DNA of 61,719 bases, the filler included, from Basidiobolus ranarum (taxonomy: Eukaryota), in NCBI GenBank assembly GCA_040143965.1. It is 24 parts of 24 records of this genome, joined end to end, with 100 filler letters (N's around TTAATTAATTAA, not from the genome) between each part and the next. Parts side by side here need not be neighbours in the genome. Positions count along the whole stretch, not along the records: positions 1 to 2,486 come from JASJQH010003283.1; 23 more parts are not named here. One strand, written 5' to 3'. Numbering within the stretch: the stretch's first letter is position 1; every line of letters begins with the position of its first letter. Made by a program: the position numbers and the translations under genes. Shown piece after piece: positions 1 to 61,719 of the stretch. The notes beneath the pieces are model-generated. The model saw only the letters and a program-made list of their open reading frames with translations, was not told the origin of the DNA and ran no database searches.

Positions 1-17
1 TATTCCTAATCTTAACC

Positions 18-145
18 CCAGACTTGATTATATCTTTTTAAAACAAATCTTAATTCCAGACTTGATTATATCTTTTTAAAACAAATCTTAATTCCAGACT
101 TGATTATATCTTTTTAAAACAAATCTTAATTCCAGACTTGATTAT
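18..145 (+). repeat. 38-bp tandem repeat, about 3.4 perfect copies
   Basis: Unit CCAGACTTGATTATATCTTTTTAAAACAAATCTTAATT starts at 18, 56, 94 and 132. Confidence 0.95.
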
Positions 146-798
146 TGGAACTAAACCGCACTTCACTCAAACATGGTAATTGTAGTTAAACCCATCAAAC
201 CATATATGTATGATGTATATAATGAGTGATCAGGATGCCAATCAGTGGGATCGCTTGGTCGAGCGCATTAAGAGTTGCTTCTCAGCTCCTTGAATACGAG
301 CTGATTATCCAAATCCCGCCCCATCATGTTGATGGATTGTCATTTGCGTCACTTAAATGGAAAGATGAGCCTGAGCTGCCCACACCTATGCATTGGGTCT
401 TTGAGGAGGGATCTGTAAGGCCGTATTCCATACATGAGATAGAGGGGCTAGGTATACATCTTGATATGGACAAATCCTAGTAACATCACAGCAGAATGGG
501 TGTGGTTGGGAATTCTCAGGGATTCGCAGAAATATATGACCACCTACAGGATACTTGAGATTCAAGAGTCCAAGTGAAGTATTCCTTTGGCCTCCTCTTT
601 TAGCAGTCTCCTAGGCTGATCAGCTTGCAGTAGTCCACTACCAATCGACGAATGCGGCCTCCAAAATACATCGTTATACATGTGACTTAGACAGCCATTC
701 CGGAATCCCATTTAAATACTCATTAGTGGCTGCTATACTGTGTATCTGTCATCGGGGTTCATTATCTCGTTTCATCGAACATTTTCTACGCTAAGAAT

Positions 799-2052
799 AT
801 GCTTACTTACTTTGTTAATATGTTTCCCTATTCTTGGGCTACGCTTTGCTTCATGTTATTGCATTTCCAAAGCAAAGTACAGGCTAGACAGCTCAGCGGT
901 GAGTGTGAACTGTTGGATGAGCTGTTTCGGACATCTGGACAAAGCTGGAAAAATCAAGATGGTTGGGTAGACACAAATATTCACTGTTGCACTTGGTTTG
1001 GTATTACCTGCAACTCCAATCATACAGTGACAGAGATGTATAGTACCTTTTCTAACCTTTTGCAGTGGTAAATATACTCACATGTATGTGATTAGTGAGC
1101 TAAGCGATAATGGGCTCGTTGGTCAGTTCTTTCAGAAATTTGGTGAATTTAGATCGCTCAATAAATTGTAAGTCGCGAATCCTATGGACTTGCAGAGAAA
1201 TACCACGCTAAAGCTAACCACTTTCTAAGGGATTTGAGTAAGAATAGCTTGACAGGGAGTTTGCCTCTGGGACTTTCGTATATTGCAGGCCTGGAATATC
1301 TGTAAGTGACCATATTGTATTGAATAGGATTAGGAACCTTCTAACAAGCTTTCAGAAATTTGAGGGGAAATATGTTAACAGGTTCTATCCCCAGGCATAT
1401 CGGTCAGCTGAAGAAGCTGAAGACATTGTATGTATCCTTCGTAAAACATCTCGTGAGAGTTTTTCTGATTCCTTTGAAAATCGTAGAGATTTGAGTGAAA
1501 ATCTACTCAGTGGCTCCATTCCGTATGAGATGGGAGACATGCCGAAACTAACTGAGATGTGAGTAAGTTTTGCTTGAATATCATATTTCATTTTCTTATT
1601 CCAAACGTATTTAGCTCTCTCGATGGGAATCGTTTGATAGGAACCATCCCGGTTCAATTTATGGAGTTGGCAAATTTACAGGAATTGTAAGATTCCATCT
1701 TGATCTTTTTAGATGGTTACATCAACTAATCTGACTTCAGGTATGTGCAAAATAACCATTTAGAAGGCCCAGTTCCACCTCTAACAAGAGAGCTGCGTGC
1801 CTGTGATTTCTCGAACAATACATTTTACTGCTCGTTCCGAGAATACTCGGACAATTGTCCAGGTGTACCATCGCTTCACTGTAAAGGTTCAAGCTCATTC
1901 ACGATTGTTCTCTCTTGTACTCCAGATTAACCTTATTTCTTATGCTAGCCAATATGTATGCTTCGGAATCATACGGACTCGCAGCCTACCGCTTGGTGTA
2001 TATGATGCTACTTACAACAGCCGTTACATGTTTTCATGCCGTAAATAGTTAA
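799..2052 (+). CDS. Secreted plant-type (24-aa) leucine-rich repeat protein, 8 exons, hydrophobic C-terminal tail
   Basis: Exons 799(or 820)-1037, 1096-1167, 1230-1301, 1356-1427, 1487-1558, 1615-1686, 1741-1886, 1949-2052, all GT-AG and in frame. Signal-like N-terminus; LRRNT cap HCCTWFGITC; repeats such as DLSKNSLTGSLP, NLRGNMLTGSIP, DLSENLLSGSIP. Confidence 0.9.
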
Positions 2053-2486
2053 TCTTCCCATAAAGTTATCTAATTATTGAATCCGGAATTCTTTTACTAA
2101 TTGCAATAGATAATAAATCTATTTCCATCAATACAGTCCATATTCTATCGATGCTGTTGTCGAATCATCTCAACCATATTGCTAGAAAATAGTCCATTGC
2201 CAGTTCCTGCTAATAAAGATACACTTGGTGCATTCTTGATGATAGATTTTCACTTAGTGGAGATAATCAATCTGCAATCGATTTCCATAATGCAGGGTCA
2301 CAACCACGTGCATTCTAACCATATTCCACACAGCTTTCAAGAGAATCAATATTTGAATAGTACGCTTTCCGCATAGCTTCTGTACTTTTCTCTATCAATG
2401 CCGTAATACCTTATTGGGTTACCAACCGCATAGATCATATTGAAAGTGGAAGAGAGGGGTTAGTTATGGATAGCAACACACTACAT

Positions 2487-2586
2487 NNNNNNNNNNNNNN
2501 NNNNNNNNNNNNNNNNNNNNNNNNNNNNNNTTAATTAATTAANNNNNNNNNNNNNNNNNNNNNNNNNNNNNNNNNNNNNNNNNNNN
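2487..2586. other. Artificial contig-joining spacer N44-TTAATTAATTAA-N44 (first of 23, recurring about every 2.57 kb)
   Basis: The same linker recurs 23 times; contig lengths fall from 2486 to 2469 nt without ever increasing. Confidence 0.99.
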
Positions 2587-3135
2587 TCTTGTCTTCTCAT
2601 TATTTTTGTGTTGTGGCTATAGAAAGATATATAATAAAAATAACACCCAATATGTACGGGTGGTATTTTAGATATATCTCAGCAAATCATCAGAAGACTA
2701 TGAGATGGTGTAACAGATGAGTCATTGGGGGATTTGCAAGATATATCTAGTAATAGATGGCAATTTTAGTTTATTATAAGTTGTTTTCTAATCAATTCAA
2801 TACACCAAGTATACCATCTGAATATTTCAATGGCGTTGAAAAAGCATTCAGAATTGAAATCAAAACTGAACTTCAAGCACTAGCCTACCAGCAGGAAAGG
2901 ATGAATATCTGCAAGAACAGAGAACATATTTGATGAGCAGTCTAGCTCTGTAACCTTCCTGAATATTTATGGAATATTACTCTTATGATTTATGATAATA
3001 TCAGATCCCTAGATTCACACCAATACAATTTTCTTGAACTTTCAGGAAATTCTAATTAGTAATCATTTGTCCCTTTGGAAAAGTTTAAATGGGTGCCATA
3101 TTGTTTCAATAAAAATCATCTTGGTTTTCAACTAA

Positions 3136-3515
3136 TTGTTGCTACTTGTGAGCATTCCATATTTGACAAAGGTGTTTAGGGGATTTGGAAGTGTTTTGGA
3201 CAAGATTTGGATTTGTGAATTAGACACTTAAGTTTTATTGAATTGAATATGTCCTAATTATGGTTTACTATGAAATAGGACTATTGGACATGCTTAGATC
3301 ATAGCAAACATGCCTGTTAAGCATGGGTGTAAATTTGAGGTGATATGGAGAAGATTTGGGAAAATAGTGAAAATTGGTGAAAGTGATCTAATTGATATTT
3401 CTCTCTATTAGGGCAATAAACACACGTTTTTGAATGACAGAATTGCACACTAAATAATCAGAATATGAATAAACTAACTACTAAATAATGAGTTGCTATT
3501 TGCCTAATTTCAACA
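3136..3515 (-). repeat. Probable Copia 3' LTR (left boundary uncertain)
   Basis: Begins TGTTG right after the polypurine tract on the minus strand; related sequence near 17100-17325. Confidence 0.55.
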
Positions 3516-5071
3516 TTCCTACTCAACTAATTATTTTGTACATCTCTGAAACCCAACTTGTATATTAATAATTCAAATTGTGCTTTAGCTAAAGGTTTGG
3601 TTAAGATATCAGCTATCATTTCTTCAGTAGGGCAATAGACAAGTTCAATTTTATCATTCTCTATTGCTTCTCTAACAAATTAATGCCTAATATCTATATG
3701 TTTTGTTCTAGCATGAAATGTAGGATTTTTAGCTAATGAAATACAACTTTGATTATCTTCAAATACAGTAATAGCACATTTTTGCATGTATCCTAAGTCT
3801 GTAAGTAGCTTCATTAACCACATAGTTTCTGGTGTAGTAGCAGAGGCAGCCATATACTCTGCTTCTGTAGTGAAAAGTGCTATGGTTGGTTGCTTCTTAC
3901 TATTCCAAGTTATGGCTCCATTACCATAGAGAAAAGTGTATCCAGTTGTTGATCTTTAATCATCAATGTTTCTTCCCCAGTCTGCATCACTGTAGCCTTC
4001 AAAATTTTGTGCATCTGGAGTGGCAGAGTATTCTAGAACTCGATCTATGCTTCCTCTCAAATACCTGAACATTTATTTTACTGCAGTTTTGTGCTCAGAT
4101 CCTAGATTTTTGAGATATTGGCTGACAGTTGCCACTGCCACAGCAATGTCTGGACGTGTTCCAACCATTGTATACATTAAACTACCAACTATGGATTGAG
4201 CAGGGAACACCTGGCATTGATTTGAGTCATTTTGGGCTAAATTGGATGAAATTTTGATTATTTTCACATTGGGATCCATTGGTGTTGATATAGGCTTGCT
4301 ATTCTCCATGTTGAAGCATTTTAGGATGTCTAGGAAGTATTTAGACTGATTCAGCATGATATTCTGATGGGGTTTATCTCTCTGGATTTGGATTCCAAGA
4401 AAATAACTTAAATCACCCATATCAGTCATCTACAATTGGTTTGATAAGCTGATTTTTGTCTGATTAAGTGCTCCTAGATCAATTGTGGCTATGACTAAGT
4501 CATCCACATATAGTGCCCAGATAAGAATCCTAGTTCCGGTAGTTTTGATGTAAATACTTTGATCTGCTGTGCATTTTTGGAATTCCAGAGAATCCAAATA
4601 GGTATCTATCTTGTTGTACCATGCCCGGGTGCTTGCTTGAGTCCATAGAGCTATTTTTGCAGTTTGCAGACCATATCAGGATGTTTTTGGTCAACAAATC
4701 CATCTGGTTGCTCCATATAGATCTCTTCTTCTAGATTTCCATTCAGAAAGGCTGTTTTTATATCCATTTTATGTAGATCTAGGTTATGGACGGCTGAGAG
4801 TGCCAGGATTGATAGAATGGAGCTAAACTTAGCTACAGGAGCAAAAGCTTTATTAAAATCAACTCCTGGAGTCTGGGAATAGCCTTTTACAACTAATCTT
4901 GCTTTGTACCTTTCTATGGTTCCATCAGCCTTGTTTTTGACTTTGTAGACCCATTTGCAACCTATTGGCTTTCTCCCTGATGGATGAGGACTTAAAACCC
5001 ATGTTTTGTTGTGCTGAAGTGAAGAAAACTCTTCTGACATTGCTTTTTCCCATAATTTTGATTCTGGACAC
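3516..5071 (-). mobile_element. Ty1/Copia retrotransposon RT-RNaseH, degenerate, partial
   Basis: GCKWVYKVK, RYKARLVVKG, MDIKTAFLNG, LYVDD, GTRPDI and ADILTK motifs with stops; purine-rich tract followed by TGTTG at 3515. Confidence 0.95.
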
Positions 5072-5171
5072 NNNNNNNNNNNNNNNNNNNNNNNNNNNNN
5101 NNNNNNNNNNNNNNNTTAATTAATTAANNNNNNNNNNNNNNNNNNNNNNNNNNNNNNNNNNNNNNNNNNNN

Positions 5172-6420
5172 CTATAGGCTATATCCAAGATTTCAGACTC
5201 GGGGGCTACTGAAGAAGGCTCTATATGCACACCACCCATTATGGCCTGTTTAGCAACTTTGCAGTTTTTGCCTATGATTGGATTCAAATCATTATGGTGT
5301 TCTGCCTGCAATTCCCCTGCTGTAATAATTCTGTTGAAATCTTCTACAAAGGGTTATTCAACAGTTGCAGAAAAGCCATTTTGAATGTTGTGTTCTTGAT
5401 GGTGTTTCTGTAGAATATTGCTCAACTATTGATTTACTACTTAATTGGGGGATGAAAATTGCTTCACTTGCATTGTTGCTGGAGAGGAACACATCTGGCA
5501 AATTGATTAATGCTTCATCATTGATTGAGTGAGTTTCTGGCATGTTAATGCCTTGCAAAGCAGATAGTGGATTGCTAGACTGCTCATCAATTAAGTCCTC
5601 TGTTCTTGCTGGTTTTTTCCTTTTGTGTGAGCAAGCTTTTGTTGGAAGCCAATTTTGATTTAGAATTTGAATGCTTTTTGAGTGGCATTGAAATTTTCAG
5701 ATAGTATACTTAGTACAATAAAATTGCTTAGTAACAGCTTAAAATACACCAAAATTGCTATTCATTACCAGAAATATCCTGTACATCTCCTGATGACTCA
5801 TCTGTAGCACTATCTCAGAATCAGAGGATGATATTGATAGGCCATACTTGAGATACAACCTTTATGTTGGAGGAGTTCTTTTTCCACAATATCCCTTTTA
5901 TGCCACAACACAATTATTTAAACAAGCCCTGCTATCATTGTAACCAACTCTTGTGCCATGAATGCCAGAGGCTTCAAAGAAAAAATAAACACAAGCACAG
6001 TCACTCTACAAAACCACCAGCTGCACAAAGCCAGGTGAATATCAACAGTAATAAGTGCAGTAAATCAACTTTAGTTTTGCCCACTGCATCTGCTGGTTGT
6101 GCCTTGGCTCAAGGCTTTGTAAACATTGCTGAAAGTCAAGATACCATGGAGTTATCCCAGTTGTATGACCAGAATGAAATAAGTAAAAATGCAACTTTGG
6201 TCAAATGAGTAAGTCCAGAAAACTTTGAGGACATACTGCTAGAGTTGGATCACAGTTATTCCAGTACTGATGGTAGTATATCAGAAGATGAAGAAGAAGA
6301 CAAAGTTTTTGTCACAGACTCTTTGTTATTTGCAAGCATTAGTCCACTCATAATACTTACAGTAAAAGAAGCAGCTTTGAATATTAAGGTGTGAAGAGTT
6401 CAATCCAATCTTAGCAACCA
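5172..6420. mobile_element. Dispersed repeat lying upstream of the CACTA transposase core; copies at about 2700-2950, 11045-11900 and 41255-42530
   Basis: Clear nucleotide similarity among copies (e.g. GAAGCCAA(C/T)TTTGATTTAGA..TTGAATGCTTTT); contiguous with the transposase relic in this contig. Confidence 0.75.
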
Positions 6421-7652
6421 GGTGCTTATTGGTTTTCCTACACTTTTATCACAGTTGATTGGCAACTGTTGTTTGCTGCAGACCTGGTACAAGAGGAAAC
6501 ACTTGTCACTTGAATTATTCATAATCCTTCAGTAATTAAACTACCTTCATTTACAAATGATTGTTTTGCTTTGACAAGTGATCTGTAAAACCTGAAGTTA
6601 TGTATTGTTTGCACACAGTTGGCAGTCACTCAGTCAAGTAAATATTGTTGTATTTGGCTAACATAACATTGATTCCCCATCTTGAAGTTTGAATGATATC
6701 ACCCAAATAAAGCTCATTGATCCAATACCAAAGTACTCACCATAAAGCTGCTAGTTTTCCCAATATACTTAATAGATAGCCCTACAAGATTCTGAAAAGT
6801 CAAGGTTTTTTTGTGAACATATATGATCATACATTTGCATTGGCTGTGGATGGTTTCTGACTAAACAAATATACAGTTGGACAGGCTTTCTGTCTGACAA
6901 GTTTAAATAACACAAATCTTCCTCCTTTTGACTGGCATAACAGTCATAATACTTTGATACTGTTGATCATATCTGGAGCTAAATAACCAGTGTTTACAGA
7001 TAGCTTCTTAGAGCCTTTCATTGTGGAATATAAATGGTCATCTAATGGGGTTCAGATGGGTGAATATTTTCGAAATTTATATCATTTTATGTATAGGTGA
7101 CACTCCTGCCATCAGTAAGCTAGGAGGTTTTTGCAGGCACACTGCACTTTCTTGCTGTTGATTCTGTCAGATCAATGGAGCTTACTCTACCTGGCATATG
7201 TTCTACTACTATTCAATTACAACACTGAACTCCATGATTCTCCAGTCAAGAGCATGGTCAGATTTCAATATGCTCAGTGATATCAATTTACCAAATAGTC
7301 ACTCTAATGTCAAACTTGGGATTAGCCATAAGCCTAAGATTATATTGCTAAAGGGTATCAGCTGGAGCCAGGGCTTCCCATTAGGCACTATCCACTTACT
7401 ACTCAATAATATTCCAATACTATTTACTCAGCTATATAGTAGAAAATTCAATATGAATGAGCCATTTGAGATTGGAGCAAAGCTTAAATCAATTTGGAAA
7501 ATGCTTGAAAACATGAAGATACCATAATATTTTACCAGGATTCCCATCAATATCGAATCATATAGGTGTTTATTCAAATGCAAAGACTGGAAGTATTGAA
7601 TTTGTATATATTGAAGTGGAATTTTGAAAAGATCTCTGCCTGATAATTATTG
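6420..7652 (+). mobile_element. CACTA/EnSpm (Tnp2-type) transposase pseudogene
   Basis: FALAVDGF (~6835), NLPP, DSFLEP, GDTPAISKLGGF followed by CC*FC (~7096-7170), FPLGTIHL; many stops and frameshifts. Confidence 0.8.
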
Positions 7653-7752
7653 NNNNNNNNNNNNNNNNNNNNNNNNNNNNNNNNNNNNNNNNNNNNTTAA
7701 TTAATTAANNNNNNNNNNNNNNNNNNNNNNNNNNNNNNNNNNNNNNNNNNNN

Positions 7753-10233
7753 CTGGCTATGTGGGCAACCTTATCGTCACCTCCAATACTCATGTACTCG
7801 TTGTTTTTCACTAAACGAACTACAGAACGGTGTTCCACAAGAACTCCCTTGGGTGTTCCAGTAGATCCAGATGTATACATGATATAGGCAATGTTCGTAG
7901 AGGTTGGGCGCACAGTAGCTGATGCATTGGATTGCTTCATGAGATCGTCAATCATTTCATCTAAGCATACAACTTTTTGCTCACCATTTGTGAAAGCGCC
8001 AACTGTTGACCGTTCACATATAATGACTGAAGCCCCCGTATCTTTGAGCATGAAACTTAATCTGTCCTCAGGATACTGTGAATCTAGCGGCACATATGCA
8101 CCGCCAGCTTTCAGTATAGCAAGGAGAGCTACTATCATCAGAGGAGAGCGTTGCATACACACAGCAACTGGAGATTCAATTCTAACCCCTAGGTACGTGA
8201 GATACTTGGCAAGTTGATTTGATCTCTGGTGGAGTTGTAAGTAGGTTAGTTCCTCAGAATTGCTCACAACTGCAAGAGAATTCGGAGAGTTGTACACTTG
8301 CTCCTCAAAAATATCCACAATTGATTTGTCGCGTGGATAATTGGTCATAGTATTGTTCATTGTAATCAAAAGTTGGCTGCGATCCGAAGCGTCCAGCATG
8401 TTTATACTACCTATTTGTTGATCTGGATTTTCGACAACAGCCTTTAAAATCTTCTTCATGTTTGAGAGCATTCCACTTATCGTCTCCTCACTGAATAGGT
8501 CAGTGCTATAAATAAACTCGGCCTTCAATCCTTCTCCGTTTTTCCAGAAATGCACCTCCATGTCAAATCGTGTAGTAATCTCTGTGGTTTCCATAAGAGT
8601 GGCCTCCACATCTCCAAATTTAAAATCATCAACAGAAGCATCTTGCAATGCAAACATCACCTGAACCAAAGGATTACGACTAAGGTCACGCTCGGGTTGT
8701 AACTCGGCCACGATTTGTTCGAATGGAACATCCTGGTGACTGTATGCGCCTAAAGTAACCTCTTTGACCTGTGCCAACAGCTCTTTGAAAGTTAGCTCAT
8801 GATCCACCTGCACCCGAATTACTTGTGTGTTTACAAAGAACCCAATCATAGCTTCAGTTTCTTTCCGATTGCGATTAGCAATAGGAGAACCAATGGCAAT
8901 GTCTTCCTGACCAGTGTATTTGAAAAGCAATATCTCAAATGCTGTCATCAGTGTCATGTATAAAGTAGAAGTCTCCATCTTGCTCAGTTCTTTTAGCTGA
9001 TTAGCAAATGCTGCTGAGAAGTTTATCTCCTGAACATTTGCTTGGTAGCTGAGGACAGGTGGTCGGATGTAATCACAGGGTAAGGATAATGAACAGATAC
9101 CATCGAGTTGTTTTTTCCAATAATCCATCTGCCTATCGAGGAGCTCTCCCTGCAACCATTGCCGCTGCCATACAGCAAAGTCAGCGTATTGAAGAATAGG
9201 CTCAGGCAATGGCGATGGCTTATCCAGAGAAAAAGATTCATACAGCAAGGCTAGTTCTTTTTGCAAGATAGTGATTGACCATCCATCAGATACGATATGA
9301 TGTGTTACAATTATAAGAATATGCTCTTCGTCATTCACTTGTATGAGCTTAGCCCTCATTAGCGGCCCTTTCGATAAGTCAAATGGTCTGACAGACTCTT
9401 CCATAATCATTGCGTTAATACGGTTCTGATCACTTGTACTTCACAAAATTCAATTAATGAATTAGGTAAGTCTTCTACTGATTTGAATATTTGCACCGGA
9501 TCATTCCCTGAGAGAACAAATGTCGTTCTGAGTCCTTCATGTCTAATAATAACTTCTGCAATCGATCTCCTCAATGAATCGACATTTAACTTCCCTGCAA
9601 GTTTCAAAGTCAGTGGCATATTATAAAACGAACTATCTGGTATCAGCTCGCTCATAAACCACAGCCTCTCTTGAGCAAATGACAGTGGTAACTGGTTACG
9701 CTGAGCAATTCTCGTTAGTTCAGGAATGGAAATGGCAATTCTGTCACTCTCAGCTTTCATCTTTTCCATCTTGGCACTTAGAGACGCTATTGTAGGTGCT
9801 TCAAATAGAGCTATTAGCGGTACCTCCTGTTGCAATATCGTTCGAATCCGAGATATAACTTTGGTTGCTGACAATGAATGCCCACCTCTATCGAAGAAGC
9901 TTTCATGAATACTAATCTGGTCAAACCCGAGGACATCTGAGAATATCGACTCCAGACACTGCTCAATTGATGTTCTAGGTGCTGTATAACTGGTGCTATC
10001 TCCAATTTGTGATGATTGAGGAACAGGTAGGGCTCCACGGTTAATTTTTCCATTTCGCATGAGTGGCATCGAATCCAGGATAATAATTGCACTAGGAACC
10101 ATATACTTGGGCAATAATGTGTGGAGGAGCTCACTCATATGGGATACAAAGGGTTCGTCAACATTGATCCCTGACTCTTCTTCGTTTCGGAGATTCAATC
10201 CTGCATCACTATCGTCATCTGTTACTATATAGC
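7753..10233 (-). CDS. Non-ribosomal peptide synthetase fragment: A(C-terminus)-T-C-A(N-terminus), intronless, with a 1-nt frameshift near 9440
   Basis: YMVP..NGKINR (A10), FFDRGGHSL (T), LSFAQERLWF and HHIVSDGWS (C), AGGAYVPLD and YTSGSTGTPKGV (A3). Confidence 0.96.
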
Positions 10234-10333
10234 NNNNNNNNNNNNNNNNNNNNNNNNNNNNNNNNNNNNNNNNNNNNTTAATTAATTAANNNNNNNNNNN
10301 NNNNNNNNNNNNNNNNNNNNNNNNNNNNNNNNN

Positions 10334-10502
10334 TAAGTTGCAATATTTAGTGGATTGGAAAGGATACTCAACAAATGATCAATCATGGGAGCCAGCAACA
10401 AATCTTTCCAATTCCAAGGAACTTTGCCAGGAGTTTCACAAAGCCTACCCAGAAAAACCTGGCCCTATGATGTCTAGAAGCCATCACTAAAGAAGGGGAT
10501 AC
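10334..10502 (+). mobile_element. Ty3/Gypsy chromovirus 3' end (chromodomain and polypurine tract)
   Basis: LQYLVDWKGY..SWEPATNL..EFHKAYPEKP, then AAGAAGGGGA. Confidence 0.9.
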
Positions 10503-11043
10503 TCTCATGATTCAGATGTTGGCATACGGATCCACTACAAATAGAACTCCTCTATTATTAGATTATGACAGCATATCTGCTGTGCCATCCCTTCTTGGCC
10601 ATCTGGTTTCAGTTCATCCCGATTATCTTATATGGAAGTCATGTTCTTTGGAACATTCCATGAAGCCTGACCAATCATGTCATCCCTCACATAGTGTATT
10701 TCCGCCAAGACCTTCCATGGAAGGTCACCTGATCATCCTTATATCATCCTTACATCATCCCTCTTTGTAATGGTCATTGCAGTCCCCAACACCCCAACTC
10801 TTGAACTTGCCACAATATATTCCCTATTAAGTATATTATGTTTCATCTTGCAATATCTATATAAGCCCCATGTATTCCTTGATCAGACCTCAGTCTGATC
10901 AATGCCAGTTATCAATAAAGATTCTTGCCAAAGTATCTTCCTTGTTCAGTCTTGTCTTGTCTTGTGGTCTACACCCAAGTACTCTCATGCCTTCTAGCCT
11001 CTTGTTGTTGTTCCCAGTCCTTGTCCAGTTCCTTATTGTGACA
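10503..11043 (+). repeat. Gypsy LTR, about 540 bp; copies at 42531-43039 (-), 59251-59488 (+, partial) and 28498-28580 (+, partial)
   Basis: Family termini TGTCA...TGACA; follows the chromodomain in two independent contigs. Confidence 0.9.
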
Positions 11044-11899
11044 CTATGTAAGGGTGGCACTGTATGTATAGCCAATCAATATCATCAGCAGATTCTGAGA
11101 TGGCATCACATATGAGTCATCAGGGGATTTACAAGATAATTTTGGTAAAGGATGTCAATTTTGGTTTATTTAAAGAAGTTTCTAAGTAATTTCATTACAC
11201 CAAGTTTACTAGCTGAAAATTTTAATGCCATAGAAAAGCACTCAAAATCTAAATCAAAATTGGGTTCCAAGTAAAAGCCTGCTGACATCAATGGAAAAAA
11301 CCCAGCAAGAACAAAGAGCTTAATTGATGAGCAGTCTAGTGATCCACTATCCACTTTGGGAGGCATTAACAGGCCAGAAACTAACTCAAGCAATGATCAA
11401 GCATTGATCAATAAACCAGATGTGTTCCTTTCCATTAACAGTGCAAGTGAAGAGATTGTAATCCCCTAATTACAGAGTAAAGCAATAGTTGAGCAAAATT
11501 GAAAAGAAGCACCATCAAGATCATCAGCTTCCAAAATGGCTACTTTACCAACTACCAATCAACCCTCTATAGAGAATTTGGATAGAATTATTAAGACAAG
11601 GGAATCACAGGTGGAGCACCATTATGATTTGTATACCATCATAAGTAAAAACTGTAAAGTTGCTATACAGGCCATGACAAGCAATAACACCACAATACTG
11701 CAATTGATGCAGCATTCTGAAGCAACTAGTCAACAATTTGAGTGTCACTTAACAATGATACAAGACCTTTCAGAATGCTGTACTTGAGCTACAGCAACAT
11801 GCTGCTCCTTCCATCCTTTCTCATATGGGATTTCAATCAATCCCACAACATACATATGAACATCACCATGTAATCTATTGGAGCTGAATATGTGTCAGA

Positions 11900-12813
11900 C
11901 CATTAAGCCTACACAACAACCCAAAATTGCTTGGGCACATGAAAGTAGAAATCACATAGTAAAACCAGCAGACCACAAGACTCTGTGTGTCAGAGCTGCC
12001 ATCACTTGCTCTGATACTGAGTGATCTAACATTTTGGACACTGTAGGGAATCTTGCCCAATTTCACCTCAATTTGAGCCAATCATGGAAAACCAAAAACC
12101 AGGCATTACTCAAGGTTCTTGTCTTATTTCCCCTAACAGGAATTTCAGGATTTTTATTGTAGGAAAACCATCACAATTTTAATCCATTTGGGATTGACTG
12201 TTAACTTACTGTCAGAAAATCATCAAGTTGAATTTGATTTTAATCAATTTTTTCAGTTTCAGGAGTGAAATTTCAAGATCTGACAAAATAGTTGTATATG
12301 ATTGGCTACAATATCAGAGAAATATGGATCATGAATCTGCCTCTGGAAATGCAGATTTTGGTAATAGTGGTAAAGAATTTGGTAAGTGGGACAGTAGAGC
12401 CTAAGCTCACTGGCTCCTTTGCTTTTCCCTTGGGTTTACTAACTTCCTGCTCCTTGAGTACTTCTTGAGCTGATTTTCTTTCTTTTCCAAGTCAATAATT
12501 GTGTACATTGAGATGTTTCATGAATCAACCTATACTAGCCCAATTGCCATTTGCTTGCAAAAACCCAGCATAAGCCACATGATATAAGTCAAGAACTTTC
12601 AGAGTAATGCCTGGTTTTTGGTTTTTCCACAATTGACTCAAATCCAGGTGATTTCAGGCAAGATTATGCACAGTTTCCAAAATGTTAAACCACTCATCAT
12701 CAGAGCAAGTGATGGCAGCTCTGACATTCAGAGTCTTTTGGTTTGCCAGTTTTCCTATGAGATTTCTACTTTCATGTGCCCAAGCAATTTTGGGTCTTTG
12801 TGTAGGCTTAATG
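11900..12813. repeat. Diverged inverted repeat: arms about 11900-12125 and 12585-12813
   Basis: Opposite-strand ORFs give near-identical translations (IRASDGSSD..ISTFMCPSNFG.LCRLN). Confidence 0.85.
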
Positions 12814-12913
12814 NNNNNNNNNNNNNNNNNNNNNNNNNNNNNNNNNNNNNNNNNNNNTTAATTAATTAANNNNNNNNNNNNNNNNNNNNNNNNNNNNNNN
12901 NNNNNNNNNNNNN

Positions 12914-13294
12914 TTTTGTATCTATCCATTGTTGTTCTACACGATCCGTGTCTACAAGAAACCTGAGGGATTGTCTGGTTTCATAAGGGAGCCAAAAAAT
13001 ACTGGATCCAATACTAATCCTCCCTACGAAATCTTCTTTGATTTGGGCGCTTACGGGATTCCACCCGCAGTTAAGGCTAACAAGCCTTGGGATGCTGTGG
13101 AGGCTGTACGCAAGATGGAGAAATATACCAGGGATGTTGGAGGTTATCAAATGATGTATGCAGATAACTTTATGAACCGCGAAGAATTCGAACAAATGTT
13201 CGATCACACCCTATACCGTCAAGTCCGTGCTAAATATAACGCCGTTGGTGCGTTCCCAGAGTTCTGGGATAAAGTGAAGGGTGGTCAATGGTAA
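12914..13294 (+). CDS. DHCR24: Delta(24)-sterol reductase (DHCR24/DIMINUTO family), C-terminal part
   Basis: DLGAYG..MEKYTRDVGGYQMMYADNFMNREEFEQMFDHTLY..VRAKY...AFPEFWDKV matches the family C-terminus. Confidence 0.9.
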   Translation, partial: FCIYPLLFYTIRVYKKPEGLSGFIREPKNTGSNTNPPYEIFFDLGAYGIPPAVKANKPWDAVEAVRKMEKYTRDVGGYQMMYADNFMNREEFEQMFDHTLYRQVRAKYNAVGAFPEFWDKVKGGQW

Positions 13295-13584
13295 AGAAAT
13301 ATAAGCTAATATGTTGCGAGTCAGTTCATGTTATCTTAGAAATCACTTATTGTAAACAAATAAATTATCTCATTCACCTTATCGCATTGCATCTTTACTC
13401 TACATTAATACTGATTGGACTCTGAGCTTTTTTGTCCACTCTGAATTTAATATACCCTAATACTTGAGGTATTGAGTTAACTATGATGGACTGTTAATGT
13501 ATTACCAGTCACTGTTGAAGTTATGGAAAACATATCATGAGAGATATGAGAATATTATCAAGTATAACCAATCATCAATACAAT

Positions 13585-13925
13585 TGTTGAAATTAGCATT
13601 GCCTAAACACCTATATAGTCATATATAGCTTAGTACTTAGTTATTCCATATTGAACTAAGATATTACCGCAAGAGGAATTTACTTAGAACATTGACACCA
13701 ACTGGGAGGTTCTCAGATATATAAATTTTTCAAACTTGTGTTAGAAGCCCCAAACTTGACGCACATGTTCCTGGGACCTTCCTTAGTACACCCTACATGT
13801 TTGTTTGCTTAGATCTTGACAAAACTATAAATTTCTACTTCCTACTCAATAAACCAATAAGTGAAAACCACCAATTTCTCTAGTTCCCCAAACGACTTCC
13901 AACATGCTCCCAAAGCACTTTAACA
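13585..13925 (+). repeat. Copia LTR (about 345-bp family, TGTTG...TTAACA)
   Basis: Homologous to the LTR following the Copia RNaseH at 51846. Confidence 0.85.
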
Positions 13926-14260
13926 ACTCTAACTATTGCAATACAGTGTAATGATGCAGCTCTGGATTCAAGTGATATTGTTGGTATAAAAAATGTCATA
14001 AATTGGCTGGTTTCTTGAAGCATTACAAACAATCTATGGTTTAAGTCCTTGGGAATGAACCTGCAAAAGAAAATATTTAGGCAGTGTCCTAACCATCAAT
14101 CAAAGTAAAATCAGTGATCTGAGGGTATATTTGGGTGTCTTTAAAAATTCAATAGTGACTTTGCTATATATTGAATGATCCCCACACCCAATAAATAAAC
14201 GCTCTAATGCAGGCATCAATATCATTCAATTGATGTGTATGATCCGATATTAGTGGAATA

Positions 14261-14505
14261 CGTTAAAGTATTTGGGAGCCTGTTGGAAGTGGTTTGGAGA
14301 ATTAGAGGAATTAGTGGTTTTCACTTGTCGATTTATTGAGTATTCAGTTGACATTTATAGTTTTGTCAAGATGTAAACAAACTAATGTGTAGAATGTGTT
14401 AAGGAAGGTCCTAGAAACATGTGTGCAAAGTTTGGGGCTTCTTGTACAATTTTGAAAAATCTATATATCTGAGAACTTCTAAGTTGGTAAAAATATTCTA
14501 AGTAA
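14261..14505 (-). repeat. Truncated inverted copy of the same Copia LTR
   Basis: Reverse-complement match to about 13680-13925. Confidence 0.85.
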
Positions 14506-15009
14506 CGTTAAATCTTGTACATGCAAAAGATGAGTGTTACATGGAGATCCACTAGTGCACATAACTGATTTGCTTTTTACATGCATTTCTCACGTGACAA
14601 TATCTCATGATTAACTCCATGTTTTAACGTGCTATTTGTCACACTGCTTAAGCAGTGCTCAAACGATAGTCGTGTGAGAGAAATACAATACAAATCAGGT
14701 TTCTTCAGGTGAAAAAGAAAACAGTATTGATCTCTTAATTCATCGCAAAAATCACCTAATTTAATATTGTCAAACCATATAACAATATCCAGTTAGTATG
14801 AAGGGTTAAGTCAAAAGTCAAGAATCAAATTCTCTTATCACTATTACAATCCAGAGTACGATGATGATGTGACAGTCGAGTGCGATTGTGAAAATACCAC
14901 GAACAATGGCGACAACTTCCATGACTGAAAATATAGACAGACATATGTCAATTTTCCTATATACTACTCAAGCTCTAATATTCAATTTTTAAGCAATATA
15001 ACTTTTAAT

Positions 15010-15393
15010 ATCCAAGCTTTCAGTGACAATATCTCCGACAACTCTGTCACTAAGTATTGAAACCTTGAATATAAGGACTTGTTAGAGGTGATAACTAAGC
15101 ACTCCTTCCATAGCAGCTAAGATCGAAGGCTTGCAATTGGCTAAGCTAACCGATGCGCAGCTTGAGGATCTCTTAGCTCTGGCTGCTGTATTTTTCCGTG
15201 AGCAGGAGTTTGAAGTGACATTTGGCCAACAACTGGGTGAGCTTTATATTCATGCATTTATCTCGACTCCCATCCAGAGATTGTAATTCTATCTGGTGCT
15301 GGAAAACCTCTTCATACGTAGATGGAATCTACTGTAAAGGATACTGGCACATTGAAATCTCATTTAAAGAGAATCTAGCCTCATTTTCCATTC
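15010..15393 (+). pseudogene. TauD/TfdA alpha-ketoglutarate-dependent dioxygenase relic
   Basis: KIEGLQLAKLTDAQLEDLLALAAVFFREQEF, FGQQLGELYIH, and WHIEISFKENLASFSI (degenerate WHxD motif); frame disruptions. Confidence 0.7.
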
Positions 15394-15493
15394 NNNNNNN
15401 NNNNNNNNNNNNNNNNNNNNNNNNNNNNNNNNNNNNNTTAATTAATTAANNNNNNNNNNNNNNNNNNNNNNNNNNNNNNNNNNNNNNNNNNNN

Positions 15494-17972
15494 GTAATGC
15501 AGGAGCTGTTGTGCCCAATTGAAAATCAGGATACTGTGTTAGTGAGGGACAAATGATTGGCCTAAAAACATGTGAATGTCTTGGTTATACATTTGATTGG
15601 GTAAATTACAGTATATATTGTTTATTGTTACACATTCAGTCATTTGTAAGTTACAAATTAGGGGATGAACTTACTTTGTCAGTTACCCAAAATCATTATT
15701 CGGCAATACTAAATTGGGTAACTTGGTACGGGCTGGCATGAGATCTCTAATAAAATCATTGTGTCTGATTGTGGTGGGATAGTGCCATATTGTTCCTTAT
15801 AGTGTCCAATTGAGTGTTATAGGACCCACCCATGGTAATTGACAGATTGCATCAGATGGTGTACTAGCCACCAAAATATTAAATGCTTTATTTCTGGATA
15901 ATAAGTATTTATCTCACAAAGCTATTCACAACTCCACTTTTCTAAAGTTCCTCCAAAAAGGCCGTATATTCCCAATAACTTTTTGCTGTTACTCCAATGA
16001 GTGACAGTGCAGTAAGCATTACTAAACACCAGAGTCAGTAATTTAACTGTTGCCTGGCTTACTGCAAGTAGATTCTTGGCTGTGTCTTGTACATGGAGTA
16101 CATCATCCAATTTTTCAGATGATTTCACTAAATGCTAGTCCAAAATGTTCACAGCTGTGCCCTTAATAGCTACATTTGATGCATTGTAGCTACCTAAGTA
16201 GGTATTCCTTGTTGAATTGGTTTTAATACCTAACCAATTGTGCTTGCAAGATATATGCTGTCAATCTTCTGAATCAATTTAGTGTATTTCCAAGTCCTTC
16301 TGAGTGGCTACTGCTAAGGCAAAAAAAAAATAGAGGAAGCCTATTAGTCCTCATTTGATCTGCACACTCTAAATTTTGCTTTTCAACAAATGTCTTTTTC
16401 CTGTAATCATTATTTTAAATGCCTAGGTTTCTAGAAATATTTGCCCAAATGATATTAGTAGGAGCTCATCATTTTTCAGTTTCTCTGTTTGTATCATGAT
16501 TACTTTGCAATCAGTTCTGACATGCAAAAGTATTTGCTTATTGCTCTTATTAATACACACATCTATCAGAACATTGAAACCATTTTTCAGCATGTTCTTA
16601 AATTTGTTTTGATCACCTCAAACTTTCACCCCAGCATTATAAGCAAGTTGAGTATGATTCAAACTTATTCCATAGTCCTATTTCTTATAAGCACTAAATA
16701 GTACATATTGAATTCTATGAATCTGAAATGTTTACTCAAAATTTTAAATCTTGTTGTAAGCACTTCTAAATCAGCCAAAAACATTGAGTAATGCTTGACA
16801 AAAAATAATTTCTTATCAGGAGCACCATTCTTGAAGTTTGCATCTGTAAGTTAGACACTTAAGATATATTGAGTTGAATAGGTAATATTTATAGACCACT
16901 AGACTTGTTACATTGTGCCAGGATTTATTGGACCTTGGATCAATGTATTAGAGTAAATGTGATTGAAATTGAGCATGCCAGAGGGTGATGGATAGTGCCT
17001 AATTGTGCCGCATAAATTTTAGAATACTTTATCCAATATGATATATACAGCACAATCTGGCACTATCACAGAGAACAAGTCCACTATGAAACATGATTTT
17101 GGACAGGTTTAGTTCATAGCAGACATCCCTGCAAAGCATGAGTGAAATAAGATGTGAATAGATGATATTGTGAGAAAGTAGTGAAAATTGTTAAATTAAT
17201 CTAATTAATATTTCTATTGATTAGAGCAACAAGTAGATGTTTGGAAATTTGGCATTTAGTGTTAACTAACCAGACTAGATATCAGTTAACTACTAAATAA
17301 TGAGAACCTATTTTCCTATGTTGAATAATAATTCCAGAAAATCAGCATGTTCAGTGGTGAAGGGATGGTGCCATATTGTTCTGTATAGTGTCTGAGTGTG
17401 TTTAATAGGAGATGGCCATGGTTGCTGACTTATTACACCAGAAGGTGGCTAGCAGGCTTAATCTAGCAGCATATTCTGACATGGTCCAATGGAGCAAGTC
17501 TAATAGATGATGTTGGCCACCATAGACAATTAGAATAAGCTCCTTTATTAGTGCAAACTTTTGCAAAGCACAAAGCTAAACTAACCCTAATTTACAATCA
17601 ACAAATATCCTTCCACAAGTGGGAGTATCAGTAATTCTAAGTCTTGATCCATGATTAAAATAGAAGTACCATATATCTTCTATTACAGTAGTTGGGAGCC
17701 TGTTGGAAGTGGTTCAAAGAGCTACAGATATTGGTGAATTCCAGGTGTTGATTTAATTAGTAGAAAGGTGACATCTAAAGCTTTACTAAGATACAAACAA
17801 ACTAATATGTAGAATGTTTTAATGAAGATTCCAGTCACCTATGTTGAAAGGTTTGGGGCTTCTAGCCTGAGTTTAAAAATCCACACATCTGAGAGCTTCC
17901 AAGTTGGGAAGGGATTCCAAGTAAATTCCAATCAATAAGAATGGGTAGAAGCTTAGGAAAGTATTTGGTAGC
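15494..17972. mobile_element. Mosaic of decayed repeats, including LTR relics at about 17100-17325 and 17690-17930
   Basis: Segments match repeats in contigs 2, 6, 13 and 24; CpG-poor; no intact ORF. Confidence 0.65.
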
Positions 17973-18072
17973 NNNNNNNNNNNNNNNNNNNNNNNNNNNN
18001 NNNNNNNNNNNNNNNNTTAATTAATTAANNNNNNNNNNNNNNNNNNNNNNNNNNNNNNNNNNNNNNNNNNNN

Positions 18073-18255
18073 GAAGCTCCTACCTACAAGCTTATCACCA
18101 CATCTGTCTTGGTTGACCGTCTTCGTATCAACGGATCCCTTGCCCGTGCTGCCATCAGAGAGTTGGAAGCTCAAGGTATGATCCAAAAGGTCTCCACCCA
18201 CGGTTCCCAATTGATCTACACTCGCGCTGTCGGTGAATCCGAGGAAGCCAACTAA
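18073..18255 (+). CDS. RPS25: 40S ribosomal protein S25 (eS25), C-terminal part; not in the ORF track
   Basis: [52 protein letters not shown]. Confidence 0.97.
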
Positions 18256-18710
18256 ATGCAATAAAATAGTATTTTAACCGCAAACAGACTCGCTTATTAG
18301 CATTTGTTTTTGTCTTATAAATTATTTGATAGTAGAAAGCACAAGCTTCATGCAAACATTAATCCAAGATTGTAGAGAAATAGCCACATTATGAAATTGT
18401 CCAATTTTTGGGTTTAGATTGGATCTGCTCTAAAAGGAAGCACCAATTTCCTTCACACGTTGCAACTGGTCTTCGTTGTTTGTTGTTTTGAATTCTATCA
18501 AATCTACCAGCAATTACTGATTCCTATAGGAAAGTGATATTTATTCAATTCAACAAATCTATTGGCACAAATGGTAAAATCGTAAGATGATGGATCCATT
18601 GAGAGCTTCATGTAATACATGATCGGCTAAACTACTTTGTCGTATACAATAGCCTATACTGAGGCTTTGTCCAAACTTACTCTATCTTTGTAAACCAAGT
18701 ATTGACACAC

Positions 18711-20551
18711 ATGAGCACGTATCAAGGGCATCATGTCGTCAAGGCTCTGCACGACTTTTATTCTTTAAAGAAATCCGACTTAAATTTCGAAAAAGGTGAG
18801 TGCAAGGTCTGTTATTAATCCGATCGTCTTTATATTTTTGAAATAATTCACCTTTCACTATTATCGTAGGAACCATAATTGAGGTGATAGATTCTGGTAG
18901 ACTTCAACTTCTTATTATTATTTGAAAAGAAAGTCTATTTACTTTTTATGTATTTAGAAAACCCTCATGAGTGGTATGGAAAAATCGTCACTACCAATCA
19001 ATTTGGTACTTTTCCACCTGATATAGTCAAAACAATGTAAATATTCTAAAGTTTTTTGTCCTCACCCGGATAATTTGCCAAATAACTCTTTTGAATATTT
19101 TTAGTTATTTAGATGATAAAGCACCACCTCCTAAAGACGAAGGCAACGTCATATATGAAACCACTGAAGTTAGATTGTCCGATTTAGCTGAAGATGAAAA
19201 TCTGGAAGATATACTGCTTTCTTGGGCTGAAGAAGAAAACAAGTTTATTGAATTCACTAAAAATAATCCCAAAGCTGCTTTGAAAATTCACGAGAAACCC
19301 GAGCAAATGAGACCTAAGAATTTGCGCGACTCTTCTGGAGCATCACTTTCTATTACTCCTAGAGCTAGTCTATGGAGTAAAGGAGGTAGAGATAGTAATA
19401 AGAAAAGTCTAGGTGGGTTTCCTAGCAAGCCTACTGGTGCAGGGTTGGGTTTAACATTAAGGTCCGAAGGAAAAGCCTCTTCTATTTACTCTCGCTCACC
19501 AACGCCTTCGCAATTGGGTCGCTTGGGCGACAGTAGTATACGAAGAGGGTTATCCCCAGGTGGGCTAGGGGGTTCGATTCACACCAAAGTCGGGGGAGTA
19601 GGGCGTAAGGATCTCAGCCTTAAAGGGCGTGATAGACCTTACTCCTCTATGTCGTATTCTGAAGAAAGCGACAGATCATTGTCTAGGTTAAGCAGTTACA
19701 GGTCCGAATCACGAATGACCAGTATCTCAGATCCTCTTGACGAGGAATATTCTCCAAGAGCTTCTCGTTTAGGTAGTTTATCTGATCGAGAAACTCCCGA
19801 CCTTGGTGACGTTCTCGCATCTACTTTAAATCAACTTGATAGTTTAAAATTAGATTCTGGACGTAGCAGTAGCCAAGATACCGAAAGTCAACAATCAAAT
19901 CAAGCCTATCTTAACGGTGCAGGCCAAGATTCGAATGAGCTTGAATCACACAGAAGTAGATTCAATATCTCACCACCGCTAACTGACACTACGAGTACTT
20001 TAGTTTCCTCAGAGCATGAAGTAATAGAGAAAAGATTCACTATATCTCCTACAATCACGCCCACTGACTCTATGGCAAGATATAAGCTTTCACCATCACC
20101 GGAGTCGGCATCGAAGTTTGATCTTTCACCGCCACTTCCTGCACTGGCCCTTGATTCTTCTGAAACCAATTCGTTACCACCACATAGCGGTAGTAATGTT
20201 CAGTATTCAGATTCCGGATACCAAAGCTCTATGATGTCCGGGGTGCATCCAGCCCAAGGAATGTATTCTACACCATATAGTTATCCTTATATGCCAGATA
20301 CTATGTATATGAACTCAATGAACCATATGCCATACTACCCTAGTCCACATCCGTACTATCCACAAAGTGGATATGGAATGAGTCATTCAACATATGGTGG
20401 ATACCCGCAAAGTATGATGGGCTCGCAGAATTATAATATGCATATGATGAGCAATCCCCAGTACCGTAGTGGAAGTGGAGTAGATAGCCTGGTTTCTAAT
20501 ACAAATCAGCCACAACACCAGCAGCAGCAGCACCACCCACAACAACCGCAA
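18711..20551 (+). CDS. Protein with an N-terminal SH3 domain and a long Ser/Pro/Tyr/Gln low-complexity region (possibly Cyk3-like); 3' partial
   Basis: Spliced exons read VKALHDFYSLKKSDLNFEK|GTIIEVID..|..HEWYGK..FGTFP and join the long ORF from about 19105. Confidence 0.8.
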
Positions 20552-20651
20552 NNNNNNNNNNNNNNNNNNNNNNNNNNNNNNNNNNNNNNNNNNNNTTAAT
20601 TAATTAANNNNNNNNNNNNNNNNNNNNNNNNNNNNNNNNNNNNNNNNNNNN

Positions 20652-21270
20652 AAATATCTTAAAAGATTGATGTCTTGATTGTCACTTTATTTAGATTAGT
20701 TTTTAAGCTAAATAAAGTCTACACCATCTAGTGCTTTTCATCCCCCCTAAGTTTAGATTAGTATTTAAGCTAAATAAAGTCTACACCTTCTGGTGCTTTT
20801 CATCCCTCTAACCCTTAATAGAGTCTTAGACTCTACTGACTTAACATTTCACTTTGGAACATTCATACCAATTCTCCTGATCTCCATACATTAGTTAAGA
20901 AACTACAACAGTAGTTATGGCTTCTTTGTTTTGTGTGAAATAAAGATTTCACTTGTTGGTGACTGTCTCCCCCTAACCCTTTTTTGATCCCCATTATTCC
21001 AGGTTTTTATTCTATAGTCCATTTGGTTTGTACTGCATATCTTCCTTTCTGCTTACCACCTTTACCCCTTAACACTGTATTTACATCCTCAGAACTGGAT
21101 TATATTGGTCATCAAGTTAAGTATGGATATGATCCAGTTTTGTCACAATATCTTGAAAGATTGATGTCATGATTGTCACTTTGTTTAGATTGGTATATAA
21201 ACTAAATAAAGTCCACACCACCTGGTGCTTTTCATCCCCCTATTTCACCTTCTGGTGCTCATCATCCCTT
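20652..21270 (+). repeat. Locally triplicated ~55-bp unit within direct repeats, probably a retroelement terminus
   Basis: TTAGATT.GT.T.TAA.CTAAATAAAGTC.ACACC...GTGCTTTTCATCCC at about 20691, 20753 and 21185. Confidence 0.7.
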
Positions 21271-22868
21271 TTAAGAATTTTGAGATACCAAGTAAGTTTC
21301 CATCAACTATCAATATAAAACACCTTAAAGTCAGAATTTTAACTTCCTGCACATATATTTACTTTGTAAAATGTAGGAAATGACATACATGTACAGTGTA
21401 TGAAAGTAAATTGCAAGTAAATATTGAATTGAGAAATTTCACAAAATTATGGAAATCTATAAAAGTGTGTGAAGACTTGGTTATAATATTAGGATTAGTT
21501 TCTCTTCAACATTTTAGGCAAAGGTCAGTAATCTGGTCTTTGGAAAAATTGGGTCAGCCCAATTCTTCCAATATACTAGTGACTTGTGTATATTGTGAGA
21601 GAGAGGTGTACATGGGGGATTGCATCCCCCGAACCCCCTACTTTCTTTTTATACTGGGAGGACTGCATCCCCCAGACCCCCTCTTTTCATCCTCATCCTT
21701 ACCACAACATCTATACCCTAACCGTAGTCCTCCTAAAAATATTGTAAAATCCTTCCATGGTACCATGTCAACTTATTCTTTTGTAATTTAATGTTGACTG
21801 AATATGAGATAACTGAAAAAAAGGATTTCTCTGGTGAATCAAGTTAATTTCCTGATCAGATCGATTGAAAATTTAGGCCTTTTATACCACCAGTTACTGT
21901 AACAGGAATATATTACTCCAGCCCGAAATCTTCTCACAAACACAAAATTGAGTTGTAATACCTGCTTCATTTCGGCCCAATTAGGGTCTACTTAATGGTA
22001 ATACAAAATCACATCACTTGCTAATCTTGAAACTCTCATCGCTTGACTCATTCTGCGAGTCAAATGCCTGTTTTGACTATAATGGTCCTTGATAAGTCAA
22101 GGATATCCTCGGTGTGTGAGATGGATTGGATATAAACGGGCAAATTCTGCACTAGTGAGCATCACATGGGGCAGAGACGACCATATATAGCGAGAAGTAT
22201 CATGTGTATTACTTGGCTGACTCTTTAAAAGGGAATTTTATTACTTTGTGGTCACATTCACAATCGGAAATTATTAAGGGTTGGGTGGGTTTGACGAACA
22301 GCGTTTCAATCGCCATAAGCAATGGAATCTTCAATAGCAAATAGTTCACTGAAACCTTCACTTCACTTGTACTAGAAAATGGTATTATCTAAGCAGCCAA
22401 TCAAGATCCAGATTGAATACGTCATCTGGATGGTCCATCCATTTCAGTGAGACTGCTTCGCGCTTTACCTCGATATTTTAAAATACAATCGGAAGCTCTC
22501 TTGGTCACGATGCTGATCACAATGCCTGGTGGTTGTTTAAATAGATGAACATCGTAGGAAGCATAATTTGTAGTACCTTGGCTTTATTTACATCATGTGC
22601 AGGATATCATGAATGTTATCATAAGTGCGTAATAAATATATTTACAAATGATGTTCGATATCCCATGTAGATCAAAAAATTCACTCCCCAAGTCAATATA
22701 CGTAAGTTCAGTGCTACAAGAATGGTTCATCAATCCCTACGCATCCAGAAATCATCATAAGTTTGATCAGGACTGTCTGCTGTAGAGGTATTGACGTACA
22801 ATGGTCCGCAGAATGGTTAGAATTATAGTTAATTAAGTAGGAATTATAAGTTGGGAGTGTTCACGTGA

Positions 22869-23129
22869 TTAAGAGATGTAGCGGAAATCAGGATGCTATA
22901 CAAAGATGGTTGGTTGCTTTAGTACCACTTCAAACAAATAGGCCAATCAAGACTTACCCAATCAGCTGGCTCAATGCGATTACACTCTTCTTCGTACTGC
23001 GCTGGTGTCAGTGCCTCACGTCTCTTGTTCTCCCGGATCAATAGCCATTTGAAAATCAAGGCCGAAATCCAACCAAGTGCCATACACCCCATACAAATGG
23101 CATGTCCACGAGGATAAAATGGAGCATCA
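22869..23129 (-). CDS. MFS transporter of the Dal5/Tna1 (anion:cation symporter) family, last two exons
   Basis: DAPFYPRGH..LIRENKRRE..ADW|HPDFRYIS* across a GT-AG intron. Confidence 0.85.
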
Positions 23130-23999
23130 NNNNNNNNNNNNNNNNNNNNNNNNNNNNNNNNNNNNNNNNNNNNTTAATTAATTAANNNNNNNNNNNNNNN
23201 NNNNNNNNNNNNNNNNNNNNNNNNNNNNNTCTTGTGTCATACTGTCCTCCTTTTACCATTATCAGCACTTTCATTTAAGTATATCAATGACAAGAGAAAG
23301 CGTATGATGTTTAGGTCCTTACTCTCTTCAATATTTTATTCTCTCGCCGTACACAGGCAGTCTCCATCTTGACTCAAAACAATCGATTTTGCTTTCCATC
23401 ATTCCTATAGCGCGGCTAACCAATCGCTTACATGTCTTATTCAGGATTGATGCATGACAAACCATCTTCACGCCAACATACAAAAGGGAACTGGTCGGAG
23501 GAAAGTCATTCATGGTAAATCTAAAGGAAAAAACGCCATACGAATCTGGATTATATCTTGTACATGATTCGTATAAAATTTTATCGATTTCTTTTCAGAA
23601 TTCGATAGAAAGCGATAGAATTGGCAAAGCTACAAGAACTCTACAATAAACAAATGGTCTAAGCGCATAAAATTATTGGCCAAGTTGCAAATATTCATAT
23701 TGGATTCATTTGTAATAAAAAAATACAAAGTCTATTTAACTATGTTACATTTATTAGTTAGCAGTGTTTAACGGAGGGCGTTAATGCGTAATGTTCTGAA
23801 CATACAGGGTATAAAATTAGGATGGTAAAATACATGGGATTTAATGGTATAATTATGTTCTCTATGTATACGTGAGAAGTATATGAACATGTCAAGTATA
23901 GTCTAATTTGTACTGATGTGGAAATGTCGAATTATCACCAGGAAGTTTTAACTAGAGTTCCGATCCAAACAGGTAGGAGGAACCAAAAATGTACTGAAA

Positions 24000-24254
24000 T
24001 TACATAGCAACAGTGGGCGTCAAAGACACCCGGACAATACTGTCATTCTGAAGCATTTCTTCAAAACGTGGAAGCATTGATCGATTCTGGATGGTGCCTC
24101 TTTTGTCGCAACTATATGGTAAGGCAGTGGAGTGTATCAGCGAGGAATTTCTTGGAGGAGTCGACTTTTTGGTGTACATAGCTCTTAAGTTAGCGTCGGA
24201 AGTCGCTAGAGGTTGATATTGGGAAGTATCTTTTAGGCAGGGAATGCAAAGCAT
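24000..24254 (-). CDS. Small hypothetical protein (84 aa)
   Basis: TATAAAAG about 60 nt upstream of the ATG; C-terminus FEEMLQNDSIVRVSLTP resembles a short motif recalled from fungal proteins. Confidence 0.45.
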   Translation of the reverse strand: MLCIPCLKDTSQYQPLATSDANLRAMYTKKSTPPRNSSLIHSTALPYSCDKRGTIQNRSMLPRFEEMLQNDSIVRVSLTPTVAM

Positions 24255-26049
24255 CTGTCGTTCGATTATGTAATGTAAAATTGTTAGGGATAGCGTTCTA
24301 TAGGCTTGTTCTTTTATAGTTTTTGTTTCCGAGCGATCACAGCAACTCCACCCAACTTAATTGGATAGGAACCTTAATGATCGAGCTCTGCGGTTCCCGA
24401 ATCAAATTCGAATCCAGTTGAATTCTAGTGATTGCGGTATGTAAATATGGAAGATGCAAACTTTGGCAACTATTGGTAATTAATGACTGGAATCTCGATA
24501 TATTAGGTATCGAATGAACAGACGACCTTCAGCTGAGCTTTTGTACGACTGATGAATTTAAATCAGTTCCAAATATAGAGAGTTTCACCTTCCTCGAGTC
24601 TCCATGAGCATCGGATTCAGGGGGAAGTATGAATCAATGTTCAATGTAAAAAGTTCGCTGATACGGAATTAGCAATAGTTTCTGGTTTTGTACCTGTTCC
24701 CTTGGAATCATCAAACAGAGGGCCAAATTAGGAAGGAGTGGAATATTGCTTTAAGTTTTTCATACGTGTTTATTGCTCTGGCGAGGCTGGATTAAGAAAT
24801 GACAAACATGAAATGCTGTTCTTTTGGAAGGGCTTAGGTTTTTTTCTGAGCTACAGATCATGTATTGTCCTGGTTTTGGTTCTCAGCCGTCTGATAAATA
24901 TAGATGTTCAGCATTAGGTTGTTTTGGGTGAATCCGCGCAATTAATAGAAGATGCGGTTATTCGGATATTCAGATTGCACTTTCAGGAGTATCTAGATGC
25001 ACGTGTGACCCTGATGCTTTATTGCGGACATGCCAAAACGTTAGCTGAGGAATTTCGTATTCTGATAATCCGCCAACCGCCGGCATTGAGGAGCTTGATC
25101 ATCCGAACGATTACGTTATTTACAATCAGGTTTTCAATCAGTCATGTTGAAATTTACACTACTAGCATCATTGTAATCGAAAACGTGGCAGGACTACATA
25201 TGGAATGATAGGAAACCTGTATTTCTAAGTATTGAGGTAGTGAATTCTTGGGAGGAAATAAACTGCTAACTCTGCTCATTGCCGAGCAAACCAAATCCCA
25301 GAAATCGAGCCATGAGCCTTAATAGCCCACATACCTACAAGTTGGTCCTCAAAGTAAAACCCAAGACTGTTATGTATGTGTTATCAGCAAATGTTGAGAT
25401 TCGATGATAACACTCATTATAGCGAGAGGTGCTCAAATTTTCGCATTTAGATATAGAACGGTATAAGATTTGCCACAACTCAAAATCGACTCGCAGCATT
25501 AAACAAACAGTTGCTATAATGAGCGAGAGGTGAGGAATTTAAAAACAGGTTTGGAATGTAATACTTCAGTCATGTTATTTCTGCAAAGCATTAAAATTCC
25601 CATTACTGGATTTTTCAAGGCTAGAATTCTCTACTCATATTCTCAAAAGATTCATTTGAGCTCGAAATTTAGGTTAAGCTAAAACCCTTTGTCCCATGAT
25701 GATATTCNNNNNNNNNNNNNNNNNNNNNNNNNNNNNNNNNNNNNNNNNNNNTTAATTAATTAANNNNNNNNNNNNNNNNNNNNNNNNNNNNNNNNNNNNN
25801 NNNNNNNCTTCATATGCATATGTTTGAGTAATGAAATATAACTCAACAATATCACTAAGCTTGGCCAGCCTACTTAAGGTAGAAATAAGGCTGAATATGT
25901 AAAATTTTGGATGGCACAGAAATGTTGCCAATAGCTGTCTCTTGTCATTGTTAAGAATGAGAATAAGCTCTTGGATGTTGCCAACTTGCCATAAATAATT
26001 CAGCCAAAATATTACCAACTTGCAATGAAAAAATTTTCTGCCACAAGCT

Positions 26050-27475
26050 ATAGTGACATTGCTTGAATAGATTACCTCTTGTCTAATTTAAAACTACTGC
26101 CAACTTGATCTATCTCAGCCAAAAGTCTGTTTAGCAGCTCTCTTAGAATTTTTTTCAGAATATCACAAGAACAAAATGAGATGAATTATAGAAGTACTTA
26201 TTCTTTGTCCATATACTGGGTCTTGTTGCAGGCATTGTGCTCCAACAATGCAAAAACCATGCACACATTGAAAAGAGCCCTATGTTTTAATACTAATATA
26301 ATCTGGAGTCTCCTGGACCCATCCCTTCATATCCATCTCACCCTTTGCTAATTGGTTGTTAATCAGATCAGCATATGGTAGTACAGAAGATTTCACACTG
26401 ACTATCTTTCACTGCAGTAACACCCTATTGGAAACTACCAGAATGTATAGCAGGAGCCAAAGATCCATTAAGCATTGTGAAAGATGCTGTAGGGATTGAT
26501 TCTGTCTAACTTCTTAAGCCTGTAGGAAAGTTTTTCACATAAGATTGCAATATTTTTCACAGCTAATGTATCTCCCTGAGAACTGTAGATGTGAGTTTAT
26601 GCCATAAGAATATATTTGTAATTTCCATAAACCACTGCCAATATTGCCAGTACTTATCAGGCAGAAATCTTTTCAAGATTCCACTTGAATAGGTACAAAT
26701 CCAATACTTTCAGTCTTTGCATTCAAATCAATGACTTGATCAGTGGAGGTTTATGGTAATCCTGGTAAACCATGATGGTATCTCGACATTTTCAAGCATT
26801 TTCCCAGTCAATTGCAATCCTGAACATATCTTATATAGATCATTCATTTAGAACTTTTCAATATACAGCTGACTGAGTAGTATTGGAATGATAAGAAATA
26901 TTAAGAGAGGGCCTGACTGGAAGCTCTGGCTACAGCTGATTCCCTTTAATAATATAATCTCAAGCTGATGAATAATCCCAGTCTAGATTTACAGTGATTG
27001 TTTGGGAATTCGATGTTAGTGAGCCAGTAGAAACATGCCAACACTCTTGATGGTAAAATTGTGGAGCTTAGTGTTGTATTTAAATAGTAGTAATACATAT
27101 GCCTGGCAGAGTAAACTCCATTGGTGTAATAAATTCTACCACAGTATAGTCCATTGTGCCTGCGACAACCTCCAAGTTTACTGTTTTTAGGAGTATTGCC
27201 TAAATATACAACAATAACAGCTTTGATACAATATTGCTTTATCTGAACCCCTTGGGATAATCATTCAAATGCAACAAATGAAGTCTTCAAGGAGCTATCT
27301 ATGAGCATTGATGAGACAGGTCCCAATACAATGGACAATATCAAAATATTAGGACTAATACTTTTCAGAAGGAAGCAGATTTAGGTCAATCAAAGTTATT
27401 TAACCACAAGCATCTCCAATTGTATCCTTTTTACTGCAAACTATCTACAGCCAATGCAAATGCATGATTGTATAT
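26050..27475 (-). mobile_element. Second CACTA/EnSpm transposase pseudogene
   Basis: Reverse-complement homolog of 6830-7652 (FALAVD motif), extending further 3'. Confidence 0.8.
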
Positions 27476-28284
27476 CCCAAACAAAAATAAAATTGATTTG
27501 ATCTGGATTATATCCACCCTTATGTATGGCAAAGCCATCAGAGAACCATCACCATATTGGCAGCTTGCACTCAGCCAGGGATTTGATGGAGAAACAATGA
27601 CTTCATGATGGTATTTTGATTGCATTCATATATGGTAGAGTTTTGAACCATATTGGCATGCTTTATTTTATTTCCAACAATGATTGCAAACAAACAGTTT
27701 CAAATAGCAAATCAATGGGTTTACTAATGTAGGCTTTTGAATAAATATGCATGCCTTTATTTAAATATTTCAGGCTTTGCATTCCAGCCATGATGAGAAT
27801 CAAAAAATACCAGGATTTTACTGTGTCTAGTCTTTACATATGCACACACTTGACTGATCGGACATAACTGAACATAAATATGCCTTACTAGCAATCCAAT
27901 GGTGCAATAATTGTTAAACATCTGAAATTTTGAGTAGCACTGACACTTGGCAAATAGCTGACTCTTGTTACTGTTCACAATGAGAATAAGCTCTTGGATT
28001 TTGGCAAATTTCCGTAAAGAGTTCAGCCAATATATCCCCAACAGTTTTGATTCAGTTGGGATTGACCAATTACTTACCATCATAAAATTGCCAAGTTAGA
28101 TTTGATTTTAATCAATTTTTTCAGTTTCAGGAGTGAAATTTCAAGATCTTGCAAAATAGTTGCACAAGATTGGCTAAAATCTCAGAGAACTATGGATCAA
28201 CACATGTGTGAAAAACATATCTCAAATTTTACACAATTACCACTTGAATGCTAATTTGCCACCATTGAAATCGCTAGTCTCTTT
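27476..28284 (+). mobile_element. DNA-transposon-like terminus 5'-CCC(T/A)AACAAAAATAA; copies at about 30723-30859 and 33187-33434
   Basis: Three copies start at the same sharp boundary in unrelated flanks. Confidence 0.7.
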
Positions 28285-28384
28285 NNNNNNNNNNNNNNNN
28301 NNNNNNNNNNNNNNNNNNNNNNNNNNNNTTAATTAATTAANNNNNNNNNNNNNNNNNNNNNNNNNNNNNNNNNNNNNNNNNNNN

Positions 28385-28497
28385 ATCAAACCAATCTCTG
28401 ATGACTCATAGGGGTGAATTAGGTTATTTTCATGGAATTCAAATTAAGAGAGATAAACCCAATCAGAAAATCATGCTCAATTTGTCTAGATACATCC
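28385..28497 (+). mobile_element. Copia RT fragment interrupted by a Gypsy LTR
   Basis: MTHRGELGYFHGIQIKRDKPNQKIMLN, homologous to contig 2, ends at TGTCATGATTC. Confidence 0.7.
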
Positions 28498-29339
28498 TGT
28501 CATGATTCTGATCTTGGCATACTGATCCACTGCAAATAGAACACTTCTATTATTATATTATGAAATCATATCTACTGTGACTCATATCAAAGCTATAAAT
28601 TTCCTTATCAATCCATTTCGATCCAAAACACCTAGAAATACTCTGAAACTTTGATCTTTTTCTCAGCATTTTGATGCCTTAAGCTCAGTGTTTAAGTCTC
28701 AACTGCAAGTTTTTAAGTTAAAGACAAACTTTGCAGAGTGTTTCTCCCTAAATTTATGAATTGCAGGGATAGATTCTGGCGGTCATTTTGCTTTGAATGG
28801 ATCTCCTCTTAAAATCCTTCATGGTCCTTTCATTTTTATGCTCAATGAACTCGCAAAGGTCTGCACTTCAGTATCAAACCTCTAAGTTGAATCCTAATTG
28901 CTGGCAACAGTACTATTTGGCATTTCTCTGAGAGATAGTCAAGTGTTGTTAACCAGAAAAAAGTGCATAGTAATTAAGTATTGTTTTAACTGGATTGGGT
29001 TTTAAAATGACAAACCTGTCATTTCTTGAATAGAATATATCTAATTTATAGCTTAGTAAAAAATAATTAGTGTATAAGATTGGATTCTTGGAAGCATGCC
29101 TCTTAAACATGGGTGACAGATTGAGATGATCAGAACAGGATTTGAGAAAAATATTTACTATTGCAAGAGTGGAGTTTGTTAATACTTTCTTGTCACAGCT
29201 CTAGTTTTGATCACAGTGGTTGATTAGATGCTGATGTGTATGTAAGAGTGTATCTACTCTTACTAAACTTGAAGCCTACATCATAAACTGGTGCTTGACT
29301 CATTGACAACAAATTTTTGGCAATATTTTGTAAATAGAG

Positions 29340-29800
29340 TTCACTTTTTTTTATTGCCAACAGACAGCTACATTATGTTTCTATTGAGCCCACTGTACCA
29401 TTACTAACTGTGTCCGGGTCATCCTCATTTGCTATGTGAACTTTCTTTGTTTTATATGGTGTCAAGGTGGAAAACCAACTTTGGTTCTTTGACATATGCT
29501 GGATAGTTCCTCAATTGATGTATAACTTTCTGAGTCTCCCTCAGTTGCTAATGCTAAGGCAGACATTACCAAATGGTGTTTATCAGTGCTTAGCATATTT
29601 ACTTGTTTTGGGTTTACCTTTTTGACAAAGGTCTTTTATTTCATTCTGATATTAGATGGCCAGGCTTCCTGCCATGCCTACAAAGGATAGACTACTTAGC
29701 ATGCCTACCATAATAAAAAGCTGCTGGTTTACTTTTGTGATGCTTAGAAAGACTTTCAACTATACTTTCCTGCTTCAATGCTTTGTATATAGGCAAGCTT
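29340..29800 (-). mobile_element. Copia gag zinc-knuckle and protease relic
   Basis: CRHGRKPGHLISE* (degenerate CCHC) and YIN*GTIQHM (degenerate DSGATxHM). Confidence 0.6.
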
Positions 29801-31811
29801 TCCTGTATTGCTGCTCTAAAATGGGGAAAAATCTCATTTTAAAGTTTTTCCTTTTCTCTGAGCATCTCTCCACTAGGCTTCTTGTTATGAATTGCTAACC
29901 ACAGCAGCTGAAGCATTACCTAGGTTATGCAACATTCAGTAATATCAGTATTTCAGTCTAATCCCTAGCTTAGTATCATCAGCACCATCAGTTATTAGTT
30001 TTCTAGATATCAATCCATATTAATCACCAGATCTACAATGTCCCAATATTTAGTCATAGTTGCTCACCTGATATTCCTGTGAGTTTATCCATGGAAGATC
30101 ACATGATCATATCCCCTCCCTTCTAGTATATCATATGAGCATTTTGCCTGTGCTACCCCAACATATATCAGCTGATTGCTGTGTAGTCCCAGGATGTCTT
30201 GGCCAAGAATTGTGCCACCCCTTTATGATGTAGCCAGATCCTGATATAGTAATTAGATTAGTAAACAGTGCATCAGTGATTACACATATGATCTATCAGT
30301 TCAAGTATACATACAGGAGTATCTCCCTCATTAAACTTTAGTCCAGACTTTAGTGAATGCAATCATGGCTTACTCAACCCCCTATAATTCTTAGATACTT
30401 ATGCATTATAATAGTGGTAGCAGCAACAACCTGTCCTCCACCCTGATGAAGAACCTTGCCATATCTGAAATACCTGAATGGAGATCTGCCATAGAACAGA
30501 TCATTACCTAGTAGTCCCAACTTCTGTAGCTTTTGAGCCAGCAACAGCAAGGAATTGCTAATGCTAACCAGAACCTACCAGGATCAACCATGGCAAGTAG
30601 TACAAAAAGTATCAAAGCTGACAAGTACCATGTTGAAGTTGATGAAAATCATGGAACTGGGATCTTTCAGCTAGAAGAAGCCTTGAAAGCCAGTGGAATT
30701 TAGGATACCAGCAAGCTACACTCCCTAACAAAAATAATATTGATTTGATCCGGATTAGATCCACCCTCCAAAATAGCAAAACTGTCAGAGAACCTTCACA
30801 ATATTATTGGCTTGCATTCTGCCAGGGATTTTGATGGTGTGGCGGTGGTTTCTTGACGGNNNNNNNNNNNNNNNNNNNNNNNNNNNNNNNNNNNNNNNNN
30901 NNNTTAATTAATTAANNNNNNNNNNNNNNNNNNNNNNNNNNNNNNNNNNNNNNNNNNNNGATAATAGTGACATTAAAATTCAGTTCTTTGCACCCACAGA
31001 GTGTTTGTTTATTCAGAAGGCACTCTCTTTCCTATATTCAGTCTGACCTTCCAATAGTTTTTTCTCTTCATATGACTATATAGGTGTTTAGGCAATGCTA
31101 ATTTCAACATTTGCGCCTTGACTCAATAGTCACAAGTGTATAGATGATGATGATTAATATGTTTTCTAGAATGACAAATCAACACTAACAAGTTGTTACA
31201 ATATTTATTAGTTGTGACCAATGCTCAGAAAAGAAACTGATGAAATTCATGTATCCTAAATACCTATAGAGTCATAAATAGCTTATTAGTTAATTATTCC
31301 ATATTTCACTCTGATATCACTCACTCTTCTCAAAAGGAATTTATTTTAAAGTATCACAATATCTACATTTTGAGAACTTGTACTAGAGGCCCCAAGCTCT
31401 ATACACATGCTGCTGGGATTTTCCTTAACACATTCTATATGCTTGCTTATTTACCCACCTATTAATGACAACTTTCCACTCAGTGAAACAGAATGTGAAA
31501 ACCATCACTTATTCCTAGTTCTCCAAGTCACCTCCAGCAGCTTCCAAATGCTTTGACAGAAGCATCATTGTTCTAAGTTCTCTTTAAGTTGTATCTATCT
31601 CTCCAGTATGCTGTTTTACTGCTATCCTCTATATGTAAGTGCTTTGCAAATAATTCTTTCAAACATAATGATATACAAATAATGATGGCTAGCACCATTA
31701 GTCAAAATTGGCTGATCACAATTATCAGTTTTTGAAGAACATATTCTTGCATTACCATTGCTTTCAATACCTTGCTTTCAGCATATATACCATCACTGAT
31801 AAAACATTAAC

Positions 31812-32158
31812 TGTTAAAGTATATGGGAGCCTTTTGGAAGTGGTATGGAGAATTAGAGGAATTGGTGGTTTTCACTTATTGATTCATTGAGTAGAAAGTT
31901 GACACTTATAGTTTTGTCAAGATGTACACAAACAACATGTAGAATGTGTTAAGGAAGGTCCCAGGAACATGTGTGCAAAGTTTGGGGATTCCAGCACAAG
32001 TTTGAAAAATCTATATATCTGAGAGCTTCTAAGTTGGTAAAAATATTCTAAGTAAATTCCTTATGAGAATAATGGATAATATCTTCATGAATTATAAGAT
32101 AACTAAGTACTAAGCTATATATGACTATATAGGTGTTTAGGCTATGCTAATTTCAACA
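31812..32158 (-). repeat. Copia solo LTR with a 5-bp target-site duplication TTAAC
   Basis: TGTTAA...CAACA on the plus strand, flanked by TTAAC at 31807-31811 and 32159-32163. Confidence 0.92.
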
Positions 32159-32689
32159 TTAACTAGATCCAACTTTTACTAAGTTTGGACTACTTACAGG
32201 TATTGCTAATGTGTATCTACCTCCTGCCACTGATTTTCCAAGTACCTGAATGTATATGTAAGATAGCAGTAGAAAATGATCAATTATTCAAGTAGGTTGT
32301 TTAATTTCTCTCTGTTAACACTTATAAAACAAATTAGAAGTAAAGGTTTGCAAACTCATTGGCAGATGTTGAGCTTTTTTCCAGTTATGCCTCCCATCTA
32401 ATTTATAACATAAAAAATAATGCTGTACTGAGCAACTCCAATATCAGCTTGCAAATTCTACAACTTGCCAAATATTATGCAGCTCTTTAATATTTGTTGC
32501 ATATTCCAACTTAAGATATATATCTGCAAGCATTAACTTGAATTAACTCTAAAGTATTCTAGCAAGTGGCATTGCTGAATGAGATTTTTCCTCCCATCTT
32601 TAGGTAGATAATTCTGGAATTTGGGTCTTGCTGAGGAATTAAATTGGCAAGATTGCTGATTCTTTCACTCAATACTGGTTTCTACCAAG

Positions 32690-33180
32690 GGGAAGTCATG
32701 AAAAGTCTAGAAAGATGATCAGCAAGAATATTGGAAATTCCAGGATGGTGAATTATAGTGGAATCACAACTCAGTAGAGTATCCTGCCAGTCAGCCAGCA
32801 TATGTGTCAGTGTCTTCTGTGTGCAAATGTAGACAAAAGCTTGGTGGTCAGTATAAAGAGTAAAAGCAATATCCCAGAGATATTGGTAAATTTCTCAACA
32901 GCAAATATAAATGCTAGCTGTTCATTTTGGTAGCAGAAAAATCACATTGTGCTAACAGTAAGGATCTAGCTTAGAAAGAAATTCAATGAGGCAGATTTTG
33001 ACCTTCATCCTAGTAAAGAACTGTCATTAACTCAGCATTAGAGGCATGGCTTGCAGCCAAAAAGGCTTGGAAAAGTCAGGATGAGATGGTGTAGGAGCTT
33101 GGGGAAGTATCCTATATGGTGAATCCAATGGTGTGCTTAGAGCAGAGATAAGTGTCATATGTTCTCTAATATAGTTCAAC
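32690..33180 (-). mobile_element. Ty3/Gypsy RT-RNaseH relic
   Basis: HPDFSKPF, LAFIFAVEKF, FTLYTDHQA, HHPGISNILADHLSR. Confidence 0.85.
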
Positions 33181-35272
33181 ACACCACCCTAACAAAAATA
33201 AAATCGATTTGATCCGGATTGGATCCACCCTCCAAAATAGCAAAACCGTCAGAGAACCATCACAGTATCGTTGGCTTGCATTCTGCCAGGGATTTTGATG
33301 GTGTGACGGCAGTTTCTTGACGGTATCTTGGTGGTATTCATACATGTTAAAATATTGATCCTCAAATTTGGCATGTGTTATTCAATATCCAGCAATTTTT
33401 GCAAAAATATAATTTTCGAATGGCAAATTACTGGNNNNNNNNNNNNNNNNNNNNNNNNNNNNNNNNNNNNNNNNNNNNTTAATTAATTAANNNNNNNNNN
33501 NNNNNNNNNNNNNNNNNNNNNNNNNNNNNNNNNNACTTGAAGAGGAGGGGGAAGAATAAGAAGCTTTTCTTAGGATGTGTGTTCCGTCAAACCAGTTACC
33601 CGACAATTTATATACGATCACCTAGGCGGCAAAAATCTACTCACTAAATTAAAAACCCAGAGGTCAGAATATATCCATGTACAGATGCTCCCGATAAGGC
33701 GTACCATTATAAAAAGTAAAATCGATGATGTAAATCTTAGAAAACTGGCGACAAGGTGCCACAAGTTGAACTTCCGAAAAGAGTTTTAGGACTGTTCTCC
33801 ATGGTGATTGGCGAGTTTGAGCGAGTCAAAGGGTGATACTAGTGTTTGATCACTATAATGCATCGATCATTTCGATCAATTAATGTTTCAAAATGGTAGA
33901 GCATGTGAAGACAGGTAGCGCGAAACACCAGCTCATGGTTGTCAAACACAACTTGAGTGGCCTTTAAACTGCCAAGGGCTATCTTCTTTCAGTGTATACA
34001 ATAGTGTTGAGATTCAGCACTTGAATGAAACATGTGGCATTACTAAGTGTGCCAACTTTATGCTTTTCTGCACACCTAACCCCGATTAATATACGACATC
34101 TGATCTATCCAATCAGTCATACGGTGCTAATTACGAAAGTCAATTTTCCTTAGGCTTAGACTGCTAATCTACGCTCTTTCCGCTCTGTTACTGGTGGTAC
34201 GAAATGTAGAAGAACGCGTAAGTGGAAAGGCGTTATATCAGAAGGTTTCGCTAGATCATAGTGATGTCAAAAGAAGGAGCGGGACAAGTTGATCCATTTT
34301 CGGATAAATTTACTTATGGTACCACTCGGAACACTGTTCGGATAGGGTGGGCGTATAGATTGATTCCAATATATAAATTAACTCGAAGTCTTTTGAAAAT
34401 CTAGGTATTCACCGCTCTTCTTAGTAAAATAGCCATACAACTTGCTTTCGTTTGCTACACGAAAGTAGTAGCTGCCATACTTCTGCCGTTAACAGCAACG
34501 CCTTGGAAATGACATTTTGGATATTCAGCACTAAAACAGAATGTCTTTGAAAGTCAAATTCTAATAGAATTTCCATTGTTCTATTCCTTTTCTCCAGAAA
34601 TCGTTTATTCAATAACATATCCAAATGTTGTGTTACACCAACTTAACTTCGAAGCCCGCCTCAAGTTGGCCAGTACCAGTGAAGTTCTTTTACCACCATG
34701 TATGACTGTCAAGTCTTCAGAATGTACACCAAGGGAATTTCATTAGCTCTGGCCTACCCCCCTTATTTGTCATCATTCTATCCAACCTTTGACTCTACTC
34801 TGCTATAACGAACAGATTGTTCTTTGAATTCTAGAAATCCAACTTTATGTAAATATGTATATATATAGACGAAGTTTGAGGAGTGCTGAGTGTTCAGTTC
34901 ATCTAGTAGCCAACAAGTTTACCTCAAGATATACTCACCTCTAGAATAATCACGTTTTTGCGAAAACATGATATAAATTAAATATAATCACAAACATCTA
35001 AATATTGATTAAATGTAAGCAACCAATTAACCGCGCACCCATAATTATGATCCTGCAAAAAAAGTACAATTCCGATGTAACTGGGGACTTATCAATAGAA
35101 TTACTATTAGAGCAATAGTGATTTATTCATAAACTAAGTAAAAAGGTGCGTGGGAAGAGAGAAAAGGCGACTTTTATGGTGTCCGATGTGTAAAGGATCT
35201 ATCTTTGATGAATGACACCTTGACATTCTGGATAAATGATTCGATTAAGTGGTTTATTTTGTTCATAATTAT

Positions 35273-35897
35273 TTAGAAACCATGAATCTTGATGAGGTCC
35301 TTCTTAGTGATACCTTGTTGCACTAGGAAAGTGGCAACCTTAATACGTTGATCTCCTTGGAGCTGAATAACTTCACCCATTTCTTCGTCTTCAACAATGG
35401 TACCGTTGCAAGCAAAATCTTTCTTAAAAGCTTTGAGCATTCTCTTTTGATCTAACTCGGCAGGAAGACCCTGGATGGTGGTTAAAGTCTTTCTACCGTT
35501 ACGTTGTTGAATACGAATATCTACAGTGGCATAAAGTTAAGGAAGTAACTGTGTATGTATTGCATATAATGGATGAGCCGTCCAACATATTATTGAAGTC
35601 TTATTCCAGTGTAACTATGATGTTTTATGAATAAACCTCCTCGCCAATGTGTCCACGGCGGAGTTATTCGAAACGAATTACCGTTATATGTTGAAAGTGA
35701 CTCTAATTATTTTTAAAATTTCAGGTATAAAAAGGGATACGAATATAACCGGTGGGGGTGGCATTCTCTTCGTCACCAATATCAGCGAAGGGATCTATTC
35801 ACATCAAAAGGTTAGAAATTCCAGCTTTTTTAGAGTATGTTTACACGTAATTGTAGTTAAATTACTTACCGTAGGCTTTGAGATTCTCAATGGACAT
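35273..35897 (-). CDS. SUI1: Translation initiation factor eIF1 (SUI1), complete, 3 exons; not in the ORF track
   Basis: Exons 35897-35870, 35794-35741 and 35520-35273: MSIENLKAYDPFAD..HIRIQQRNGRKTLTTIQG..FACNGT..IQLQGDQR..KIHGF*. Confidence 0.97.
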
Positions 35898-37172
35898 AAT
35901 ACGTTTGGATGAGTTAAAAGAAAACTAAACACTAAAGTTACAAGGATGAGGTAAAAGGGGAGCGTTTGAGAAATATATAGTGACCTTACTATCCCTTACT
36001 AGGGGATCNNNNNNNNNNNNNNNNNNNNNNNNNNNNNNNNNNNNNNNNNNNNTTAATTAATTAANNNNNNNNNNNNNNNNNNNNNNNNNNNNNNNNNNNN
36101 NNNNNNNNTTTGCCCATGTTCCGGAGAATATCTGGGTTGGTAGCGCCCAACGGTAAACACCAGATAGCAGGCACCATTGGTTCTAAAGACTGGTGGCAAC
36201 CCCTGCCCTCTTAACATCCCCCAAATTCAGGACAAGGTTTATGCAGCTTTGGTCAGTTAAGTCAGTTCTTATGGAACATTGTTTGCATTCATTTTAATTA
36301 ATCTCGACCCTGGGAATGTATTATTGTGCCGAGTTACATCAGTATTTCCATATTCATCATCCTTCCAAGGTCCAGTGACCACTATTCGAAAATAAGATTG
36401 GGTTGCCTCGATGATATCACGCAAATCAGATGAAACAATCGATGGGTCGATTACTACTGTCAGTGGCATTCATTTGATGTATTCTATATTCATTCATGAT
36501 GCTGCTATAGCTTCTACATTGGTTCAGTGGGCACATTTGGCTAAAAATGGGTCAATAAGGGAAACCGAAAAGCTCAGCGCATAAAGTCGGATCCTTGGCA
36601 ATTTGTCAGCATAGGCGTAATATGACAATAGAGCCTCTCGCTGTGACAACAGTCCATAGCCTGTGGCCAGTTTGAAACTTGGTAGAATTCCTCGTTGATG
36701 GATGCCCTGACAGTGAAAGGCTCGGGATATTGTGTTCGAATCATAGAGGCTGTAGTTGTTGAGTACGGGTTCTTACTCTACACGAATAAACCGCTTCTCT
36801 CTGATGCATTCCTAACGTAACTGGCTAGAATAGGTGTCTCTAGTTCTATGTCATAATTAAATTGAATCTCCAACCCAATTCATGTCCTACCTTGGATCAG
36901 CAGAGCATCTTAATTCTCTATGGAATATGTAGTCGGATCTGAATAATAAAATACAAGGGATACACAATGGTGCTTGACTGACATGCTTTTTAGATTTGCA
37001 TCTTTTAGGGACCAGCAATCGGATAGCATGTCCTCGATTATAAATAGAGCATGTGTTGGCTAGTCAAACAGTAGTTCACATTCATCAATCATTGACTTGG
37101 TGATTCCTTTATTCTTCCGAGTACAAAACGGCTGCAAATTTGTGATATCAAGTCACCGTTCAGCCTATAATC

Positions 37173-38581
37173 ATGACAGCCTTTCAGCGCATATCATCAG
37201 TGAAGTCCTTTGCTACCCTTCTTTTGATATCATCGCAAATTCTCTCTACATATGCCGTAGGTTGCGACTCGCCCATTTACTGCCCAGGCCCTATTTTGGA
37301 TCAAATTCAGAAAGCCAAGCTGTATCCCGACTCCAAGACGTTTGTAGACAAGGTAGTTTTTCTCATCCTTCCATCAATGTCTGCATTCATATCCTAATCA
37401 CCATGCATTTTAGCCGACTTCAAAACCTTTGAATCAGGTGTTAGCTGCATTTAATTTGCTCTCTGCAAACGCAAACAATGATACTATCGCGCAGTTTGTT
37501 AAAGATAATTTTCTTGATGCCGGGATGGAGTTAGTCCCTGCTGATTTGCCAGAGTATAAAGAACGACCGGAATTCTTGGGTAATATCAAGGATGAAATTC
37601 TTCGTGGCTGGGGACAAGTCGTTCACAGCTACTGGAAGAAGTTGACTAGACGAGTTGATGAGTCTTTCTTGTGTGAGGGTTGTGTTACCTCGTTACTCGA
37701 TATCAAGAGACCTTTTGTTATACCTGGTGGTCGCTTCAGAGAGATTTATTATTGGTATTATTTTCTCCGTGCTCGTGATTTTATTCTACAACTCTATTGA
37801 CATTAATTCCAACAGGGATACTTACTTTGTGGTGGAAGGATTACTCTTAAGCGAACTTCCTGGAACTGCCAAGAATATGATTGAAAATTTCCTTGATCTT
37901 ATTGATAAATACGGCTTTATGCGTATGTATTGTGTTTCTTCCACTCCTATCTCAACATGCTCTAACGATCCCTCTTTCGCATAGCAAATGGTGCACGTAT
38001 TTATTACCTTAACCGTTCACAGCCTCCTCTGCTAACTCAAATGGTCAAGATCTACTACGAGAAGACCGGGGATATTGAATTGCTCCGCCGTGCCTTGCCA
38101 ACACTTGACAAAGAGTATGACTTCTGGATCAATAACCATACAATTGATATTGATCACGGGAAGAAGTACCAACTAAGTCACTACAATTCCCTAAACGAAC
38201 ATCCTCGCCCAGAGTCTTACATTGAAGATTACAATACAGTGGAGAAATCCGGTCTCAATGCCCAGCAAAAGAAAGATCTTTATGCAGATATTGCTACCGG
38301 AGCTGAAAGCGGTTAGTTCAAAGGCAAAATTGGCTGTTCGCCTTCTGCAAGTACTAAATTAATCCATTTTCTAGGTTGGGATTACAGTTCTAGATGGTTG
38401 AAAGTTTACCCCGGTCGCAACGAATCCGGTCCAGAGATCTTGCGTAGTCTCAATACCCGCAAGATTGTCCCTGCCGACCTTAATGCAATTCTATACATGA
38501 ACGAGAAGATTCTTGGGGATTTCCATAAGACAGTTCAAACCAATCTAACCGCAAAGAAAATCAAATTTTACGGGCGTGCTG
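37173..38581 (+). CDS. Secreted GH37 alpha,alpha-trehalase, 3' partial, multi-exon
   Basis: Signal peptide; CDSPIYC, DSKTFVD, PGGRFREIYYW|DTY, YYLNRSQPP, PRPESY, AESG|WDYSSRW. Confidence 0.96.
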
Positions 38582-38681
38582 NNNNNNNNNNNNNNNNNNN
38601 NNNNNNNNNNNNNNNNNNNNNNNNNTTAATTAATTAANNNNNNNNNNNNNNNNNNNNNNNNNNNNNNNNNNNNNNNNNNNN

Positions 38682-41154
38682 CCCCCACCCCCCCCCCAGC
38701 CCTACCCCCCCCCCCCCCCCCGGGGGGGCCCCGATAGCAGACAGGACCTTTATCAATAATGAGTTGCTTTTGCTTGTGCTTCATCTTGCTTCTGGTCTGT
38801 GGAGTCAAGACTACCACGTTGAAATCAATCTGATTATTGGACTCGGTGTGCAAATTACTTCCTCCGTTATAATCATGTCTAAAGCTCATAGAGGCTAGAT
38901 ACGAAGAGGCGGAGGTGGTTTTATAATTGAAAAATCCAATTGAACATTTTAGAAATCGATTAAACTTTCTTTACCGCTACATCAATCACTTACCAAATTC
39001 ATGTTGAAGATTCGAAGATAGATCGTGTTTACGATATTTGGATCCAGAGACCTGAAAGTCAATTCTAAGTTGATCAGCAAACTCCGCATTTAACCATATA
39101 CAAAGCTCAAGCTTCGACACTAAAATTTAATTCGTTTGAATGAATCCTTTCTGTTTCCATTTAATAAACATTCATCTTACCTTCCGTCTCGGTTTTTCGT
39201 AGAACATTTTTCACTTTTACCGTTCCAGAATCCCTCAACCCCGATTTTCCTTCTTGTCCACGATGCTTTACGATAACGATCCAATTAATTCCTTGGTATT
39301 TACATACTTTGACCAATTGTTCTGGTGTCAGATCTTTATCGTCTTCGCATAGATAATCAGCTCGAATATTGTGAGCCCATAGTTCTCGGACTATCTCAAT
39401 TCTCTCTTGAAGAAGGATTTTCCCAAACGATGCAACGAACACATCACACTTGATGAATAATTAGGTAAAAGAAGAGCAAGGTGAGTATTTTAGAGAATCC
39501 AAACAAGAGCACAAGTAGATGCCAGTAAATAGATACCTTTTTCGGAGCCCACAATCCAAAGCTTCGATCTTCATCGTGAGTTTTGGAAACGAGTGATTTA
39601 AAGATTTCCGATTGATATTGTGACATTGCCAGAATGATTTTTTGCAAAGCAATGTTGACCCCTACAGCGTACACTTTCTTCAAGGATTTCTCACCACTGG
39701 GATGCTGAAAGTTCTCAATCAACGCGTCATATCTATGAATTTCATGAAATTTTAATTTCACAAACTCAATCGGTTCACAAAGTTCAGTTTTACCTTCCTC
39801 CACCAGCAATGACTTCTTTCTGTTGAGTTTCCTGGATTGCCTGGAAGATAAATCCATTCTTGTAATAGTGATGATTATATCTAGATGACAAGGTTGACGT
39901 TAGGGAAAGGGCCATCATTGAGTTGTTATATTTCAAATATAGATTATTTACGTCAAGAAAGGGTAGAAAACGATCTTGCGTCTCAGACCAAAGCTTTTTG
40001 CGAGCTTAACCAATATACGTAGATCGTTGATACCATTTCTCATGAGATTTCGAGTAGTTTCCGAGGTAATTAAAGCCTCCAATTTTCTAACTACTGTTTC
40101 AAAGTCCCCTGGTCAAGTTAAATGGAGTTTAGAGTTGAAACAAGACTTGAGGGTTTCTATTTTATCGAATTTACCTCTGATGTTGAAGAGCTCTAAGTCG
40201 TCAAGAGTATCCTTGGAAAGTTGATATTGTGTAGCAAATTGAGTTCTCAGGTGAGATGGTATCGGTGACTTCCCTAGCTGACCCAACAGATTCGATATCG
40301 AGCGTCTATCTTTGACTGGAATATTACAGTGATCGAACATTGCTTGTATAACATTTCCGTGGTTAATCAAGAAACAATAGGGCGCATTCCGGAAAGGTGG
40401 GAACTCATCCAAGATCTCATCGACCAATTTTAGAACCTCCGCGTCTGGGACCATGTTTGTAGGAATACTATGAATGATATCAAAATCTACTTCGTGAACT
40501 ACTTTCGGTTGGCCACCGACAATATTTTCTCTAGAAAAGATGACTTTTGGATTAGAAGATTTCAGATGGAGTCATTATATGACTGGGTATCGCCATTACC
40601 TGTATACTTTATCAAAGGTGTATCTTTTCAATTGAGTGATATTGCTTCTCGAGATGTATCTAGCAAATGGAACGGTCAAGTCGTAAGGAAGCTATAAGCT
40701 GCGTTAGTATTTCGAGATTGACAAACACTTCTTACGATGTATAGTCTACATACTTGTACTATACCACCGGTTGCGTCCAGCAAATGCACCGGCTTCTGCG
40801 AGCTGTCATAAATATCAGATTTAGGCATAAGAAGAGGAGTGCCTAATTCAACGGCAGCATGTAGGTTGAAAATGCGAATTAATCGATCGTGGACTTTAGC
40901 ATAAAAGAGAGCGTTGTGCTGATCAAACGTGTTGTTTTTCTGGAAGTAGGATGATATATAATTGGTTTAAAAAGAGATATGGTAGGGAATTAGGATAATC
41001 TAGAGTAATACCGAGTTGAAGTCATAAGTGAAGTCCTTATGCTTATCTGGTTCTTGACTGAACAAAGAACTCATCAATCGGTGATAAAAGGAAGTATTAG
41101 GGTTTCCTATTGGCCAACATATTAATAAGATATTCTAAATCAAAGCAATGAAAG
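38682..41154 (-). CDS. GCN2: eIF2-alpha kinase GCN2: HisRS-like and anticodon-binding regions, internal fragment
   Basis: LPYDLTVPFARY, EVDFDII, PDAEVLK, AGGGR|YDALI, VGVNIA, ELWAHNIRAD; GT-AG introns. Confidence 0.92.
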
Positions 41155-41254
41155 NNNNNNNNNNNNNNNNNNNNNNNNNNNNNNNNNNNNNNNNNNNNTT
41201 AATTAATTAANNNNNNNNNNNNNNNNNNNNNNNNNNNNNNNNNNNNNNNNNNNN

Positions 41255-42530
41255 CTGGAGTTTATTACATCATTGTTAGTGACTCTTTCACTGTTGGCTA
41301 GTTGCTTCAGAATGCTGTATTAATTGCAATATTGTGGCATTACTACTTGTCATTGACTGTATAGCAGCTTTGTAGCGTTTACTTATGCTCACATTCAAGC
41401 TGTGAGTGTAGGCCTGTGATTCCCATACTGTAATAATTCCACCCATATTTTCTACAGAGGGTTGTTCAATCGTGGGCAAGGTAGCCATTATGGATGTTGA
41501 TGGTGTTGAAGGTGTTTCTGTTGAACTTGGCTCAACTATTTATTTACTATGTACTTAAGAGATTACAATCTCTTCACATGACTATTGCTGGAAAGCAACA
41601 TATCTGCTAAATTGATTAATGCTTCATCATTATTTGAGTTGGTTTCCGGCATGTTAATGCCTTCCAAAGTGGTAAGTGGATTACTAGACTGCTAATCAAT
41701 TAAGTCCTCTATTCTTGCAGGTTTTTTTCTTTTGTGCCAGCAGGCTTTGACTTGGAAGCCAACTTTGATTTAGATTTTGAATGCTTTTTGAATTATGTTG
41801 AAATTATTGGATGGTAAGCTTGGTGCAATGAAAATGCTTAGAAACAGCTTTCAATAAACCAAAATTGCCATCCATTACTGGAAGTATCTTGTAAATCTCC
41901 TAATAACTCATCTGCAAAATCATCTCAGAACCAGCTGATGATATAGATGGGATATACCTCAGATAGCACCCTTACATAGGAGGTGTTCTTTTTTCCATAA
42001 TATCCTTCTTGTGCCAGAATGCAAACATTCAAAGAAGTCCTGCTATTATTGGCACAAATTCATTTGCTATAAAAGCTGGAGGCTTCATAGAAAAATAATC
42101 ATAAGCATGCTACTGTACAAAGCCACCAGCAGCACAAAGCCTGGAGAATATCAACAGTACTAAGTGCATAAAATAAACTGTAGTATTGCCACCAAGTCCA
42201 CTGGCTGTATTTTGCCTTAAAGTTTTGGCAACACTGCCAAAAGTCAAGTTACTGTTGAGTTACCACAGTTATATGACCAGAATGATATAGGTAGAAATAT
42301 AACTTTGGTCAAACCAGTAAGTCCAGACAACTTTAAGGACTTGCTGCTAAATGTCACCATTGGTTATTCCAGTACTGATGGTGGTATGTAAGAAGTTGAA
42401 GAAGAAGACAATTGTTTTGTTAAGGACTATTTGTTATTGGTATGCATTAGTCCATGCATTACACTTAAAGTAAAGGAAGCAGTGGCAATTATTGAGGAGT
42501 GGAGAGTTTAATCCAATCTTACCAAACAGG
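41255..42530. mobile_element. CACTA-associated repeat (homolog of 5172-6420), interrupted by a Gypsy element
   Basis: Colinear with contig 3 up to AATCCAATCTT...CAGG|TGTCAC. Confidence 0.75.
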
Positions 42531-43726
42531 TGTCACAATAAAAAACTGAACAAGGACTGGAAACAACAACAGGAGGCTAGAAGGCAGGAGAGTACTTGGT
42601 TGTAGAACACAAGACAAGACTAGAAAGGGAAGATACTTTAGCAACAATATTTATTGATAATTGGCATTGTTCAGACCTCAGTCTGATCAAGGAATACATG
42701 CAGCTTAGATAGATATTGCAGGGTGAAACATAATATACTGAATAGGTATATAATGTGGCAAGTTCAAGTGTTTTGGTGTTGAAAAAACTATAAGTGCCAA
42801 TACAAAGAAGGATGATGTAAGATTGATCAGGTGACCTTGCATAGAAGGTCTTGGCAGAAATACACCATGTGTGGGATGACATGGTTGGTTAGGCCTAACA
42901 TGACTTCCATATAAGGTAACCTGGATGAGCCAACACTAGATTGCCAAGAAGGGATGGCATAACAGATACAATGTCATAATCTGATAATAGATGAGTTCTA
43001 TTTGCAGTGGATGAGTGTGCCAGGATCTGAATCATGACAGTAACCTGTTCTTTATTGATGGCTTCCAGACATCATAGGGCCACGTTTTTCTGGGTAGGCT
43101 TAATGAAACTCCTAGCAAAGTTCCTTAGAATTGGAAAGATTTGTTGCTGGCTCCCATAACTGATGACTTGTTGAATATCCCTTCCAGTCCACTAAATATT
43201 GCAACATATGTCAATAAATTCTGGAATCTAGAATTTTGCTAGCTTCATATTAAGGGTGTTCTTCCACTTGGATTGCAGGGGATGGATCAATAGATTGGTA
43301 CTGGAAGGTGTTTTTGGCATGTGGCTCTAGGAGAGATACATGGAATACATTGTGGACTTTGACATGGGGTGGGAGTTCAAGGTGGAAGGCTATGGAATTG
43401 ATTGGCTTATTAATCTCAAGAGGACCTGATCTTTTAAGTTCCAGGTTATTGCAAGATCTAGTGGTTTTGATATTTTTTGGAGTAGCCATACATAATCTCC
43501 TGGCTTGAGATCTGGGCTTGGCTTTCTTTTCTTATAAGGAAAGTTCTTGTATTGGAATTGAGCATGCTGCAACTTGAATAACAATTTTTTAAGAATGTCC
43601 TTAAGGAAAGTGGCATGGTCTGAGGTAGCAGGGCCAGGTAGAAAAGATGGTGGGTGAATTGTAAAACAAGGGTGAAATCCATAATTTGCAAAGAAAGGAG
43701 TTTGTTTTGTTGAGTTATGATAAGAG
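42531..43726 (-). mobile_element. Chromodomain Gypsy 3' end (integrase C-terminus, chromodomain, LTR 42531-43039)
   Basis: GPLEI..FHLELPPHVKVHNVFHVSLLEP, LQYLVDWKGY, LTR termini. Confidence 0.92.
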
Positions 43727-44397
43727 NNNNNNNNNNNNNNNNNNNNNNNNNNNNNNNNNNNNNNNNNNNNTTAATTAATTAANNNNNNNNNNNNNNNNNN
43801 NNNNNNNNNNNNNNNNNNNNNNNNNNCAGTTAACGCCGCCATTGAACAATGAGATATTCTATATGATAATGAGTTGATCAATCTTGATTCAATGGTGAGA
43901 AATCAAGGAGTTTCCACGTTGTTGCAGAGGCTATGATGCACCTTTGGATACAACAAATTATGGGGACATAAATAGCACTGTGTGCCACCAGTGCTTTAGC
44001 CAATTATTCCCTGGATTATTTGGTATCAAATGTTTTAATCAAACCCCGAGGCAACATCCATTTCTTTTGCCAACGATTAAACTGGCCACCAAGCGTCAAT
44101 TGATATAACACTGCCAATAGAGATAAATAATTCAAACTACATTAAAGAGTGTGGAATTTCACTTAGCATCTTGGTGATTTTAGCATTTAGCTTAATTTCG
44201 GTACAAAATTTGATAGTTCATTAGCTGTGACTTCCGTTACTATCTTACATAGATAACGTATGAATCAAATCACCACGAAACATACGTAAAGTTGGATTTT
44301 TCTCAATCTTATTATTGAATTGTAAACATTTCTTCACTATTTATTTGGTATAAGCGGTGATTTGTTAATTTTTCATGATATCACTCTTTACTTCAGC

Positions 44398-46298
44398 ATG
44401 AGTCGTTTTTCCGCGTTAAGTGGTGGTTCGAATCAAGAAGAATTCTCTGAAGAGAAGGAAATCGAGGTAAGGAGTTAATAGAAGAATAAAACGTATACAA
44501 GCCTATTATGCTAGCTGTTGTAGATCTTGAAGAAAATAAACTCTGAACTAACTTAAATTTCAAAGTTCCTTCAATTAAAAGATCTGAATCAAGAAGTACT
44601 ACTAAAAATTGCCCCCGAACCTTTTGATCCTCAAGCAACTCCAGGACATGTTTCTTTACTAGCTGTTTCCAATCAATATGGTTATTTCGTAGCTGGTACA
44701 AACAAAGGTACGGGTTGATTATAATACATCAATTCTGGTACAACCTCTAAATCCGAATTTTAGGCTTTGTATTTGACACTACTGATGCCTTAAGACAAGC
44801 CATCAAAAGTGCTACCAAGCAGAGTACAGCTGATTTCAAGGCACAGACGGAAGTTACTGTTTCTAATGGTGTAGTTCAGCATATCCGACTTTCAGCTGAC
44901 GAGCTTACTTTAGTAATTGGTACCAGTACAGGCGATATTTTGCTCTATGATATACCAACTTTGAAGCAACAGGTGAGATTCAATAAGTCAATTGATTTCT
45001 ATGTGTTAGCTACTAAATTTTCGTATGTAGAATGGAGACGTTGATCCTTATAAAACGATTAGCCTCGGAAATTCCATTAAAGACATTCGTTCAAATCCAT
45101 CTGCAAAGCCTACGCAGTTAGCTGTATTGTTAAGCGATAGTAACTTAAAATTCGTTGATTTTTCTGGCGAGGTTCAGCAAGTTGGAAGCACTTACACTGC
45201 AAGTATGTAAATGACAAATGCGCATGTTTGTAGTCATATTCAATAACACCCGTTTTTAGTTTGTTGGTCACGAAAGGGAAAACAAATTGCATGTGGTAAC
45301 ACTCAAAGTGAAGTCTTTCTCATAGCTTGTGACGGTACTACTAAGGGTTCAATTCAACCGCCACCTTCGATTGTAGAAACTCCTCACTACGGTACATAGT
45401 TCCAATATACTGAAAAAGGCTTCACAAAACTAATCTGCTAGCTTCCCTTCTAGTTGAGAGTATATATTGGCTCGAAAATACAGTATTTAATATTGTTTAC
45501 AATATCCAATCAGGGGATCCAGAGGAAGGTCATGAATATTCTGTGTACATTATATCTACTGAAGATAAGTCGAACATCAGTTACAACAAATTAGAAGATC
45601 CCTGTGCACCTTGGGGTATTAAAGACCGAGGCTCTCATTATTATATTGAGCCCATTAAGGATTGGTAATGGCCTATCTCTCTTTTTATTGGTAATTTGAG
45701 CTAACCATTGTGAATTTTTCTTAGGGGTAAAGAATGTAAATATGCTATGTTCTGTGCTAGCACTGCTTCTGCGGATGTTGGTGTAATCGGATGTGACGAA
45801 CTCAAACAATGGAACACCTGGATTTTAGAGGAAACCGCTCGGGCTTCTGTTCCACTTTCACGAATCACTGACGAAGATACTGCGCCAGTTGGATTAGCTA
45901 TAGACTTCACATCATCAGAGTCCCTTCCTCCATTAAATCCAGAAGTTAGTACAACCCTTATCGAGCCTGTTCCCATTCTTATTCTGATGAATAGTGATGG
46001 AATGCTGAGTGCATTTCACTGTTTGAATATTGATGCTGCAAATAATGGCGACAAGTACGAAGGAATGATAAACCCTAGTCCAATTCCGACTTCTAATCCC
46101 CCCAAATCCGCTGTCCCTGCAGCTGCAACCCCTCTCGCAAGCTTTGGTGCCACTGGATTTGGATCTGCCATCAAGCCTGCCTTTGGTGCTACCGGATTTG
46201 ACACACCTTCTACTCCAGTATCTGGAGCAACTACCGGATCCAATAGCAATAACGCAGCTATATCAAATCCTGTTACACCTGGAGGTTCTATATTCGGT
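44398..46298 (+). CDS. NUP159: Nucleoporin Nup159/Nup214: N-terminal beta-propeller and start of FG repeats; 3' partial
   Basis: GYFVAG, CWSRKGKQIACG, DEDTAPVGLAIDFTS, P.PILILMNSDGML; then SFG/AFG repeats; multiple introns. Confidence 0.88.
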
Positions 46299-46398
46299 NN
46301 NNNNNNNNNNNNNNNNNNNNNNNNNNNNNNNNNNNNNNNNNNTTAATTAATTAANNNNNNNNNNNNNNNNNNNNNNNNNNNNNNNNNNNNNNNNNNNN

Positions 46399-48310
46399 AA
46401 AGGATCCTCCGTTGCTTTTCGATGAGCTTTGGTTTTGCTACGAGATGATGGCTTAGCAGACTCTACATTGGGACCTACTGATGATTTTACAGAGTTGTTA
46501 TCAGTTACAGGCTCAGCGATAAATCTTCAGGTAAATATAATAAGTTTTTGTTGCTTACTCAAAATCGTGCTCGCGTACCCAGTATATGCTGCAGGTTCAC
46601 TCATGCTAAAAAGATCATCTGTTACCTTTTGATGAGCTTTAGTTTTGTTACCGGATGGTGACTTCGTAGACTCCATATTACGAGTTTTTTGTGACTTTCT
46701 CAAGTTGTTATTAGCAGCAGGCTTAGTATATTTTCGTGTCGGTAATACCAGTTTATGACGTTCATTCTGAATTAGTTCCAATATATTGGTAGGTTCACTT
46801 TTCAAATTGAGTGACCTTTCTTCTATTTTCTCAAAGAGTGTTTCTATTGTGCAATTACCAGCCTGAAACAAGGCAGTAACTCGCTCCATCTCTTGAACAA
46901 TCTTTGCTTCACCACATATACTCGCTGTAGAAGCAACGTTTCTTTCCAAGTCAAATGGATCTTCGACATGAAGCAAGTATCCACGACTCATCCAGATCTC
47001 TTTCATAGCTATCAGTCTGCCAGTACGAATTGAAATGACGTCTGATGACTCGATAATACGCAAGTAAAACTCACAAAATTGGATAAACAATTCGAGTACA
47101 CTTGGTAGAGTTGAATCATATGGTTTTCTAAAATAAAATGAAAGCAAGTGAAGTTCTTTGAAATATGAGACATCTGCATAACTCATGTTAGATGAAACTT
47201 GCTTCTTTCTACGTTTCTTGAATCGCTGATTCACCAAAATGGGGATAAGTATACCCTCTTCATCTAATTCCTGGCTGATTTGTTGAAGTGAAGGTAATAT
47301 TGGCTCATCAAGATTTTGTAGAAAGAATATTGCCATAAGTACATAGCAATACGAACTATATGTTCCTATTCAGCAATAGTTGAGATACTATACTTTTTTC
47401 AAGTTGTAAAAAAATCTGTATGTTTACCTCCACTTGCTGAATTGATACCTCGACGCTTTGCCCAATACTAGGACATTACGTTAGTATAGATGGACAATTT
47501 TAAAGTATGAATAAACGGCTTACTTTGATTAACATGATAAGTTTTTTGACTCTATCATCGATTGAAAGATACGCCGTGATCATTTGAGAATTGTGAAGAC
47601 CAAGTATATTATTCACATTAATATCGCATGAAATACAACTATTAATGAGAAGTTAATAGAGGTTTAGACACAATCCATTTGTGAGACAACATACTATTCC
47701 GGATCGTAAAACTTAACAATGGGTACCCGGGCACCAGCAATCGGGGTAACATATCGCATGCCAGCTTAAATTGTTGAAAGAGGTAAAGATATAATACTCT
47801 GAGGTGGTGAAGTATTATGATACTAACCAAAGCGAAGAATCCTAGCTAACGCGTTCACGTTTACCTCATTATCGTTCCACTCGGTTTCGAGAGCAACATC
47901 GCAATCGCTTCCGCCGAAGTCTAAACCGGTGATTGAGGAGCTGCAAATAAGTAGTATTTAGCAGAAGAGAGCAAAATAAAAACTGTATAACAATAAATAT
48001 ACCCAAACAAATGTGCTGTGATTTGTTTATCTGGAAAATGGGTGTTTATGAGATGCTGGATCTTATTTAGAAATTGTAGTCTACGTTCACGAGCTTTTTC
48101 CGAAGAGATAATACTCTATATTTTTGGAATGAAGTATTTATCGCGCGTTATATAAATAATTCAGTAACACGGATATATGGAATGATTCCTTACCTTGAGT
48201 AATATATTAGTGTGCAAGTTGAGCTGTTCGACATTACGAGCCCGAATGCTATGGATACTTTGTGGTTGAGCTTCAACAGTGAACTCTGCTGAGCGGTTCA
48301 TAAATGACAT
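46399..48310 (-). CDS. Cid1/TUTase-family non-canonical poly(A)/poly(U) polymerase; 3' partial
   Basis: LFG|SSITGLDFGGSDCDV, ARVPIVKF, CDINVNN, YWAKRRGIN, SSYCYVLM, VEDPFDLERNVA. Confidence 0.9.
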
Positions 48311-48969
48311 ACTAGCTGAAAAGTATGGGCAAGTATGGAAGAGAGATGGCCAGCGTGAGAAGGCAATTATACAAATCGTATAGAGATCTCCTTAGAAAAC
48401 ATCAATAAATATACAATCTAAATTCCATATCAGTTAATACATGTATGCATGTTTCAGTCAACCCTTTGACAGGGTAGTTTTCATTAGCTCTTCAAATCGG
48501 ATGATTTTATCCTACAAAATTGAAGATAATAATTATCAACATTTACAAACATATCCAGTACTTCCCAAGCAATATTTGAGAGGTTAGAGAGGGGGCAATA
48601 GAGGCTGAAATCTCAAGAAATGTACAGTGCTATTCATATTTCACTTGTGAAATAATATTTCAAGATGTTGTGCTTATGAGGATTGTAAAATATTTCGAAG
48701 AAACAGCTGGTGAATTTTTCTACAAAAATTGAGTATTTAGCTCAATGAGCTTATTTGAATGTTGAGAGTACGATCCAGCTCTGAGTCAGTTATTTAAGCT
48801 GATCTAGCTCAGCAAGCCTGAGTGTAGCAGACGGGGGGGGGGTAGGGAGGAGGCAGTCTGGAATCGCTANNNNNNNNNNNNNNNNNNNNNNNNNNNNNNN
48901 NNNNNNNNNNNNNTTAATTAATTAANNNNNNNNNNNNNNNNNNNNNNNNNNNNNNNNNNNNNNNNNNNN

Positions 48970-49265
48970 TCGTCAAACTTGTCGAATAGCCAGCGGAAGT
49001 TATTCGGATCCGAAAACCACATTTTCTGAAATTTATCATCTGTATACCAGGTAATAAGCCACCAGTCCTTACCAATGGTAAGCGCACCCGTATCATAGTC
49101 TATGGTCATTGGATTGTCGCAAGTAGATTGGCCAGATCCAATCTCTGTCCACTCTTTACGATTTTTATATACATTGCTGTATTTATGGACCACCGAGACA
49201 GCGTAAATTGGGCCACTAGTCTCGTTGTGCACCTCAACTTTAGCGATTCTATGGGTAGCCGCCAT
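48970..49265 (-). CDS. PUD-1/PUD-2 ('up-regulated in daf-2')-like protein; 3' partial
   Basis: AVSVVHKYSNVYKN, YDTGALTIGKDWWLITW and SDPNNFR match the family as recalled; TATAAAAAG upstream at about 49413-49421. Confidence 0.8.
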
Positions 49266-51540
49266 CGTGCGTCTTGATGGGAATTGAAAGACAAAAAGTA
49301 GAGAATTTCTAAATATGTAAAGTTTTATTAGTAATGGCTGATCTGCTTATTGTTGTATTAACGATCGGAGTTGTCGATAGGAAGAATGCTGCTAATAGAA
49401 GATGGCAGACCTCTTTTTATACTTGAGTACTCGAGATCACTAACGAATAAACTCCAGATACCGCAGACCTTTACTATCTGACTACGAGGTACCAAAATGC
49501 CTGATAATGCTCGTGTTTGTGTTGTTCACCGACAAGATAGCAGAGAATGTTGACTAAGAATAGGGATTTTGGAAGCGTATGATGTTTAGTAAACAATAGC
49601 ATAAGAACATCCATTTATACATATGTTAGCCTGCTAATATACCTTGATATATATGTTCTCAGATTCATTCTCTAATAGCGAGTTATTTTTTATGTTCACT
49701 GTTAATCCATTTTTGGTAAAGACAGCTTACAGCCCAGAGAAGGATAATGCTTGTGAGAGCCAAGCCACCTTGGGTAGGATTACTCTGATTGGACAAAACA
49801 AAGTTGCAATTTTTCACCCAAACTTATGAGACATCAGCCGTCGTTGTCCGCGGCTAGTTGATTGGTGGTCTGATTAAATGATGATAATTGAACCAGTTTG
49901 GCAGGTCTTAAGTAATCGCAGAGATGCAGATACGACCGGATTTAAGATCAATCGCGATATTGATTCCATTTGTACACATTTCGCACCTGCATTTTTACGA
50001 TTAACAACAGATGAACATCGACAATCTTGACATCACGGAATCAAGATATCTCAAGCTACTCACAATCATGCTATTGACATTATTTTGGTCAATAATCGTA
50101 CTTTGAATTTTATTTGAGAAGATTTACTTATTCAGCCAGCCCAAAGGTTATTTTTAACGAGGTCGTACAAATACTTTAAAACGTGGAATAAACAGGTAAA
50201 TTCAGTACCATCCATCCCTTCAATGGAATCGTTTTTGGAAGAGTTAATAAAAAGCTCCATAGTCTTCATGGTTCTTGTAACCCTAACCCATACTTCACTC
50301 TGCAACCAATATATTCAAGTTCTGAAGTTTTAGGAATACTGTTTAGGGGGAAAGGTGGCAAACAGAGGTGAAGAAAAGGAGAATACACCATAAGACACTT
50401 GTCAGAAAACTAAAACAGTAGGCCTTCAGCGAGGAGTTTAGGAGACCTGATACTGATAACAAGAATCCAGCTGATAGTCTATAGAAACAATGTCAGGCAT
50501 TTCAGCTTCAACCATGTCAAAGTCAAGTATAGTCAACTAGGAGATATTTCCAGTAAGACAGTGAGTTTGAAGTCAAATAGATCAAGCAACATGTATTGTT
50601 TATTCAGAGGAAAATACTGAGCCTATAGCATAGTATTTCATAAGAGTTGCATTATATAACTGGGTGGCACATATACTAACTCACCGGACTATTTCTAAAA
50701 TGCAACAAAAATCAAACAATAAATGTAAACTATTTCATATACTGTGTATTAGTTAAAAAAGATAAACCAGGTGCTGCATAATTCTTCTTAGCCTACAAAT
50801 TTTTGAGTCTTAATCATGTGTAAATGAACAGTGCAGAAGTCAAATGAGTGTTGGTACAAATTGCATTCTAGCATAGTTGTTCTCAATACCTATGACCTAC
50901 TTCTTTAACATTACTTCAGTTTCTATCCCATTACTTTTTTCCTAATGGTCAAAGTTAAATGAGATCTATAACGTGGAATCTCTTTTAACAGGTAGCCAAA
51001 TGCTGTAGTAAGCAAATCATCAAAGCAATACCATTAAGTAATCTAAAAATTTGGCTGGGATTATTACTATAAATGCTAGAGTTCACCAAGCTTTTCCTAG
51101 GTATGCCTCTATATGAGATATTTTCCATTGAGTTCTCATTCTTGTAATGCCTAAATAAGATTTGATCTTTTGTATCAGATTCATAGTTGATGAGCATTCC
51201 ACGAACATCCAATAAGTCCATTTGGCGCACTCCATTCTCATTCTCATTGAATTTGAATTTCTTTTCCAATCACACACTTAGAAAAAAGCCCTAAATCTCA
51301 TGCCAATGGTAATACAGGTAAACGATGTTATCTATTTCAGTGAGCAGGTAATACTTTGTAACATGCATTTCTATTTCACCTGTTCTTTTCCTAGAGAATC
51401 AGACTCTGCCATCTTTATTTCAACAATCCATACGGAATACNNNNNNNNNNNNNNNNNNNNNNNNNNNNNNNNNNNNNNNNNNNNTTAATTAATTAANNNN
51501 NNNNNNNNNNNNNNNNNNNNNNNNNNNNNNNNNNNNNNNN

Positions 51541-52193
51541 ATGTGATATATGAAATAGTTAGGTGTCTAAAGATAAAGCTAACAAATATGATAAAGACAA
51601 TAAACTTCAACACAAAGTTGTATCAAATTAGCTGAAAATCCCATGTTTTATAATGGAAGCAAACATATATATATTAGACATCACTTTGTTAGAGAGACTA
51701 TAGAGAATACATTTATTAACTTAACTTATTGTTCTACAGAAGACACTATTGATGATATTTTAACCAAACCATTAGCAAGATAGAAATTTGAGAAATTTAG
51801 ACCTTGCTTAGAATTAGTTTATATCACTACTTTGTTGAGAGAGAGTGTTCAAATTAACATTCCCTAAGCACCTATATAGTCATATATAGCTGAGTACTTA
51901 GTTTTCTTATACTTTACTAAGGTATTACCCATTATTCTCAATTGGAATTTACTTGGAATATTCTTATCAACTGAGAAGTTCTCAGATATACAAATTTTTC
52001 AAACTTGTGCTAGAAGCCCCAAACTTTGCACACATCTTCCTGGGATCTTCGTTAACACATGCTACATGTTAGTCTGTTTACATCTTGACAAAACTATAAA
52101 TGTCAACTTTCTACTCAATAAATCAACAAGTGAAAACCACCAATTTCTCTAATTCTCCAAACCACTTCCAACAGGCTCCCAAATACTTTAACA
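51541..52193 (+). mobile_element. Copia RNaseH end, polypurine tract and 3' LTR (51846-52193)
   Basis: KHIYIRHHFVRE, DILTKPL, then GAGAGAGAG|TGTTC...TTAACA. Confidence 0.9.
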
Positions 52194-53437
52194 TTCACAA
52201 CATACACATAAGTTCTTGTTTTATAACCTATTGACATAGAATCTACCAGTCACACATCTCTCTTTTTAATGTTCATACTATTTCAAAGAATCAAGATTAA
52301 AAGGATTATTAGAATACTGATAATAGGCAGCTTATTATATTTAACCTTGAGTTCTTTGTTCCGTGCTGTTTGAGATTCAAAGAACATAAACTGCATTGAG
52401 TAAGCAACATTGATTCATTATAGTGCATCAGATATTTTTTTTATCTAGGTATTTTATAGTGGTTTGGTGTCATAAAAGTATATTTTGTATTGCAAGTTCA
52501 AATTTTGTAACCAAGTACAACCTGCAGCCATACCAAACGACTGTAATATTAGCGCAATAACATTGACTGCTGGATGTAGAGTAGTAACTGAAAACGTGAG
52601 TAAGCAACTGATAATTCTGCCATTATTCAACTAGTTAATTTAGAAAAATGCACTTGTCTTGGAGCTAATACTTGTTATATCACTGTCACCACCAAGACAA
52701 CAGATATATCCAGCAGACTACTATACATAAATATACACAAATGATGTAATTTTCCGACTTGAATATGCCTTTGTAGAGTCTGAAATGTTCACTACCACAT
52801 AATATTTGAGTTGAAAAAAAACGTGACAGCTTTAAGTTATCAATATAAACAACGGTATAGTTTAATGCCTAGCAAAGGAACTTTCTTTCTTCTAGACTCT
52901 TGTCATAACAGTGTTTCTCTCCCCCAGAGTTACCTCCTGGTTGAGATTCAAGTACTATCAGCATTCTGTCCTTGCTTATCACGCGTACGCGTACCCATTA
53001 AGTTCAAGGCGATATATGACGTCACAGCAATAAATAAGGCTATATGACTTTATTAGGCGCAAAGTATAAGTGGACTAACTCTATTTATAAATTGAAGTCT
53101 CAAGATCCGAGGTTGTCCAGAGTACCCTTATTATTAATACCTCCATATCCTAATTGTCAGGTTGCTGGAATTAGCAATAGATCTAGTGATAGTAGTTAAC
53201 GGTCCAATTGAGCTTTTAATGATGGCATTTTCAAAAAATCTGATTTTTATAGTGTGTGGAGTCAACATGATGTCAATAAATTCTAGTAACCGAGGGCCAA
53301 GATATGTGTGGAATTTCCCCTACCTGATCTTCAATGGATATTAAGCTTGCAAGTGTGGCGAATTTATCTTATCTATACTTCTCTCGCTTATCGACTCTAG
53401 ACTTGTTTTCACTTTCTTTTGGGTAGCCCTTTTCCCA

Positions 53438-54010
53438 ATGTCCGATACTACGACTGGACCTCCTTCACCAACAGTTTCAACAGCTACTGACATATCAGCA
53501 ACTACTGCTGCATCGAAAAGTCAGTTAGCTGCTGGTGCTTTGTTTATCATTAATGCACTTGAAAAACTTCAAAAGTTAAAAGAAGGAAAGAAAAATAAGC
53601 AGCTTACTGAGGCTGCAATAAAAGCTTTAGGCAGGTTTCTCCTTTGAACTTATAATATTTACCGCCAGTTTACTCTTCTCATACTCACCTCTATTCTCTC
53701 CATGAAACTTTATATTGCTTTAAAATAATAGACGTGATAAAGAATCATCCTGATGCATCTATTTGTACAGCTAGGTAAACTTTTCGATACTTTTACTTTG
53801 AATAAGGATGTACTATTAACTTGAAGTTCTTTTAGTGACTCAGAAGCTTTGTTTTTACCTCTGAAAATCGCTTGTCACACGGGGTCTACAAATCTCGTCA
53901 TTATCGCTATTGACTGTATAGGAAAACTCATCACTTATAACTACATTATCAACGATGAGTCAACAACATCCACATTCTCTGCTTCCCCCAAATCTATGAT
54001 GACCCTGTTG
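53438..54010 (+). CDS. SEC7: Sec7/BIG Arf-GEF, N-terminal DCB domain; 3' partial
   Basis: FIINALEKL..QLTEAAIKAL|..|LFLPLKIAC..AIDCIGKLITYNY; two introns. Confidence 0.82.
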
Positions 54011-54110
54011 NNNNNNNNNNNNNNNNNNNNNNNNNNNNNNNNNNNNNNNNNNNNTTAATTAATTAANNNNNNNNNNNNNNNNNNNNNNNNNNNNNNNNNN
54101 NNNNNNNNNN

Positions 54111-54511
54111 CTATATTATTATAAGAATCCCAATTATTTTGGTTAATAAATCTCACTTGAATTTTACACACTCTTATCCATCTAGTACTTACCAATATGC
54201 CATAATTGAGCAAAAATGTACCCATTTTTTTCGTGAACTGCAGCAGTAACCTTCTTCCAGCCTTCGACTTGTTCTTGATTGTAAAGACCGGGAGCACGAG
54301 GATAACCACCTGCTAATCTATCGATAAAAGTAGCTTCCGTGATCAAAAGACCACCATCTGAAGATCTTTGCCTGTAGTATTCAACTTGGAGAGCAGTTGG
54401 AACAGCTTCGAGAGTTGCTCTAAATCTTGTCAAAGGAGCCAAGACGACTCTGTGTTTGAGTTCGTTGTTACCAACTTTGACTGGTGAAAATAAGGCTTTT
54501 TGAGCGTTCAT
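54111..54511 (-). CDS. Old yellow enzyme (NADH:flavin oxidoreductase), first exon; 3' partial
   Basis: LFSPVKVG..LKHRVVLAPLTRFRA..YYRQR..GGLLITEATFI..WKKVTAAVH..QLWHIG|GTAAGT. Confidence 0.93.
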
Positions 54512-54789
54512 GTTTGCTTTGAGAATTTCAAGAAATGTGAAATGAATAGTCAAGAACCATTCAATTTCGCCCTGCATTTATGCAAATCCAGAAAATAAAA
54601 TGCTTAATAATCATTTGATTAGAAATTTGCGAGCTGACAAATTATTCAATACCTAGGTTGATTCTTAAGTAAAAGGAATGCTGAAATTTCTAGCAACAAT
54701 ATACTATCTACCGGCATAATTATTGTTGCGGTTACCCGCATCGATTATACGACAAACGTTGAAAATCTCTAAATTAAGCATCGATTATC

Positions 54790-54993
54790 AAAAACGAATA
54801 TCTCAGCGATTTGGTTTGCAGAGAATTGATCCGTTCCTTTAAATAGCATATCTTCAATGAAATGAGAAATTCCGTTATTTAAAACTGTTTCGAATCTTGA
54901 ACCTACCTTGGCCCATATTCCGAACGTAACAGATCCATAAGTTGGATTTTTCTTCATCACGACACGCATTCCATTTGTAAGTTGTTGTTTTAT
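54790..54993 (-). pseudogene. Bacterial-type M16 zinc peptidase N-terminal relic
   Basis: QLTNGMRVV..SVTFGIWAKVGSRFE..NNGISHFIEDMLFKGT; the HxxEH motif reads HFIED; truncated; no targeting peptide. Confidence 0.85.
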
Positions 54994-55935
54994 CGCGGAT
55001 GAATTTCCCTATTTTCAATTATGTTAACAAAAATCGAACTACACCTCAACAAAAAAGAAACATTTAATCTCTCTCGCTTTTTTGACCGCTTTTACAACTT
55101 TGCCTCAGGAGCTTGGAATGCAGATTTACAAGATAAACTCACGTGACCCTGTGGATCAATTTCTGTTACCGTAATTTTATCTCCAACTGATGCAACATCT
55201 ACTTATTTATTCATCCCATCCAGAATATAGGCTTGAAAGACGTTTTGCTAGTATTAAATTAATCTGTAGCTTTTATATCTGTTCTTGTCTGATCTTAAAA
55301 TACCATCATAATATCTTCTAATACATGCGACTGTTGCCTCAATGGAAACAAGTGTTAAACCCTTTCCCATTTTTGACGATACTGTACACGTAGTTTTTGT
55401 ATGGGTATCGATGCAAGAATTTAGCACTTTCCTGACGTGATTCGCTCATAATCAGGTTGACTGTAACGCTCTAGATCTCCAAAGTTGGAAGAACTTGCAT
55501 CAATTTCACAGCTGTCACAGTTTGCAGATTCAAGGGAAGCTATGTGGAAGTCCGAAAATGTGAAGCCTTGGTTATTTAATAAAATATCCGAAAGGTACAT
55601 TTGCGTTCCTTTTATTATTTTTGGATCCCGATCATATTCGTTAAGCCAATACCATAGTTGGCGGAGATTAAAGTAATGAATGAGTTTCCAATAAGATGTC
55701 AGTGATGGAAGCATAATTAGAAGTAGTGGAGATAATGATGGTGCTGGTGCTGGTGTTTATGGTACAGGATGGAGTATTCAATGCCTAAACTACTCATAGT
55801 AGCTGTATCAAAAGTACACTTACTCTACGTCAAAAACATATTCATAGAGTTGCCCCCAAACAAAATATTAAACATGGATATTTATTAAATCTGTAATTTA
55901 CATTCATCTGGGTATTCTAGAAGCTCAATCTATTT

Positions 55936-56439
55936 CTAGTATTTGTCGTAACCTTTGTTTCCACCGTGGCCGTTGCTATGTCTTTTACCATTGCCCTCAT
56001 AATCATCTCCGTCGTAATCATCGCCACCTCCACCATATTTCTTTCCCCTTCCTCCACCACGATGATAGTCATCATCACCGTCATACTCCTCATCATAATC
56101 CCCATCTCCTCTTCCACTACCGTATTTCTTTCCCCTTCCACTCTTGTAGTTCCCTCCATCGTCGTGTCCATCATATTCATCATCATCATAGTTATCGCCA
56201 TGGCCTCCACTACCACCTCCGTATCTCTTACCTCGTCTGTGGCCGTATTCTTCTCCATTGCCATCACTATCATATTTGTCATCGTAGTCATCACCACCAC
56301 CATGACCACCGCCATATTTATGTGATCTCCCGCCACCACCGCCACCACCTCCACTATATCCTACTCCCTTATAGCTTGGATCGTACGAACGCTCAAGCAC
56401 ACTGGCATGAATAGCAAAGACTGTAGAAAGAACAAGCAC
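55936..56439 (-). CDS. Secreted Gly/Asp/Tyr-rich repetitive protein (5' exon not located)
   Basis: Hydrophobic signal-like segment after a putative acceptor CTAAG; four KYG-Gly-Asp/Tyr blocks. Confidence 0.7.
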   Translation of the reverse strand: MLVLSTVFAIHASVLERSYDPSYKGVGYSGGGGGGGGRSHKYGGGHGGGDDYDDKYDSDGNGEEYGHRRGKRYGGGSGGHGDNYDDDEYDGHDDGGNYKSGRGKKYGSGRGDGDYDEEYDGDDDYHRGGGRGKKYGGGGDDYDGDDYEGNGKRHSNGHGGNKGYDKY

Positions 56440-56680
56440 TTAGATGGTTAACTGTGTTCCATAAGTTTAATTGGTAGTATTGTTTGTAGATATATAATGT
56501 AAATTATCTCTGAAACATCGTCATGTTCCTGGGAACCTCTGACACTTGATAAAATTGGAACGATACAGAGATGATTAGCANNNNNNNNNNNNNNNNNNNN
56601 NNNNNNNNNNNNNNNNNNNNNNNNTTAATTAATTAANNNNNNNNNNNNNNNNNNNNNNNNNNNNNNNNNNNNNNNNNNNN

Positions 56681-58870
56681 GACCTTTATTGATGATAAGA
56701 CAAAGTATACTTGGGTGTACTTTCTGGCCAGTAAGGATGAAGCCTTTGATACCTTCAAGAAGTTCAAAGCAATGGTGGAGACTGAAACAGGTCTAAAGAT
56801 TAAGATTATCCGTACTGATAATGGAGGGGAATATACCTCAAAACTCTTTGCAAACTTCTGCTCAACACATGGGATAAAACAGCAGACTACAGTGCCATAT
56901 TCTTCACAGCAGAGTTGAGTAGCGGAATGTGCAAATAGATCAATAATGGACAAGGCAAGATCAATGCTTCATGATCAAGATTTAACAAAACAGTTCTGGG
57001 CTAATTGGTTGTACACTGCAGTATATATATTAGGAATTGATGTCCTTCTAGGTCTCTGTTCACCAGATCCTGATCAGTGAGAAAAACATTGAGAATTCCT
57101 CACCTGTAGCTTCCCCAACCAGGCCTGAGGTGGTTTCACTGCCTAAACTGGTACCAGAAGTTGTAGTGTCAGTTTCCCATCTCAGGATATTCAATTGGAT
57201 GAGATCTCCAACTTATTACTACTCTCACACTAGTCAAAAGGAGCCTAGTGCTAATTTAGCCTTTTCTGATATATCTAAATTAGTGTAGGAGGCTATGGAG
57301 AGTCCCAACACAAAGTTTTGGAGTGCTGCAATGGAAGAGGAGTATCAGTCACTCTAAGATAATCAAAATTGGACTTTAGTTAAGTTACCTGATGACCAAA
57401 AATCATTTGGATGCAAATGAGTGTTTAAAGTTAAACAGCAAGCTGGTGGATCTGTAGAAAGATATAAAGCCAGACTTGTGGCTAAAGGGTACTCTCAAGT
57501 GGAAGGAGTGGACTAACATGAAACATTTGCTCCTGTAGCAAAGTTTAACTCCATCAGAACCATACTGGCAGTAGCAGCAAAACACTGCTTAAAATCCATC
57601 GAATGGATGTTAAAACTGCTTTCTTGAAGGGGGACTTGGAAGAGAATATATTCATGGATCAACTAGATGATTTGTGGATCCTGAGCACCCTGAGGATGAG
57701 TGCAAGCTACAAAATTACTTTATGGGCTTAAACAATCACCCAGGGCCTGGTCCACTAAGATAGACACATACTTGGAAATACTTGATTTCTAAAAGAGTAT
57801 GGTGGATTTTGGGATCTTCTTTAAGGCAGATAAGGACAGTAAGGTGATACTTGCCTTATATGTAGATGATCTGATTATAGCTACCAATAATGATGAAGCT
57901 CTCAGAAACACCAAAATAGATTGATCATTCCAATTCAAGATGACTGATTTAGGTGAACTTATGTGTTTTTTGGACCTGCAGATCCATGCAGATATATTGC
58001 GCAAATCAGTCACTTTGAATCAATCTATATACATCTCTGACATTCTCAGATGTTACAGGATGGAGAATTGTAAGCCAGTGGCAACTCCCATGGATCCAGG
58101 TGTGAAACTAGTCAAGAGTCCCATCAAAAATGCTGAAAATGGCTCAATATGGCTCAAAATATGTCTTTTGAAGGCCCAGAGTTTCCTTTTCAATATACAG
58201 TAGGTAGTGTGATCTATGCTATGACTGGAACATGGACAGACATCTCTTTTGCAGTGTGAGTAGTCAGTCAACATGTGCAAAACCCAGGATCTGAGCTTTT
58301 TGCAGCAGTTAAGCAGATTCTCAGATATTTGAAGGGGACAATTGATCTGGGATCAAGATACTCATATTCTGATAAGAATAAAGATCTAATTGGGCTTAGT
58401 GATGCAGATTGGGGATGTGATGTTGAGGACACAAGATCTATCACTGGATGTACCTTTCTCTACAGTGAAGCAGCCATATCTTGGAATAGCAAGAAATAAC
58501 CCACCATAGCACTTTCAACAACTAAAGCAGAGTATATGGCAGCATCACATGCAAAAAAGGAGGCTATGTGGTTAAGGGAACCGTTCAAAAACTTGGGCAT
58601 TTTTCAATTTTCACCCACCATAATTTTCATGCATAATCAAAATTGTATTTCTTTAGCTAAAAATCCCAAATTTCATGCTAGAAGTAAGCACATTGACATT
58701 CAACATCACTTTGTAAGGGAAGCTATAGAGAATAAGCACATCCAATTACAGTACTGTCCAACTGAGGACATGATTGCAGACATCCTTACCAAACCATTAC
58801 CTAAGCCAAAATTTTAAGAATTAAGATATAAGTTAGGATTAAGATATATGAATATTTAGTTGAGTGGGAG
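56681..58870 (+). mobile_element. Ty1/Copia integrase-RT-RNaseH, degenerate, with an internal deletion near 57060
   Basis: IRTDNGGEY, RYKARLVAKG, LYVDDL, SDADWG, SKHIDI, ADILTKPL. Confidence 0.96.
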
Positions 58871-59150
58871 TGTTGGAGTTTATTATCTTTATCATATTTG
58901 TTATATCTATCTTGATACACCTAACTGCTTCATATGTCACATATAAGTTATTTAACATCACTTAGTTAAATGTTGCTTAACTGATAATTGGAACATATAT
59001 TATATATATTTGAATAATGTGGGAATTAGCAATTCCATATTGGAATTTTCAAGCTCATCTAAATTGCCCCAAAGATAGCTCATCTTACTCCCACTGTTGT
59101 TCTGAACACAACTGCAGTGTTAGTTTTCCATACTTCCATCAAAATGTATA
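58871..59150 (+). repeat. Copia 3' LTR start (end uncertain)
   Basis: Polypurine tract GAGTGGGAG followed by TGTTGG. Confidence 0.65.
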
Positions 59151-59250
59151 NNNNNNNNNNNNNNNNNNNNNNNNNNNNNNNNNNNNNNNNNNNNTTAATT
59201 AATTAANNNNNNNNNNNNNNNNNNNNNNNNNNNNNNNNNNNNNNNNNNNN

Positions 59251-59488
59251 CACAGTATATTCCCTATTCAATATATTATGTTTCACCCTGCAATATCTAT
59301 AAAAGCCCCATGTATTCCTTGATCAGACTGAGGTCTGATCAATGCCAGTTATCAATAAAGATTCTTGCCAAAGTATCTTCCTTGTACAGTCTTGTCTTGT
59401 CTTGTCTTGTGGTCTACACCAAAGTACTCTCCTGTCTTCTAGCCTCTTGTCATTGTTTCCAGTCCTTGTCCAGTTCCTTATTGTGACA
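59251..59488 (+). repeat. Gypsy LTR, 3' part
   Basis: Matches about 10810-11043 and ends TTGTGACA. Confidence 0.9.
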
Positions 59489-61719
59489 GGTTACTTGTTG
59501 AAGAGAGTGATTAAATAAACAGGTACTTGTGTAATTTGATCATAGATAGCATAAGTTAAGCAACTTTAAATGTTGGTGCACAACACATTTGTATGATATT
59601 ATTGTTGGACTTGTTCAATTGTGCCAGAATTTATTGGACCTTTACTCAATATATTAGAGTAATTGTGATGGAAGTAGATTATGCCAGAGGGTTCTGGATA
59701 GTGCCAAATTGTGCTGCACAAATTTTAAAATATTTTGTTCAATATGATACATACAGCACAATCTAGCACTATCACAGGGAACAAGATCATTACTTAAAAA
59801 ATGTTTACTCAGCAATGCTTACTTACCAACCATTATGCACCAAAAGACACTATCTCACTTTGCAGAGAATACCATATAATTAAAATATTGATCAATAGCT
59901 TTGACATTTGTCATATACCATCCTGTATGATGTAAAGTTTGTTGACATTATTTAGTAGTAGCACCTAATCAAAATCATAACATTCTTGACAAGGCAGAAA
60001 TATTCTCGATTTATCCATGATGAACTTGTGAATGTTCACATTATCTATATAGATATTTAAGAACGTAGCCCTAATGTTGCTTAATAAATATTCAATATCT
60101 GGAAAATTAATAAACATCTCTTAATCTCATTATAACTGTATTTCTTAAAAATCCCATCACTATAAAGCACTCCAGGCCGAGCTATTATGATGAAATCAAA
60201 GAATGAAAGCTATTTGTATTGAACACAAATTTTCCATTAATTCATCATAAATAATTTTCATAAAAAACATCAGCATCTCTTACTATATATATAGATAGCT
60301 CAAACTTGCCTAATCCGCTAGATCATCAAGCTCAGGTAACAATTACACATTCTTCCCATGAAGCAATTTAGTGTATACCAGAATTGATTTCTAAAATAAC
60401 TTGAGCAATATTTAAATATGTATTACTCGGTCATTTTTAGTCAGTAAAGAATAGGGCTAAACTTCATATTAACTAGTCCCATTCCTAGTTGGTTACCTTA
60501 ACTTGGAGCAAAATATCTACGGCAAAGTATACAGAATAAGAATTGGTTTAAATGATCCAAATTCCCATTTACGCAATTTTTGATTGGACAACGACAACGA
60601 CCAGTCATCGACAAGTTTATCATTTTTGCTCAAGTGTATTGACTACAGATAAATAAGTTCAACTATTCTACCATTAGTATTTACTACCAGTCTGGCGGGA
60701 GCAATAATTTAAAGCTCCACATAGGAAAAGTCTCCTTGAAGTATTTAGTCATCAATGCTAGTTACTAGAAATAAGACTGGAGACTTCCAGTTAATTAGAC
60801 CATTGTAATGAATTGAACCCCGTTCATCAAAAACCGGAAGGATTCATTGCTGAAGTTGTGCCGTAATGAATAGAAAGTACCACTAGTGAAAACCCATTTT
60901 TGCAACTCTATTTGGAAAAGAAAACATCTTCTAGTGTTCTACACCTTTCTACAACGTTAATTTTGATAGAACGAATGGAGAGGAAAACCATCTGAGAATA
61001 AGTTTCTTGCTCAAAGATAACTCAAATGTTGGTAATATATCACATGTATATTTAGTTTAATGTGAATTTTCTTCGAAATAGCTTATTATATGCATTCCGT
61101 GATTTGTATGTGATAATCAAACACCATTTGTATCCTGATCACGTGTAGCACCGTACGAATAGCCAATCTAATGGCTTATTGAATCGAGGGTGGATTCACG
61201 AGTGACCATAGGGAGCAATGCTTTGTTAAGCAAAATCCAATGGATATTTGCCCATGTAAAGAAAAACCCAATAGTTCTAGCGGATCTGACATGATTTATT
61301 GTATATGTATATGGACTGATTGTTTTTCAATTTATATTGCAGGAATATTGTACAAGTATTGAAGCATGTTACTACATAAAAGCGATAATGAAGAACCTTT
61401 CTCTTGTAGCTATTAATCTAGGAATTGGCCGTTCAGAATCATACTGCGCATGGGTGAAGCAGGCCGATCCGGAGTTTCTTTGGCATCTTTTAATGCTTGG
61501 ATTCGGGCATGAGGAAGATGGGATTTGGCGTCGACTAGAGTTGGTTGTTAGCAATTAGAATGGAATACAGCACGCAATAATTACTCTTACTCAAACAAGC
61601 AGCATCAAGTATCTGGTTTGATTTCTATATACCCAAACTTAGATTAGTACCAAGTAAGTCGTAGGTAACAAGACAAACCCTGCACTTACCGGAAAGGAAG
61701 ATGCGTTAATCAGTTGCAA

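What the first reader, a model, noticed from the sequence alone, without database searches (positions are those of the whole stretch)
799..2052. Plant-receptor-style LRR gene in a fungus, with one repeat per exact 72-nt exon
Seen: five consecutive internal exons are each exactly 72 nt with phase-2 introns. Each encodes one 24-aa LxLxxNxLxGxIP repeat, after a signal peptide and a CxWxGIxC cap. The last exon encodes a short hydrophobic tail and there is no kinase. Known: this repeat class and exon-per-repeat layout characterise plant SERK/ERECTA-type receptor genes and are uncommon in Dikarya. Inference: a surface (possibly GPI-anchored) receptor-like protein whose symmetric exons allow in-frame skipping or shuffling, i.e. 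a candidate diversifiable recognition family. The ORF track fragments it.
Basis: partly seen in the sequence, partly recalled or inferred. Interest (0 to 1): 0.72.

Follow-up and report, generated by a model that had tools for sequence, protein, structure and literature searches.

The report
Plant-style LRR surface gene in Basidiobolus
A small gene of the fungus Basidiobolus ranarum encodes a secreted, probably membrane-tethered protein of six plant-style leucine-rich repeats, five of them each on its own 72-base exon as in plant receptor genes; it is real and rare for a fungus, but nothing shows that its exons are being shuffled.

Summary
Window 799-2052 (+) is an eight-exon gene with exons of 239, 72, 72, 72, 72, 72, 146 and 104 nt and introns of 54-62 nt; the first six introns are phase 2. 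It encodes about 282 aa: signal peptide, Cys-capped N-cap, six 24-residue plant-specific-type LRRs, a four-Cys C-cap and a short hydrophobic tail. There is no kinase.

The introns split the first Leu/Ile codon of xxLxLxx. This is the position and phase reported for ERECTA, SERK, SYMRK and rice LRR kinases, and it differs from the brown-algal LRR exon.

The gene sits alone on a 2,486-bp contig of Basidiobolus ranarum, which is not a Dikaryon. The public model (K7432_017042, 198 aa) is defective: it lacks exon 1, misreads exon 4 and retains the last intron.

The closest module-level relatives are bacterial (Chloroflexota-type) multi-module LRR proteins and unnamed metagenome proteins, not land-plant receptors.

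The "diversifiable family" reading is unsupported. The repeats are old, with third-position identity of 17-42% and unalignable introns. No paralogue or close homologue was found. The GPI anchor is plausible but untested.

This scan had already noted two eight-exon LRR paralogues elsewhere in this genome. My verdict is a new member of a known kind, of moderate interest.

The parts
799..885 (+). Start codon and predicted signal peptide (about 29 aa, ending ..VQA)
   Evidence: First in-frame ATG after a stop. Hydrophobic core and a small-residue -3/-1 site were judged by eye; no predictor was run.
886..1037 (+). N-terminal cap of the LRR domain (four Cys, ends CTWFGITC..VTE); exon 1 ends in phase 2
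   Evidence: Pfam LRRNT_2 gives 16 bits, below the 20.7 cut-off. It aligns to the N-caps of PSKR1 and BAK1 (E 6.5e-4 to 4e-3) and to library modules at 33-40 bits.
1038..1095 (+). Intron 1, 58 nt, GTATAG..TAG, phase 2
   Evidence: The public model starts at an ATG inside this intron.
1096..1167 (+). Exon 2, 72 nt, LRR1 (LVGQFF variant)
1230..1301 (+). Exon 3, 72 nt, LRR2
1356..1427 (+). Exon 4, 72 nt, LRR3; misread in the public model
   Evidence: Pfam LRR_1 hint on this exon. The corresponding stretch of the public model folds at pLDDT below 50.
1487..1558 (+). Exon 5, 72 nt, LRR4
1615..1686 (+). Exon 6, 72 nt, LRR5
1741..1886 (+). Exon 7, 146 nt: LRR6 plus four-Cys C-terminal cap
   Evidence: It is 100% identical to the C-terminal part of the public protein P0162.
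1887..1948 (+). Predicted intron 7, 62 nt, weak donor GTTCAA; alternative in-frame donors at 1863 and 1881; retained in the public model
   Evidence: There is no RNA evidence.
1949..2052 (+). Exon 8: small-residue stretch (..ASES..), 17-residue hydrophobic tail, two residues, stop TAA at 2050-2052
   Evidence: This is the most hydrophobic 15-mer of the protein (Kyte-Doolittle 1.6, residues 264-278). The GPI signal is inferred only.
8..145 (.). 38-nt tandem repeat, 3.6 copies, at the contig's 5' end; not shown to belong to the gene

Best explanation
This is an intact, mis-annotated eight-exon gene of Basidiobolus ranarum. Its product enters the secretory pathway and folds into a short, disulfide-capped solenoid of six plant-specific-type LRRs. 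It is most likely held on the cell surface by its C-terminal hydrophobic tail, probably after exchange for a GPI anchor. It has no signalling domain of its own. I therefore read it as a ligand-binding surface module that acts as a binder or adhesin, or as a co-receptor for membrane-spanning partners. This would resemble GPI-linked or kinase-less LRR proteins elsewhere.

Shown: the gene structure, the repeat class, the caps, and the absence of a kinase.
Inferred: signal-peptide cleavage, the last splice, the GPI anchor, and any partner or ligand.

The 72-nt phase-2 exon layout is an old inherited feature of this repeat type, not a sign of ongoing shuffling.
For: - Gene model and phases.
- Repeat register and consensus: LxGxIP or LxGxLP/VP is present in 5 of 6 repeats.
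- Contiguous alignments across all junctions of exons 1-7.
- Pfam LRR_1, LRR_8 and LRR_4 score above their cut-offs on the public protein.
- 149 solved-structure sequences match at E<=1e-3. The top 40 rows are plant LRR ectodomains; further down come Leptospira LIC LRR proteins and one antifreeze polypeptide.
- The N-cap aligns to PSKR1, BAK1 and SERK caps.
- Cys counts are 4 in the N-cap and 4 in the C-cap with the 1887 donor. The tail is the most hydrophobic segment, is preceded by small residues, and ends 2 residues before the stop.
- Host identity: the public record is K7432_017042 of Basidiobolus ranarum, on a contig of 2,486 bp.
- The contig's GC (39.1%) and trinucleotide profile (r 0.969) lie inside the range of the other 23 contigs (GC 33.9-42.0%, r 0.866-0.982).
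- Repeats are old.
- Intron position and phase equal those printed for ERECTA, SERK, SYMRK and rice LRR kinases.
Against: - There is no RNA evidence for any junction.
- The last donor is poor, and the public model retains that intron, which would give a soluble protein.
- The tail is only moderately hydrophobic and contains Thr, His and Cys. No GPI or signal-peptide predictor could be run.
- The spliced protein could not be folded or searched as a whole, so fold evidence comes from the defective public model (pTM 0.61, mean pLDDT 62, C-cap below 50).
- No orthologue was found to show that the tail is conserved.
- Partner proteins are known only from earlier unchecked notes.
Confidence: 0.55

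Rival explanations
1. A soluble secreted LRR protein. The last intron is not removed, as in the public model, and the protein ends ..SCTPD at 1930 without an anchor. It would act in the medium or wall as a binder or inhibitor of foreign proteins, in the way PGIPs do.
For: The public model reads through 1887-1930. The donor at 1887 is GTTCAA, far from the GTAAGT/GTATGT/GTGAGT used by four of the other introns. Soanes and Talbot list 15 signal-peptide LRR proteins without a TM in 10 of 49 fungi (PMC2939053, section 5).
Against: The same public model is wrong at exons 1 and 4, so it carries little weight. Three candidate donors are all in frame with one acceptor, and they open a 34-codon frame ending in the protein's most hydrophobic stretch. 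Read-through gives an odd Cys count.
Confidence: 0.22
2. One reading: a member of a diversifying recognition family that varies by skipping, duplicating or shuffling its symmetric 72-nt exons.
For: All five exons are symmetric (phase 2-2) and of equal length, so any could be skipped or duplicated in frame. Such shuffling is documented for 72-nt LRR exons in Ectocarpus (PMC3341825, passages).
Against: DNA identity between the exons is 40-54%, and third-position identity is 17-42%. The introns are not alignable (max z 2.5 in 21 pairs). The 54-62-nt introns leave no room for cryptic LRR remnants. There is no second copy in the window and no close homologue in the protein libraries. Both earlier-noted paralogues are described as eight-exon genes, one with five repeats (unchecked).
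Confidence: 0.07
3. A truncated or decaying offshoot of the membrane-spanning LRR paralogues. The hydrophobic tail would be a remnant of their TM helix, cut short by a stop, with little or no function.
For: Earlier notes describe two eight-exon paralogues in this genome with a TM helix and cytoplasmic tails. Here the frame stops two codons after the hydrophobic stretch, and nothing is open downstream.
Against: All eight exons are open. All six repeats keep the consensus, and both caps keep even Cys counts. A hydrophobic end with almost no cytoplasmic residues is what a GPI signal looks like.
Confidence: 0.1
4. Foreign DNA: either a contaminant contig from a plant, alga or protist, or a recent transfer from one. 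A transfer from bacteria followed by intron gain is a variant of this.
For: The contig is only 2,486 bp and carries just this gene. The best named relatives of the module are bacterial: 4 of 4 organism names among 20 proteins looked up. Basidiobolus is reported to hold many bacterial genes (PMC7466969, search listing only). The intron layout is plant-like.
Against: Composition is typical of the other 23 contigs. Introns of 54-62 nt are, from general knowledge, shorter than land-plant introns. Four of the 7 have a CTRAY branch motif close to the 3' end, which is fungal in style (read by eye). Seven introns, six at the same repeat position, do not fit a recent bacterial origin. Earlier notes report paralogues with the same exon count in this genome and in a second Basidiobolus species (unchecked).
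Confidence: 0.06

Closest known systems
Plant LRR receptor genes with intron-split LRR domains (ERECTA, SERK/BAK1, SYMRK; rice group 5 LRR kinases)
   Same: 24-residue plant-specific-type repeats. An N-cap ending C-x-W-x-G-[IV]-x-C. One repeat per 72-nt exon, with phase-2 introns splitting the first Leu codon of xxLxLxx (PMC3050792 passages; here). SERK-like size of about five to six repeats. Solved BAK1, SERK and PSKR1 caps align to exon 1.
   Different: No kinase and no clear TM helix. The N-cap scores higher against bacterial and metagenome modules (33-40 bits) than against solved plant caps (17-23 bits). The C-cap has four Cys. The host is a fungus, and the introns are 54-62 nt.
Bacterial multi-module 'LRRNT + 5-6 LRR' surface proteins (Anaerolineales/Chloroflexota, Ca. 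Vecturithrix) and unnamed metagenome relatives
   Same: These give the best module-level matches. Residues 34-228 align almost without gaps at 122-131 bits. The cap motif is the same (E-C-E..L..L/F...G..W....GW.D.N..C.W..I/V.C) and so is the repeat count per module.
   Different: They are giant proteins of 2-18 modules with other domains, and they have no introns. Here there is a single module with seven introns, a eukaryotic signal peptide and a hydrophobic tail.
Leishmania promastigote surface antigen (PSA-2/GP46) family
   Same: Same architecture: signal peptide, Cys N-cap, 24-25-residue LRRs, and a Cys-rich C-cap. Some members end there (secreted) and others carry a C-terminal hydrophobic domain predicted to be a GPI signal (PMC2584048 passages).
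   Different: The repeat consensus differs (G[TS]LPxxW..). There are no introns. The repeat number varies widely through recombination and the family is multicopy. No sequence relationship was tested.
Ectocarpus 'type I LRR exons' (LRR-ROCO genes)
   Same: One 24-residue repeat per 72-nt symmetric exon (PMC3341825 passages).
   Different: There the exon runs GxxP...LxLxxNxLx, so the intron sits at another point of the repeat. Shuffling with near-identical exons and intronic remnants is documented there and absent here.
Two LRR membrane proteins of the same genome noted earlier by this scan (e1-7299735, e1-7322153)
   Same: Described as eight-exon Basidiobolus genes with a small plant-style LRR ectodomain.
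   Different: They are said to have a TM helix plus a long disordered tail or an SH3 domain. This gene ends two residues after its hydrophobic stretch. I could not obtain their sequences, and a word look-up with the public protein found no look-alike.

Membership tests
Plant-specific (PS) class of LRRs | 24-residue period | tested here: met
   Six consecutive 24-residue rows. Five correspond exactly to the 72-nt exons.
Plant-specific (PS) class of LRRs | Consensus LxxLxLxxNxLxGxIPxxLxxLxx (consensus recalled; the core is also given in PMC3341825 and PMC2946307 listings) | tested here: met
   LxLxxN is present in 6 of 6 repeats and LxGx[ILV]P in 5 of 6. Of 149 solved-structure matches, the top 40 rows are plant LRR ectodomains.
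Extracellular capped LRR domain (Pfam LRRNT_2 cap) | N-terminal Cys cap ending CxWxGVxC | tested here: inconclusive
   The motif is present (CTWFGITC). Pfam LRRNT_2 gives only 16 bits against a 20.7 cut-off. PSKR1 and BAK1 caps align at E 6.5e-4 to 4e-3.
Plant LRR receptor kinases (SERK, ERECTA type) | Cytoplasmic protein kinase domain | tested here: not met
   The frame stops at 2050-2052. The remaining 434 nt of the contig hold no Pfam match.
Plant LRR receptor kinases (SERK, ERECTA type) | Single TM helix after the ectodomain | tested here: inconclusive
   There is a 17-residue, moderately hydrophobic stretch only 2 residues from the C-terminus. No TM predictor was run.
Plant LRR receptor kinases (SERK, ERECTA type) | [quoted passage not shown] | tested here: met
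   Six of six LRR-domain introns meet this, compared with PMC3050792 passages.
GPI-anchored proteins | N-terminal signal peptide plus a C-terminal signal: small omega, omega+2 residues, a short spacer, and a hydrophobic end | tested here: inconclusive
   By eye, S-E-S is followed by a 7-residue spacer and a 17-residue hydrophobic stretch. This depends on an unverified last intron, and no predictor was available.
GPI-anchored proteins | Release by PI-PLC / detergent partitioning | not testable with these tools
   This is a bench assay.
Exon-shuffling LRR loci (Ectocarpus type I) | Near-identical 72-nt exons, variable exon number, intronic LRR remnants | tested here: not met
   Exon DNA identity is 40-54% and third-position identity 17-42%. 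The introns are 54-62 nt and not alike. Exon-number variation among paralogues could not be tested.
PGIP-type secreted LRR inhibitors | About 10 PS-type repeats, secreted without an anchor | tested here: not met
   There are six repeats and a hydrophobic tail in the preferred model. PGIP matches only at 63 bits over one stretch.

The most novel reading that the evidence does not exclude
Basidiobolus keeps a small surface-receptor system built on plant-style LRR ectodomains. It would comprise a GPI-tethered, signalling-less member (this gene) working with membrane-spanning paralogues that carry SH3 or disordered tails, much as CD14 or the Nogo receptor work with transmembrane partners. Its exon-per-repeat unit would be truly homologous to that of ERECTA/SERK genes. 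That would mean either that the intron-bearing LRR unit predates the split of fungi and plants, or that it was moved between them.
Probability: 0.12. Interest if true: 0.7.

Novelty: new member of a known kind. Interest (0 to 1): 0.4.

Why it matters
Fungi are said to lack, almost entirely, the extracellular LRR receptors that plants and animals use for recognition (PMC2939053). Early-diverging fungi are the reported exceptions, and they have barely been examined.

This gene adds a clean, small example from a gut-dwelling zygomycete. The public annotation hides it because that model has no signal peptide, no cap and one garbled repeat, so secretome or receptor surveys based on that proteome would miss it.

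The exact match of intron position and phase with plant ERECTA/SERK genes gives a concrete character for asking whether such LRR units are anciently shared or were transferred.

Tried and rejected
- Whole-genome search: none is held for this window.
- Word-index search with exon 1, longer proteins: 3 candidates, none scored.
I then searched exon 7 alone, which found only the gene's own public model.
- Search with that model in the 108-347 aa range: 15 hits among 96 candidates, none above 39% identity apart from itself.
- The exhaustive HMMER search with exon 1 returned 742 hits. The 150 listed are multi-module proteins that crowd out any single-module fungal relatives.
- Two metagenome scans found no relative.
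- tblastn of the spliced product against the window found only itself at E<0.005.
- A look-up of earlier notes by sequence and by look-alike DNA found nothing.
- The spliced 282-aa protein could not be handed to the fold, family or library tools because it is not a letter-for-letter translation of the window. Fold evidence therefore comes from the defective public model. In that model AlphaFold2 gives pLDDT below 50 at residues 58-92, largely the 35-residue misread stretch (about residues 54-88), and at 168-198.
- I considered and rejected an extra intron at the GTGAGT at 899, because that stretch aligns to homologues' caps.
- I built no phylogeny. Only 4 of 20 relatives looked up carry an organism name, and LRR arrays align in any register.

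Full report
**What the window is.** The 61,719-base window is not one locus. It consists of 24 contigs of 2,469-2,486 bp joined by 100-base N/TTAATTAATTAA linkers. The finding lies on the first contig (1-2486), so only those bases are true surroundings.

**The observation.** Reading the sequence and listing donors and acceptors gives one consistent model on the + strand.
- Exons: 799-1037, 1096-1167, 1230-1301, 1356-1427, 1487-1558, 1615-1686, 1741-1886, 1949-2052.
- Exon lengths: 239, 72, 72, 72, 72, 72, 146 and 104 nt.
- Intron lengths: 58, 62, 54, 59, 56, 54 and 62 nt.
- The first six introns are phase 2 and the last is phase 1. The CDS is 849 nt (282 aa).

Cut into 24-residue rows from the exon 1/2 junction, the product gives six repeats. 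Each of the first five corresponds to one 72-nt exon. LxLxxN is present in 6 of 6 repeats and LxGx[ILV]P in 5 of 6.

Exon 1 encodes a hydrophobic N-terminus ending ..VQA and a four-Cys cap ending CTWFGITC. Exon 7 encodes the sixth repeat and a four-Cys C-cap. Exon 8 encodes a stretch of small residues, a 17-residue hydrophobic segment, two more residues and a stop. That segment is the most hydrophobic 15-mer of the protein (Kyte-Doolittle 1.6). No kinase follows: the 434 nt after the stop hold no Pfam match.

**Support for the junctions.** The spliced product, used only on the script machine, aligns almost without gaps in two cases.
- Residues 34-228 align to one module of an Anaerolineales protein (131 bits).
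- Residues 41-215 align to an unnamed 259-aa protein (125 bits).

These alignments cover all junctions from exon 1 to exon 7. A canonical-looking GTGAGT at 899 lies inside a stretch that aligns to homologues' caps, so it is coding.

The last intron is the weak point. Its donor is GTTCAA. Two other donors (1863 GTGTAC, 1881 GTAAAG) are also in frame with the same acceptor. Only the 1887 donor leaves an even Cys count of 4 + 4.

**Host and public annotation.** A search with exon 7 found one protein among 6 candidates. It is 100% identical, 198 aa, named hypothetical protein K7432_017042 of Basidiobolus ranarum, and comes from a contig of 2,486 bp. The host is therefore an early-diverging fungus and not a Dikaryon. 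This agrees with earlier notes on this genome.

The public model has three faults.
- It starts at an ATG inside intron 1, so it lacks the signal peptide and the cap.
- It uses an acceptor inside exon 4 and retains intron 4. This replaces LRR3 with 35 residues from another frame.
- It reads through the last intron.

That 35-residue stretch finds no identities when aligned to GSO1. AlphaFold2 on the public model with a 14-row alignment gives pLDDT of 27-33 over residues 61-90, against 72-88 for the flanking repeats. The overall model has pTM 0.61 and mean pLDDT 62, and the C-cap is also below 50.

**Is the contig foreign?** Its GC (39.1%) and its trinucleotide profile (r = 0.969 to the pooled rest) lie within the ranges of the other 23 contigs (33.9-42.0%; 0.866-0.982). 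Introns of 54-62 nt are fungal in style and, from general knowledge, shorter than land-plant introns. Four of the 7 carry a CTRAY motif 10-25 nt from the 3' end (read by eye). Coverage could not be checked.

**What it resembles.**
- Pfam LRR_1, LRR_8 and LRR_4 pass their cut-offs on the public protein. On single exons only weak hints appear, and LRRNT_2 reaches 16 bits against a cut-off of 20.7.
- Against solved structures, 149 distinct sequences match at E<=1e-3. GSO1, FLS2, MIK2, ERL1 and other plant ectodomains lead. Small ones (PRK3, BIR2, BIR3) score 57-64 bits.
- Exon 1 alone aligns to the caps of PSKR1 (E 6.5e-4), BAK1 (about 4e-3) and SERK1/2 (0.025-0.09) at 17-23 bits.
- The exhaustive HMMER search with exon 1 found 742 proteins at E<=1e-3. 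The 150 listed are 338-4,892 aa long with 2-18 matching stretches, so they are multi-module proteins.
- Their single caps score 33-40 bits and whole modules score 122-131 bits.
- Of 20 such proteins looked up, four clusters carry an organism name, and all four are bacterial: Ca. Vecturithrix granuli, two Chloroflexi/Chloroflexota, and Anaerolineales.
- The two plant proteins and one chytrid protein in hand score 50-62 bits. They were found by word sharing and are not the best possible plant comparators.
- The ESM Atlas look-up lists diatom, streptophyte and bacterial LRR clusters and no fungal one.

The module is therefore of the plant-specific repeat class, but its nearest sequences are not land-plant receptors.

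**Intron layout.** The split codons encode the first residue of each row (I, L, L, L, I, L). This is the first Leu of xxLxLxx.

Passages of PMC3050792 state that introns in rice LRR-kinase LRR domains split that same residue in phase 2 and mostly delimit 72-nt single-repeat exons. [quoted passage not shown]

In Ectocarpus the 72-nt type I exon runs GxxP...LxLxxNxLx, so the intron sits elsewhere in the repeat (PMC3341825 passages).

Six introns at one repeat position argue against a recent bacterial origin followed by intron gain. They fit an old intron-bearing repeat unit, whether inherited or transferred from another eukaryote. I could not decide between these two.

**Is it diversifying?** No evidence supports that.
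- The 72-nt exons are 40-54% identical in DNA and 25-46% in protein.
- Third-position identity is 17-42%, about random.
- Intron pairs score no better than shuffles (max z 2.5 of 21 pairs).
- The window holds no second copy.
- Three word-index searches and two metagenome scans found no close homologue.
- Earlier notes of this scan describe two paralogues elsewhere in this genome, both eight-exon genes, one with five repeats. That is a lead, not a test, but it points to a fixed layout.

**Literature.**
- Soanes and Talbot (PMC2939053, abstract and section 5 read) found LRR receptors in only a few of 49 fungi, among them a chytrid and two zygomycetes. They found 15 signal-peptide LRR proteins in 10 species.
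- A 2026 chytrid MAG paper (PMC13618815, passages) notes LRR kinases in chytrids and zygomycetes, and an 'LRR effector' group shared among early-diverging fungi.
- A search for Basidiobolus with 'leucine-rich repeat' gave one paper with single incidental mentions (listing only). A search for 'early-diverging fungi' with 'receptor-like' gave only the MAG paper.
- The early-diverging-fungi HGT survey (PMC11291939) has no occurrence of LRR terms.
- Leishmania PSA proteins share the architecture, with secreted and predicted GPI-anchored members (PMC2584048 passages).

**Mechanism.** What is shown is an intact gene for a capped six-repeat LRR ectodomain with an N-terminal hydrophobic leader and no signalling domain. 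The rest is inferred: cleavage after ..VQA, two N-glycosylation sequons (NHT, NNT), and removal of the last intron. Also inferred is replacement of the tail by a GPI anchor at about the S-E-S site, leaving a roughly 225-residue binding module on the cell surface or wall. I put about 0.55 on the surface-tethered reading and about 0.22 on a soluble product. Ligand and partners are unknown. A co-receptor role with the TM paralogues is a hypothesis only.

**Verdict.** This is a new member of a known kind, rare in fungi, already met twice by this scan in the same genome, and hidden by a faulty public model.

Noticed in passing
window 1-61719: The window is 24 unrelated contigs of 2,469-2,486 bp, sorted by falling length and joined by 100-base N/TTAATTAATTAA linkers. 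Gene neighbourhoods across linkers are therefore meaningless.
   Followed up: yes
window 1084-1930: The public protein model K7432_017042 (198 aa) for this gene is defective. It starts inside intron 1, puts a wrong-frame 35-residue stretch in place of LRR3, and retains the last intron.
   Followed up: yes
window 8-145: A 38-nt tandem repeat, 3.6 copies at 98% match, sits at the very 5' end of the gene's contig.
   Followed up: no
window 7753-10233 (-): An apparently intron-free non-ribosomal peptide synthetase fragment (PP-binding, Condensation, AMP-binding). It lies in two overlapping ORFs with a frame break near 9407-9440. This fits the bacterial-like NRPS genes reported for Basidiobolus (PMC7466969, listing only).
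   Followed up: partly
window 4651-5070 (-): A copia-type reverse transcriptase (RVT_2, E 1e-39) fragment at a contig end.
   Followed up: no
window 45714-46298 (+) and 46527-47369 (-): The end of a NUP159/214-type beta-propeller followed by a Gly/Ala/Thr-rich tail; on the next contig, a Cid1-type poly(A) polymerase-associated domain.
   Followed up: no
window 55872-56439, both strands: Long low-complexity ORFs on both strands: His-rich on +, Gly/Asp/Tyr-rich on -. Which strand, if either, is coding was not examined.
   Followed up: no
proteins P0001-P0150: A large population of giant proteins carries 2-18 tandem 'cap + 5-6 plant-type LRR' modules. The named ones are Chloroflexota-type bacteria, annotated as sortase, clostripain-related peptidase, fibronectin type III protein or receptor kinase.
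   Followed up: partly
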